Shown here: positions 1 through 64,000 of the stretch, piece by piece | How the letters are laid out: every line of letters starts with the position of its first letter | How positions within the stretch are numbered: position 1 is the stretch's first letter | Source of the DNA: Candidatus Latescibacterota bacterium | GTDB lineage: Bacteria > Latescibacterota > UBA2968 > UBA8231 | Direction: 5' to 3' | DNA length: 64,000 nt | Assembly (NCBI GenBank): GCA_965223905.1 | Contig: CBDCXV010000009.1 | Span: forward strand, 192,001 to 256,000 | Made by a program: the position numbers and the translations under genes | The notes under the pieces: generated by a model | Databases searched by the model: none | What the model saw: the letters and a program-made list of their open reading frames with translations, nothing else | What the model was told of the DNA's origin: nothing

Positions 1-35
1 TGCGCCACGACTTCGCGGTGAACGCGACCCTGTAA
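1..35 (+). CDS. 3' end of an unidentified upstream gene (partial)
   Basis: Frame 3 reads RHDFAVNATL with GC-rich third positions and ends at TAA 33-35; too short to identify. Confidence 0.35.
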   Translation, partial: RHDFAVNATL

Positions 36-277
36 CGGTTCCCGGGGCCGGTACCTGGCCCCGAAATACCGTGGATCTCCGATATTTCGCAGGAGGGTAT
101 TTTTTCGCGGCCTCCCCCGGATTGCAGGGACACTTGGGAGTTTTCTTAGTAACATGCTGTTTTTCAACGGTTTGTATCACCATAACAACGATGGGCAAGG
201 GCGCTGGCACACCGGTTGCAATACCCGGGGCAGTCAACCCAGCGATTCGGAGAATCGCAAACCAAAGGAGACGCACC

Positions 278-376
278 ATGAACGCTCGTTACTTCGCATC
301 CGGAATCGCCCTCTTCGTCGTCAGCGTCACCTGGGTGTTCGGCGCTTTCCACTACGTCGCCAGCATCACGGCATAG
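278..376 (+). CDS. Small single-pass membrane peptide (32 aa)
   Basis: AAGGAG (265-270) lies 7 nt before ATG 278; MNARYFASGIALFVVSVTWVFGAFHYVASITA; host-like codon use; terminator follows. Confidence 0.65.
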   Translation: MNARYFASGIALFVVSVTWVFGAFHYVASITA

Positions 377-400
377 CGGCAGCGTCCAGGAGGAAACCGC

Positions 401-448
401 AAAGCGCCCGGTTCCTGGAGAAAGGTCTCAGGCACCGGGCGCTTTTTT
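401..448 (+). terminator. Rho-independent terminator
   Basis: AAAGCGCCCGGTTCCTGGAGA-AAGG-TCTCAGGCACCGGGCGC hairpin followed by TTTTTT. Confidence 0.8.
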
Positions 449-713
449 GCGCTCGCCAACGGGTCAGATCGGGTTCCGTCTTCGCTCTCGTGCTTGACAA
501 CCGCCATTCTCCAAGGGGGCCCTCAATACCGTCCTCGACAGGTTGAGGAAGGCCGCCCGTGCAGTTTCCCTGCGCGCCGATCTACTATCGGACCGGGCGG
601 CTGGCGTGTTGTCGGAGGTGGAAGAAGCGTGGGTGAACGCGAAGCCGCAGAGGGTGCGACCTTATTCAAACGGTGGGCGACCGGCGATCCTTTCCGGCAC
701 GGCGTACCCTTCG

Positions 714-2831
714 TTACAAGCTCCTCTCGATCGCCGCTGCAATCTCGTCCGTATCGTTAACTCCAATCCCGGACAGGCGCTTCAAAATCAGGCCCTGGGA
801 GTCGACGAGGAAGTAGGAAGGCAAGGCTCTCACGCTGTATGCCCTGGCTACCTCCGAGCCCCAGCCTTCGGCGCGAACGTGCACGCCTTCGATCTCGTGC
901 TTTTCAATCGCCTTTCGCCGGGCCGCATCGTCCTCGTCCAGCGACAGGTTGAGAAAGACGACCGGCTGGGCGGCCGTCCTTTCCTTGATCTTGCGGAGAT
1001 GGGGCAGGTCGCTGATACAGGGCCCGCACCAGCTCGCCCAGAAATCGAGCAGGATCACCTTGCCCTTGAACTGGCTCAGCCACACCGGCTCCCCGTCGAG
1101 ATCGTGGAGGGTGAATTCCGGAGCCGGTTGCCCGGGTTGCAGCTTGAGGGCGTCGTTAAGGGCGGCCTGGACCGCCTCGGTGTATTCCGGGTAGGGGTTG
1201 ATCTCCTCGAAGTCCTCCCATTTACGGAGGGCCAAGGCAAACGCTTCGCTTCCCTGCCTGAATCCCTCGATCAGCTCTCCGGCCAGAAACCAGTAGAGCA
1301 CCCGCCCTTCCAGTTTATGCTTGGCGAGATCGTACCTGTTTGAAAAACTCCATGTCCGGACTACCTGCCCGGAAGTATAGATCGAGTCGAGTTGGGCCTG
1401 CACTGCTTCCGACAAACCCAGGACAGACAGATCGATCGTCGCGGACAACCGGAGCGGTTGGCGGTTTTCGTACATCGAGTCGAGCTGGGCACGAGCCGGT
1501 TCTGACAGCCAGGGTAGATTGAGTTTCTCGGATAGCCTGGGCTCTTTGGTCAGGGAATCCATCGGTATTTCCAGTGGGGTGTAGAAGGCCAGGTTTCCGC
1601 CCGTGGTATCCACCCTGGGTTCTTCAATCCCAGTTGAAGTGGTGAAACTGTAGGATCTGGACTTTTGGTAGAGGGAATCGAGCTGGGCCTGGGCGGTCTC
1701 CGAAAGACCAAACACGGATAAATCGAACTGCTGGGAGAGCTTGGGATGCCTTTTCTTTTCGTACATCGAGTCGAGCCGGGCCTGGGCAGATTGCAACAAA
1801 CCAACCGCTGACAGATCGATCATTTTCGACAGCCTGGGCCGTCGACCGTCCTTATCGAACAGGGAGTCGAGCTGGGCCCGGGTCTTCTCCGACAACTTTA
1901 AATCCGATAGATCGAATATTTCGGAGAACCTGGGCGCCCTGGGTGGTACGGGTATCTTGTCCAACTCCCCGTGATCTCTGGGCGGGCGGCCGATAGCTCC
2001 CTTTGACCGCCTGGGTGGTCTGTCCAGCTCTTCCAACTCCCAGTCCAAGGTCCGCACCAGAAAGGTGTGATAGTCCATCGTGTCAATTGCCTTCTCATCG
2101 ACCAGGGGGATTTCCTGGAGAAAGTCGAAGTGCTCTGGGGGGATATCCCTGTTCTCGTGGCCGTTGGCAAAGAGGTACTCCGTCGGGTAGGAAATCATGC
2201 GCATGGCCCAATCGTAGTTGAAGTCGGCCGTCGCATAGTCGATGAAACCCGGAGACAGCGAGTATTTCTCGCGCCCCTCGGACAGGAACTCGAGCTGCTC
2301 CCGACGCCGCTGGTCTACCTGTCGCTTGAAGTCCTCGACCTCCAGATCCTCGTAGTCTAGGCGAAAATGGAGGAAGCGCGGAATCCACTCGGAAATGAAG
2401 CGGCTGTTGTCGGCGTTGGGACCGCTGAACGAGTAGGAGGGGCCGAAATAGCCGGTGTCGATCGTGATGTGCAGACTGTCCTGGGGCTCGACGAAGAAGA
2501 CGAGGGGATTGCTCTCGAAGAGGAAGGACCCTATCCAGCGAACCCATTTCCATCCGGGTTGGCCGCTGTCGAAATACCCCATGACCAGAGTGCCCCGGCT
2601 GACGGGCAGCTCAAAAGCGAAGCGGTTCAGGCTGTCGAGAGCGACGCGCTCTTCGGAGCTGCCCAGGCCGGACGGCGGCCTGAAGCTGAAGGCGACTTCC
2701 CGCGAGGCCGGGTTGCGGACTTCCCCGGTGATGATCGCGACTGATGGCTTGCTCTGGGCGCCTTCCGCTGCCAGGCAGGTGCTCGACGCAATCAGTGCGG
2801 CAACTAGCAAACTGCAGAATCGGTGGGCCAT
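714..2831 (-). CDS. Secreted TlpA/redoxin-family thiol-disulfide oxidoreductase with internal repeats
   Basis: Signal peptide; C-terminal GQPAPEFTLHDLDG...LLDFWASWCGPC...ALPSYFLVD thioredoxin-fold domain. Confidence 0.85.
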   Translation of the reverse strand: MAHRFCSLLVAALIASSTCLAAEGAQSKPSVAIITGEVRNPASREVAFSFRPPSGLGSSEERVALDSLNRFAFELPVSRGTLVMGYFDSGQPGWKWVRWIGSFLFESNPLVFFVEPQDSLHITIDTGYFGPSYSFSGPNADNSRFISEWIPRFLHFRLDYEDLEVEDFKRQVDQRRREQLEFLSEGREKYSLSPGFIDYATADFNYDWAMRMISYPTEYLFANGHENRDIPPEHFDFLQEIPLVDEKAIDTMDYHTFLVRTLDWELEELDRPPRRSKGAIGRPPRDHGELDKIPVPPRAPRFSEIFDLSDLKLSEKTRAQLDSLFDKDGRRPRLSKMIDLSAVGLLQSAQARLDSMYEKKRHPKLSQQFDLSVFGLSETAQAQLDSLYQKSRSYSFTTSTGIEEPRVDTTGGNLAFYTPLEIPMDSLTKEPRLSEKLNLPWLSEPARAQLDSMYENRQPLRLSATIDLSVLGLSEAVQAQLDSIYTSGQVVRTWSFSNRYDLAKHKLEGRVLYWFLAGELIEGFRQGSEAFALALRKWEDFEEINPYPEYTEAVQAALNDALKLQPGQPAPEFTLHDLDGEPVWLSQFKGKVILLDFWASWCGPCISDLPHLRKIKERTAAQPVVFLNLSLDEDDAARRKAIEKHEIEGVHVRAEGWGSEVARAYSVRALPSYFLVDSQGLILKRLSGIGVNDTDEIAAAIERSL
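1370..1940 (-). repeat. Five ~30-aa intragenic repeats, consensus PRLSxxxDLSxxGLSExAxAQLDSxY
   Basis: PRFSEIFDLSDLKLSEKTRAQLDSLF; PRLSKMIDLSAVGLLQSAQARLDSMY; PKLSQQFDLSVFGLSETAQAQLDSLY; PRLSEKLNLPWLSEPARAQLDSMY; LRLSATIDLSVLGLSEAVQAQLDSIY (coordinates approximate). Confidence 0.85.
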
Positions 2832-3280
2832 GGGGAGTTCTCCGGACCAGATCAGGTCGATGCGACGGGGAGTAGCTTACTGGCGGGCACCAGGAAGGGG
2901 CTGAGGCCTTCGTTACCGCGGGGTTCTTCTATTCCCTTCTATAAACCGGCTGGATCGAAAGCAGCTGAAAAAGAAGCTGCCCCCCGGCGGCCCAGTGGTG
3001 GTGAAGGTCGTTTTGCAGGGAGGCCGGGCAACCGGCCGGGATGGTGGTCAGCACATGCGGGAGCCCGAATCTGCTGCGCCGCGGCTCTCAGGGTCCGTAC
3101 TTTTCGACAGGCTCCCCACTTTATGGCCGCTACTTCCGGTTACGGCGTCCTGCTTGTCGGATACGAAGCCAGCAGACACCACAGACAAAAGACATGAAGC
3201 GCAAGCCAGGTTGCTGAAGTGATTCATAATGGCGCGGCGGTCCAGTGTCAGCAGTATAGGGCATTGTCAAGGGGTTCTCT

Positions 3281-5452
3281 TCAGTCGTTCTGCAGGGCCT
3301 TGAAGACGACCAGGTGGTTTTTCATGACCGCACAGATGTGATCGGCCACAGGAATCAAGGTGCTGTGCATGGACACCCGGTAGGGAACAGGGGCAGGCGG
3401 TGATTCAAGAGGAGCAAGAGGTCCGGATAGTTCGGCAAGGTCGCCCAGATCTCCTACCTCAACCCTAAGGTTCATCAGGGTCAGCGGTCGCACCAAAGGG
3501 TTACGTGAATCTCCGAACCCGTCTCCAAGGTGCAGGGTTTCCCGCGGTAACAAGGCGCCGTACCGGGCGACGTCATAGGCCGTGATCCTGTCCTGTGACA
3601 GGGAGTAGACAAAGTCCCCGTACAGGGTCAGTTCAAAGGCGGAAGATTCCCCAGGGATAGATTCCCCAGGAAAAAAATCAATCTCCTCCGGTCGCCGCGG
3701 ATCGCCAATGTCGAGCACGGCCAGCTCCCGGGGCCAGTAGCGCTGGACGTACGCCCTGTCGCCGATCAGAGAAATGGGCCCCAATGCCTCCGGCACGGCA
3801 ATTCGAAAAAAGTACTGCCAGTCTCCAGTCCGCCGGTGGTGCTTCATGAGGAACAGGTGCGGCCCTATCTTTTCCAGGTGCGAGGCAATTTCGGCTGGCA
3901 TTTGAGACAGCTGGAGATGGAATTCTTCGATCAGCTCTTCATACTGCCTGGAGCGTCCGAAGCGCCGCAGGGGAGTCCGGCTCAGCTCTTTCATACCGGC
4001 GGGGTCGGTCAGATCGAGGACGACGAAGTCGTGGCCCAAGGTCAGAAAGGCGTGCATGCCGGCAAAGCGTATTTCCCAGTAGTTGTTCCAGACATGATTG
4101 ATTCGCTCTTCGATCCGCAGCACGTGGACGGGTTGGGGCAGACCTCCTTCCCGCACGTCGAAGCTGTGCAGCTCCAGGAACTCGCTGTTGAGCATGCCGG
4201 CGTACAGAAACCCCTCCCGGACGGCCCACCCCACTAGTTCCGGAGTGTGCTTCAGCCAGGGGGTAGGGCCCGCCTCGATGGGATAGAGGAAGCGCTGCGC
4301 TTGCAGTTGGGGGAGCTCGGGCAGGCTGATGTCGAATACCGCCACCCCCACGCTGTCCTGCACTTCGGCCGATCCCCAGGCGTAGGCCTTGGAGCCTGAC
4401 AGGGCGAGCCGCCAGAGCCGCCAGCCTGCGATTTCCGCCCGTCCGATCTCTCTCGGTGCCCGCCAGTCCGCCACGTCTACGACGCTCACTCCATTCTCCA
4501 GCAGCACAACCGCCAACCTGTCTTTCAGCGCAAGGTCTGCGATTTTTATTTCATAGGGCACCCGAACCACCGGCTCGACAGGGTCTTCCGTGGGAGGAGA
4601 GTGCATCGTGGGAGGAGAGTGCATTTTTCCGACCGTGATGACGCCGAAACTCACCAGGACGAGCGAACTCATAACCCAGTGGAACAGCCTGTTCACCGGC
4701 GCCCGCAAACCCTTGCGAACCCACAGGAGCACACCAGCGGCCAGCATGAGGGCACCCACCGTCCTGGCCAACAGCAGCGATGGGTCGAAGGCCTGGCGCA
4801 GGATCCCCGCCTTCCAGTCCAGATCAGTTTCGAAAACCAGCGTGATATAGTACCAAGCTGCATCAGAAAGGAGTTGTGCTGAGATTCCCAGAAAAAAGAA
4901 GCCGGCCCAGGCCACCATCAGGCCTGTCACCGCTGCCTTGAGAGGCGAGTCGCTCAGGGTCGACGCCAGAAACACCGCGGCGTACACAGCCATGTAGAGA
5001 AAAAACCAGAGCAGCAGTATGCGGCCGTACCCGACATCCGTCAGGATCTCTTCCTGATATGGAGGCCGGAAGGCTCCCGGGTCCCAGAAAAAGCCCCAGA
5101 GGAAGTTCGTATTTCCCCATTCCGGCATTCCGAGGTACACCCCGGCCCAGTACGCGGCCAGTACCGCCAGCAGCCCTGCCGCCCCGACCGCGAACTTCGC
5201 TGCCAGCAGCCGTCCAGGAGACAGCGGCCGGCTCAACAGAAAGGACAACGTCCCCCGGCTTCGCTCCCCGGCCACCAGGTCCGTGCCCATCAGCACCGCA
5301 CCGAAAACTCCTGCCAGATGGCAAACTGTTTTTATCGAGAAGTCCGGATCGATATGGCCCAACCCGAGGAGCAGAGCCACGCAGGAGCCGGCGCCGATCT
5401 TGAAGGCCGCTTCCCGCCCTTCCTTCCACAGCAGAGCTCGTACCGGATTCAT
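3281..5452 (-). CDS. ABC-2-type permease fused to a C-terminal LVIVD-like beta-propeller region
   Basis: Start MNPVRALLWKEGRE overlaps the ATPase stop (ATGA); GERSRGTLSFLLSRP permease motif; several TM helices; repeats GVSVVDVAD, GVAVFDISLP, FVVLDLTDP, LAVLDIGDP. Confidence 0.8.
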   Translation of the reverse strand: MNPVRALLWKEGREAAFKIGAGSCVALLLGLGHIDPDFSIKTVCHLAGVFGAVLMGTDLVAGERSRGTLSFLLSRPLSPGRLLAAKFAVGAAGLLAVLAAYWAGVYLGMPEWGNTNFLWGFFWDPGAFRPPYQEEILTDVGYGRILLLWFFLYMAVYAAVFLASTLSDSPLKAAVTGLMVAWAGFFFLGISAQLLSDAAWYYITLVFETDLDWKAGILRQAFDPSLLLARTVGALMLAAGVLLWVRKGLRAPVNRLFHWVMSSLVLVSFGVITVGKMHSPPTMHSPPTEDPVEPVVRVPYEIKIADLALKDRLAVVLLENGVSVVDVADWRAPREIGRAEIAGWRLWRLALSGSKAYAWGSAEVQDSVGVAVFDISLPELPQLQAQRFLYPIEAGPTPWLKHTPELVGWAVREGFLYAGMLNSEFLELHSFDVREGGLPQPVHVLRIEERINHVWNNYWEIRFAGMHAFLTLGHDFVVLDLTDPAGMKELSRTPLRRFGRSRQYEELIEEFHLQLSQMPAEIASHLEKIGPHLFLMKHHRRTGDWQYFFRIAVPEALGPISLIGDRAYVQRYWPRELAVLDIGDPRRPEEIDFFPGESIPGESSAFELTLYGDFVYSLSQDRITAYDVARYGALLPRETLHLGDGFGDSRNPLVRPLTLMNLRVEVGDLGDLAELSGPLAPLESPPAPVPYRVSMHSTLIPVADHICAVMKNHLVVFKALQND
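4589..4624. repeat. 18-bp tandem duplication encoding MHSPPT x2
   Basis: cgtgggaggagagtgcat twice in tandem, in the linker after the last TM helix. Confidence 0.9.
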
Positions 5453-6348
5453 ACCCCTCCTCCTCCGGCGGCGTGAACGTATGCCACGAAAGCATCCTCG
5501 AGCCCCAGGTCTTCCACCCCGGCGATGCGCCCGCTCTGCGCCTCGATCAGGGCGGCCTGTTCCCCGCCGTACCCCACCACCGTCAACAGCCGCTGCGCCC
5601 CGGTTCCCTGCACCTCCCGCAATCCGGGGATTCCGGTCAGTGGACCGGCGCCATCCGGCATGCGCACCGCCACCCGCTTGACCGACTGCTTCACGTCGTC
5701 CACCGGCCCTTCCGCCACCAGGCGGCCCTGCTCGATGATGGCGACCCGGTCGGCGACCCGCTCCACCTCGTGCACGAGGTGCGACGACAGGAAGACGGTG
5801 CGCCCCTCCTCCTGGATGAGCCCGATGATGCTCTCGAGGAAATCGCGCCGGACCACCACGTCGAGCCCGGAGGCCGGCTCGTCGAGGATCAGCAGGCGCG
5901 GCTCGTGCCCCAGGGCCAGGGCGAGGGCGAGCTGGGCGTTCATGCCGCGGGAGAGGTGCTTGACCTTCTGCTCCGGGTCCAGGCCGAAGCGCTCGATGAG
6001 CTCCTCGACTTTGCCGGTATTCCAGGTGGCGTAAAACTGGCCGGTGAACCAGGCCAGCTCGCGCACCTTCATCCACCCGTACATGACCGGGTTCTCCGCC
6101 ACGTAGCCCACCTGCCGGCGCAGCGACAGCGAGTCCTGCGCCGGGTCGAGCCCGAGCACTTCCACCTGCCCGGCCGTGGGGGTGAGCAGGTTCATCAGGA
6201 TCCGGATGGTCGTGGTCTTGCCGGCCCCGTTGCGCCCGAGGAACCCGCAGACCGCGCCTGTGGGCACCTTCAGGTCGAGGTCCTCCACGGCGGCGCGCTT
6301 GCCGAAGCGGTGAGTCAGACCTGCCATGGCGATCGCCGTATCAGTCAT
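5449..6348 (-). CDS. ABC transporter ATP-binding protein (YtrB-like)
   Basis: Walker A GRNGAGKTT, signature LSRGM, Walker B LLILDEP, H-loop SSH. Confidence 0.95.
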   Translation of the reverse strand: MTDTAIAMAGLTHRFGKRAAVEDLDLKVPTGAVCGFLGRNGAGKTTTIRILMNLLTPTAGQVEVLGLDPAQDSLSLRRQVGYVAENPVMYGWMKVRELAWFTGQFYATWNTGKVEELIERFGLDPEQKVKHLSRGMNAQLALALALGHEPRLLILDEPASGLDVVVRRDFLESIIGLIQEEGRTVFLSSHLVHEVERVADRVAIIEQGRLVAEGPVDDVKQSVKRVAVRMPDGAGPLTGIPGLREVQGTGAQRLLTVVGYGGEQAALIEAQSGRIAGVEDLGLEDAFVAYVHAAGGGGV

Positions 6349-6757
6349 CGGTTCGCATCCTTCCTGTCGATCCTTTTTTTCCGAACTTGTTTAGGCGCTC
6401 CCGGAATACCTCGCGCATCTCCGCCGGGCTCAGCCCCAACTCGACGGCCTCGACCAGGGCCTTGTCGAGCAGTCGCCGCACGATTTCGAACCTCTCCTCC
6501 CGGCTCATGGTCACGGCCTTTTCGGCCACGTAGGTGCCCATGCCCCGCTTCTTGTAGATCAGCCCCCCTCGCTCCAGTTCGAGATACGCCCGCACCACGG
6601 TATTGGGATTGATCAGGTACTGCCCAGACAGGGCGCGCACCGAGGGGAGCTCGTCATGCGCTCGGTGCACCCCGGTGGCGATCTGGTACTTGATCTGCTC
6701 GATGATCTGCAGATAGATGGGAACCCCGCTGGCCGGGTCTATGCGAAGGTGTAGGAT
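6341..6757 (-). CDS. GntR family regulator, YtrA subfamily (expected start codon reads ATC)
   Basis: Frame reads (I)LHLRIDPASGVPIYLQIIEQIKYQIATG...LPSVRAL...INPNTVVRAYLELE...KRGMGTYV; AGGAG 7 nt before ATC 6757-6755; in-frame TGA just upstream of the RBS. Confidence 0.85.
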   Translation of the reverse strand: MLHLRIDPASGVPIYLQIIEQIKYQIATGVHRAHDELPSVRALSGQYLINPNTVVRAYLELERGGLIYKKRGMGTYVAEKAVTMSREERFEIVRRLLDKALVEAVELGLSPAEMREVFRERLNKFGKKGSTGRMRTDD

Positions 6758-6951
6758 GCTGAGGCTCCTGTGTCAGCCCGTTGATATGGTTGCTCTGCTG
6801 ACGAGGTTGTCAGGTTCGGCTGCAGCCCGGATGGGCTTCTTCAACGGGCGGTCACAATTCAGGCAGGCCATCGCGAGGGGGGGGGGGAACCCCTTGCCGT
6901 CTTCGCTGCTGCGTGCGGCGGATGCTGCCGGTTTACCGGAAGGATGACCAA

Positions 6952-6987
6952 AGTATCACTGTATCATTAAACCGATACAGTGATACT
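6952..6987. promoter_or_regulatory. YtrA-type operator (inverted repeat)
   Basis: Perfect 14-bp arms AGTATCACTGTATC-N8-GATACAGTGATACT with a TGTA...TACA core, upstream of the GntR gene. Confidence 0.75.
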
Positions 6988-7013
6988 GTACGGATCAACC
7001 TGCGTTCAGGCAA
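6985..7013 (-). promoter_or_regulatory. Putative sigma70 promoter of the gntR-ABC operon
   Basis: TTGCCT-N17-TACAGT on the minus strand; the -10 box overlaps the operator. Confidence 0.55.
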
Positions 7014-7345
7014 GCACTAATTCCCGACGAAACCAGGTGGCCGCGATTTCAAACGAGCTCGATGTATGAGGAAGTGGTTCAACCCAGTGAGGACAAGAGT
7101 GTTCGGTTCCGTCAATTCCATCCCGTTTCTGATGGTCCTGCTGTTCTGGTTGGGACGAAGCCGGGACAGCGAAAGGTTGATATCCAATACACGGCTCGCC
7201 TCAACCTGGGATGCATGTTGGGGGATACAGGACGCGACCAGGCGCATGGGGCCAGAACGAAAACGCAGCAGTATTTCAGGTTCATGAAACACGTTTGCAA
7301 ATCCGGTAAAAGAAACTCCAGGATATCCATCCTTTCTGTTTGCTT

Positions 7346-8377
7346 TCACTTCTGTTTCGACCCGCAGGATTCCCGTACGACCAGGCGGGACTTGAAGGTC
7401 ACTTGCCGAGCGGTATCCTGGCCCTGCAGTTGTTCCATCATCAGGTCCATTGCGGCCGTGGCGACCTCCTCGTACGGGATTGCCAGTGTAGTCAGGGCCG
7501 GGGTCAAATAAGCCGCCACGTTCAGATCGCCGTTGCCCACGACAGCCACATCCTCAGGTACGCGAATTCCTGACTCCTGCAGCCCTCGGCAAACACCTAT
7601 GGCGGTATAATCGCAGTGACAGACGAGGGCGGTGAACCGGCCGCCGATTACCTTTCCCCGGCGATACCCCCCATCCATACGGACTTCCCCTGAAGACAGG
7701 AACTCAGGTGCCAGACCGGACTTCCCCAATGCCGCGGGGTACCCTTTGGCCTCGTCCGAAACGACAGTGGCCTCATCCCGGTCAGGCTCTCCCGGTCCGA
7801 TATACCCGATGCGGTTGTGACCCAGGTTGACCAGATGTTCCGTGGCCTCGCGAAAAGCGGATTCATTGTCGAGCGCGACGCCGATCAGGTTTGGAGTCGG
7901 GTGGACAAGGGTCACTACCGGGACTCGATCCATTACCGCGTTCAAAATGCGATCAGACCCTTCCGAGCCGCCTTGCGGGTAGATCAGGAGTCCGTCTATG
8001 CCCCGGGAGATCAACTCCTTGATCTGCATGGCCTGGTCGTCATGTGGAGCCCTGGACACCAGGGGAGAGGAAAGACCAAGCAGGACCTGATAACTGTGCT
8101 CCCCGGCCGCCCTCAGCAGTCGGGCGGTCAGATTTCCCAATGTCTCCAGGGAAGCATCGTGGGTCAGCAGCCCCAGCGTACCGGTCTTTCGCGTGACGAT
8201 CGCCCGCGCCATCAAGTTGGGGCTGTAGTCCATCTCCGCGGCCAGTTTTTGCACGCGTTTGCGAGTCTTTTCGTTTACCAATGATGACGCATTCCGGGAC
8301 AGCGCTCGCGATACGGTTGAATGGGAAATACCCAACCGCTTTGCAATGTCCTTGATGGTAACTTGCTTTTTTTTCAT
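7346..8377 (-). CDS. LacI family transcriptional regulator
   Basis: VTIKDIAKRLGISHSTVSRAL HTH; YSPNLMARAI hinge; C-terminal VPEDVAVVG...PALTT...LVVRESC. Confidence 0.95.
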   Translation of the reverse strand: MKKKQVTIKDIAKRLGISHSTVSRALSRNASSLVNEKTRKRVQKLAAEMDYSPNLMARAIVTRKTGTLGLLTHDASLETLGNLTARLLRAAGEHSYQVLLGLSSPLVSRAPHDDQAMQIKELISRGIDGLLIYPQGGSEGSDRILNAVMDRVPVVTLVHPTPNLIGVALDNESAFREATEHLVNLGHNRIGYIGPGEPDRDEATVVSDEAKGYPAALGKSGLAPEFLSSGEVRMDGGYRRGKVIGGRFTALVCHCDYTAIGVCRGLQESGIRVPEDVAVVGNGDLNVAAYLTPALTTLAIPYEEVATAAMDLMMEQLQGQDTARQVTFKSRLVVRESCGSKQK

Positions 8378-8726
8378 TGGCGGAATCTATCCCAAGTATA
8401 GGGAAAACAAAATTTGGTCACAGCAAAAGAAATATTTTTGATTGGGATTTTTTCTGGGTTTTCCGGGAAGTGTCCGGCATTCCCTTTTTAGGTTTTCCCA
8501 TACGGTTTCTTGCGGGCAGTCGCGTCGGAGTGTTAGCCTTTCGGAGTTTGTGTGGGCGAAACTACTCAAAGGGGGTACCCGTTTACTTCCGTGGTGGGAA
8601 TAAAGGTTGTGAAAACCGGTCACGTTTCCTTCACTTTTTCGGGCAACACACCTTTGCCGAGGGTCGATGGCGTTTACCGGATCAGCAGCCATCCATCGCA
8701 AATCCGCTCCAAAGGCAGGCCGAGAC

Positions 8727-10020
8727 ATGTCCGAAACAGAAAGGGAACGACAGGAAAACGAGGCGCGTAGAGCCCGGATCTCAAGGCTGAGCGAATCCAG
8801 TCTGCGCACCGCCGTAAGCCTCGACCTCGTTACTGTCCTGAAAGAGGTCGTGGACAACGCACGGCTGCTGACGAAGGCCCGCTACGGCGCCCTTGCCGTC
8901 TTCGACGCCGCGGGGCATTTACAGCGGTTCATCACTTCCGGCATCACCCCGAAGAGCGCCAGAGGATAGCAGGGGAGGGGCCCTTGGGGCTGGGGCTGTT
9001 CGGTTACGTGAACAGGAGAAGGGAACCGCTGCGCCTGGCAAATCTTCACGAGCATCCCGAGTCGGTCGGCTTTCCCGAAAACCACCCGCCGATGAAGACC
9101 TTTCTCGGAATCCCGATCCTGCATCCGGGCGAGAACTTCGGCAACCTCTATCTCACCGAGAAGGACGCCGGACAGGAGTTTACGCAGGAGGACGAAGAGA
9201 TCCTGGTGATGTTCGCGTCCCACGCGGCAGTCGTCATCGCCAACGCACGCAGGTACAGCCACAGGTCTTCCAGGGGGGTGATGTCCTGCATGACGGCGCC
9301 ATCAAGGGCTCAACGGCCATGGCCCTGGGAGGCCCATCTCAACCCGATCCCGCCGAGAGGCGCCAGCTTTTCCAGATCATCGACGGTCAGGCGGACCTTC
9401 TGCGCGGCCTGATCAACGACCTTCTCGACATGACACAGGTCGAGTCCGGATCGCTGTCGTTCACGTCCGAGCCCGTGGACGTGACGGCCCTCGTCGACCA
9501 CGCGAGGACCACGTTCATGCGGGGTGGCGCGGCAAACAGCATCGAGGTCGATCTGCCCCGGGCAAGGGACGCGAATCACCTTCACCATTCCCGTGTGGCA
9601 GACAGGTCAGAGGTCCGTGGGTCCGCCCACCTGTCTGGAGGGGTGAGGGGGAGGGAGGGAGCGCACACTCGGGCATTCGAAGACGACCCGCTACTGCCGC
9701 GGGACGATACGCCCCAACCCTATCGGTTGGGAGACCTGACGATCGACTACGACGAACGCGCCGTGACCGTGGCGGGCCGTCCGGTGCAGATGACCCCGAC
9801 AGAGTACAAGCTGCTCTGCGAGCTTTCCATCAACGCCGGGCGGGTGGTGGAACACCGTCAACTGCTGGACCGGGTCTGGGGTTCGGAGTACTCCGGCGAT
9901 ACGCGAATTGTACGGGTTTTTGTGAAAGAAATTCGGAGAAAGCTGGGCGACGATGCCCGCAACCCGACGTACATCTTCACCCTGTCTCGCGTCGGCTACC
10001 GCATGGCAAGACCAACGTAG
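8727..10020 (+). pseudogene. Degraded hybrid GAF/histidine kinase/OmpR-type regulator
   Basis: GAF segment split by a frameshift near 8948; HisKA remnant IKGS...LINDLLDMTQVESG; HATPase tail GQGTRITFTIPV in another frame near 9560; intact winged helix MTPTEYKLL...LLDRVWG...RRKLGDDARNPTYIFTLSRVGYRM. Confidence 0.8.
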
Positions 10021-10211
10021 CACACGCGTTCCGGCTCGGAATTACGCAAAGGCATCCGAGAGAGTTGGGTCCGACCCGACCCCCGAAAGCCGTCAGATCG
10101 CCTGGAGGCTGCTGGACCGGTTGACCTGTACTCGGGAAACAGGGCAGCCAGGCAGGGTTGCCGAGTCCGGGAATACCGGCTCCCGGCCGGCGACAGCTGT
10201 GCGGCGCCACC

Positions 10212-10255
10212 AAAAAAAAACAGCGGGCCGGATTCGGGATCCGGCCCGCTGTTTT
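10212..10255. terminator. Rho-independent terminator, probably bidirectional
   Basis: A9-CAGCGGGCCGGAT-TCGGG-ATCCGGCCCGCTG-TTTT between convergent genes. Confidence 0.85.
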
Positions 10256-10295
10256 CAACGAACTCTATACGTAAGAAAAAGTGTCGTGGGCAGCC

Positions 10296-12905
<2,610 letters not shown>

Positions 12906-13076
12906 CAGAAAATCCTCCCGTTTTGGTGGGGTGCGATGGGTTCCTTGTTTTCCAAAAGAAGCAACTTCATGCAAGGCCCGCTTCACCCGGGGTCCCAGGT
13001 TTCGCGGGGCCTGCCCGTCGCTGCATTTGCCTTTCGTTGCCGCACGTATCGGTTCGGTTTCATGCCGAGCCCCGTG

Positions 13077-15842
<2,766 letters not shown>

Positions 15843-16219
15843 ACTGTCCGGATTGTCGATGTGGAATAAAATCGGCAGGCAGGTCGGCTTGTCAGATCAC
15901 GGCTCCGAACCTTTTACAGCGAGGGTCGATGGGGGCACCTTCCGCGCCGGGTGGAGCCCCCTGGCGCATTTCCGGACCAAGGCGTTGGGGAAATGCGAGG
16001 GGCTGCTTCTGCCAATATAGAGAAGGTCCGTACGAGAGAGGAATTATTTTCGTTCCGGCCTGGCACAGCGCGCCGCTGCCGCGGCCAGCTCGCCGGGGGA
16101 GCACGGCTTTTTCCGCCTTTTGGATGAATCGGCAGGTACCGGGGGGCGCCCGATGCCTGGAGGCGTGGAGCCTGCGGCATCGGGCGCTTCTTCGGGTTTC
16201 CCCGGAATCCACGGGGGTC

Positions 16220-18511
16220 TCAGCGCAGCAGCATCATGCGCCGGTGCACGGCCCAGCCCCCTGTCTGGAGGCTGTACACATACACCCCGCTTGCCACCGC
16301 TCGTCCATACTGGTCGCGACCGTCCCATGAGATACGGTGTTCGCCGGCCCCGGGAGCGTCGGCGTGCAGCACGCGCACGAGCTGGCCGGAGAGGTTGTAG
16401 ATATGCAGGCGGATCTCCTCGCCCGCCAGTGAGGCCGGCACCTGGAAGGGAATCACGGTGGAGGCGTTGAACGGGTTGGGCGCGTTCTGCTGCAGGACCG
16501 GCCGGCCGGGTTGCTCCGGACGGACGTCCCAGGCCCGCTCTTCCAGCACCACCAGCATGGCCTCGCCCAACAAGGCGAAGTCCGCCAGCTCGGTCGGTTG
16601 GCTCGGCAGGCCTTCGTACAGCTCCTTCGGCATTCCCGGCCGGTAGGCGACGTCGACCCACACCTCGTCCTCGAGGACGAAGTCGTGGCCGAGCCAGTAG
16701 GCCTTCGGGCGGGTATCGTTGACCGCAGTGGCAAACACACCATCCTGCTCCCCGTCATCCCGCGGTTGGGGATTGACCTCCACGCCCTCGTCCGGGGCGA
16801 ACAGGGAGGTGCGCCGCGTCACCAGCCGGTAGTCCAGGCCGAGTGCCAGGATGTCGTCGAGCAGCTCCTGCTGCGACCCGAAACGGGCGATCTGCTCCTC
16901 GAGAGCCTGCACCTTCTGGTGGGCCCAGAGCCGCGGAATCAGATCCCCCGAGTCATCGGCCCGGGTGAACTCCAGCGGGAAGTCCAGGGATACGGTCTCC
17001 TCCCCCACCTGGCCGGTCACGCTCATGGTGAATTCCCCGCCCTCGCGGTAGCGGCCGACCTGGAACAGCTCCCGGCCGGCAGCCAGGGCCTCCACTCCGC
17101 GCGGGTGCACGTCGTGGATCTCCACGTTACCGAAGGACAGCTCCTCGAGCAGCAAAACAGGGAATGTGAAGGACTCGAAAAGGTCGCGAAGGGCCGTCCC
17201 GATATCTCCCTCATCCGAGAGGAAGTACGCCTCTCCCCGGTGATCCTCGGCGAGGCCGGCGAGAAAACCCTGGTCGACGTCGCCCCCGACGCCGATGGTG
17301 AACAGGCGGGCCCGGCCGTCCGACCACTGGCCCACCAGGTCGCTCAGGGGCTCCAGATCGATCTCCCCGAGGTTCGGCAGGCCGTCGGTCAGAAAGATGA
17401 CGTGGTTGATCCGCCCCGACGGAAACGCCTGCTGCATGGCGCGGCCCAGTCCAGCCTCGAAATTGCTTACCCCCAGAGCATCCTGGCGGTTGATGAAGGC
17501 TGTGGCCGCATTCTTGTTGGCCTCATCGGCCGGCACCGGGGCGGCGGCATAGGAGTCGGCCCGGTGGCTGAAGACGACGATGTTGAACAGGTCCGCTTCT
17601 TCCAGCCCCGCGATCGCCGCAGCAAGGGCACCTTTCACCGCCTCGAGCTTGCCCCGCTGCATGCTCGAGGAGATGTCGATGACGAAGGTCAAGCTGCGCG
17701 GCAGAGGATCGCCTGCCGTCAACTCGGGCAGGGGGGGCAGCCACAGGGCGTAGTACCCCATGGCCTCGTCCCCTTCCGGCGCGAAGCTGAGCACCGTCGG
17801 CTTGAGCAGGTCCCCGGTCTGACGGATGGTCAGGGTGAAGTCCTCCCGGGGGGCAATCTGCTCGTCGCCGAAGAAGACGTTGGCGCGGTAGTCGTCCGGA
17901 CGGTCGACCTCGGTGAGCCGGGGAAGCCCCGAGGTCGTCACCTCGATGGGGTGCTGGCTGTTCACCCGTGCCCGCAGCACGAACAGCTCCATCTGCAGGG
18001 CCTGGTCGGTCTCGGGCGCGAGCGGGAAGGTGTAGTCGAGACGGCCGTTGCGGGCTTCGAGAAGCTGCATGTACTCGAACTCGACCCGGCGGCTGCCGCT
18101 GGCAGGAAAGGGGAAGATGCTCAGGCGAAACTGGTTCGGGGTAATCTGCTCGATCAGGGCCGGGTCGACGCGGCGGCGCACGATGTCGTCGTAGATCTGG
18201 CGCGCCTCCTCCTTTTCCAGGATGAGACCCTGGATGCGCTTGTCTCCGATCCACAGCACCAGGTCGGTGATGATGGCCCCGTCGGGCAAGGTGAACTCGT
18301 AGATCCCCTCGACCTCCCAATCGGCGTGGTTGGTGAAGATCTGGTCGGTGCGGGTGCGGGCGATGCGCTCGTCGATCTGCACGTCGACGGTGGCCGAGGT
18401 CAGCTCGAGGTGCTGGCGGCCATCGTCCCCGACGCCGGTGTACACGTAGCCGATGCCGAGGGCGGGAAGAGGGGCCAGCAGGGCCAGGAGGAGCATGAGT
18501 CGCGTTTTCAT
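16220..18511 (-). CDS. Secreted VIT + vWA domain protein with FlgD/T9SS-like C-terminal domain
   Basis: Signal peptide; VIT EGIYEFTLPDGA...RRRVDPALIE; MIDAS DISSS...FLTDG; CTD LQQNAPNPFNASTVI...IYNLSGQLVR...WDGRD...ASGVYVY. Confidence 0.9.
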   Translation of the reverse strand: MKTRLMLLLALLAPLPALGIGYVYTGVGDDGRQHLELTSATVDVQIDERIARTRTDQIFTNHADWEVEGIYEFTLPDGAIITDLVLWIGDKRIQGLILEKEEARQIYDDIVRRRVDPALIEQITPNQFRLSIFPFPASGSRRVEFEYMQLLEARNGRLDYTFPLAPETDQALQMELFVLRARVNSQHPIEVTTSGLPRLTEVDRPDDYRANVFFGDEQIAPREDFTLTIRQTGDLLKPTVLSFAPEGDEAMGYYALWLPPLPELTAGDPLPRSLTFVIDISSSMQRGKLEAVKGALAAAIAGLEEADLFNIVVFSHRADSYAAAPVPADEANKNAATAFINRQDALGVSNFEAGLGRAMQQAFPSGRINHVIFLTDGLPNLGEIDLEPLSDLVGQWSDGRARLFTIGVGGDVDQGFLAGLAEDHRGEAYFLSDEGDIGTALRDLFESFTFPVLLLEELSFGNVEIHDVHPRGVEALAAGRELFQVGRYREGGEFTMSVTGQVGEETVSLDFPLEFTRADDSGDLIPRLWAHQKVQALEEQIARFGSQQELLDDILALGLDYRLVTRRTSLFAPDEGVEVNPQPRDDGEQDGVFATAVNDTRPKAYWLGHDFVLEDEVWVDVAYRPGMPKELYEGLPSQPTELADFALLGEAMLVVLEERAWDVRPEQPGRPVLQQNAPNPFNASTVIPFQVPASLAGEEIRLHIYNLSGQLVRVLHADAPGAGEHRISWDGRDQYGRAVASGVYVYSLQTGGWAVHRRMMLLR

Positions 18512-18552
18512 GGCGGGGGTCCTTTCGCAGGTGACGGACGGATGCGGGCGGT

Positions 18553-20310
18553 TTAGTAGCCGACGCTGACGCCCCTCGCCTTAAGGGCGGGGATCTGTTC
18601 GTTGAGTGCATTGTCGCTGAGGGGGTTTCTTCCCAATTGTACCTTGTCGCCGTCACCCAAGCCGGTATTGGCGACGAGGGAACCGATATCCGAAATCTCG
18701 TTATCCCACAGATTCAATTCGTGCAACCTGGTCAGACCGACAAGTGGGCTTACATCCGCGATCTTATTGCCCGAGAGGAACAGCCGGGACAATTGGGTCA
18801 AGGCGGCCAGCGGTCTCGCATCAGTGATCGTGTTGTCGCTCAATCCCAGCCAATTCAGGTTGGTCAGGGCCGCCAGCGGTCTCGCATCAGTGATCTCGTT
18901 GCGCGACAGGTCCAGCCGTTTCAAGCGGGTCAAACCTGCCAGCGGACTCGCATCGGAGATTTGATTCTTCCTTAACTCTAGGTATCCCATCTTGGTCAGA
19001 ACGGCCAGTGGTCTGACATCCGCAACCTCGTTATAACTCAATACCTTTGACTCCAGGTTGGTCAAGGCGGCCAACGGACTCACATCGGAAATGCTATTGG
19101 CCTGCAGGCGCAGGTTTTGCAGATCTGCCAGAGGAGTCAGGGCAACCAGAACATCGATCTGATTGTCATCCAGATACACCCACTCCAGATTCGTCAGAGA
19201 GCCCAGTGAGCGCACATCCGCGATCTGATTTTCCCTCAAGTCCAGAGCCGTCAGGTTGATCAGGGCGGCCAGCGGACTCACATCGGAGATTGAATTGTTC
19301 CTCAACTCCAGGCTTGTCAGCTTGGTCAGTACCGCTAGAGGGCTCACGTCCGAAACCTGGTTGTTGTTCAGGAGCAGTTTTCGCAGGTTCGTCAGAGCGG
19401 CCAAGGGGCTTACGTCTTCGATATGGTTGGAATGCAACTGCAACCACTCCAAGGCGGCAAAGTGCTCAAGACCTTCCAAGCTATGGATGTTGTCGCCAGC
19501 CGCTTGGAACTGAGTCATGGAAGCGACTGCCTGCCGGGTAATGCGGCCCTGCGGACGTCGCAAGGCCTGCCGTACCGCTGTCTCCAGCGCCTTGGATGCG
19601 AACAGTGTCGTCTGAAAAATCACCTCATCCCGTAGAAGCATGCTGCTGCTCTCATTTACCAGCACAGTAAAGAACGGGGGGTCTGCAGCCGACGAAGTCA
19701 CAGGCTGATGCGTCTTCTGCAGGTGCGTCACCAGCGTCTCTATTGCCTCCACGCGGTCCAGATCGACAACAGTGGCGCGGTCATCAAGTTTGACAATGAC
19801 CCGCCCGGTCTGATCTTGCCACCGTTCCCGCAGAAAGGCATCTACTGCTTCCCAGCCGATCAGCCGGCTTGACTCCTCCAGCAACGCTTCGACTCTCAGA
19901 TCGATCCGCCAGTCGATGGAAACCAGGCCCTCCGGCAGGTCGGCGGGTTCGCTGGATTCCAACGCGAGGGGCAGGGAGTCGCCTCCGGGGCGGATCCACA
20001 GCAGGGTTTCCTGCCGCTGACCGGACGGATCGACGCAGCGAACGGCCGCCAGGCTGTCGGGCCGGCCCTGGTACTCGACTTGGATGTCGGCCAGCGCCTG
20101 TCCCGCTTCACCCACCAAGTCCACCCACAGGCCGCGGGGAAACTCTGGAGACTCGATCATCACTCGGCCGGCGGCATCGCTCACCGCCTGCGCCCGGCCC
20201 GTGCTGTCGGTTCCGGCGGCATAAGGGAACTCGCTCTGAGCCGTTGCTGCGGGAATCCCGAGCGCTGCGAGCGCCGGAAGAACTGCGGATCGAAGGATTG
20301 GCAGGTGCAT
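18553..20310 (-). CDS. Secreted internalin-like leucine-rich repeat protein
   Basis: Signal peptide; about 13 copies of the 22-aa LxLxxNxIsDvsPLaaLtnL repeat; C-cap NPLSDNALNEQIPALKARGV. Confidence 0.92.
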   Translation of the reverse strand: MHLPILRSAVLPALAALGIPAATAQSEFPYAAGTDSTGRAQAVSDAAGRVMIESPEFPRGLWVDLVGEAGQALADIQVEYQGRPDSLAAVRCVDPSGQRQETLLWIRPGGDSLPLALESSEPADLPEGLVSIDWRIDLRVEALLEESSRLIGWEAVDAFLRERWQDQTGRVIVKLDDRATVVDLDRVEAIETLVTHLQKTHQPVTSSAADPPFFTVLVNESSSMLLRDEVIFQTTLFASKALETAVRQALRRPQGRITRQAVASMTQFQAAGDNIHSLEGLEHFAALEWLQLHSNHIEDVSPLAALTNLRKLLLNNNQVSDVSPLAVLTKLTSLELRNNSISDVSPLAALINLTALDLRENQIADVRSLGSLTNLEWVYLDDNQIDVLVALTPLADLQNLRLQANSISDVSPLAALTNLESKVLSYNEVADVRPLAVLTKMGYLELRKNQISDASPLAGLTRLKRLDLSRNEITDARPLAALTNLNWLGLSDNTITDARPLAALTQLSRLFLSGNKIADVSPLVGLTRLHELNLWDNEISDIGSLVANTGLGDGDKVQLGRNPLSDNALNEQIPALKARGVSVGY

Positions 20311-20651
20311 CAGAAGGTCACCACCGATAAATTCCGGTTTGGAAATAAGGTTCGATCCGTTGAGGGCCTGTTCGCTGATGGGGTGTCGGGAAATTCGGGG
20401 AGTGTATGGGGGGTTAATTGCCGACGCGCGATGGGTATTCCGGTATTCCTACCGCCATTCTGTGAGTATTGTGCCAGAAAATACTGTTTCGGAAGTCCCT
20501 TACCAAAGGCTTCAAATCAAACCGGCAACATTCTCCCGTAATGTGGCAGTATTCCGGCAACGAATTTTAAACGGGCGCCTGATCGGTGGCTCTTTGGGAA
20601 ATCGTTTCCAAGACCTCCGGACCCCGGTCCAAAAGCCACAGGGGAAGCCGG

Positions 20652-21347
20652 CTATTCCCCGATAACCCTGGGGTTATGCTGGTTTCCGCACAGCAGCTGC
20701 GTCTCCAGTTCCGAGGGATTTTCGATTCTCGCGAGCTGGCTCCGCATGTCCTCCTGCGGAATGAACCAGGGCATCAGGTACATCCCCAGCAGGCAGGACC
20801 TGGCCCTGGCGGTGCGGTTGGGCCGCGACGTGTGCCACCAGGCCCCGTGTGCCACCACCGCGGTGCCGCGGGTTCCTATCAGCATTTCCCCGTCCTCCCG
20901 CCAGCGGTCGGTCGGCGGTTCGGGCGGATGCCCCTTTCGATGCGAGCCGGGCACGACACCGGTGGCCCCGTTCTCCTCGGTGAAGTCGTCGAGGAGCCAC
21001 ACCGTCTGCGCCGCGAAGTTCCCCGCTGGCCAGGGCGGTTGCAGCGACCAGTACGGATAGTCCGCGTGCCACCCGATTCCCTCGTGGCCGGGGTAGATGG
21101 TGTTCGCCGTCCAGGAGGAGCAGATGATGTCGTCGCCGAGGTACCGTTTCCAGATCGACACGATCAGCGGGTGGCACATCAGGTCGAGGAAAACCGAGTG
21201 CTTGTAGGCGATGCCGCCGACGCGCTGGTGCATGCCGGCGCGCGCCGCGTCGTCGATCTCCGCCTCGAGAAACCCCTCGAGAACGGTGCGCGCCGCGTCC
21301 GCTTCTTCAGGGGAGATTGCGTTCGGAAGGATGCCGTGTACCACCAT
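20652..21347 (-). CDS. PhyH-family Fe(II)/2-oxoglutarate dioxygenase (N-terminus possibly truncated)
   Basis: WHAD (HxD); LDDFTEENGATGVVPGSH; distal WWHTS; ARS. Confidence 0.85.
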   Translation of the reverse strand: MVVHGILPNAISPEEADAARTVLEGFLEAEIDDAARAGMHQRVGGIAYKHSVFLDLMCHPLIVSIWKRYLGDDIICSSWTANTIYPGHEGIGWHADYPYWSLQPPWPAGNFAAQTVWLLDDFTEENGATGVVPGSHRKGHPPEPPTDRWREDGEMLIGTRGTAVVAHGAWWHTSRPNRTARARSCLLGMYLMPWFIPQEDMRSQLARIENPSELETQLLCGNQHNPRVIGE

Positions 21348-21415
21348 GAACCCGGTCTCGCGCGCGGCCCCGGGTGATCCTATTCTTGCGGTGACTCAAA
21401 GGCAGGAGCAGATCG

Positions 21416-22180
21416 ATGGCCGGTATGACGACAGAAGAAAGGTTCCAGTTCGACCTGCAGGGATACCTGGTGGTTCGGGGCGTGTTGACCTCCGAGGAGG
21501 TCGCCGAGCTCAACGAGCTGGCCGACGAGGCCTGGCCCGGAGAACACGACGGGACCGGCCTGCGCCGCACTTCCAATGTCTCGCAGTGGGGCCCGCGGTT
21601 TCGCGACCTGATCGACCATCCCGGCATCGTTCCCTACCTGGTCGAGCTGATGGGGCCGAAGTTCCGCATCGACCACGACTACAGCATGTTCATGCGCCGC
21701 GGCACCTCGCGCAGCCGCCTGCACGGCGGGCCGTCGCCGCAGTGCTACGAGGGGGATCACTGGTACCGGTTCTATCCCGACGGCACGATCCGCAACGGCC
21801 TGACAGTCTTCACCTACAACCTGACCGACTACAACCCCGGGGACGGCGGCTTCGCCTGCGTGCCGGGCAGCCACAAAACCAACCTGCGCGCGGCCATGCC
21901 GGAGGAGGTGCTCCGCTTCGAGCGTCCGGCCCATTACGTCAGGCAGCCCGCGGTGAAGGCGGGGGACGTGATCATCTTCACCGAGGCGCTGGTGCACGGC
22001 ACCTTTCCCTGGGACGCCGACCACGAGCGCCGGGCCCTGCTCTACAAGTACAGCCCCGGGCATTCCTCCTGGAGCGGCACCTACTACGACCCCGCGGACT
22101 ATCCAGGCGCCACCGAGCAGCAGATCCGCATCATGGCGCCCCCTTCGGTCGGCCAGCGGCCCGACTCGCTGCAGGCATAA
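21416..22180 (+). CDS. PhyH-family Fe(II)/2OG oxygenase with an HGG motif
   Basis: AGGAG RBS; FDLQGYLVVRGVL; LHGG; GGFACVPGSHK; KAGDVIIFTEALVHGT; RRALLYKY. Confidence 0.88.
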   Translation: MAGMTTEERFQFDLQGYLVVRGVLTSEEVAELNELADEAWPGEHDGTGLRRTSNVSQWGPRFRDLIDHPGIVPYLVELMGPKFRIDHDYSMFMRRGTSRSRLHGGPSPQCYEGDHWYRFYPDGTIRNGLTVFTYNLTDYNPGDGGFACVPGSHKTNLRAAMPEEVLRFERPAHYVRQPAVKAGDVIIFTEALVHGTFPWDADHERRALLYKYSPGHSSWSGTYYDPADYPGATEQQIRIMAPPSVGQRPDSLQA

Positions 22181-22374
22181 CAGCCCACGGCGGAGCGGGT
22201 TCCACGCGGCCGGCATCGGGGCCTGAACTGTCCTTGCAGGCCTCCCGATTCTGCCGATCTCACCGGCGGCCACCGGTCGCACCTTCAGGCCCGGTCTTTC
22301 AACCCCGGTCAACGGGAATTGTTACCTGCCCCGGGGTTGGAACCTCGGAGCGATCTTAGCGGCCTCCCAAGCCT

Positions 22375-23529
22375 TCACCGCTCGATGGTGTAGCGGGCCA
22401 CCGCGTCTTCGTTCAGCTCGATACCCAACCCGGGCCCTTCCGGAACCGCGGCGAAACCGCCTTCAACGGCCACCGGCGAGCCGGCCAGCTCCGTCATCAT
22501 CGGGCTCAGCCTGTCGGCGCTGGCCTCCCCCCATTCCCGGCGGGTGATCGGGTACTCGCACAGGAATCCCTGCGGCATCGCCGCCACGAGGTGAATGCTG
22601 GCGGCGAAATTGATCGCCGTTCCCCAGTTGTGGGGCACCACCGGGATGTTCGCCAGCCGCGCCATCTCGGCGATCCGCCGTCCCTCGGTCAGCCCTCCCA
22701 CCCACGACAGGTCGGGCTGCAGCAGGTCGACGGCGCGCCGTTCGATCAGGTCCCTGAAGGCGAACGCCGTCAGGTCGGACTCCCCCGCGGCGATGCGGAC
22801 CCTGGTGCGGGCGGTGAGCTCGGCCATGTTCCCCGCGTCGTCGGCGCTCGACAGGGGCTCCTCCCACCAGTAGATGCCGGCTCCCGAGTCCTCGATCATG
22901 CGTGCGGTCTGCAGGGCCTCGGCGAGGCTCTCGGGGCGGCCGAGGTCAAGCATGAGGTCGACCTCCTCGCCGGCCAGGGCGCGCAGCTCCCGCAGGATGG
23001 CGACGTCCCGCGCGGGCTTGCGGCCGAAGTCGGACCAGCCGTAGAACTTGAGCGCCCGGTACCCCTGGCGGACGTACTCCCCGGTATCGGCGAAGGCCTG
23101 GTCCGGGGCGTCGCCGTCGACCCAGATGCTGCTGACATATACCTTGACGCGCTCCCGGAACCGGCCCCCCAGCAGATCGCACAGGGGGATGTTCAGCGAG
23201 CGCGCCGCGGCGTCGTGGACGGCCATGTCGATGCCGCTGACGGCGTGGATCATCATCCCGCGGCGGTCGTAGAGGCGGCGGCAGGCGTCGTACATCCGCT
23301 CCCAGACGACGCTGGTCGCCAGCACTTTCTGGCCGACGACCTCCTGCGCCAGCCGCCGGTCGATCAGCTCACTTGCAGCGAACACGCCGCCGCCGAAGCG
23401 GTCGGGGACGAAGCACTCCCCGAGGCCTTCCACACCCTCGTCGGTGCGCACCCGAACAAGCACCCAGCCTCCGTGGGGATACTCGTACGACTTCAGAACT
23501 CGAGCGGTGACTTCCGCAATCCTCGGCAT
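22375..23529 (-). CDS. Mandelate racemase/muconate lactonizing enzyme family protein (enolase superfamily)
   Basis: GGAGG RBS; VRVRTDEGVEGLGE; AVSGIDMAVHD; metal ligands in MLDLG, WWEEP, AGES; PEGPGLGIELN. Confidence 0.92.
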   Translation of the reverse strand: MPRIAEVTARVLKSYEYPHGGWVLVRVRTDEGVEGLGECFVPDRFGGGVFAASELIDRRLAQEVVGQKVLATSVVWERMYDACRRLYDRRGMMIHAVSGIDMAVHDAAARSLNIPLCDLLGGRFRERVKVYVSSIWVDGDAPDQAFADTGEYVRQGYRALKFYGWSDFGRKPARDVAILRELRALAGEEVDLMLDLGRPESLAEALQTARMIEDSGAGIYWWEEPLSSADDAGNMAELTARTRVRIAAGESDLTAFAFRDLIERRAVDLLQPDLSWVGGLTEGRRIAEMARLANIPVVPHNWGTAINFAASIHLVAAMPQGFLCEYPITRREWGEASADRLSPMMTELAGSPVAVEGGFAAVPEGPGLGIELNEDAVARYTIER

Positions 23530-23796
23530 GTGATCCTCCGGTTTCTTCGATTGACAGCGACCGGGCCTCCCGCCACCTTCACCGCTCCACGGTCCGTTGA
23601 TGCCCCGGCAAGGTCGAAACCGCGCGTAGGAAAAAGGCGGCCGGCCCGGGGTCGGGGGTCCCCTGCAGGGAGCGGGACGCTGAATCCGGAACGCTTTTCC
23701 GTGCGTTCCCAACAGATACCGAAGGGTTCGCGGAGGCAAGGGGAACGCAGCCGGATCTGTTTTCAACGGGCGTCCCAAAGCAATATGGAGGCTGCC

Positions 23797-24093
23797 GTGC
23801 CGGAAAGAACCGTCAGTGATGAAGTCGGGTCGAAGCTGCTGTTCGAAAACGATCGCGTGCGCGTCTGGGATCTGCGCATCGATCCGGGCGAGAGCACCGG
23901 TCTTCACCGCCACACCAAAGACTACCTGTACGTCGTTATCGGCGGCGGCAGCCTGAAAGGGCCGGGCGGCGAACCGAAGGAGATGGCGGACGGCGAGGTG
24001 GTCTTCCGGGAAATCCCCGGCGAGGAGATCCACGAGGCGATCAACGCCGGCGACCGGCCCTGGCGGAATATCATAGTCGAACTGAAGGACTGA
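23797..24093 (+). CDS. Cupin domain protein
   Basis: GGAGG then GTG; VGSKLLFENDRVRVWDLRIDPGESTGLHRH...HEAINAG...IIVELK. Confidence 0.85.
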   Translation: MPERTVSDEVGSKLLFENDRVRVWDLRIDPGESTGLHRHTKDYLYVVIGGGSLKGPGGEPKEMADGEVVFREIPGEEIHEAINAGDRPWRNIIVELKD

Positions 24094-24230
24094 CCGGGGC
24101 GCGCGCTGCCGCGGTTGCTTCGGCCTGCGCCCTTCTTCACACACATCCCTTCGTTTTCTCCCCGGCAATCCGGGCGGGCAAAGGCAGGTTCGGCCGGCTC
24201 TCCCGGTCCCTATTCCTCAAGCAAAGTGAT

Positions 24231-26066
24231 ATGTCTGTGGCAACCTGTCCCAAACGCCTTCTGATACCCTTCCTCCTCGCCGCCGCGGCGCTTGCCGCAG
24301 AGGCCCAGCAGATCGAGCGCGGCCACGCCCTCGGCATCCACTCCGAGGTCAAGTACGGCCCCGACTTCCGGCACTTCGACTACGCGAACCCCGAGGCCCC
24401 CAAAGGGGGGGAGCTGCGGCTGGCGGTCGTCGGCACCTTCGACAACCTCAACCCGTTCATCCTCAAGGGGATAGCGGCCCAGGGCACGCGCATGATCTAC
24501 AGCCGCCTGTGCACGAAGTCACTCGACGAGCCGCTCAGCGAGTACGGGCAGCTCGCCGAGGTCATCGAGTGCCCCGCCGACCGCTCCTGGGTCACCTTCC
24601 ACCTGCGGCCGGAGGCGCGCTGGCACGACGGGGTCCCGGTCACCCCGGCGGACGTCATCTTCACCTTCGAGACGCTGATCACCAGGGGCACGCCGTTCTA
24701 CCGCAGCTTCTACGCCGACGTCGACACGGTGGAGCAGCTCGGCGAACACGCCGTGAGATTCCGCTTCGCACCCGGAACCAGCAACCGGGAGCTGCCCCTC
24801 ATCCTCGGGCAGCTGCGCATCCTTCCGGAGCATTACTGGCAGGGGCGCGACTTCGCCGGGACGACCCTGGAGCCGCCGCTCGGCAGCGGGCCGTACCGGA
24901 TCGCCGCGGTCGATCCCGGCCGCTCGATCACCTACGAGCGCGTCGCCGGCAACTGGGACGAGGAGCTTCCGGTGCAGCGCGGGCACCACAACTTCGGCAG
25001 GATTCGCTACGAGTACTACCGCGACGAGACGGTGGCGGTCGAGGCCTTCAAGGCGGGGGAATACGACCTGCGTTTCGCCGCCAGCGCCGGGGAGTGGGCC
25101 ACGGGCTACGACGTCGAGCCGGTGAAGCGGGGGCTGCTGGTTCGCGAGGCGATCCCCCACGAAATGATCCGCGGCATGAGCGGGTTCGTGTTCAACACCC
25201 GCCGCGAAAAATTCGCCGATCCCAGGGTGCGCGAGGCCCTGGCCTACGCCTTCGATTTCGAGTGGACGAACGCCACCCTGTTTTTCGACCTCTACCACCG
25301 GACGCGCAGTTACTTCGAGAACTCCGAGCTCGCCGCGACCGGCCTGCCGGAGGGGGAAGAGCTGAAGATCCTCAGCGGTTTTCGCGGCCGCGTGCCCGAA
25401 ACGCTGTTCAGCGAGCCGTACCTCCCGCCCTCGACGGAAGGGGGCGGCCAACTGCGGGCCAACCTGCGCACCGCCCGCGGCCTGCTCGCCGAAGCGGGGT
25501 GGCAGGTCGGGGAGGAGGGACTGACGCACCTCGAGTCGGGTGAGGTCATGGAGATCGAGTTCCTGCTCGTGCGCCCACTCTACGAGCGCGTCGTCGCCCC
25601 GATGCAGAAGAACCTCGAGCGCCTCGGCATCGACTCCCGCATCCGCACCGTCGACGCGGCGCAGTACTGGAACCGGCTGCAGCAGTTCGACTACGACGTT
25701 ATCGCGCGCTCGTGGAACCAGTACCTGAGCCCGGGCAACGAGCAGCGCAACTACTGGACGACGGCCTCGGCCGCGGCCCCCGGCAGCCGCAACTACCCCG
25801 GCATCAGGGATCCGGTGGTCGACGAGCTGGTCGAGCGCGTCATCTCCGCCCAGGACCGGGGGACGCAGGTGGCCACCGCCCGCGCCCTCGACCGCGTGCT
25901 GCTGTGGGGGCATTACGTGATCCCCCACTGGCACAGCCGCGAGCACCGCGTCATCTACTGGGACAAGTTCGGCCGCCCCGGGGTGCTGCCGAGAAACGAC
26001 CTCGCCCCGGTCCGCACCTGGTGGGTCGACCCGGTCAAAGAGGCGCGGCTGCGGGAGCGCCGCTGA
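24231..26066 (+). CDS. yejA: Oligopeptide/microcin C ABC transporter substrate-binding protein (second YejA-like copy)
   Basis: KYGPDFRHFDYANPEAPKGG; FDNLNPFILKG; PLGSGPY; FNTRREKFADPRVREAL; [15 protein letters not shown]. Confidence 0.88.
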   Translation: MSVATCPKRLLIPFLLAAAALAAEAQQIERGHALGIHSEVKYGPDFRHFDYANPEAPKGGELRLAVVGTFDNLNPFILKGIAAQGTRMIYSRLCTKSLDEPLSEYGQLAEVIECPADRSWVTFHLRPEARWHDGVPVTPADVIFTFETLITRGTPFYRSFYADVDTVEQLGEHAVRFRFAPGTSNRELPLILGQLRILPEHYWQGRDFAGTTLEPPLGSGPYRIAAVDPGRSITYERVAGNWDEELPVQRGHHNFGRIRYEYYRDETVAVEAFKAGEYDLRFAASAGEWATGYDVEPVKRGLLVREAIPHEMIRGMSGFVFNTRREKFADPRVREALAYAFDFEWTNATLFFDLYHRTRSYFENSELAATGLPEGEELKILSGFRGRVPETLFSEPYLPPSTEGGGQLRANLRTARGLLAEAGWQVGEEGLTHLESGEVMEIEFLLVRPLYERVVAPMQKNLERLGIDSRIRTVDAAQYWNRLQQFDYDVIARSWNQYLSPGNEQRNYWTTASAAAPGSRNYPGIRDPVVDELVERVISAQDRGTQVATARALDRVLLWGHYVIPHWHSREHRVIYWDKFGRPGVLPRNDLAPVRTWWVDPVKEARLRERR

Positions 26067-26429
26067 CCGGCCTTGCGGCGCAGTTTCGCAGCGAGGGGGA
26101 AAACCGCTATTTCGCGTTCGTTTCGAGGGTGGGAAGCCGGCGCAAAACCGAAGGGCCGGATTCCTCGAACATGCGCAAGGTCACCGGCCCAGGGCATCGG
26201 GAAACGCTTGCAGCCGGGAGATGAAACAGAGGCTCTCGCCGCCCGGGGGCCAGATTTGGCGATGGACGCATGCAGTCAGGGGGGCGGGGTTCGGTAGGCA
26301 GGGAACGGGCTGAGAACAGGTGGCAGGCAGACTCCCCCGACTCCGAGAGCAGACCCAAGGCGAAATGCCAGTGCTTCCTGGTGTGGTAAGGTAAAAGGAG
26401 ATAGTCAAAGGTTTTAGCGCCGCGCTCCG

Positions 26430-28045
<1,616 letters not shown>

Positions 28046-28049
<4 letters not shown>

Positions 28050-29161
28050 GAGCTTTCTCCCGGAAGGCCGGTCTCAGCCGCGGCGAAGGTCTTGCGCGGA
28101 TCGAAGGCGTCGCGCACCGCCTCTCCGATGAAGACGAGAAGCGACAGCATGACGGCCAGCGAGAAGAAGGCGGCGAAGCCGAGCCAGGGGGCCTGCAGGT
28201 TGCGTTTCCCCTGGTTGAGTAGCTCCCCCAGCGACGGCGACCCGGGAGGCAGGCCGAAGCCGAGGAAGTCGAGGGAGGTCAGCACCGTGACCGAGCCGGT
28301 GAGGATGAAGGGCAGAAACGTCAGCGTCGAGACCATGGCGTTCGGCAGCACGTGCCGCCACATGATGCGCCGGTCGCTCTGCCCGAGGGCCCGGGCGGCC
28401 TTGACGAAGTCGAAGTTGCGGGCCCGCAGGAACTCGGCGCGGACGACCCCGACCAGCCCCATCCAGCGGAACAGCAGAAGCAGCCCCAGCAGCCACCAGA
28501 AGTTCGGCTCGACCACGCTCGCCAGGATGATCAGCAGGTAGAGCAACGGAAGCCCCTGCCAGATCTCGATGAAGCGCTGGAAGACCAGGTCGACCCAGCC
28601 GCCGAAGTACCCCTGTACGGCGCCGGCGGCGATGCCGGCCGCGGCGCTGAAGAGGGTCAGCAGGAGGCCGAACAGCACGGAAATCCGGTACCCGTAGATC
28701 AGGCGCGCGGCGACGTCGCGCGCCTGATCGTCGGTGCCGAGCCAGTTGCCGCCGTCCGGAGGGGAAGGGGCAGGCTGCGCGAGGCCGTAGTTGACGGTGT
28801 CGTAGCTGAAGGGAATGGGGGGCCACAGGATCCAGCCCCGCTCCTCGATGAGCCCGGCGACGAACGGGTCGCGGTATTCCGCCTCGGTCTCGAAGTCGCC
28901 GCCGAAGGCGGTCTCGGGGTAGGTGGCCAGGACGGGGAAGTACCAGGAGCCGTCGAACCTCACCAGGAGGGGGCGGTCGTTGGCGATGAACTCGGCCGGC
29001 AGGCTGAGGGCGAACAGGAACCAGAAGACCCGGTTGCTCCAGAAGCCGCGGCGGTTGCGGCGGAAGTTGGCGAGCCGGCGCTGATTGAGCCGCGACAGCC
29101 GCATCCCGAGGAAGCGCGCTTCCGCTTCGGCGGGCGGCGATGCTGTGGTTCCGGCGCTCAC
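28046..29161 (-). CDS. yejE: Peptide ABC transporter permease
   Basis: [10 protein letters not shown]; [11 protein letters not shown]; [21 protein letters not shown]; [14 protein letters not shown]. Confidence 0.92.
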
Positions 29162-30255
29162 AGCTCGCGGCTCTCGAAGTCGATGCGCCGGTCGACGAGG
29201 GTGTAGGTCAGGTCCCCCACCAGCTGCATCACCAGTCCGAGGAGGGTGAAGAAGTAGAGGGTCGCGAACATCACCGGGTAGTCGCGCCCGATCGCCGCTT
29301 CGTAGCCGAGAAGCCCGAGGCCGTCGAGGGAGAAGATGATCTCAGTCAGCAGCGCCCCGGTGAAGAAGATGTCGACGAAGGCGCTCGGAAAACCGGCGAT
29401 GACGATGAGCATGGCGTTGCGGAAGACGTGGCCGTAGAGGACGCGGCCCTCGCTCAGCCCCTTGGCGCGGGCGGTGACCACGTACTGCTTGTTGACCTCG
29501 TCGAGGAAGGAGTTCTTGGTCAGCAGCGTCAGTCCGGCGAAGCCGCCGATCACCATGGCGCAGACCGGCAGCGCCAGGTGCCAGAAATAGTCGGCGATCT
29601 TGTTCAGGAAGCCGAGCTCCTCCCAGTTGGAGGAGACCAGCCCGCGCAGGGGAAACCAGTCGAGGTAGTGGCCGCCGGCGAACAGCACGATCAGCAGGAT
29701 GGCGAACAGGAAGCTCGGAATCGCGTAGCCGACGATGACCACCGCGGAAGTCCAGACGTCGAACCGCGTCCCGTCCCTGACTGCCTTGGCGATTCCGAGG
29801 GGGATGGAGATGCAGTAGACGAGCAGGGTCGTCCACAGCCCCAGCGAGATCGACACCGGCATCTTTTCCCGGACGAGGTCGACGACGCGCCGGTCGCGGT
29901 AGAAGCTCTCGCCGAAGTCGAAGGAGACGTACTGCACGACCATCTGCCGGAAGCGCTCGTGGGCCGGCTTGTCGAAGCCGTACATGCGTTCCAGCTCGGC
30001 GATCAGGTCGGGGTCGAGGCCCTGGGCGCCGCGGTACTTGCCGGCCGCTTCCCCGGCGCCGAGGGCGTCGAGCGTCTCCCCTTCGCCGGCGCCGCTCACC
30101 CGCGCCGTGGCATCCGGCGCGTGCCCCTGGATGAGGGCGATCGCCTGCTCCACCGGCCCGCCGGGGGCTGCCTGGATGACGAGGAAGTTGACGAACATGA
30201 CGCCGAACAGGGTCGGCACCATGAGCATCAGCCGCCGCAGGATGTAGGCGGTCAT
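29158..30255 (-). CDS. yejB: Peptide ABC transporter permease
   Basis: [16 protein letters not shown]; [10 protein letters not shown]; YRGAQGLDP; [23 protein letters not shown]. Confidence 0.93.
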
Positions 30256-30337
30256 TCGGTGGGCTGTCCCATCAGTCGCCTTGGGTGCCGGCGCTCCGGC
30301 CGCGGAATTCCGGCACTCTGTTTCCGGGGAAGGGACA

Positions 30338-32167
30338 CTACTCGGTCTTCTGCAGCCGAGACGCTTTCTCCGCGTCGTACCACCAGGTCAGCGGCAGCAC
30401 GAACAGGTCTCCGGTGTACGGGGCGGTCTTTGCGGGCCGCCCGAACTTGTCCCAGCGCAGGGTGCGGAAGGCGTTGATGTGCCAGTGGGGGATGACGTAG
30501 TGCCCCCACAGCAGCACCCGGTCGAGGGCCCGGGTCAGGGCGATCAGCTCGGCCCGGTCCGGGGCGGCGATCAGCCGGTCGACCAGCTCGTCGACCACCG
30601 GGTCGGCGATGCCGGCGAGGTTGCCGCTGCCGGGCTTTGCGGCCGCGGCCGTCGTCCAGTAGTTGCGCTGCTCGTTGCCCGGGCTCAGGCTCTGGGCCCG
30701 CACCGTGGTGACGATGTCGAAGTCGAACTCCTGGACCCGGTTCTGGTACTGGGCGTCGTCGACGGTGCGGATCCGCGCCGCGATCCCGAGGCGCTCGAGG
30801 TTGCCGATCACCGGGGCGACGATCCGCTCCCAGCTCGGGCTGCCCAACAGGAACTCGATCTCCATCGCCTTCCCGGTCTCCGCGTGCGCCAGGGTGCCGT
30901 CGGCGACGCTCCAGCCGGCCTCCTTCAGAAGCCGCGTCGCTTGGCGCAGGTTGCCGCGGATCTGCCCCGAGCCGTCCGTTTTCGGCGGATCGTAGGCCTC
31001 GCCGAACACCTCGTCCGGGATCCTGCCGCGGTACTCCTCGAGGATCTCCAGCTCGCGGCCCGACGGCGTTCCCGAGGAGGCGAGCTCGGAGTTCGAGAAG
31101 AAGCTTTTCGTGCGGGTGTACTGGCCGTAGAACAGGTTGGCGTTGGTCCATTCGAAGTCGAAAGCGTGCCCCAGGGCCTGGCGCACCTTGGGGTCGGCGA
31201 ACTTCGCCCGCCTGGTGTTGAACCAGAAGGCCTGCATGCCGGTCGGCCTCTGGTGGGGGATCAGCTCCTTTATCAGCCGGCCCTCGCGGACCGCGTCGAC
31301 GTCGTACGCGGTCGCCCAGTCCTTGGAGGTGTTCTCCGAGCGGTAGTCGAACTCCCCCGCCTTCAACGCCTCGAGGGCCACCGTCTGGTCGCGGTAGAAG
31401 TCGAAGTGTACCCGTTCGAAGTTGAAGCGCCCCTTGTTGACCGGCAGGTCGCGGCCCCAGTACTCCTCGATCCGCTCGTAGGTGATGAAACACCCCGCCT
31501 CGATCGCGGCGATCCGGTAGGGCCCGCTGCCCGGGGGCGGATCGAGGGTCGTCTCCTCGAAGTCGCGGCCTTCCCAGTAATGTTTCGGCAGCACCGGGAA
31601 CTGCCCGGCGATCATGGGAAGCTCCCGGTTGAGTTCGCCGCCGAAGCTCATCTTCACCCGGCGCGGGCCTATCTTTTCGGCGCTCTCGATGTTCTCGTAG
31701 TAGGCGCGCCATCCCGGGTGCCCCTTGGTCTGTAGAACCTGCAGCGAGTAGACGACGTCTTCCGCGGTGACCGGTTTGCCGTCGTGCCAGCGGGCTTCCT
31801 CGCGCAGGTCGAAGATCACCCAGCGCCCTTCGGCGTCGATCTCGATGCTCGCGGCGAGGCGGCCGTACTGCGAGAACGCCTCGTCCTCGGCGCGTTCGAA
31901 CAGCGGCTCGTAGAGGAGCGGGCTCATCCTCGGCGGGGAGATCCCCTTGAGTACGAACGGATTGAGGCTGTCGAAGGTGCCGATGGTTCCGAGCCGGATC
32001 TCCCCTCCCTTCGGAGCCTGGGGGTTCACGTACTCGAAGTGGGTGAAACCGGGACCGTACTTGAGGTCGCCGTGCAGGGCGACGCCGTGGCCGGTGTAGT
32101 TCTCAGCGGTCAGAGGGATAGCAGCGGCCAGCGTCCCGAGAACGGCTGTCAGTAATTTCATCTTCAT
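30338..32167 (-). CDS. yejA: Peptide ABC transporter substrate-binding protein
   Basis: Signal peptide; [29 protein letters not shown]; first gene in yejABEF order. Confidence 0.92.
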
Positions 32168-32198
32168 CGTCGGTTTCTGTGCTGAGTGGGTGATGCGC

Positions 32199-33065
32199 CT
32201 ACACCGGCATCTGGCGGCGCGTGTGTCTCCTGCCGATGGTGGCGGTCTCTTCGGAGGTGCTGATGATCCGCACCCCCTCGTCGATCGCCTCCCTGATGTT
32301 TTCCTCGCCGGCGCCGTCGAGAAAGGCGAGGCCGTTGGCGTCGCAGGCCGCCTTCACCCGGTCGCGTATTTCCAGCATCTCGCCGGAAAACGGCTGGCTG
32401 CGGATTATCTCACCGTGCGACCAGTGGTTGTCTCCCGGCCCCCATTCGGCAAATGCGATCCCCGGCACCTCGAGCGTCTCTTCGACGTTCTCCACCGCCC
32501 TCCGGTTCTCGATCTTGAGGCCGAGCACCAGCTCCCCTTCCGGGTTGAGAGGCCAGAAATCGGCGAGGCGGAGGTACTCGTCCACCGGCACGCCCCAGAT
32601 CGCCGCGGCCGAGCCCTGTCCGCCGTTGCCGCGCCGCCCCTGGCGGACCCGGTCCCGGGCCACCGTCTGGAAGGAGTAGCGGCACTCCTCGACGAGGGCG
32701 GCGACCGCGCCGGGGGATTCGGCGTGGCAGAGCAGGATCCCGTGAACGCCGCGGTCGAGCACCTGCTCAAACACCCAGGCGTTGGCGCGCACCACCGCCT
32801 CGCTCGATCCGTCCGGGGGAAGATCGGCGATCACCGCCGGCGTCGGATGGCCGCTACGCGCCGGGCCCGCCGCCTTCAGGCCTTTCATGAAACTGTCGAG
32901 CCCGGGCAGGTCGAAGGTGCCGTGCTCCATGCTGACGTTGATGTAGTCGGCGTGGGTGCCGGCCATCTCCAGGCCGGCCTCGTAGCTGACGGCGCTGAAG
33001 CCGGTGTAGTAGACCGGCTGGTCCTGCTCCAGCAGCTCGATGACGCGGTTGATCCGCTTCGGCAT
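32199..33065 (-). CDS. HpcH/HpaI aldolase/citrate lyase family protein (divergent)
   Basis: ADYINVSMEHGTFD; VLDRGVHGILLCHAE; GLKIEN; AEWGPGD. Confidence 0.75.
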   Translation of the reverse strand: MPKRINRVIELLEQDQPVYYTGFSAVSYEAGLEMAGTHADYINVSMEHGTFDLPGLDSFMKGLKAAGPARSGHPTPAVIADLPPDGSSEAVVRANAWVFEQVLDRGVHGILLCHAESPGAVAALVEECRYSFQTVARDRVRQGRRGNGGQGSAAAIWGVPVDEYLRLADFWPLNPEGELVLGLKIENRRAVENVEETLEVPGIAFAEWGPGDNHWSHGEIIRSQPFSGEMLEIRDRVKAACDANGLAFLDGAGEENIREAIDEGVRIISTSEETATIGRRHTRRQMPV

Positions 33066-33188
33066 GTTCAGCTCCTCGTATGGGACGGTGGTTGACGTAG
33101 GGCGGAAGCGGCCGCGGCGTCAACCTGGATGGCCCGCAGGGGCCGGCTTAGATTCCCGCCTCTTCCCAACGAAACCAGCGAGACATCC

Positions 33189-34145
33189 ATGAAAATCCTC
33201 GTGAATGCCGATCTCATCGACGTCGACTGCGCCCTCCTCGACAAGGTGCGCGCCGCAGCCGGCGACTTCGAAGTGATCGTGACCACGGACGCCGACCGCA
33301 TCGAGCAGGTGATCCCCGACGTCGAAGTCGTGCTTGGCGGAATCGGCCCCGGTCTCCTCCCCAAGGCCCCGAATCTGCGCTGGGTTCAGAGCCCGGCCGC
33401 CGGCGTCGACGCCGCTCTCTATCCCGAGTTCGCAGACAGCGAGGTGCTGCTGACCAGCGCCAAGGGGTTCGTCGGCGTGCACCTGGCCGAGCACGCCATG
33501 GGCCTGCTCCTCGCCGTGACCCGCGGCATCGGCTGGGCGGTGCGCGCCCTCGACTGGGAGGTGAAGTGGCCGATCCGCAACAGCTCCCTTGAGCTGTGGG
33601 GCCTGACCATGGGGATCGTCGGCCTCGGCGGAACCGGGCGCGAGCTGGCCAAAAGGGCGCGCGCCTTCGAAATGCGCGTGATCGCCGTCGACCCCGAAGC
33701 GGTCGACCTTCCCGGGGAGGTGGAGGCCTGCTGGAGAATGGACCGCTTCCACGACCTCCTCGAGCAGTCTGACGTCGTCGCCATCTGCGCCCCCCTGACG
33801 CCGGAGACCGCGGGCTTGTTCGACAGGGACGCCTTTCAACGGATGCGGCGCGGCGCCATCCTGGTGAACGTGACACGCGGCGGGATCATGGATGGTCCGG
33901 CGCTGATCGAGGCGTTGGAGCAGGGGTGGATCGGCGGCGCCGGGCTGGACGTCACCCCCGAAGAGCCATTGCCGCAGGACAACCCGCTGTGGCGGATGAA
34001 GAACGTCGTCATCACCCCGCATACCGCCGGGGCTTCCCCCAACCGCGACCGGCGTGCCGTAGAGCAGTTCTGCGAGAACCTGCGGCGCTACATCGCCGGG
34101 GAACGGCCGCTGATCGGCGAAATCGACAAGAGCAAGGGGTACTGA
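33189..34145 (+). CDS. D-2-hydroxyacid dehydrogenase
   Basis: GIVGLGGTG; LVNVTRG; GAGLDVTPEEPL; ITPHTAG (R/E/H triad). Confidence 0.92.
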   Translation: MKILVNADLIDVDCALLDKVRAAAGDFEVIVTTDADRIEQVIPDVEVVLGGIGPGLLPKAPNLRWVQSPAAGVDAALYPEFADSEVLLTSAKGFVGVHLAEHAMGLLLAVTRGIGWAVRALDWEVKWPIRNSSLELWGLTMGIVGLGGTGRELAKRARAFEMRVIAVDPEAVDLPGEVEACWRMDRFHDLLEQSDVVAICAPLTPETAGLFDRDAFQRMRRGAILVNVTRGGIMDGPALIEALEQGWIGGAGLDVTPEEPLPQDNPLWRMKNVVITPHTAGASPNRDRRAVEQFCENLRRYIAGERPLIGEIDKSKGY

Positions 34146-34153
34146 AGAGAACC

Positions 34154-34999
34154 ATGATCGGTACCGTCGCCATCTCGAGCCCTGGGGAGATGGGCCACGC
34201 CGTCGCCAAGGTCCTTGTCGACCGCGGCCTGCCGGTGATCGCCTGCTTGGAGGGCCGCAGCGAACGCTCGCGCGAGCGCGCCGCCGCGGCCGGCATCGAG
34301 GCGGTTCCCACCCTCGCCGAGGTCGCGCGGCGGGCCGGCATCTTCCTGTCCATCCTGCCGCCGGCGCACGCCCACGAGATGGCGCGGCAGGTCGCCGCCA
34401 CCGGCGAGCCGATCACCTACGTCGACTGCAACGCCGTCTCCCCGGAGACTGCGGTCGCCATCGGTGCCACCGCCGCGGCGGCCGGGCTCCCGTTCGTCGA
34501 CGCCGGTATCGTCGGCCCCCCTCCCCTGAAGGAAGGAGTCACCCGTTTCTACGCCTCCGGGGCGGTAGTCAACGAGTTCGCGGCGCTATCGCGGTACGGC
34601 CTCGACATCCGCGTGGTAGGGGACCGGATCGGCCAGGCCTCGGGCCTGAAGATGTGCTACGCCGCGCAGACGAAGGGACGCTACGCGATCTTCATCGAGT
34701 CCCTGGTGGCGGCCCATCGCCTCGGCTGTTTCGAGCTGCTCGTCGAAGAGCTCAAGTCGAGCCAGGCGGCGACCTGGGCCGACACCGGGAAGGCGGTCCC
34801 GAACATCCCTCCGAAAGCGGGCCGCTGGATCGCCGAGATGGAGGAGATCGCCGCCACCTTCTCAGGGGCCGGCATGACCGAACGGATCTTCCTCGGCGTC
34901 GCCGACATGTACCGCGCCGTCGACGGAGCCGGTCCGGACGACCTCGACGGACTCGAGATCGAGAAGCTGATCGCGCGCCTCGCCCGCGACATGCAATGA
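34154..34999 (+). CDS. NAD(P)-dependent oxidoreductase, 6PGD/DUF1932-like
   Basis: SPGEMGHAVA; YVDCNAVSP; FVDAGIVGPPP; ASGLKMCYAAQTKG; KAGRWIAEMEEIAATF. Confidence 0.85.
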   Translation: MIGTVAISSPGEMGHAVAKVLVDRGLPVIACLEGRSERSRERAAAAGIEAVPTLAEVARRAGIFLSILPPAHAHEMARQVAATGEPITYVDCNAVSPETAVAIGATAAAAGLPFVDAGIVGPPPLKEGVTRFYASGAVVNEFAALSRYGLDIRVVGDRIGQASGLKMCYAAQTKGRYAIFIESLVAAHRLGCFELLVEELKSSQAATWADTGKAVPNIPPKAGRWIAEMEEIAATFSGAGMTERIFLGVADMYRAVDGAGPDDLDGLEIEKLIARLARDMQ

Positions 35000-35173
35000 G
35001 AGTGGGGGCAAGGGAGGGGCGGCTGGAGTGCAGGCGGACGAACCGCCGGCCACCGCATCTGCGAAGTCAGTGAAGAGCAAGTGCCTGAACGCTTCGAATC
35101 CAGCGTTGGATCGGCTGTCAGAAGGGAGAAACGGTGAAGGTGAGAACAGGGTTCCTTTACAAGAGACACCTTT

Positions 35174-35782
35174 TCAGCTCAAACCGGAGCATGCGCGGAT
35201 CAAGCTGTCGATCTCCCGATAGCACTTGTCGAAAGAATCGGCGTCCCGCGCCAGTTGCATATCGAACTGCTGTGCCATGGCCGGCTGGTCAGTAGTCTCC
35301 GCGTAAGGCTGGTGGGGAGGCATGTGCCGGCTGAGCCATTCCTTGGCGCCCCGGATCTCCTCGGGATCAGGTGGGGGTTCGAGATCGTCCGGTAGCCGGC
35401 AAACACCCCGCAATGACCTGGCTGCGGCGATGAACCAGGCCTCGAACTCCTTGCTTGCCAAAACGACAGAAACAATGAGGTCATTCCTCGCCATCTGACC
35501 TCGAAGCAGTAGGGCTGGTCCATCTTCCGCAGGGCAAGCATCGTCTGTGTCCGAGTCCAGCAGAATCAGAATGGCGCCATCGGGAGCAACGGAGCGTCCG
35601 GCGAATTCCACCTGACGCTCAAGCTCACCCGTTCGCACCAGACGCGACGCAGGCACTCGCAGTACTGGATTAATGCTGACATAGAGTGAGGGATCGACTT
35701 CTGCCGCAATTCGCCGCACAAGGATCGGAACAGCTTCTCTCTCCCCGTGACCGTCGACGATGAGAGCAATTTTAACGGGCGT
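35174..35782 (-). CDS. DUF4276-like (TOPRIM-related) protein; expected start codon reads ACG
   Basis: (T)PVKIALIVDGHGEREAVPILVRR; ILLDSD; KEFEAWFIAA; PEEIRGAKEWL; YAETTDQPAM; SFDKCYR; overlaps the ATPase stop. Confidence 0.8.
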   Translation of the reverse strand, partial: TPVKIALIVDGHGEREAVPILVRRIAAEVDPSLYVSINPVLRVPASRLVRTGELERQVEFAGRSVAPDGAILILLDSDTDDACPAEDGPALLLRGQMARNDLIVSVVLASKEFEAWFIAAARSLRGVCRLPDDLEPPPDPEEIRGAKEWLSRHMPPHQPYAETTDQPAMAQQFDMQLARDADSFDKCYREIDSLIRACSGLS

Positions 35783-36995
35783 CCGGCCTGTCACCGAAGA
35801 GCCGTAGTTGCTGCGCGGGAGCGCGATCGATGCTTTCCAGATCGGGAACAAGCTGACCTTGACTGAGCAGTTCCCCGGCAGTGTAGAGGCGATCCCGCAA
35901 GGCTCCCCCTCCGATATCGTCGAGCGGACCGATTTTGGTCTCCCCGTTCACACTCGTGACGGCCAGAATGAATTCGGGGCCGATCGCCTTGTCGTCGAGG
36001 AGCTCCGGGCTGTGGCTGGTCACTGCTACCTGCGTACTGCTCGATGCCATCCTGAGTCCGTCGCGTAGAACGCTTGCCGCACCAGGGTGCACCGCGGCTT
36101 CAGGCTCTTCGAGCCCCACGAAGGGGACGCGAGACTTACCATGCGCAGAGGACTGGAAGAGGGCCGTCAGCACCCCCAGAGCCCGGAGGGTGCCGTCGGA
36201 CATGCTCTCGGCTGGAAAGCGCCAGCCAGCCTTGTTGCTCCCGACCTGCTGTCGAAATTCCAGGGTTTCCTTTTTGCCGACGCTTTTGGGGGTTACGTCG
36301 AAGACACCGTCGACGACTTTTTCGAGGAACTCCTTGACCTGCTCCCGCCCATCGCGGCTTTCTCGGGCCATGAGGCGCAGAACGCTGGCAAGGTTGCTTC
36401 CGTCCCGGCGCAATACCTCACCCGTGTCAGGTTGTTGAAGGTCCCGGATCGCCTCGGGATTCAGGTTGTAGAAGCCCATGTGTGAAAGGGAATCGTAGAG
36501 GGGCCAAAACGCGGGGAGTCCTGCGGCATTGACCAGGTAAAGGCGGTCCTTGCTCGCTGGCGGCATCGTGGAACCATCGGCCTCGACAACTGAACCCGAC
36601 TCAACCCGATAGCTGTTGGAAAAACCAGGACCGGGAGGGTGAATGCGGCACTCCTCTTCCTGGACCTCGAACGCACCTTCCTTGCGAGCTCCTACTCGAA
36701 ATGCAAAGAAGCCCGTGTTTCCCTGGGGTAACCGGAACTCCATTCGGATTCCGAAATGCGTAGGGTGGCCCGAAGAGCGACGGCGCACCTCGTTGATACC
36801 GCCTCGGTCGCGAAGGGCGTGGTCGAGGGAGGCGGTCAGGGATTCCGAGACGAGCCGGAGGGCGTCGAGGAAGTTGCTCTTTCCCGCTCCGTTCGGCCCG
36901 ACCAGGAAGGTCAATGGACCGAGGCGCACCTGGCAGGCGGCGATACTCTTGTAGTTGCGCAGGACAACGCGGCTGATGTAAACGGAATCAGGCAT
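35772..36995 (-). CDS. AAA_21/AAA_15-type ABC ATPase
   Basis: ISRVVLRNYKSI; GPNGAGKSNFLDAL; MSDGTLR; GLEEPEAAVHP; VTSHSPELLD. Confidence 0.9.
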   Translation of the reverse strand: MPDSVYISRVVLRNYKSIAACQVRLGPLTFLVGPNGAGKSNFLDALRLVSESLTASLDHALRDRGGINEVRRRSSGHPTHFGIRMEFRLPQGNTGFFAFRVGARKEGAFEVQEEECRIHPPGPGFSNSYRVESGSVVEADGSTMPPASKDRLYLVNAAGLPAFWPLYDSLSHMGFYNLNPEAIRDLQQPDTGEVLRRDGSNLASVLRLMARESRDGREQVKEFLEKVVDGVFDVTPKSVGKKETLEFRQQVGSNKAGWRFPAESMSDGTLRALGVLTALFQSSAHGKSRVPFVGLEEPEAAVHPGAASVLRDGLRMASSSTQVAVTSHSPELLDDKAIGPEFILAVTSVNGETKIGPLDDIGGGALRDRLYTAGELLSQGQLVPDLESIDRAPAQQLRLFGDRPDAR

Positions 36996-37249
36996 CGTCG
37001 CCCCGCATGACCTTGTAGTACCGCTGGTCGAAGGCCAAGCTGCCGGGTGTCGGCCAGAATGGAAAATGTGGGGATCGCCCGAGATCATTCGGGGGTCCTC
37101 ATCTTCGGAAGGGGTATCGGCGTACTCCCGTCCCCGTCAAATTATAGGATGCGACCCAGTCCCCAACGGACGCAACCGACACGGCAAAACGGTGGAATGA
37201 GCAGCTGAGCAGCTGTTTTTTGCTGTTCACGTGGGGAACCGCCGCCCCC

Positions 37250-38245
37250 CTACCCCCGGATCACCACCTCCCTGCCACTGCGGGACGACTCCATGCAGGC
37301 CGTCATCACCGCCACCAGGTGGCGGGCGTAGTCGGCGGTAACCGGGGGCTCGGTTCCCGCATCGACCGCGGCGACGAACTCCTCGAGCTGCCGCGTCGTC
37401 ATGTCGTGGGTCCCGGGTACCTCGACCTTCTCCCAGCCCCCGCTCCCGTCCCTGCCGAGGTAGAGGTCGTCGTTGTTCGACTCGATTCCGTTGCGCAGCT
37501 GAATCATCCCCCCGGTGCACACGAACTCGGTGCTGAAGCGCCGTCCGCCGGTCTTCCACCACACGTGGATCAGCGTCGAGTACACGCCGTTCACGTACTG
37601 CAGCAGGGCCATGGCCACGTCGTCCGCGGAGAACTCGAAGAAGCGGCTGTCGACCAGCGCCTTGACCGAGACGACGCGGCTGCCCGTCCACCAGCAGGAG
37701 CGGTCGATCAGGTGGATGCCGTTCTGGTACCACAGTCCGCCGTGGGTCGCCTTGTCGAGGTACCAGGGCTGCCTGTTCGGGACGAACGGCCGGTAGCCCT
37801 CGTCGCAGAGACAGACGAGGTCGCCGAGGGCGCGCTCCTTCAGGAGTTCCTTCACGGCCATGTTCGCCGGATGGAAGCGGTGCATATGGCCGACGGAGAG
37901 CTGTTTCCCGGCCCTTTGCGCGGCGGAGATCATGGCGTCGCACTGCTCGACGCTGACCGCCATCGGCTTTTCGACGAGGACGTCCTTGCCGGCCTCCAAG
38001 GCGGCGACCGCGGCTTGGCAATGCAGGCCGTGCGGCAGGCAGACGATGGCGATGTCGACGTCGCCGCGGGCGAGCAGGTCTCCGTAGTCGGCATACCCCC
38101 GGCAACCGTGCGCATTGCAGGCCCCCGCCAGGCGTCCCGCGTCGGTGTCGGCGGCCGCCACCAACCGCGTCGATTCGAGCTCCGTCGCCGCCCGCATGTG
38201 GGCCTGGGCTATGCTGCCCGCCCCGATGATCCCGATTCCGTGCAT
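37250..38245 (-). CDS. Gfo/Idh/MocA family oxidoreductase
   Basis: GGAGG RBS; GIGIIGAGSIA; GKDVLVEKPMA; NGIHLID. Confidence 0.92.
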   Translation of the reverse strand: MHGIGIIGAGSIAQAHMRAATELESTRLVAAADTDAGRLAGACNAHGCRGYADYGDLLARGDVDIAIVCLPHGLHCQAAVAALEAGKDVLVEKPMAVSVEQCDAMISAAQRAGKQLSVGHMHRFHPANMAVKELLKERALGDLVCLCDEGYRPFVPNRQPWYLDKATHGGLWYQNGIHLIDRSCWWTGSRVVSVKALVDSRFFEFSADDVAMALLQYVNGVYSTLIHVWWKTGGRRFSTEFVCTGGMIQLRNGIESNNDDLYLGRDGSGGWEKVEVPGTHDMTTRQLEEFVAAVDAGTEPPVTADYARHLVAVMTACMESSRSGREVVIRG

Positions 38246-38571
38246 TCCGATCCTCCCGTTGGAGTTGTCACCGGCCGGTTGCCAACGTAACCCCGCACGC
38301 TTCCGCCCTTCAAGCGTTCGGGCCGGGGCAAGTTCCTTTCCAGCTGCACCGTTCGGGTTGCCGGCCCTCGAGGGCGGTTGCCCCGCCCAGGCGGCAAGGC
38401 GACTTTCCCGGGCGCTCTTCAGGGACAACGTCGATGCCGGTGCATCCCGGCGCGACGGAACCTGCGGTGCGTCCGGTTCGGGGGCCGCCTCCCTGAATCC
38501 GGCCTGCGCCAACCTAATCCCCGCGCCGGGAGCGCGGCGACCTCGTTCACCCCCATGCAGGCAGGTCGAAC

Positions 38572-39402
38572 ATGAGCCAACCAACTTCGCAATCCCCACT
38601 CGGCGGCCAGGTCGCCGTCGTCACCGGTGCCGCCCAGGGCCTCGGCCTGGCAACCAGTCAACGCCTCGCCGCCGAAGGGGCTCACGTGATCCTCGCCGAC
38701 CTGCAGCTCGACAGGGCGGAAACCGAAGCGGCGCAGCTGCGCTCCTGCGGCCTCGCCGCCAGCGGCGCCGAGCTCGACGTCGGCGACAGCGCCGCGGTCG
38801 ACGCCTTCTTCTCCGAGGTGCGCTCGCGGCACGGCCGCGTCGACATCCTCGCCAACAGCGCCGGCGTCGGGCAGGACGTCTGCCCGGTCAGCGAGCTCGG
38901 CGACGAAGAGTGGGACCGCGTCCTCCGGGTCACCCTGACCGGCACCTTCCACTGCTGCCGCGCCGCCGCCCGCATCATGGAGGAGCAGGAGTCGGGCAGC
39001 ATCGTCAACTTCGCCTCGATCAACGGCCAGAACCCGGCCGCCCTGGTCAGCGCCTACAACGTCGCCAAGGCGGGGGTCATCAGCCTCACCCGGACCCTGG
39101 CGGTCGAGCTGGCCGCCTACGGGGTGCGCGTCAACGCGGTCGCTCCCGGGCCGGTGTACACCGCCTTCAACGAGCGCAACATGGCGATGCGCAGCGGCAG
39201 CCTGGGAATCTCCGAGGAGGAGATGATCGAGCGGGTGCGCCAGGCGATCCCGCTGGGGCGCTGGGGAGAGCCGGAGGACATCGCCCAGGCGGTGGCCTAC
39301 CTCTGCAGCCCCGACGCCGGCTGGATGACGGGTGAGGTCCTGCGCGTCAGCGGCGGTCTCGAAGGGGTGTCGGCGGCGCCCCCGAAAAGGGAGAAGGGGT
39401 GA
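38572..39402 (+). CDS. Short-chain dehydrogenase/reductase (SDR)
   Basis: VVTGAAQGLG; ANSAG; YNVAK; VRVNAVAPG; MTGEVLRVSGG. Confidence 0.95.
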   Translation: MSQPTSQSPLGGQVAVVTGAAQGLGLATSQRLAAEGAHVILADLQLDRAETEAAQLRSCGLAASGAELDVGDSAAVDAFFSEVRSRHGRVDILANSAGVGQDVCPVSELGDEEWDRVLRVTLTGTFHCCRAAARIMEEQESGSIVNFASINGQNPAALVSAYNVAKAGVISLTRTLAVELAAYGVRVNAVAPGPVYTAFNERNMAMRSGSLGISEEEMIERVRQAIPLGRWGEPEDIAQAVAYLCSPDAGWMTGEVLRVSGGLEGVSAAPPKREKG

Positions 39403-39649
39403 GTGCCGAACCGTCCGGAGCCGGGGAATCTTCCGGATCGCGGGAACCGGCGCCGAGGTTCCATTCGCGGAGCCATCTCCGGTGTTCCGGGGGGAGAAAC
39501 CTGTCTCGCGGGGCTGCCTGGGCTCGCCGTGCATCCCCCGGGGAGCTGCGGCGACGCCATGACCCGGCAGCTCCGCAGCTGCGGGCCCGGGTGTCGCGAG
39601 AGCACCCGACGGGCCCTGAATGTCACAGGGTGAACCTGCTCGCAGGCCC

Positions 39650-42055
39650 GTGAACGAACCTCCGCCGGCTTCCGCCCGCGGTTTTCTCCTGCACGTCTTT
39701 CACCGCACCCAGGGGCCGGCCACCGTCATCTTCGGAGTGGGCCGGCTCGAGTCCGGCGAGACCTTCGCCTTCGCCGACCACCGCGATCCGCCCGCCTTCT
39801 TCGTGCGCGCCGGGGATGCCGCGGCTGCCCGCGTCTGCGCCGGCAGCGACGATGCGGTCGAGCCCTGCGACTGGACGACGATGGACGGCGAGCCGGTGGT
39901 GCGCGTGCGCAGCCGCCGTCTCAACGGCCTGCGTCAGGTCGCCCGGCGTCTTCGCCGGGAGGAAGTCCGCACCTACGAGGCCGACGTAGGCCTGGGGCGC
40001 CGCTACCTCGCCGACCGCGGCATCGCCGGCCCGGTGGAGATCTCGGGGCCGTGGCGGCCCGGCACCGGGGTCGACCGCGTGTACGTAGACCCGGAGCTGC
40101 GGCCGGGGGACTGGGTGCCGGAGCTCTCCGTGCTCGCCCTCGACATCGAGACCACCCCGGACGCCTCCGAAGTCCTGGCCGCCTCGCTGGTCGGCAGCGG
40201 AACGGCCGGCGGCGTGGAAGAGGTCCATATCGCCGGCGCCCCGGCCGCGGGAGATCCCGGCTACCTTCGCTGCCACCACGGGGAGCGCGCCCTGCTGACT
40301 GCACTGGGCGACCGCATCCGCGAGCTCGACCCGGACGTGCTGACCGGGTGGAACCTCGTCGATTTCGACCTCACGGTGCTGCAGCGGCGCTTCCGCGCCC
40401 TGGCGCTCCCGTTCAACCTCGGGCGCAGCAGCGACTCCTCGTGGTACCAGGAGGGGGAGATCTGGGGCGGCAGCCGCATGGTCGTCCACGGCCGCCAGGT
40501 CCTCGACGCCCTGCACCTGGTGCGGGGGACGCTGCAGCGCTTCGACGACTACCGCCTCGAAACCGTGGCGCGCCAGGTCCTGGGGCGGGGCAAGCGGTTC
40601 GCGGGGGGCAGCGACGCCGGCGAGAGCATGCCGGAGGTCATCCTGCGGGCGTACCGCGAGGACCGGACCGCTTTCTGCGACTACTGCCTCGAGGACTCGC
40701 GGCTCGTGCGCGACATCCTCGAAGCGGAGGGGCTTATCGAGCTCACCCTGCGGCGCAGCGTCCTGACCGGGCTGCCGCTGGAGCGGGCCTGGGGCTCGGT
40801 GGCGGCGTTCGACTTCCTCTACATCAGCGAGCTGCACAGGCGCGGCAAGGTCGCCCCGACCAACGGCGTCGACCGCGCCGGTCTCGGGGGGGCTCCCGGC
40901 GGCCTGGTGATGCCGGCCTCCGCCGGCCTCTACCGCAACGTCTTCGTCTTCGATTTCAAGAGCCTGTACCCGACGATCATCCGCACCTTCAACATCGATC
41001 CGCTAGCCCACGTCGAGGCGCGCATCCGCGAAGGGGTCGCGGACGACGAGGTCATCACCGCTCCCAACGGGGCGCGCTTCGCGCGCGAGACGGGAATACT
41101 GCCGCGGTTGCTCGAGCGCTTCTTCGAGAGCCGCGACCGCGCCAAGGCCGCCGGAGACGAGCTGGCGTCGTTCGCCTACAAGATGGTGATGAACTCCTTC
41201 TACGGAGTGCTGGCGACCGAGTCCTGCCGGTTCGCCGAAGGGCAGCTCGCCGGCGCCATCACCGGGTTCGGGCATTACTTCCTGCGCTGGACCCGGGACC
41301 TGCTGCAGGAGAACGGCTGCCGCGTCCTCTACGGCGACACCGACTCCGTCTTCGTCGACGCGGGCCTACCGGAAGACATCGACCCTGCCGAGGGGATCGC
41401 GCGCGGCCGCGAGCTGTGCGCCTGGATCAACGGCCGTCTATCCGAGCATATCGAGGCGAAGCACGGGGTGCGGTCGGTCCTCGACCTGGAGTTCGAGAAG
41501 CTCTACCTGCGCTTCTTCCTGCCGCCGGTCCGCGACGGCGGCGACCGCGGCCGCGCCAAGGGGTACGCCGGGCTGCGGGCCGGGACCTCGGGGGCCGAAG
41601 AGGTCGAGATCGTCGGCATGGAAGCGGTGCGCCGCGACTGGACCGACCTGGCGCGCAACCTGCAGCGCCGGCTGCTGGCGCTGCTGTTCGGCGACGCCCC
41701 GGGGGAGCAGATCGAGGCGGAGGTAGGGGAGTGGATACGCTCCGCCCGGGCCGGGGAGCGGGACGGCGAGCTCGTCTACCCCAAGGCGCTGCGCAAACCG
41801 GTCGAGAGGTATACCAGCACGAGCCCGCCGCACGTGACCGCGGCCCGCATGCTGCCGAACCCTTCCGGGCTGATCGAGTACGTGATGACCGGTGACGGGC
41901 CGCAGCCGCTGGGGCGGGTCAGGGCGCCGCTGGACTACGAGCATTACGTCGAGAAGCAGATCGCCCCGATCGCGCGCACCATCGGACAGGTGTGCGACCT
42001 CGACGTCGAGGCCGCGGTCACCGGCACGCCGGACCTGTTCCGGTCGCTGAGGTAG
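39650..42055 (+). CDS. polB: DNA polymerase II (family B); start uncertain (39620 or 39650)
   Basis: ExoI LDIET; ExoII GWNLVDFD; ExoIII YCLED; motif A FDFKSLYPTII; motif B KMVMNSFYG; motif C YGDTDS. Confidence 0.93.
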   Translation: MNEPPPASARGFLLHVFHRTQGPATVIFGVGRLESGETFAFADHRDPPAFFVRAGDAAAARVCAGSDDAVEPCDWTTMDGEPVVRVRSRRLNGLRQVARRLRREEVRTYEADVGLGRRYLADRGIAGPVEISGPWRPGTGVDRVYVDPELRPGDWVPELSVLALDIETTPDASEVLAASLVGSGTAGGVEEVHIAGAPAAGDPGYLRCHHGERALLTALGDRIRELDPDVLTGWNLVDFDLTVLQRRFRALALPFNLGRSSDSSWYQEGEIWGGSRMVVHGRQVLDALHLVRGTLQRFDDYRLETVARQVLGRGKRFAGGSDAGESMPEVILRAYREDRTAFCDYCLEDSRLVRDILEAEGLIELTLRRSVLTGLPLERAWGSVAAFDFLYISELHRRGKVAPTNGVDRAGLGGAPGGLVMPASAGLYRNVFVFDFKSLYPTIIRTFNIDPLAHVEARIREGVADDEVITAPNGARFARETGILPRLLERFFESRDRAKAAGDELASFAYKMVMNSFYGVLATESCRFAEGQLAGAITGFGHYFLRWTRDLLQENGCRVLYGDTDSVFVDAGLPEDIDPAEGIARGRELCAWINGRLSEHIEAKHGVRSVLDLEFEKLYLRFFLPPVRDGGDRGRAKGYAGLRAGTSGAEEVEIVGMEAVRRDWTDLARNLQRRLLALLFGDAPGEQIEAEVGEWIRSARAGERDGELVYPKALRKPVERYTSTSPPHVTAARMLPNPSGLIEYVMTGDGPQPLGRVRAPLDYEHYVEKQIAPIARTIGQVCDLDVEAAVTGTPDLFRSLR

Positions 42056-42067
42056 CGGTTCCTGCCG

Positions 42068-42649
42068 CTAGGCGATCATCGTCTCGGCGAGGGCGAAGCA
42101 GACCGAGGAGTGCGGCCGGCCGAGGTTTTTCGTCCAGCCTTCGCGCAGATACGGCTCTCCGGGAATTTGCCTGCCGTCGAGCTCGACGCTCCCGGCCGAA
42201 GCGAAAACGAGGATTGTGAAGACGATCTTCGGATGCAGGGTGGGCGGGCCGACGTAAGGGGCGGCGAGCCCGCTCCAGACGGCGCGGATCTCCCGGTCTC
42301 CGGCGGAGATCCTCCAGGCGGGCCGGCCGCGGGCGTCTCCTTCCTAGCGGAACTCCGCGGCGACCACCGGCAAATCGGCGAAGGGGCCTTCGATGCGGTA
42401 CATCGTCGTGCGGATGAACTGCTCGAAAGCGGGGGAGTCGGTGCAGGCGGCCTGGAACCCGGCTTCCCCCTCGATGCGGACGTAGGCCGCGGTTCCCGGG
42501 CCCGCGGGACTGAAGCGGCCGCGGTAGATGCTGACCATGGCGCTGTCCCGGCGGCTGCCGGGAAGGCGCAGGTAGTTGAGCCAGTGCTCGCCGCTGAACA
42601 GAAGCTCGTCCCGGCCGATCTCCGGGTTTCCCGGGGATGCGCCGCTCAT
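42068..42649 (-). pseudogene. Hypothetical protein interrupted by an in-frame TAG at 42344-42346
   Basis: MSGASPGNPEIG...AAEFR*EGDARGRPAWRISAG...SSVCFALAETMIA*; the same frame stays open for about 90 codons after the stop. Confidence 0.7.
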
Positions 42650-42660
42650 TGCGTCCCCGG

Positions 42661-43623
42661 TCAGAACTTCAGGACCACCTTGACCGCCTCTTCTTCCTCG
42701 GGGCGGAGGAAGGCGGTCTCGAACCCCTGCTGGATCTGCTCGAAGGGGAGCACGTGCGTCAGAATCGGGCTGACGTCGAGGCGCCCCTCGGTGATCCACT
42801 GGAGGGCGACGGTGTAGTCCATCTGTGGGTTGGGCCCCACCGAGGCGATGAGGCGAGTCTCGTTGACGAACCAGTTGCGGAACTCGAGCGGTATGATCCC
42901 CACGTGGTTGTCCTTGTCCGGGACCCCGAAGCTGACCAGGGTGCCGCCCCGCTTCAGCAGGCCGGCGGCGAGATTGAGGGTCTCGGCGGCCCCCACCGCT
43001 TCGACGGCGCAGTCCGCCATCTCTGCGCCGGTCAGCTCGGTGACCGCGGCGCGCACGTCCTCCGCCGCGGGGTCGATCACATGGGTCGCCCCCATCTTTC
43101 TGGCCACAGCCAGCCGGTGGCGGTTGGGGTCCACGGCGACGATGCGGCGGGCTCCGAGGTTGCGCAGGCAGGCGTTGAACAGCTGCCCCACCGGGCCCTG
43201 GCCGATGACGACGATGTCCTTGTTGATGAGATTGCCGAGCTTGTAGAAACAGTGGATGACGGTGCCGAGCAGCTGGCTCATCAGGATGACTTCCAGCCGG
43301 CCCTCGGCCGGCAGCCGCACCACCCCTTCATCCCGGGCGAGCACGTACTCCTGGAACAGGCCGCGGTCGAAATGGGAAAGCAGCACCCGCTCCCCCTCGG
43401 CGTAGCGCCCCGACGGGCAGGCCTCGACGATCCCCATGCCCTCGTGCCCGGTATCGCCCGGCTCCAGCGGGTAGGAGGGGTACCCGCCCCAGAAAGACGG
43501 CCTGTCGGTTCCGCAGATGGCGACCCGCTCCAGACGGACCAGCATGTTGCCGTTCGATACCTCGGGCTTGTCGACCTCGATCAGCTTCCAGGTGCGTGGT
43601 TGCACCAGTTGTGCCGCGCGCAA
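42661..43623 (-). CDS. Zinc-binding (MDR) alcohol dehydrogenase
   Basis: AICGTD; GHEGMG; VIGQGPVG; AVEAVG; no structural-Zn Cys cluster. Confidence 0.9.
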   Translation of the reverse strand: MRAAQLVQPRTWKLIEVDKPEVSNGNMLVRLERVAICGTDRPSFWGGYPSYPLEPGDTGHEGMGIVEACPSGRYAEGERVLLSHFDRGLFQEYVLARDEGVVRLPAEGRLEVILMSQLLGTVIHCFYKLGNLINKDIVVIGQGPVGQLFNACLRNLGARRIVAVDPNRHRLAVARKMGATHVIDPAAEDVRAAVTELTGAEMADCAVEAVGAAETLNLAAGLLKRGGTLVSFGVPDKDNHVGIIPLEFRNWFVNETRLIASVGPNPQMDYTVALQWITEGRLDVSPILTHVLPFEQIQQGFETAFLRPEEEEAVKVVLKF

Positions 43624-43689
43624 TGATGCTCTCCCATTCGACGGGTAGGTTACTGAAAAGACGAAATCTTGACTTCGGCTGCCGGTCTT

Positions 43690-43970
43690 CTACGCGGCCG
43701 GCCTTACTTGCCGGACTATTTCCCTGCCGCGTTCGCGTTTCAGAAGGGCGATGTCGTACTGGCTCTGAAGATCGAGCCAGAACGAGGGCTATTGCCGAAA
43801 TAGTGACCGAGTCGCAACGCCGTGTCGGCGGTTATCGAACGCCGGCCATTGATGATGTCCGTGATCCGCCCGGAAGGGACACCGAGGTTCAACGCGAGCC
43901 GGTTCGCGCTCAGATCGCGAGCCTTCAGCTCACGCAGCAGAAAACGGCCGGGATGTGCGATTGGTGACAT
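43690..43970 (-). pseudogene. higA: HigA antitoxin, frameshifted near 43784
   Basis: HPGRFLLREL...RLALNLGVPSGRITDIINGRRSITADTALRLGHYFGNSP, continuing in another frame as FWLDLQSQYDIALL. Confidence 0.85.
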
Positions 43971-43972
43971 GG

Positions 43973-44264
43973 CTATCCCCTGTGGTGGTAGTCGACGATC
44001 TCCACCTCGTGCGCGTCACCACTTCGAAACTCGAAGCAGATCCGCCAACGGTCGTTGACGGTCATGGCCCATTGTCCTTTGCGGTCACCCTTTACCTTGG
44101 GCAGACCCACACTTGCCAAGGGGCTGATGTCCCTGAGGGAGGAGGCGACGTTCAGGGCGTAGCAGCAGGTCGACAGCTGCATCGAAGTCAAGGCCCCGAA
44201 ATCGGTTCGGTCTCTCACCTTCCCATACTTTTCGCGTAGCGGAAGTACGCCATGACCGTATCAC
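43973..44264 (-). pseudogene. higB: HigB (RelE-like) toxin, frameshifted near 44160
   Basis: MIRSWRTSATRKVWEGE...DLLL, then in another frame ALNVASSLRDI...KGDRKGQWAMTVNDRWRICFEF...VEIVDYH. Confidence 0.85.
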
Positions 44265-44271
44265 GGCAAAA

Positions 44272-44299
44272 AACATACTACGCGTAACGGAAATTTCAA
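44272..44299 (-). promoter_or_regulatory. Putative higBA promoter with palindromic operator
   Basis: TTGAAA-N16-TATGTT ends 7 nt before the GTG start; TACGCGTA palindrome at 44279-44286 in the spacer. Confidence 0.5.
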
Positions 44300-44481
44300 T
44301 TGTTGATAGGACTTACCCCGCCGCCGTCCACAACTGCCCCGCTCCCATGGTCCGCCATACCGGTATCGGCGAGCCCGCCCGATTCTTGACGATTCCCCGT
44401 CCGGCGCTACATTCACCGCGGCGTCACCTCCGGCCGCTGCATCGCAATGCAGCACCATTCCCCCCACCCCTCGAGAACAGC

Positions 44482-45045
44482 ATGGTCACAATCTCGGAAA
44501 CCGCCCTGAAGAAGATCGTCGAGCTGATGGAGAAGAGCGAAAATCCGGTCAAGGGGCTGCGCATCGCCGCCAAGGCCGTGTCCCCCCTGAAGGTCGATTT
44601 CCGCATGGCCTTTCTCGGCGAGGAGTACGAGGGCGGCGACGAGGTGTTCGGCTTCGACGGCTTCGATCTCTACGTCGATGCCGAGAGCCTCCCGCACGTG
44701 CAGGAGGCGACGATAGATTACGTCGATGGCCTGATGGGCAGCGGCTTCAAGATCGACACGCCAACGAAAAAGCCCGAACTGTCCGGGGCCTTGGCCGACA
44801 AGGTCCAGACCGTGATCGAGCAGCAGATCAACCCCGCGGTGGCCTCGCACGGGGGCTTCGTCTCCCTGGTCGACGTCAAGGACAAGGTCGTCTACCTCGA
44901 GATGGGAGGCGGCTGCCAGGGCTGCGGCATGGCCAACGTCACCCTGCGGCAGGGGATCGATGTGATGATCAGGAAAGCGGTTCCCGAGGTGGAGGAGATC
45001 CGCGACGTCACCGAGCACGCCGGCGGCGAGAACCCCTATTATTGA
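44482..45045 (+). CDS. nfuA: Fe-S cluster biogenesis protein NfuA
   Basis: Degenerate A-type N-terminal domain plus NifU-C domain INPAVASHGG...MGGGCQGCG...DVTEHAGGENPYY. Confidence 0.92.
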   Translation: MVTISETALKKIVELMEKSENPVKGLRIAAKAVSPLKVDFRMAFLGEEYEGGDEVFGFDGFDLYVDAESLPHVQEATIDYVDGLMGSGFKIDTPTKKPELSGALADKVQTVIEQQINPAVASHGGFVSLVDVKDKVVYLEMGGGCQGCGMANVTLRQGIDVMIRKAVPEVEEIRDVTEHAGGENPYY

Positions 45046-45197
45046 TCCTGTCCAGTGCTCCCCGACTCGAGCCCGCTTGCGCCGGGAAGCACTCCTCGCG
45101 GCGTGATCCTGCGACTCTGAAATCATTTCAGGCAGTCCTCCTTTACCGAACCCCGGTAGCGAGCGGAGGCCGGCCTCCAACCCGAAGGAGATGCCTC

Positions 45198-45569
45198 ATG
45201 CGACAAGCAGTGCTGTTGGCGCTCGCGGTACTGGCGGTGGGATGCGGTGTAAGCGATCAGGACAAGAAGGCCCTCGCCCGCGAGGTTCGCGACCTGATCC
45301 GCAGCATCGATGCGGAGACGCGGGGATTCGGCTCGGAACAGCAAGTGGTAGAGGGATTCCTCGAGCGGCGCCAAAAGGAGTTCGACGAACTGAAGGCTTC
45401 CCTGGAGAAAACCCTGGGGGGCGACAAGGCGGAGAACTTCGACCGCTTCTATCTGCAGGGGCTGCTCGACGAGCTCGAGAAAAAGGGGGACGACCTCGGC
45501 TTCGAGCAGGCCAAGCGCCAGACGCTCAAACGCCTCGAGCAGCTCAAGAGCCGCATCGAGAAGCTGTGA
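45198..45569 (+). CDS. Hypothetical lipoprotein
   Basis: AAGGAG RBS; MRQAVLLALAVLAVGC lipobox; charged helical mature part. Confidence 0.75.
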   Translation: MRQAVLLALAVLAVGCGVSDQDKKALAREVRDLIRSIDAETRGFGSEQQVVEGFLERRQKEFDELKASLEKTLGGDKAENFDRFYLQGLLDELEKKGDDLGFEQAKRQTLKRLEQLKSRIEKL

Positions 45570-45680
45570 GGCACCGGCTGCCGGGGTCTTGCGAATTGGC
45601 CCCGGCGCGATAGTGCCGCCGGTTCGCCGCGGCCAGTCCTTGTTGGATCCACCTCCCGTTCAGATCGACCTCCACGCGAC

Positions 45681-46901
45681 ATGCTGACTCCCGAAGAGGC
45701 GCAACAGATCGTCCTGGGGCACGTCCGCCCCCTCGGGGTCGAACGCGTCCCCCTGCTCGAGGCGCTCGGGCGCCTGCTCGCCGCGGACGTCCACGCGACC
45801 TACGACAGTCCCCCCCTCGACAACTCGGCCATGGACGGGTACGCGGTCCGCTACGAGGACGTGAAGAAAGCGTCCGCCGAGGCCCCGGCCGTCCTCGAGG
45901 TGATCGAGGACATACCGGCCGGCCGCATCGGCAGCAGGACAGTGGCTCCCGGCCAGGCGAGCCGCATCATGACCGGAGCCCCCATTCCCGCCGGCGCCGA
46001 CACCGTCATCCGGGTGGAGGACACGCGCGCCGCCGGCGACCGCGTCGAGATCTTGGAAGGGGACGAGCCGGCGGCCAATATCCGGCGCCGCGGCGAGGAC
46101 ATGAAGCTGGGGGAGAAGCTGATCGCGGCAGGGACCGAGCTGGGGCCGGGGGAGCTCGGGGTGCTCGCCACCGTGCAGCGGACCTTCGTGCCCGTTCACC
46201 GGCGCCCGAGGCTCGCCATCCTCTCGACAGGGGACGAGCTCGTCGAGATCGACGAGCCCCTCGAGCCGGGCAAGATCGTCAACAGCAACACCGCCACCCT
46301 GGCGGCCATGGCCCGCGCCCACGGGGCCGAACCGGTGATGCTGCCGGTCGCGCCCGACGACGAGGACCGCATCCGGGAAGCGGTCGAGACCGCCCTCGGC
46401 AGCGATTTCATTCTCTCCTCCGGGGGGGTGTCGGTCGGGGAGTACGACTTCGTCAAGAAGGTGCTCACGGATATGGGGGCCGAGGAGATCCTGTGGCGGG
46501 TGGCGATGAAGCCGGGCAAGCCGCTGTACTTCTGCCTGCTCAAAGGCAAACCGTATTTCGGCCTTCCCGGAAACCCGGTTTCAGGATGCATGTCCTTCCT
46601 GCAGTTCGTGCGCCCGGCCGTGCGCAAGGCTTCCGGGTACCCCCCGGAACAGCAGCTGCTGCCGACGGCGACGGCGCGCATGGAGAACGGCGAGGAGAAC
46701 GACGGCGACCGCCGCCAGTACCTGCGCGCGCAGCTGCGCTGGGAGAACGGCCGGCTCGGGGCGCGCACCGGCCACCGCGGCCAGGGCTCGCACATCCTCA
46801 CCAGCATGCTAGGGGCCAACGGCGTCGTCGTCCTCGAGCCGGGCCAGAGGGTCGGCGCCGGCGACGAAGTGACGGTCCAGGTCATCGGCAAGCTGTTGTA
46901 G
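45681..46901 (+). CDS. moeA: Molybdopterin molybdotransferase MoeA
   Basis: [10 protein letters not shown]; [13 protein letters not shown]; STGDEL; [11 protein letters not shown]; MKPGKP; GLPGNPVS. Confidence 0.95.
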
Positions 46902-47001
46902 CGGCTCCGCCCGCCGCTGTCCCCAAGGGACACCGCCACTTTTTGCCAACCTGCCCTGTCTGCGGATATTATGCCCGCACCCAGCAGACAGGAGAGTCTC
47001 G

Positions 47002-48969
<1,968 letters not shown>

Positions 48970-48995
48970 CGCATCCCCGATGGCGTTTTTTCCCG

Positions 48996-49026
48996 AGAGG
49001 CCCCCTGGCAGGGGGCCTTTCTGTTT
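48996..49026 (+). terminator. Probable terminator after acs
   Basis: AGAGGCCCCCT-GGC-AGGGGGCCTTT hairpin followed by CTGTTT. Confidence 0.65.
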
Positions 49027-49118
49027 GCGACCCGGATGATCTCCTTCGGCAGCGATATCACTGCGGACTTGGACGCCGAGCTGCTTCGCGCCGCAGCCGA
49101 AGACCTGGAGATGACCTG

Positions 49119-50147
49119 ATGCTGCCGCTGTCCCAGGGACCGCTGGCGATCGCCGCGCTCCGGGAGGAAGAGACGCACCAGGCCTGCACCTGGGACCGCG
49201 GGGTGCGCAAGAAGCTGCCGGTCGACCGCGGCAGCACGGTCACCCTGGCCGAGGTGGCCGGCTGCGGGTACATCGCCCAGCTCTGGCTGACCTTCCCCGG
49301 CTGGTTCTGGCGCAACTGGGAGCCGCAGGCCCCGATCAGCGCGACCATCCTGAAAACCCTGCTGCTGCGCATTTACTGGGACGGGAGCGACCGTCCCGCG
49401 GTCGAGGTTCCGGTCGGCGACTTCTTCGGCTCCGGCCTGTGCGAGGTCGCCAACTTCACCTCCCGCTACATCGGCATGTCGAGCGGGGGATTCTACAGCC
49501 GCTTTCCCATGCCGTTCCGCAGCGGCTTCCGCATCGAGGTGGAGAACCGGGACGAGCATGTCGATACGCAGGTGTACGCCAACATCCTCTATCAGCTTAC
49601 CGACCGGCTGCCCGGGGACCTCGCCTGGTTTCACGGCCACTTCCGAACCGGGGAGAACGAGGGGGCCGCCCCGCTGGTAGTTGCAGACGTCAGCGGGCGC
49701 GGCCATTTCGCCGGCTGCAGCCTGTCGATGCAGGCCCGGGACCGCAACTATCTCGGCTTTCTCGAGGCTCCCGAGCAGGTCTTCATCGACGACGACTGGG
49801 CGCGGCCGCGCATCGCCGGCACCGGGCTGGAGGATTACTTCATGGGGGGATGGTACTTCCGCGAAGGGGTGTTCGCCGGGGACCTGCACGGCCTGCCCGT
49901 GAAGGACGCCCTCAACTCGATGACGGCGATGTACCGCGTCCACGAGAGCGACGCCATCCACTTCCGGCGCCGTTTCCGCATCCAGTTCACCAATCCGTTT
50001 CCCGGCGAGGCCAAGCCGTTCCGCCATTCGTCGGCCGCCTTCCTGTACCTGGCGGACCCCCGCGGCCAGGGCCCGCCGGTGCCGGATGCCGAGCGGCTGC
50101 TGTGCTGGTACCGGGTGCGCGACCGCGACCACCAGAGCATCCCCTGA
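49119..50147 (+). CDS. DUF2961 / GH172-like glycoside hydrolase
   Basis: LLRIYWDGSDRPAVEVPVGDFFG; FPMPF; FLEAPE; GTGLEDYFMGGWYF. Confidence 0.85.
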   Translation: MLPLSQGPLAIAALREEETHQACTWDRGVRKKLPVDRGSTVTLAEVAGCGYIAQLWLTFPGWFWRNWEPQAPISATILKTLLLRIYWDGSDRPAVEVPVGDFFGSGLCEVANFTSRYIGMSSGGFYSRFPMPFRSGFRIEVENRDEHVDTQVYANILYQLTDRLPGDLAWFHGHFRTGENEGAAPLVVADVSGRGHFAGCSLSMQARDRNYLGFLEAPEQVFIDDDWARPRIAGTGLEDYFMGGWYFREGVFAGDLHGLPVKDALNSMTAMYRVHESDAIHFRRRFRIQFTNPFPGEAKPFRHSSAAFLYLADPRGQGPPVPDAERLLCWYRVRDRDHQSIP

Positions 50148-50240
50148 TGCGGGATGGGGGCCAGACGGACTGCGCGGTTGCCTTGTCGCGGGGGGCGTTC
50201 TTCAGGAGTTCGGCGGCCGGGCGGAAGGGCGCAAGCTGCT

Positions 50241-50603
50241 CTACACCTCGACGAAGACGCGGCCGTCCCGGACGAACGCCGGGTAGGAGCGCACGCGCGC
50301 TCTGCCGGGATCGGTGAGGGAGCGGCCGCTGGCGAGCTCGAATTCCCAGCCGTGCCAGGGGCAGCGGACGATCTCTCCCTGGCGGCCGTAGCGGATCTCC
50401 TCGCCGGGCTTGCAGGGCAACGCCGTGCCGGTCAGCACCCCGTCCGACAGGCGGGCGCCGCGGTGGGAGCAGATGTCGCGCAGGGCGAAGACGCGCTCGC
50501 CGTCGCGCACGACCACGAGGGCGCGGCCGCCGACCTCGACCCGCTTCAGCGCCCCTGGCTGGAAGTCGCCGGCGGCGCCGACGTCAACCGCGGTGGAGGT
50601 CAT
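50241..50603 (-). CDS. Rieske [2Fe-2S] ferredoxin
   Basis: CSHRG...CPWHGWEF. Confidence 0.93.
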   Translation of the reverse strand: MTSTAVDVGAAGDFQPGALKRVEVGGRALVVVRDGERVFALRDICSHRGARLSDGVLTGTALPCKPGEEIRYGRQGEIVRCPWHGWEFELASGRSLTDPGRARVRSYPAFVRDGRVFVEV

Positions 50604-51690
50604 AGAACCGCGAGGCGTTGGCGGCCATGATCCGCTTCCTCAGGGGGCCGGGGACGACCGCGGGAATGGCGCGGTCGGGGGGGTCGAAATCCCAGTGGGG
50701 GTAATCGGTGGCGAACATCAGGAAGTCGTCGCTGCCGATCATGTCCATCAGCTGCAGGAGGTGCTTCGGGTTCGCCGGCTCCTCCATCGGCTGCGTCGTC
50801 GCCCCGAAGTGCTCGACGATGTACTCGCTGGGCAGCTTCGTCAGCCAGGGGACCTCGTCGCGCAGGCCGCGGTAGTTCTTGTCGAGCCGCCACATCAGCC
50901 CCGGCAGCCAGGCGAATCCGCCCTCGACCAGGGCTATCCGCAGCGACGGGAACCTTTCGAAGGTCCCCTCGCAGACCAGGCTCAGCACCTGGGCCTCGAA
51001 CGCCTGCGACATGGCGGTGTGGTCCTCGATGTAGTAGGAAGGCCAGCCGCAGGCGGTTATCGGATTTTCGCCGCCGCGGCCGCCGAAGTGGATACCCACC
51101 GGCAGGCCGGCGTCGCAGGCGGCCTCGAAGATCGGCAGGAACTCGCGCCGGCCGTAGGGGGCGTGGGAGCGCACCAGCAGCAGCACCTGCACGAAGCGCG
51201 GGTCCTCGGCGGCGCGGCGGATCTCCGCGGCCGCGGCCGGAGGGTCGCTGGTGTTGGCGACGATGGAGCCGCGCCAGCGCTCGTCCGCCTCGAGCCAGAC
51301 CGCCGCGGTCCACTCGTTCACCGCCCGCGCCAGGGCGTTGGCGAAGTCGAGGTTGTGCACCGCGGCCATTCCGTAGAGCGGGTTGAGGATGGCGGCCTCG
51401 ATCCCCCAGCAGTCGAGCAGCTGCTCGCGGGCGAAGGCCGGGTCGCTGCCGGGGGTGCCGCCGTCCGGCGGCCAGGCGTCCCGGCGCGAGGCGTGCTCGA
51501 ACCCCTTCGGATAGGTGGGGCCCGGGGGAGCCTTGAATCCCGACTGCTCGATGTAGGCTTTCCAGCGCGCCGACAGGTACGGGAAAAGTTCGGCGATCGA
51601 TCCGGGGTAGTTGTGAACGTCGCAGTCGACCAGCGACAGCGAGGCTCCGTTGCCGCCTATCGCGGCTGCGGCGGGGGCGGTTTCAGTCAT
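50584..51690 (-). CDS. Amidohydrolase_2-fold metalloprotein (candidate dinuclear oxygenase)
   Basis: VDCDVH; GIHFGG; LVEGGFAW; TTQPMEEP; FATDYPHWDFD. Confidence 0.9.
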   Translation of the reverse strand: MTETAPAAAAIGGNGASLSLVDCDVHNYPGSIAELFPYLSARWKAYIEQSGFKAPPGPTYPKGFEHASRRDAWPPDGGTPGSDPAFAREQLLDCWGIEAAILNPLYGMAAVHNLDFANALARAVNEWTAAVWLEADERWRGSIVANTSDPPAAAAEIRRAAEDPRFVQVLLLVRSHAPYGRREFLPIFEAACDAGLPVGIHFGGRGGENPITACGWPSYYIEDHTAMSQAFEAQVLSLVCEGTFERFPSLRIALVEGGFAWLPGLMWRLDKNYRGLRDEVPWLTKLPSEYIVEHFGATTQPMEEPANPKHLLQLMDMIGSDDFLMFATDYPHWDFDPPDRAIPAVVPGPLRKRIMAANASRFYDLHRG

Positions 51691-52177
51691 TTCCGGTACC
51701 GTTTCCGTGAAGGCGCTCGTAGTTGCCGCCGTAAAAAATCAGGGGTTCGCCGCGGCGCGATGCCGCGGCCAGCAGCTCGCCGACGAACATGTCGTGATCG
51801 CCGCCGGACAGCACCTCGACGACCCTGCAATCGGCGAAGGCGAGGGCGTCGTCGAGGATCGGGGAGCCGGTCTCTTTCACCGTGCAGCTGAGGTCGGAAA
51901 AATTCTTGGGGCCCTTCTTCGCGAACCGCCGCGACAGGGACTCGTGCTCCTGCTTGAGCACGTTGACGGCGAAGCACCCGCTCTCGAGCAGGGCGCCGTG
52001 CATGTGGGCGGTCCTGTCCACCGAGACGACGAGGAGGGGCGGGTCGAGGGAGAGCGACATCACGGCGTTGGCGGTCATGCCGCACATCTCGTCCCCGCTC
52101 CGGGTGGTCACCACGGTCACCCCGGTGGCGAAACGGCCCATCACCTGCCGCTGCAGCTCTGAGTCGACAGCCATCAT
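51683..52177 (-). CDS. Flavin reductase (HpaC/NtaB-like)
   Basis: RQVMGRFATGVTVVT; GMTANAVMSLSLDPPL; GGDHDMFVGE; PLIFYGG. Confidence 0.93.
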   Translation of the reverse strand: MMAVDSELQRQVMGRFATGVTVVTTRSGDEMCGMTANAVMSLSLDPPLLVVSVDRTAHMHGALLESGCFAVNVLKQEHESLSRRFAKKGPKNFSDLSCTVKETGSPILDDALAFADCRVVEVLSGGDHDMFVGELLAAASRRGEPLIFYGGNYERLHGNGTGND

Positions 52178-52258
52178 CTGCTCCCGTTACGGAGTCGTCT
52201 GTGCGAACAGGGGCCGAAACATCGATGGTTCGCCGCGTCCGTCAAGCATCCAACCGGC

Positions 52259-53200
52259 TCAGTTCCCCGAGCGCATCTGCCGGCTCTGCTTCGAAACCGT
52301 CTCGAGCTGCTCCTCGTTCCACTCCTCCTGCTGCTGCATCGCGTAGAGCGAGGTGTAGCCACCCGACCAGTCGGGCGGAACCAGGCAGGGGCGTCCGTCG
52401 TGGTGCGCCCACAACGCCGGCCTGCCGCGCACGATCTGTCCTTCGTAGCGGCTCGGCAGCGGGTTGGCGGTATAGGTGAAGGCATCGGCGGAGGAGTAGA
52501 CGTTGAGCAGCAGCGGCCGGCCCTGGTCGGACAGGTTCGGCCTAGAGCCGTGGATGACGCGGCAGTTGTGGATGGTGACCGACCCGGCCTGCCCGGTGAG
52601 GTACTCGACCCCCTCCGTGTCGATGCCGGCGGCGTCCTCCTCGCTCAGGCAGCCGACCCAGTTGCCGTTGGAGTACTGGTTGTAGAGCCGGCCGTTGTGG
52701 CTGCCCCCAATCGCCCCGAGCGGCCCCTGGTCGTCGCCGACGTCGTGCAGGTAGGTGCCGATCGTCAGGGGGCTGTAGTTGGTGTGCGGCCAGTAGGTGA
52801 TGTCCTGGTGCCACTTCACCTCCTCGCCGCCGCGCGCCCATTTGAAGTTGAGCTTCGAGTGGTGAAACTTGACGTCGGGGCCGACGAGGTCGGCGGCGAT
52901 GTCGGCGATGATCGACTGCGAGGCGAACTCCCAGTAGGCCGGGTGGTGCTCGACCGGGCTGGTCAGGCGCCGCAGGCGCGGGTCCCCGGCGGTGTGCCCC
53001 GGCTCCAGGTCGAAGATGGCGTCGGACTGTTCGAGGGAGCGGCTGCGGTCGACCATCTCGCCGGTAACGGCGATGAGCCGCTCGACCCATTCGTCCGGGA
53101 CGACGCGCTCGACGAGCAGGTAGCCTTTGTCGAAGTAGAAGCGGCGCTGCTGGTCGCTGAGTACAACAGGCGGGTGCGAGAGGATCTCTTCAGGAGTCAT
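52259..53200 (-). CDS. PhyH-family Fe(II)/2OG dioxygenase
   Basis: HSKLNFK; WHQD; GGSH; AGSVTIHNCRVIHGS; GRPLL. Confidence 0.92.
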   Translation of the reverse strand: MTPEEILSHPPVVLSDQQRRFYFDKGYLLVERVVPDEWVERLIAVTGEMVDRSRSLEQSDAIFDLEPGHTAGDPRLRRLTSPVEHHPAYWEFASQSIIADIAADLVGPDVKFHHSKLNFKWARGGEEVKWHQDITYWPHTNYSPLTIGTYLHDVGDDQGPLGAIGGSHNGRLYNQYSNGNWVGCLSEEDAAGIDTEGVEYLTGQAGSVTIHNCRVIHGSRPNLSDQGRPLLLNVYSSADAFTYTANPLPSRYEGQIVRGRPALWAHHDGRPCLVPPDWSGGYTSLYAMQQQEEWNEEQLETVSKQSRQMRSGN

Positions 53201-53330
53201 GGTCGTTCTCCGGTTGTGGGGTGCCCGGCAGGGTGACCGAGGTGCGGCTACCAGGGCGGCCGGGGGATCTTCAACTGGCTTTCATGGGGCCGGATCCGCA
53301 AGGCATCAAAGGGACCTCGTCCGGTCCGGC

Positions 53331-54254
53331 TCAGGGGACGTACTCGTGCAGATCGTGGATCCACTTGTGCCCCCCGCCCGGAAGCGCGTAGGCCCCTCCC
53401 ATGGCGAACAGCCTGTCGCCGGCGGTGCAGGCGTCGAGCCAGGCCTTGCCGGCCGGCATCGGCTCGGCGACGGTCCAGGAATCGCGGGCGAAGTCGTAGA
53501 TCTCGTTGGACGACGTGTACCTGGGATCGCGGCCCCCGAAGGTGTACATGCTGCCGTCGAGGAGGGCGACCCCCTGGGACTCGCGCCCGGTCGGCTGCGG
53601 GGCGAGCGGCTCCCACTTCCCCACCGCGGGGTCGAGAACGTACAGCTCGTCGCGAAACTGATTGTCCGGGTCCTTGTCGGTGCAGCCCCCGAAGACAAAG
53701 ATCCTGCCCTCATGAGCCGCCACCCCCGGACCCTGCAGCGGCCGCGGCAGGGAGGGGCCGTCCGACCATTCGGCCGCCTGCGGGTCGTAGACCTCGACGC
53801 GGTCGACGATGCGCTGGTCCCGGGGGTCCATGGTGTTGCCCCCGATCACCCAGATCTTCCCTTCGCAGGCGACGACAGCGACGCCGGCGCGGTGCCCCCT
53901 CGGCATCGGCTCGAGGATCTGCCACTGCTGGGTGCGGACGTCGAGAACTTCGAGGCAGTCGCGCGAGATGAAGTGGTAGTCGAGGCCGGTGCGGATGCGC
54001 ATTTCCGACGTCTGTATCGTCTTGCCCCCGGCGACGTAGATCCTGCCGTCGAGCAGGTCGGCGCCGAGCCAGCCGCGGGCGGTGGGAATCGGCGGCCCCT
54101 GTATCCAGACGTCGTTTCCGACGTCGTACACCTCGACCACGTGCAGGGTGAGGTCGTCGGCGCCGGAGATCGCGTAGATCGATCCGTTTACGGCGACGGA
54201 CTGCAGGTCGTGCCGCGGCGTCGGCATCGACCGTCGTTCAAGCCACTGTCCCAT
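53331..54254 (-). CDS. Kelch-repeat beta-propeller protein
   Basis: About six repeats: IYAISG, IYVAGG, IWVIGG, IFVFGG, MYTFGG, LFAMGG, with VYD...W...P.R spacing. Confidence 0.9.
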   Translation of the reverse strand: MGQWLERRSMPTPRHDLQSVAVNGSIYAISGADDLTLHVVEVYDVGNDVWIQGPPIPTARGWLGADLLDGRIYVAGGKTIQTSEMRIRTGLDYHFISRDCLEVLDVRTQQWQILEPMPRGHRAGVAVVACEGKIWVIGGNTMDPRDQRIVDRVEVYDPQAAEWSDGPSLPRPLQGPGVAAHEGRIFVFGGCTDKDPDNQFRDELYVLDPAVGKWEPLAPQPTGRESQGVALLDGSMYTFGGRDPRYTSSNEIYDFARDSWTVAEPMPAGKAWLDACTAGDRLFAMGGAYALPGGGHKWIHDLHEYVP

Positions 54255-54551
54255 TGGTTCGTCCTCGGTAGGTGATTGTTTGCCGGCCCTGTTGCCATGA
54301 CCGCCAGGCGGCGATGCTGCGAGCCTGGGTTGCGGGAAGCTTCTGCAGACACGGCCTGCCGATAGTCTGAGACGGTAGGCGGTCGGCAGCAATAAACTGT
54401 TCCGCCGACAGGGCCTCTGGCAAGTTGGATTTTCCGGGGACGGACGGCTTTGAGCGGGGTCCTCAAACGAACTGTTGCCTGCCATGCCGGGAACAACCAA
54501 GCTCCGGCGAAGCAGGCGAAAGCCTTCGGGTGCCCGTCCCGTCAACTACCC

Positions 54552-56478
54552 TTACATGTGCGACAGCACCCTGCCGTTCTCCACCGTCAGCGCGTAGATG
54601 ACCCCCCACCCTCCTCCGGTCAGCACCTCTCCGAGAATCAGCCCGAGGAAGAACGGCTTGAGCGTCCGGAACAGCTTGCCGCCGCCGACGTGGAGGATGA
54701 TCGCCTTGAGGATCCAGGCGATCAGCGCCGAAAACCAGATGGAGCTGGTCAGCCAGCCGAAGGCGATGGTGAAGCCGATCGGGTGCAGGGGCCACCAGTG
54801 CCAGCGGTGCTGTCCCCACATCAGCAGGAACTCGAAGGCCCCGCCGATCCCCCTGAACAGCCAGCCGCGCATGTTGGCCTCCGGCATGGCGGTCGAGGTC
54901 GGGCCGATGTAGGGCCAGCCGTGGCCCCCGGCCCATTTCAGGGGGTTGAGGTTGATGGCGCCGTAGCTGTAAGAGAGCTCGAGGGTCGTGTAGAGGGACG
55001 CCAACAGGCTGGCGACCAGGGCGATGATCAGGCCCCAGAAGAGGCGGGTTTTCGAGCCCTTCACCGACTCGGCGAGCTTGAGGCCGTTGGAGGCGGCGAC
55101 CATCGGCGAGGTGCGCGATTCCCCCTGCCAGATGAAGGTGTAGGTGAGCGCCACCAGGCCCTTGGTTCCGAGCATCGAGGTGCCGAAACCGGAGATGATG
55201 AAGTAGGCCGGCACGATCGGGCTGCGCGCCGTGGGAACCCCCGCGGTGGCGACGACGCGCGCCACCAGGGCGAAGAAGATCACGCTGACGATGAGAAGCA
55301 CCGGGACATACACCGCCGGCACCCCGGAGCGCCACAGCCAGATGCCTACCGCGGTGAAGCTGACGAGAAAGCCGATGACCGCGGTGCGGTAGCGCAGCAG
55401 CTCCTCGCTGTCGTCGATCCCCTTGCGCGGGCTCCAGGCGGAGCGCATCACGTCCCTGAGGTGGACGCGGGCGCTCCCACAAGCCGAAGAGGATGAAGAC
55501 GATCACCGCCCCGGTCTGCTGGTGCACCAGGTCGGCGGCGGGAGGGTACGACTCGTAGGCGCTCAGGCGCTCGGTGCTGGCGATGCCGAGGACGTTGAAA
55601 ATCCCCTCCTGGATCTTGTAGAAGACGAAGAAGAACCAGACGCTGAAGGTGAGGTCGAGACTGGCGAGGTAGAAGAAGCCGACATAGGCGAAGACGACCC
55701 TCATCGGCAGGTGCACGGTGCCCCGGAACATCGGGAAGCCGATGCTCAGGTTCGGGTCGGGCAGGAAGGGGAAGTAGAAGTTGAGCCCCTTCATGCTCAG
55801 GTACAGGAAGGGAAGGGAGAACCCCACCCACATGATCGGGTTGCGGAACAGGGGAGCCACCTTCGACACGCCCCCCTCTTCGCCGGCGAGCATCCCCTGC
55901 GGCAGCTGCATCATCGGGTAGGCGAGGCGCTCGTGGGTCGACCACTGGCGGTGCAGGATGCCGCTGAGGCAGATCAGCATGAACCCCATCGCCACCACCA
56001 GCCCGAGCCACCAGGCCATCGGCTCGACCCACGCCTCCCACGGGATCGGAGTGCCCCTGGGCAGGCCCTCGTAGTACCCCTTGATGGCCTCGAGGTCCTG
56101 GGGCACGATCCACTGCGGGATGTAGTCGTAGAACAGCTCTTCGAAGCGGTTTTCGGGGGTGGCGTAGTAGAACGGGTAGACGATGGTCCCGATCAGGAAG
56201 AACATCAGCCCCCAGGTCGGCACCGTGACCGCCATCAACAGCATGCAGTAGATGAGAATGAGGTCGGGTTTGGACAGCGCCAGCCGGCGACCGAGAAAGG
56301 CGACGACGATGTTGGCGAAGACGGCACAGGCGAAGAAGAGCAGGGCCCCGGGCGAGGAGGGGTTGAAGCCGATCCAGTGGTACTGGAAGACGGTGACGTA
56401 CGGGGCGACGACCCCGATCGCCAGGCACAAGAGAGTGCCGATACCGAGTCCCTTCAGACTGAAGGCGGATTTGCTCAC
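54552..56478 (-). pseudogene. DUF6785/DUF6784-like polytopic membrane protein (putative transporter), frameshifted near 55477
   Basis: QWSTHERLAYPMMQLP; FFYLASLDLTFSVWFF; after the shift RWHWWPLHPIG...KPFFLGLILGE; one extra G in TGGG explains the shift, so the gene may be intact in vivo. Confidence 0.75.
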
Positions 56479-56650
56479 GTCGTCGATTTTCGCCGGTGAA
56501 TGCGGATGGGATGGCGGGGGGTTCGGGCATCCGATAGTGGACCGTTCCGCTCAATCGTGCAATTTCGCTGCCTTGCTTGCTTGCGCGCGCAGGCACCGGG
56601 CCGAAGCGGCCTGATGCACCGGCGGCGGCACACTCCCTGGAGCTTCCGAA

Positions 56651-58291
56651 ATGCCCGGAATTCTGTTCAACAGCGACGGCGGCAGCGGCGCCCTGTTCGC
56701 CTTCGAGCCGCCGATCACCCACGGCCAGCTCTGCCGCGTCGTCGACTCGCTGCAAGGCACCCAGGTCGGCGTCTTCATCCAGTGCGTTTCCTACGGCTCC
56801 TTCGTCGTTCACGGCACCCGGGTCGGCGAGGTCTACGGCCTGGACATGGGCGACGACGAGTTCGAGAACGAGAACTTCCGGCGCTGGGCCGCAAACATGA
56901 AGGGGTTGCTGGACTCCGGGGAAGATCCGCTGGCGATCTGGGCAGGCCGCACCCACGAGCTGGGCATGCGCTTCTTCGCCGGCCTGCGCATGAACGACAT
57001 CCACAAGGACTGGGTCGAGCGCTGGCCGTCGCTGCGCAGCCGCTGGGAGCGGGAGCGTCCCCACGTCGCCATCGGCCGCGACGTCCCGCCCGGGTACAGG
57101 AGCCGGAACGCGCGCCCGGGGCAGCCTTCGGACGGCTTCACCTGTGTTTTCGACTTCGCCGTCGACGAGGTGCGCGAGCACAAGCTGGCGCTGGTCGGGG
57201 AGTTGTGCGCCGGCTACGACATCGACGGCCTGGAGATGGATTTCCTCAGCCACCCGATCTACTTCAAGGCGGGGCGCGAGCGGGAGGGAGCCCCCCTGCT
57301 GACCAACTTCATGCGCCGGGCGCGGGCCCTGGCGGACAAGGCGGCCGCGGACAAGGGGGCTGAACGCCCGACGGGCGGTCCGGGAGAATCGGGCGAATCC
57401 CGGGACAGCCTGACTTCGCCAGGCAACCGCAAGCTGACCCTGGTGGCGCGGGTGCCCGCGAGCGTCGAGGCCTGCGAGGCGATCGGCATCGACGTGGTCA
57501 CCTGGATCGAGGAGGGGCTCGTGGACGCCGTCGTGCCGGCGATCCGGGGCTACCTCGACATGAGCCGCGACATCCGCGGCCTCGTGGAGATCGCGGCCGC
57601 CGGTCCCTGCGAGATCTACGGAGGGCTGTCGGATCTGTATGTGCGCCACTACCGGGGGCCCAACGCCCCGCGGGCATCCGTCGAGATGCTGCGGGCGGCG
57701 GCGCAGCTGCACTGGCGCGCCGAGGCATCGGGGAATCCACCTGTTCAACTACGACTGCCACGCCACCGGTTTTCAGCACCACAACACCGAGGAGGAGGTC
57801 GGCCTCGAGGAGGTGCCGCTGTTCAGTCCGCCGGAGTTCCAGGCGCTGACCGAGATCGGCGACAGCGGCCTGGTCGAGTTCCGCGATAAGCAGTACCTCG
57901 TCACCCACGACATGGAGCACCGCACCCCGGACGAAGGGAGGGGAGGGCGCCGCTTCCGGTGGCGCTGGAAGCGGCAGGCGATGCGGTCGAGATCGGGCTG
58001 AGGATCGCCGACGACGTCAGCGGCGCACGGCAGCGAGGAAGGGAGGTGGAGGTGACGCTGCGCATCGGGCTGGCCGGGTTCCGCGCCGGGGGGGACCGGC
58101 TGCGGGTGGAGTTGAACGGCGTCCCCCTGGAGACGCGGGCCGTCGATTCGCAGGTCGTCTGCGAAGATCCGCCGGTGAGGGAGGGGGCCAACCGGCTGCG
58201 CATCCTGCTTGAGGAACGGTACCCCGGGGCGGATGGGGCGCTGCGTGTCGAAGGGGTGGAGGTGCTGGTCTCCTATCGCGGGGCCGACTGA
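56651..58291 (+). pseudogene. GHL10/DUF187-like TIM-barrel glycoside hydrolase, frameshifted near 57731 and 57940
   Basis: ILFNSDG; GLRMNDIH; FDFAVDEVR; YDIDGLEMDF; GIDVVTWIEEGLVD; continues in other frames as GIHLFNY and PLPVALE...VEVLVSY. Confidence 0.7.
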
Positions 58292-58367
58292 AGGAGGAAG
58301 TGCATATCTGTCGGGGTTATTGTCGCTTGAAGGAAAAGCCCGGGGGTCTTCCCGCCTGCGGCCGGCC

Positions 58368-59213
58368 CTATGGGTGCAGCTCCAGCTCGCGGGCGGTTGC
58401 GTATGTGAGCTGTGCCAGCTCGGCCGCCGATTCCCCCTGTCGGGGGGTGATCACCTCGAAGGTCCACAGGCCCCGGTAGCAGACGTCCCGCAGCGCCTGG
58501 CGAATCGCCGGCCAGTCGAGATCCCCCTGTTGCGGGGCCCAGTGGTTGTCCTGCGGGTCCTCACCGTCGACGTCCTGCAGATGGGTGCCCCACAGGCGCT
58601 CGCCCGCAGCCCTGATTTCGCCGGCCGGGTCGTTGCCCACAGTCCAGGCGTGGCCGGTGTCGACGACCAGTCCCACCGCCTCCTCCGGGTAGTCGCCGAC
58701 GAGGCCGCGCAGCCCGGCCATGTTCAGGAAGGGGTAGTGGCAGTGGTAGGGCAGGTTCTCCAGCAGCATCCGCACCCCCGACTCGAGCGCCACCGGCACC
58801 AGGTCGTCGAGGGAGCGCCGCGCCGCGTCCGACATGATCCCGGTCAGCTCCGGCCGTTCGGGATCCTCGACGAATCTCGGATTCGGCACCGGGTGGATGA
58901 CCATGCCGGCGGCGCCGATGGCCCCCGACAGGCGCAGGAACTCGCCTAGCAGCGCCGCCTTCTCCCGCCGCCAGTCCTCCTCGGGGGCGGCGAGCACGTT
59001 GCGCATCATCGGCGCGTGCACGGTGCCGGCGCGCAGGCCGGACCCCTCGATCCGCGCTTGCAGCTGCTCGAGTTCCCTGCCGGTGAGAACCCGTTCGGGG
59101 TCTCCCTCCAGCGAGGAGATCTCGACGTGGGAATACCCTGCCGCGGCGATCTCTTCGAGAGCCTTCGCGAGCGGCTGGTCCTTGAATCCTGCGGTAGCGT
59201 AGCTGATCTGCAT
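58368..59213 (-). CDS. Sugar phosphate isomerase/epimerase (xylose isomerase-like TIM barrel)
   Basis: GGAGG RBS; HVEI; TVHAP; VIHP; LLENLP; VVDTGHA; THLQD; TFEV. Confidence 0.9.
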   Translation of the reverse strand: MQISYATAGFKDQPLAKALEEIAAAGYSHVEISSLEGDPERVLTGRELEQLQARIEGSGLRAGTVHAPMMRNVLAAPEEDWRREKAALLGEFLRLSGAIGAAGMVIHPVPNPRFVEDPERPELTGIMSDAARRSLDDLVPVALESGVRMLLENLPYHCHYPFLNMAGLRGLVGDYPEEAVGLVVDTGHAWTVGNDPAGEIRAAGERLWGTHLQDVDGEDPQDNHWAPQQGDLDWPAIRQALRDVCYRGLWTFEVITPRQGESAAELAQLTYATARELELHP

Positions 59214-59238
59214 CGGTCCGGTCCTCCATTGGAATAGG

Positions 59239-59871
59239 TTACATGACGAGAACAGGTGCTCGATCTCGGCGAGGGCGACGTCCAGCTCCCGCCGGTCCGC
59301 GTCGTCGAGCGCCGCGGCGCCGGGCTGGCGCATCAGCCCGGTCTGCAACAGCCCCCGCCTGACCAGCACCTCTTTTGACGAAGGGGAGCCCGAGGTTGAA
59401 GGTGAGGTGGATGAAGGGGGCGACCTGGTTGTAGATCGCCCGCGCCCCGGTCCTGTCCCCTGCCTGGAAGGCGTTCCAGATTTTCACGTGGACGTCGACG
59501 ATCTCCACGGAGGGCATGAAGCCGTGCGCGCCGCGCTCGAGCTCGGAGGGCATCCAGCGGCACCAGCCGCCCCCGATCACGCCCCAGCAGCCGGGCAGGT
59601 CGGCCTCGAGAAGGCCGCTGATGTGGTGGGCGCTCGGCTCCATCTCCTCCTTGATGTAGCGCACGTGCTCGACCTCGGTGAGCAGACGCTGTCTCTCCCC
59701 GTCGGACAGGAACTGGAACTCGCTGCCCAGCACCGGGTAGACGAGGCCGTGGGCGCCCGCCTCGATGCAGAAGGCGACCTGCCGCGCCATGCTCTCCATG
59801 TCCGGCTCGCCGTCTGCAGCCAACGCCGTCTGCACCACCGGTAGAATCCCGCGAATTCGCTCCTCGCCCAT
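59239..59871 (-). pseudogene. DHDPS/DapA-family lyase with an internal deletion and a frameshift
   Basis: RGILPVVQT...GAHGLVYPVLGSEFQFLSDGERQRLL joined directly to TEVEHVRYIKEE; shift in an AAAA run near 59375 before EVLVRRG. Confidence 0.75.
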
Positions 59872-60115
59872 GTTCGGCCCTCCGGCCGGCACCGCTGCGC
59901 CGGCTCCTGTCTGTCAATGGAAATGCGCCTGCCGCAGGCGCGGGATCGCCCGCCCTGCCATCGTCCGTCGCGGACCCGGGCGCGGTTCCACAACAAAGCA
60001 CCCCTGGATCGCGGCCACAAGCCGCGGCCATTCCCTTGCCGCCGGCCCCCCCGGGCCCGTTTATCCTTCGCCTCGCGTCCAAGTTCACCGCTTGCCCAAC
60101 TATTCAGACTCCGAG

Positions 60116-60880
60116 ATGAAACCTGCACGCCGAATCCTCGGCCGCATCGCCGCCGGCCGGCTGACCACCGGGGTGCTCGTCACCGAGCAGCTGTTCCCGC
60201 AGATGGTCGACTACTTCAAGACCGTCGGCCTCGACTACATGATCGTCGACTGCGAGCACGGCGCTTTCGACGACGGACTCGTGGCCGACGTATGCAGCCT
60301 GGGACGCATGGCGGACTTCGCCGTGCTCCTGCGGCCGATCGACTGCGACTACTCGACCATCCGCCGCGCCATCGACCGGGGGCCGTGCGGTTTTCTGCTT
60401 CCCTCGGTGGATTCGGCCGCCGACCTCGACCGCGTGCGCGAGGCCATCTACATGCCGCCGCGCGGTCTGCGCAGGCCGGGGGGCCTGGGCAACTACTGGG
60501 TGTCCGACTACTCGGCCGAAACCTGGAGGGCCGAGGTGGAGGAGGACTTCATCGTGCTGCCGCAGATCGAAACGGTGAAGGGCCTGGAGAACGCCGGGGA
60601 AATCGCCGCCCACGAGCTCACCACGGCGATCGCCATCGGGCCCTACGACCTGTCCCATTCCATCGGCGTCAACGCGCAGATGGACCACCCGGAGTTCCTG
60701 CGGGCGGTGGCGCGCATCCGCGAGGCGGGCGAGAAGGCCGGCAAGACCATGTGGGAGATCGGCGATGCCAGCCTCGTCGCCCGCGGCTGCCGCTTCATCT
60801 GCCTCGGCGAGGCGATGGCCCATCTCAGGGGATCGCTGTCGCAGGGAATCGAGAAAGCGAGAGAGGAGGCCGGAGGATGA
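60116..60880 (+). CDS. HpcH/HpaI aldolase family protein
   Basis: DYMIVDCEHG; YMPPRGLR; LPQIETVKG; IAIGPYDLS. Confidence 0.9.
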   Translation: MKPARRILGRIAAGRLTTGVLVTEQLFPQMVDYFKTVGLDYMIVDCEHGAFDDGLVADVCSLGRMADFAVLLRPIDCDYSTIRRAIDRGPCGFLLPSVDSAADLDRVREAIYMPPRGLRRPGGLGNYWVSDYSAETWRAEVEEDFIVLPQIETVKGLENAGEIAAHELTTAIAIGPYDLSHSIGVNAQMDHPEFLRAVARIREAGEKAGKTMWEIGDASLVARGCRFICLGEAMAHLRGSLSQGIEKAREEAGG

Positions 60881-61860
60881 GCAGGTTCGCCGACTACGAG
60901 AGGGAATTCTTCGCCAGCCAGCTCGACTCCTTCCTTCCGGACCGCGTCTTCGACGCGCACACCCACCTGTGGCGCAAGGAGTTCGTCGAGTGGTCGGTCC
61001 CCGGCGGGCCCGACGACGTCGGCTACCCCGAGCACTGCGAGTTGATGCAGGACCTGCACCCCGGCCGCCATACCGCGGGCCTGTTCCTGCCCTCGGTAGC
61101 CCTCGGCGGCGACGGCAGCTTCCGGCGGCAGAACGGGTGGGTCGCCCAAGCCGTCGCCGCGGCCCCGGACTGCCGCGGCATGTTCTTCGTCAGACCGGAG
61201 GACGACCCGGAGTGGGTGCGCCAGGAGGTGAAACGGCTTGGATTGCACGGCCTCAAGTGCTACCACACGATGGCCTCGGTGAAGCCGACCTGGGAGGCGG
61301 AGATCCCCGACTACCTGCCGGAGCGGCTGGTGAAGGTCGCCGGCGAGGAGGGCTGGGCGATCACCCTGCACATGGTGAAGTCGCGGGCCGCGGCCGATCC
61401 CGGCAACATTCACTGGATCCGCCGTTACTGCGAGACCTACCCGAACATGCGGCTGATCCTCGCCCACTCGGCGCGCGGGTTCCAGCCGGCGCACAACCTC
61501 GAGGGCCTGCCGCAGCTGGCCGGCCTCGACAACCTCTACTGCGACACCAGCGTCAACTGCGAGCCGATGGCCCACCAGGCGATCATCCGCTTCCTCGGGC
61601 ACGACAAGCTGATGTACGGGACCGACCTGCCGGTCTGCCACGGACGCGGCCGGTCGGTGGGGGTCGCCGACACCTTCCTCTGGCTCGGAGAGGAGCAGCC
61701 GGTCTGGGAGGAGAAGCACCAGACCATCCAGCCGCTGGCCATCGGCCTGGAGCACCTGCGCTCGATCAAGTGGGCCTGCTGGGGGGAGCGCCTCGGGGAC
61801 GCCGCGGTCGAGGACATCTTCTGGAACAACGCGGCGCGGCTGTTCGGCATCGAGGACTGA
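60877..61860 (+). CDS. Amidohydrolase family protein
   Basis: GGAGG plus ATGA overlap; VFDAHTH; GLKCYH; TLHMV; ILAHSARGF; LMYGTD. Confidence 0.9.
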   Translation: MSRFADYEREFFASQLDSFLPDRVFDAHTHLWRKEFVEWSVPGGPDDVGYPEHCELMQDLHPGRHTAGLFLPSVALGGDGSFRRQNGWVAQAVAAAPDCRGMFFVRPEDDPEWVRQEVKRLGLHGLKCYHTMASVKPTWEAEIPDYLPERLVKVAGEEGWAITLHMVKSRAAADPGNIHWIRRYCETYPNMRLILAHSARGFQPAHNLEGLPQLAGLDNLYCDTSVNCEPMAHQAIIRFLGHDKLMYGTDLPVCHGRGRSVGVADTFLWLGEEQPVWEEKHQTIQPLAIGLEHLRSIKWACWGERLGDAAVEDIFWNNAARLFGIED

Positions 61861-61888
61861 CGGGGAGGCCGCAGGAGGTGAGGACCCA

Positions 61889-64000
61889 ATGGCCCTGAAG
61901 AAATCCCAGCTCTACTCGTCGCTCTGGCAGAGCTGCGACGAGCTGCGCGGCGGCATGGACGCCTCGCAGTACAAGGACTACGTCCTGACGCTGCTGTTCA
62001 TGAAGTACGTCTCGGACAAGTACGCCGGCAGCCCCGACGCGCTTATCGAAGTTCCCGAAGGCGGCGGCTTCGCCGACATGGTAAGGCTCAAGGGCGACAA
62101 GGAGATCGGCGACAAGATCAACACGATCATCGGTGAGCTCGCCGAGGCCAACGACCTCAAGGGAGTCATCGACCAGGCCGACTTCAACGACGAGAGCAAG
62201 CTCGGCGCCGGCAAGGAGATGCAGGACCGGCTCTCCAAGCTGGTCGCCATATTCGAGGGCCTCGACTTCCGCGCCAACCGCGCCGAGGGGGACGACCTGC
62301 TCGGCGACGCCTACGAGTACCTGATGCGGCACTTCGCCACCGAGTCGGGCAAGAGCAAGGGGCAGTTCTACACCCCGGCCGAAGTCTCGCGCATCATGGC
62401 CAAGGTGGTCGGCATCGGCCCGGATACCCGGCAGGACCAGACCATTTACGACCCGACCTGCGGCTCGGGCTCGCTTCTGCTCAAGGCTGCGGACGAGTCG
62501 CCGAGGGGCATCACCGTGTACGGCCAGGAGATGGACAACGCAACCTGGGCCCTGGCCATGATGAACATGATCCTGCACGGCCATGAAACCGCCGAACTCT
62601 GGCGCGGCAACACCCTGGCCTCCCCGTACTTCAAGCACCCGAAGGGAAGCCTCAAGACCTTCGACTTTGCCGTCGCCAATCCGCCCTTTTCGGCCAAGGC
62701 CTGGTCCAGCGGCATCGATCCGGTCAACGACGAGTTCAGGCGTTTCGAGTACGGAATTCCTCCGGCGAAGAACGGGGACTACGCCTTCCTTTTGCATCTG
62801 ATCACTTCGCTCAATAGCAGGGGAAAGGGCGCGATCATCCTGCCGCACGGCGTGCTGTTCCGCGGCAACAAGGAGGCAGCCATCCGCAGGAATCTCATCC
62901 TCCGGGGCCTCATCAAGGGGATCATCGGCCTGCCCGCCAACCTCTTCTACGGCACCGGCATCCCCGCCTGCATCCTGATCCTCGACAAGGAGAACGCCCA
63001 CGCCCGCAGCGGCATCTTCATGATCGACGCGAGCAGGGGCTTTCTCAAGGACGGCAACAAGAACCGCCTGCGCGCGCAGGACATTCACCTCATCGTCGAC
63101 GTGTTCAACCGGCAGACCGAGGTGCCGCGTTATTCCCGCATGGTGCCGGTGGCCGAGATCGCCGATCCCGCCAACGACTACAACCTCAACCTTCCGCGCT
63201 ACATCGATTCCAGCGAGCCCGAAGACCTCCACGACCTCGAGGCGCATCTGCAAGGCGGCATACCCGACCGCGACCTGGACGCGCTCGATACCTACTGGAA
63301 CGTCTTCCCCTCGCTGCGCCAGGCGTTGTTTGCCGGCAACGGCAGGGCGGGCTACAGCGAGGCGCGGGTCGAGACGCCGCAACAGAAGGCGGCCATCCTC
63401 GGAAACCGGGAGTTCAAGTCGTACGAGGCGCGTGTCGCTGGTATCTTTGAGGCATGGCGTGAGGCGCACGAGCCGGTTCTCAAGGGACTGGAGGCGGGGG
63501 CCGATCCAAAGGAGGTCGTCGGCGGTTTGTCGGAAGATCTGCTGAAGAGATTTGCCGACTTGCCGCTGCTCGATCCATACGACGTGTACCAGCGGCTGAT
63601 GGACTATTGGGAAGAGGAAATGCAGGACGACGTATATCTCATTGCCGCTGACGGCTGGACCGAGGCCGCCAGGCCGCGCGGCATCATCGAGGACAGGGAA
63701 AGGAAGATCAAGGAGACGGCGGATCTCACGATCAAGCGCAGGAAGTACAAGATGGACCTGATCCCTCCGGAGCTGATCGTCGCGCGCTACTTCGCCGATA
63801 AACAGGCCGCCATCGATGCGCTACAGGCAAGACAGGAAGCTGCCGCCCGCGAGCTGGAGGAGTTCGTTGAAGAGCACACTGGCGACGGCTTGCTGGAGGA
63901 TGCGGTCAACGACAAGGGCAAGGTCACCAAGGGCGGCGTGACAGAGCGGCTCAAGGCTATCCGATACGAGCTGGAGAGCGACGAGGAACGCGATGCCCTC
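61889..64000 (+). CDS. hsdM: Type I restriction-modification DNA methyltransferase subunit M (runs off the window)
   Basis: GGAGGTGA RBS; MALKKSQLYSSLWQSCDELRGGMDASQYKDYVL; GKSKGQFYTPAEVS; YDPTCGSGSLL; VANPPFS; LPHGVLFRG; absent from the ORF track because no stop lies in the window. Confidence 0.95.
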   Translation, partial: MALKKSQLYSSLWQSCDELRGGMDASQYKDYVLTLLFMKYVSDKYAGSPDALIEVPEGGGFADMVRLKGDKEIGDKINTIIGELAEANDLKGVIDQADFNDESKLGAGKEMQDRLSKLVAIFEGLDFRANRAEGDDLLGDAYEYLMRHFATESGKSKGQFYTPAEVSRIMAKVVGIGPDTRQDQTIYDPTCGSGSLLLKAADESPRGITVYGQEMDNATWALAMMNMILHGHETAELWRGNTLASPYFKHPKGSLKTFDFAVANPPFSAKAWSSGIDPVNDEFRRFEYGIPPAKNGDYAFLLHLITSLNSRGKGAIILPHGVLFRGNKEAAIRRNLILRGLIKGIIGLPANLFYGTGIPACILILDKENAHARSGIFMIDASRGFLKDGNKNRLRAQDIHLIVDVFNRQTEVPRYSRMVPVAEIADPANDYNLNLPRYIDSSEPEDLHDLEAHLQGGIPDRDLDALDTYWNVFPSLRQALFAGNGRAGYSEARVETPQQKAAILGNREFKSYEARVAGIFEAWREAHEPVLKGLEAGADPKEVVGGLSEDLLKRFADLPLLDPYDVYQRLMDYWEEEMQDDVYLIAADGWTEAARPRGIIEDRERKIKETADLTIKRRKYKMDLIPPELIVARYFADKQAAIDALQARQEAAARELEEFVEEHTGDGLLEDAVNDKGKVTKGGVTERLKAIRYELESDEERDAL

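Follow-up and report, generated by a model that had tools for sequence, protein, structure and literature searches.

A gene that annotation pipelines label an amidohydrolase very probably encodes a two-metal, O2-activating C–H hydroxylase with a Rieske ferredoxin as its electron donor, and by published rules its metals are probably Mn/Fe. The gene lies in a 64,000-nucleotide stretch of a Candidatus Latescibacterota genome (hereafter, the window), and "putative dinuclear (Mn/Fe) oxygenase with Rieske ferredoxin" would be a better annotation. For the cluster as a whole, the explanation that we find best, and hold with noticeably less assurance, is an oxygenase–Rieske pair accompanied by a flavin reductase that is mainly a general flavin supplier. 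An oxygenase encoded by one gene beside a Rieske gene is not new: the class of amidohydrolase-related dinuclear oxygenases (AROs) was described from 2021 to 2026, and the pair in the window, an uncharacterised member rather than a new kind, leaves the picture of this enzyme class unchanged.

Gene arrangement

Four co-directional open reading frames on the minus strand make up the cluster, in the arrangement that an earlier note on this DNA had described. They encode a PhyH-family Fe(II)/2-oxoglutarate dioxygenase of 313 amino acids (52259..53200; PF05721, E = 1.1e-27), an NAD(P)H:flavin reductase of the HpaC/PheA2 type of 164 amino acids (51683..52177; PF01613, E = 2.5e-42 over residues 13–156), the PF04909 "amidohydrolase", a putative ARO of the single-subunit type with 368 amino acids (50584..51690; E = 1.5e-38 over residues 21–365), and a Rieske [2Fe-2S] ferredoxin of 120 amino acids (50241..50603; PF00355, E = 4e-20). 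The end of the reductase gene runs 8 nt into the oxygenase gene, and the end of the latter runs 20 nt into the Rieske gene. An 81-nt spacer (52178..52258, minus strand) separates the PhyH stop from the reductase start and carries GGGAG a few bases upstream of the ATG. In simple scans, this spacer showed neither a sigma-70-like promoter nor a minus-strand terminator, and the number of terminator-like matches was that expected from shuffled sequence. RNA-library contigs from one study, of a kind of library that can contain DNA, matched the Rieske, oxygenase and reductase genes without mismatches, and one contig spanned the reductase/oxygenase junction with 5 mismatches, a weak indication that these three genes are expressed. 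Parts of the cluster, most of the PhyH gene among them, were without such contigs.

Fold and metal site of the oxygenase

Among PDB sequences, the nearest to the oxygenase were without exception AROs, with 8SM7 first (E = 2.2e-95), followed by SfbO (5.9e-81), AibH2 (2e-76), 8SM9 (9.1e-74) and 8SM8 (4.1e-67), whereas the best match to a decarboxylase or hydratase reached only 1.7e-15 and the others were weaker. The predicted structure (pLDDT 90.3) gave Foldseek TM scores of 0.86–0.89 to AibH2, SfbO and 8SM7, 0.74 to PtmU3, and 0.62–0.70 to decarboxylases and hydratases. The metal ligands of AibH2 given in Hibi 2021 (D25, H27, H211, the bridging E265, D337 and H340, with D342 as the second-site Asp) align to D24, H26, H201, E256, D329, H332 and D334 of the oxygenase, where H201 and E256 were placed by a HMMER alignment to 6m1w_B using that ligand list. 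We predict the first six as metal ligands and D334 as a second-sphere residue.

According to Liu 2026, AROs carry a D-x-H motif on the first β strand, which provides two site-1 ligands, and a C-terminal D-x-P-H-x-D/E loop that scaffolds site 2 and has at least about 200 residues before it. In the window protein, D24-V25-H26 was found inside predicted strand 21–25, with D24 and H26 invariant in 121 aligned relatives, and the loop reads D329-Y-P-H332-W-D334, with 328 residues N-terminal to it. The sequence and fold features of the ARO superfamily are thereby present: the PF04909 TIM-barrel fold, both motifs and the remaining AibH2-equivalent ligands. All predicted ligands, together with D334, W333 and F335, are conserved in 25 of 25 rows of the orthologue clade; across the 121 relatives, the position of D334 is H or Q in 26, the pattern expected of AibH1-like subunits. 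The motifs that the earlier note had quoted (D22-C-D24-V-H26, H201, E256 and T328-D-Y-P-H-W-D-F-D336) can all be read in the protein, and its proposal of a dinuclear oxygenase like AibH2 and PtmU3, to be checked by alignment or modelling of both metal sites, is supported: all six AibH2 ligands and the second-site Asp are kept, and both sites are intact in sequence.

The same two motifs bear on whether the PF04909 protein could be an ordinary non-redox hydrolase, hydratase or decarboxylase with the Rieske and reductase genes as unrelated neighbours. The Pfam family name, Amidohydrolase, would fit that reading, as would the result that 0 families among the NCBIfam models matched the oxygenase. 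The N-terminal D-x-H and the D-x-P-H-x-D/E loop are, however, reported in Liu 2026 to be missing from all characterised hydrolases and decarboxylases of the fold, and the small PF04909 genes in clusters of relatives show another pattern, D-x-H-x-H with no P-H-x-D loop. With decarboxylases and hydratases distant in both sequence and structure, AROs close, and a Rieske gene conserved downstream in 24 of the 25 orthologous loci, we consider a non-redox enzyme very improbable.

Metal class

The low-potential, Mn-using class of AROs is characterised, in Liu 2026 (Table 1), by a hydrophobic γ1, a hydrophilic γ2 and an aromatic γ4 residue, and an aromatic γ5 is proposed there as a ferredoxin-interface residue. 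The window oxygenase has V25, N103, W333 and F335 at γ1, γ2, γ4 and γ5, respectively, with N103 assigned from alignment to the T of 'AILT' in SfbO and from the end of predicted strand 99–102, not from the authors' numbering. The Rieske neighbour that goes with this class is also present, overlapping by 20 nt. These published criteria, a sequence rule that was validated with 15 proteins, probably place the oxygenase in the low-potential (Mn/Fe or Mn) class.

The Rieske ferredoxin and its pairing with the oxygenase

The ferredoxin has the ligand boxes of a small stand-alone Rieske protein of under 250 aa, C45-S-H47 and C81-P-W-H84. Between them lies the insert that the earlier note had remarked on: the spacer is 33 residues long, and alignment to the carbazole ferredoxin CarAc splits into query residues 7–59 and 75–118, which leaves about 15 extra residues. 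Spacers measure 32–37 residues in 62 of 62 parsed homologues, and an alignment of 62 Rieske proteins linked to oxygenases shows C45, H47, C81, W83, H84 and W86 without variation. None of the NCBIfam equivalog cut-offs was reached (best AndAb, 59.3 bits vs 150).

The survey of homologue neighbourhoods that the earlier note had proposed found a Rieske gene downstream of the oxygenase, on the same strand, at 24 of 25 distinct orthologous loci, the sole exception stopping at a contig end, and at 53 of 70 more distant loci. The pairing is therefore not chance, and we presume that the ferredoxin is the electron donor to the oxygenase. Sequence comparison establishes the fold, the ligands, the class motifs and this conserved partnership. 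An ARO with a neighbouring Rieske gene is also a published discovery rule (Liu 2024, 2026); Liu 2026 counts about 17,000 AROs and about 3,307 candidates with a Rieske link, and the single-gene form follows the pattern of SfbO and three orphans (Liu 2024).

On metal identity, O2 chemistry, electron route and substrate, we infer the following. The 368-residue protein would build a two-metal site inside its TIM barrel, with Mn and Fe the probable metals under the published rules, and the 120-residue ferredoxin would hand over electrons singly. These electrons would reduce an oxidised M(III)M(III) cluster, upon which O2 would bind and a C–H bond of a small substrate would be hydroxylated.

Comparison with characterised systems

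The best solved match, 8SM7, aligns over residues 19–365 of the oxygenase and superposes with 42% identity and TM scores of 0.86/0.91 in Foldseek. The entry is titled 'G. y4 TruffO', which we take to be the orphan ARO D3EI84 of Geobacillus sp. Y412MC10. In Liu 2024 and 2026, UniProt D3EI84 is an orphan ARO of Geobacillus sp. Y412MC10 placed in the Mn-dependent low-potential class. It resembles the window protein in being a single-gene ARO found through a Rieske ferredoxin neighbour and in having H plus a hydrophobic residue at the sulfonate-binding arginines of SfbO, but identity is about 42–50% and the window protein stands in its own 25-row clade. Since 8SM7 is itself without a known substrate, it transfers no function to the window oxygenase.

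SfbO, the sulfonate β-monooxygenase of Litorilinea aerophila, has the Rieske ferredoxin SfbR and is represented by PDB 8SM6 (Liu 2024, 2026). It shares with the window oxygenase the fold and the ligand set (TM 0.89/0.93), an adjacent Rieske gene, a W at γ4 and an aromatic γ5, residues that its authors link to ferredoxin docking; SfbO is a homo-oligomeric single-gene ARO, and the window oxygenase is likewise encoded by a single gene. Its sulfate-binding R232 and R235, however, align to H224 and M227, and a sulfonate substrate of the SfbO type is therefore not expected.

AibH1H2, AibG and AibF constitute the 2-aminoisobutyrate hydroxylase system of Rhodococcus wratislaviensis (Hibi 2021; Powell 2023). 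The likeness to the window pair lies in the conserved AibH2 ligands and in electrons that travel via a Rieske ferredoxin. The Aib hydroxylase is a heterotetramer of two PF04909 subunits, whereas the window has one such gene and no tandem copy, and AibF is a ferredoxin:NAD+ oxidoreductase of 322 aa with FMN and [2Fe-2S] (Hibi 2021), whereas the window reductase is a 164-aa PF01613 protein; Pfam named no FNR-type (AibF-like) reductase, about 320 aa long with flavin and plant-type [2Fe-2S] domains, among the window genes examined beside the cluster. Two of the departures from Aib that the earlier note had listed, the single oxygenase gene and the PF01613 reductase in place of an AibF type, are thus seen at the locus. 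PtmU3 (E = 2.2e-17, TM 0.74) and DitZ (E = 1.9e-05) belong to the same superfamily under its two-motif definition but are distant: as high-potential diiron AROs they have, as published, a hydrophilic γ1, an aromatic γ2 and mostly no Rieske neighbours, the opposite of the window oxygenase.

The flavin reductase

The reductase (best PDB match PheA2, 1rz0, E = 9.9e-31) is a typical member of the HpaC/PheA2 type that works in two-component flavin monooxygenases beside luciferase-like or HpaB-type enzymes, and it reached no NCBIfam equivalog (HsaB 124 bits vs 230, FerA 123.6 vs 260, HpaC_Thermus 120 vs 200). Its orthologue follows directly after a luciferase-like monooxygenase (LLM) in three genomes, twice in the order LLM–reductase–ARO–Rieske (G004 and G020) and once as LLM–reductase in a genome with no ARO match found (G030). 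The window differs in that no LLM adjoins the reductase; the nearest orthologous LLM is on the same contig at a distance of about 190 kb. The source genome has this one PF01613 match and at least three luciferase-like genes. Linkage to the reductase was found at 6 of the 25 orthologous ARO loci, all in three genera, and at 0 of the 70 more distant ones. Because of this sparse linkage, its standing as the sole PF01613 gene and its position beside LLM genes in sister genera, the reductase is more likely the partner of a luciferase-like enzyme than a dedicated Rieske reductase. It would most likely be a general supplier of reduced flavin to luciferase-like enzymes that, in the window, is co-translated with the oxygenase genes. 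Two observations count against a reductase that serves LLMs only: the source genus, G010 and G023 keep it beside ARO–Rieske with no adjoining LLM, and in the window its stop overlaps the oxygenase start.

The earlier note had instead counted the reductase into the electron chain as its third component. Spelled out, electrons would pass from NAD(P)H through the HpaC-type reductase, which replaces the FNR-type AibF, to the Rieske protein and the oxygenase, with PhyH acting on the same substrate. The overlaps of 8 and 20 nt fit coupled translation of three such partners, and the RNA-library contig with 5 mismatches bridges the reductase/oxygenase junction. From the side of the reductase, whose orthologue is single-copy in relatives and found in varied contexts, 8 of 26 orthologous loci in four genera adjoin an ARO and/or Rieske gene, including those of G010 and G023; at the ARO/Rieske-linked loci our 12 query proteins matched no further gene, and Pfam named no ferredoxin-reductase family among the called ORFs of the loci scanned. 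The second-best NCBIfam model, the ferric reductase FerA, points to a reductase family able to reduce iron centres via flavin, at a score below the cut-off. These points are set against the 6/25 and 0/70 linkage counts and against genomes in which one gene occurs without the other: four ARO-bearing genomes gave no reductase match with an E-value of 1e-10 or lower (G014, 97% complete; G007, 90%; G005, 81%; G006, 85%), a fifth (G021) had only a 26%-identical one, and no ARO match was found in the reductase-bearing G017 and G030. The sole PF01613 gene also faces at least three luciferase-like genes that need such a partner, the PhyH orthologue keeps its adjacency in this genus alone and PhyH genes are numerous, and a search of literature outside subscription journals found no paper on an HpaC-type flavin reductase partnering Rieske ferredoxins or AROs. 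Weighing both sides, we find a dedicated chain doubtful.

Nor do we expect, though we allow it a similar modest chance, that a general flavin supplier also feeds electrons, via reduced flavin, into the Rieske protein or the metal site. Less likely again is a reductase that forms the NAD(P)H entry of a route from flavin reductase through Rieske ferredoxin to Mn/Fe oxygenase and serves two oxygenases of a single catabolic pathway, a flavin monooxygenase and a metal-dependent one, in which case bound or diffusible reduced flavin might be the carrier. A complex prediction of the reductase dimer and FMN with the Rieske protein and 2Fe-2S gave the verdict "no answer", with a score of 0.00 and a mark of 0.32, which speaks neither for nor against binding. 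The identity of the reductase and its overlap with the oxygenase gene thus stand from the earlier note, as does the dinuclear oxygenase with a Rieske partner; the third place in the chain and the linked PhyH fared less well. With most loci lacking a reductase gene, the reductant of ARO-linked Rieske ferredoxins is a mechanistic question, to which the few loci that carry a flavin reductase offer access.

PhyH and the wider gene set

The PhyH protein has the H-x-D metal motif (H131-Q-D133) and the PF05721 domain of its family. Its best PDB match is the ectoine hydroxylase EctD (E = 5.1e-14), an identity that NCBIfam rules out (56 bits vs a cut-off of 336.5). The adjacency to the reductase claimed earlier is there, 81 nt away, but only the two genomes of that genus show the orthologue in this position, and in G012 a 68%-identical orthologue adjoins an LLM instead. 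Because the source genome holds at least 151 PhyH matches, adjacency means little, and we rejected it as evidence of coupling; whether PhyH shares a pathway with the oxygenase is uncertain.

In three genomes (G012, G018 and G006), an LLM and a small PF04909 gene are contiguous with ARO–Rieske, and the source genome has a trio of LLM, PhyH and small PF04909 genes, without a reductase, about 190 kb from the cluster on the same contig. We lean narrowly toward a family setting in which ARO–Rieske belongs to a gene set with an LLM, a small mononuclear PF04909 hydrolase or decarboxylase, a PhyH and one flavin reductase, in an order that varies by genus. That the distant trio is the missing half of a split ancestral cluster was not adopted, since the LLM of the source genome is 76% identical to another G012 copy, which lacks an ARO link, against about 60% to the ARO-linked G012 copy.

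The orthologue clade and hints of a substrate

The window oxygenase, the one match in its genome at E = 1e-5 or better, falls in a separate clade of 25 rows (SH-aLRT 96) from uncultured marine lineages, labelled Latescibacterota, Gemmatimonadota, Chloroflexota and Spirochaetia. All 25 orthologous loci carry a single ARO gene, and 31 of the 70 distant loci carry two or more. Neighbouring genes vary widely within the clade (class III aminotransferase, GFO/IDH/MocA, aldo-keto reductase with MFS, sulfatase, TauD, creatinase-like M24 and glutamine synthetase-like), and predicting a substrate or pathway from contexts so variable was dropped. With few substrates known across the superfamily, the 25 loci define an ARO subfamily for substrate discovery. 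Its specific invariant residues are Y28, Q49, K62, R70, W139 and F323, and the two basic residues among them hint that the substrate may be anionic.

A predicted dinuclear oxygenase encoded with a Rieske protein

The window's minus strand carries four genes in the same direction, which encode in transcriptional order a PhyH-family dioxygenase (52259–53200; 313 aa, PF05721, E 1.1e-27), a flavin reductase (51683–52177; 164 aa, PF01613, E 2.5e-42), a PF04909 "amidohydrolase" (50584–51690; 368 aa, E 1.5e-38) and a Rieske protein (50241–50603; 120 aa, PF00355, E 4e-20; all Pfam). The reductase stop and the PF04909 start overlap by 8 nt, the PF04909 end and the Rieske start overlap by 20 nt, and an 81-nt spacer with GGGAG ahead of the reductase ATG separates the PhyH gene from the reductase. 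The coordinates, motifs and overlaps that an earlier note had listed for these genes were all correct on re-reading. A convergent DUF2961 gene sets the downstream limit of the unit, and upstream of the PhyH gene are a gene for a Kelch-repeat protein and a frameshifted one for a DUF6785 membrane protein. The latter (DUF6785/DUF6784; 54552–56478, minus strand) occupies two reading frames, with the frame change near 55454–55476, and its orthologue in the related genome G001 aligns to the window in two parts that do not share a frame; a frameshift or an assembly error would account for the split. At the corresponding position of the locus examined in G002, no match to this gene was found.

The 368-aa protein is a predicted amidohydrolase-related dinuclear oxygenase (ARO). 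Its closest relatives by sequence among all solved structures (HMMER) were AROs, namely 8SM7 (E 2.2e-95; entry title "G. y4 TruffO"), SfbO (8SM6, E 5.9e-81), AibH2 (6M1W_B, E 2e-76), 8SM9 (E 9.1e-74), 8SM8 (E 4.1e-67) and AibH1 (E 2.5e-62). PtmU3 followed these at E 2.2e-17, and the first non-redox decarboxylase of the fold matched only at E 1.7e-15. When an AlphaFold2 model based on an alignment of 121 relatives (pLDDT 90.3, pTM 0.90) was compared with Foldseek, AibH2, SfbO and 8SM7 took the top ranks (query-normalised TM 0.86–0.89), PtmU3 scored 0.74, and decarboxylases and hydratases scored 0.62–0.70.

The metal ligands of AibH2 (D25, H27, H211, E265, D337 and H340), together with D342, which marks binuclear members (Hibi et al. 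2021, PMC7782822), correspond in the HMMER alignment to D24, H26, H201, E256, D329, H332 and D334. The ARO superfamily has been defined by two motifs, an N-terminal D-x-H on strand 1 and a C-terminal D-x-P-H-x-D/E with about 200 residues ahead of it, both described as absent from characterised hydrolases and decarboxylases of the fold (Liu et al. 2026, PMC13154177); here they read D24-V-H26, within a predicted strand (21–25), and D329-Y-P-H-W-D334. The low-potential, Mn-using class is characterised by a hydrophobic gamma1, a hydrophilic gamma2 and an aromatic gamma4 residue (Liu et al. 2026, PMC13154177), a rule that the window's protein follows with V25, N103 and W333, N103 being placed at gamma2 by inference from the alignment with SfbO and from where a predicted strand (99–102) ends rather than from the authors' numbered alignment. 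The gamma5 residue, which when aromatic has been tied to ferredoxin docking (Liu et al. 2026, PMC13154177), is F335. The sulfate-binding R232 and R235 of SfbO are replaced at the aligned positions by H224 and M227, and an SfbO-like sulfonate substrate would therefore not be expected.

Conservation of the oxygenase–Rieske pair

The genome that holds the window (G000:C9:192001–256000; assembly of 7.9 Mb, 93.6% complete) has one gene of this ARO type at E 1e-5 or better. Matches at E 1e-20 or better were found in 31 of 40 relatives, including 16 of the 24 genomes of the same family, and the closest public matches come from MAGs that carry the labels Candidatus Latescibacterota, Gemmatimonadota, Chloroflexota and Spirochaetia. 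Among 25 distinct orthologous loci (at least 60% identity, duplicates removed), every one carries a single ARO gene, and in 24 a same-strand Rieske gene follows it; the exception, L039, stops at a contig end. At 70 more distant ARO loci a Rieske gene is present in 53, and 31 have two or more ARO genes. Together with the metal ligands and motifs, this linkage bears out the earlier note's reading of a dinuclear oxygenase with a Rieske partner.

In a quick maximum-likelihood tree containing the window's row and the 24 of the 25 orthologous loci that entered the alignment, the orthologues form a clade of 25 rows (SH-aLRT 96), and the two partners in tandem AibH1H2-like pairs fall into two other clades, apart from it. 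All ligands and W333, D334 and F335 are kept in each of the 25 rows. All members of the clade further share six residues that are seldom found outside it (Y28, Q49, K62, R70, W139 and F323), and the two basic ones among them may hint, if faintly, at an anionic substrate. The clade (61–76% identity) mixes the four MAG labels named for the public matches, suggesting transfer among co-occurring marine lineages or binning errors. Many relatives have two to four tandem ARO genes ahead of one Rieske gene (L025, L028, L044, L047, L048, L055–L060, L067, L069, L071–L072, L085 and others), and the position of D334 is H or Q in 26 of the 121 aligned sequences, as in the non-catalytic AibH1 subunit.

Liu et al. 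2024 (PMC10811679) discovered such enzymes by looking for hidden monooxygenases as amidohydrolases beside small Rieske proteins, and the strategy was later widened to some 17,000 sequences, with about 3,307 Rieske-linked candidates (Liu et al. 2026, PMC13154177). Because the pair matches this strategy, the locus is an uncharacterised member of a kind already described, and its single-gene form is not the departure from known systems for which it had been taken.

The ligand boxes of the 120-aa Rieske protein, C45-S-H47 and C81-P-W-H84, are 33 residues apart. CarAc, the carbazole dioxygenase ferredoxin, aligns to it in two parts (residues 7–59 and 75–118) and lacks the insert of about 15 residues at positions 60–74. 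A search with the oxygenase as query yielded 79 loci (L033–L111), of which 63 had a Rieske match and 62 a parsable box motif; the spacer in all 62 was 32–37 residues long (32 in 45, 33 in 10, 34 in 3 and 37 in 4), and W83, W86 and G93 are invariant in the aligned proteins. Judged from these alignments, the insert is common to other ARO-linked Rieske proteins and not specific to the window, and it may be a signature of their clade. No discussion of it was found in the portions of the ARO papers' text examined.

Partners of the flavin reductase

The 164-aa reductase is of the typical HpaC/PheA2 type (PheA2 match, E 9.9e-31), scores below every NCBIfam equivalog cut-off and is the only PF01613 match in the genome. 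It does overlap the oxygenase gene, but the link drawn in the earlier note is weaker than it looked: a reductase occurs at six of the 25 orthologous loci and at none of the 70 more distant ones. A luciferase-like monooxygenase (LLM) and a small PF04909 gene, probably for a mononuclear hydrolase or decarboxylase, occur at five of the 25 each. These small proteins contain D-x-H-x-H and lack the P-H-x-D loop, and so are not AROs.

At 50% identity or more the reductase occurs once in each of 26 genomes, that of the window among them, and it adjoins an ARO and/or Rieske gene in eight: the three of the window's genus, G004, G020, G010, G023 and G016. The order is LLM–reductase–ARO–Rieske in G004 and G020 and reductase–small PF04909–ARO–Rieske in G010 and G023; in G016 the Rieske gene lies upstream of the reductase with a beta-lactamase-family gene in between, and genome coordinates place an ARO fragment some 1.5 kb upstream of the reductase. 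G030 has LLM–reductase, and no ARO match at 1e-20. The other 17 orthologues are located elsewhere, and the neighbours of the 11 scanned with Pfam include GCV_T-type aminomethyltransferase (2), formate-tetrahydrofolate ligase (2), sulfatase (3) and enolase-superfamily (2) genes, among others. In the ARO-bearing genomes G014 (97% complete), G007 (90%), G006 (85%) and G005 (81%) no reductase match was found at 1e-10, and that in ARO-bearing G021 is only 26% identical.

Luciferase-like genes, as two-component flavin monooxygenases, need a flavin reductase partner, and the window's genome has at least three of them. One belongs to a second oxygenase cluster about 190 kb upstream on the same contig (UxuA-like–LLM–PhyH–small PF04909; G000:C9:49061–51856, L116 8062–10857), where the LLM–PhyH–small PF04909 trio has no reductase. 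Relatives of its genes (58–63% identical) are contiguous with or near ARO–Rieske in G012, G018 and G006, genomes in which the pair adjoins LLM and small PF04909 genes but has no reductase; the LLM of the trio, however, more closely resembles a second G012 copy without ARO linkage. The gene set thus appears to have been reshuffled in order between genera, and the conserved logical partner of the reductase would be the LLM. Given how closely it is coupled to the oxygenase genes in the window's genus, the reductase may also feed the Rieske protein. Iron centres can be reduced by reduced flavin, as with E. coli Fre and ribonucleotide reductase and with ferric reductases of this reductase's own family. 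A dedicated route from flavin reductase through Rieske ferredoxin to a Mn/Fe oxygenase seems unlikely. A search of main text in the ARO papers found no mention of flavin reductases ("flavin" occurs 0 times in that of Liu et al. 2026, PMC13154177).

The PhyH-family dioxygenase

The 313-aa PhyH protein has the motif H131-x-D133, and among solved structures it is closest to ectoine hydroxylase (E 5.1e-14), although it falls far below the NCBIfam cut-off for that enzyme. Its adjacency to the cluster, from which the earlier note had linked the two, is real but limited to the genus: the orthologue adjoins the cluster only in the two genomes of the same genus, and a 68%-identical orthologue in G012 adjoins an LLM instead. 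Some PhyH-family gene is present at nine of the 25 orthologous ARO loci, and an M24 (creatinase-like) gene at two. The family is hugely expanded in the window's genome: its 7.9 Mb contain at least 151 PF05721 matches (E 1e-5 or better), or about one per 52 kb, a lower bound since 150 of 255 candidates were scored; the same search returned none in 14 control genomes. The window itself has PF05721 genes at 20652–21347 (minus), 21416–22180 (plus) and 52259–53200 (minus). With so many copies, adjacency alone says little.

Expression and other genes of the window

Two metatranscriptome runs of one study, labelled sponge metagenome, cover small shares of the stretch. Mismatch-free contigs fall in the Rieske gene (50286–50437), in the oxygenase gene (50868–51022, 51367–51524, 51394–51606 and 51515–51686) and in the reductase gene, extending into the spacer (51935–52230), and one with five mismatches (51646–51825) bridges the reductase–oxygenase junction. 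Expression of the genes is thereby only weakly indicated, since a single transcript cannot be demonstrated from contigs and RNA libraries may contain DNA.

A second PF04909 gene on the plus strand (60877–61860), preceded by an HpcH/HpaI aldolase gene, encodes an H-x-H near the N-terminus (D-A-H-T-H) and lacks the D-x-P-H-x-D/E loop, so its product is not an ARO. The plus strand also carries a family B DNA polymerase gene (39620–42055) and a type I restriction-modification methylase (HsdM) gene (61889–63997) that reaches the window end.
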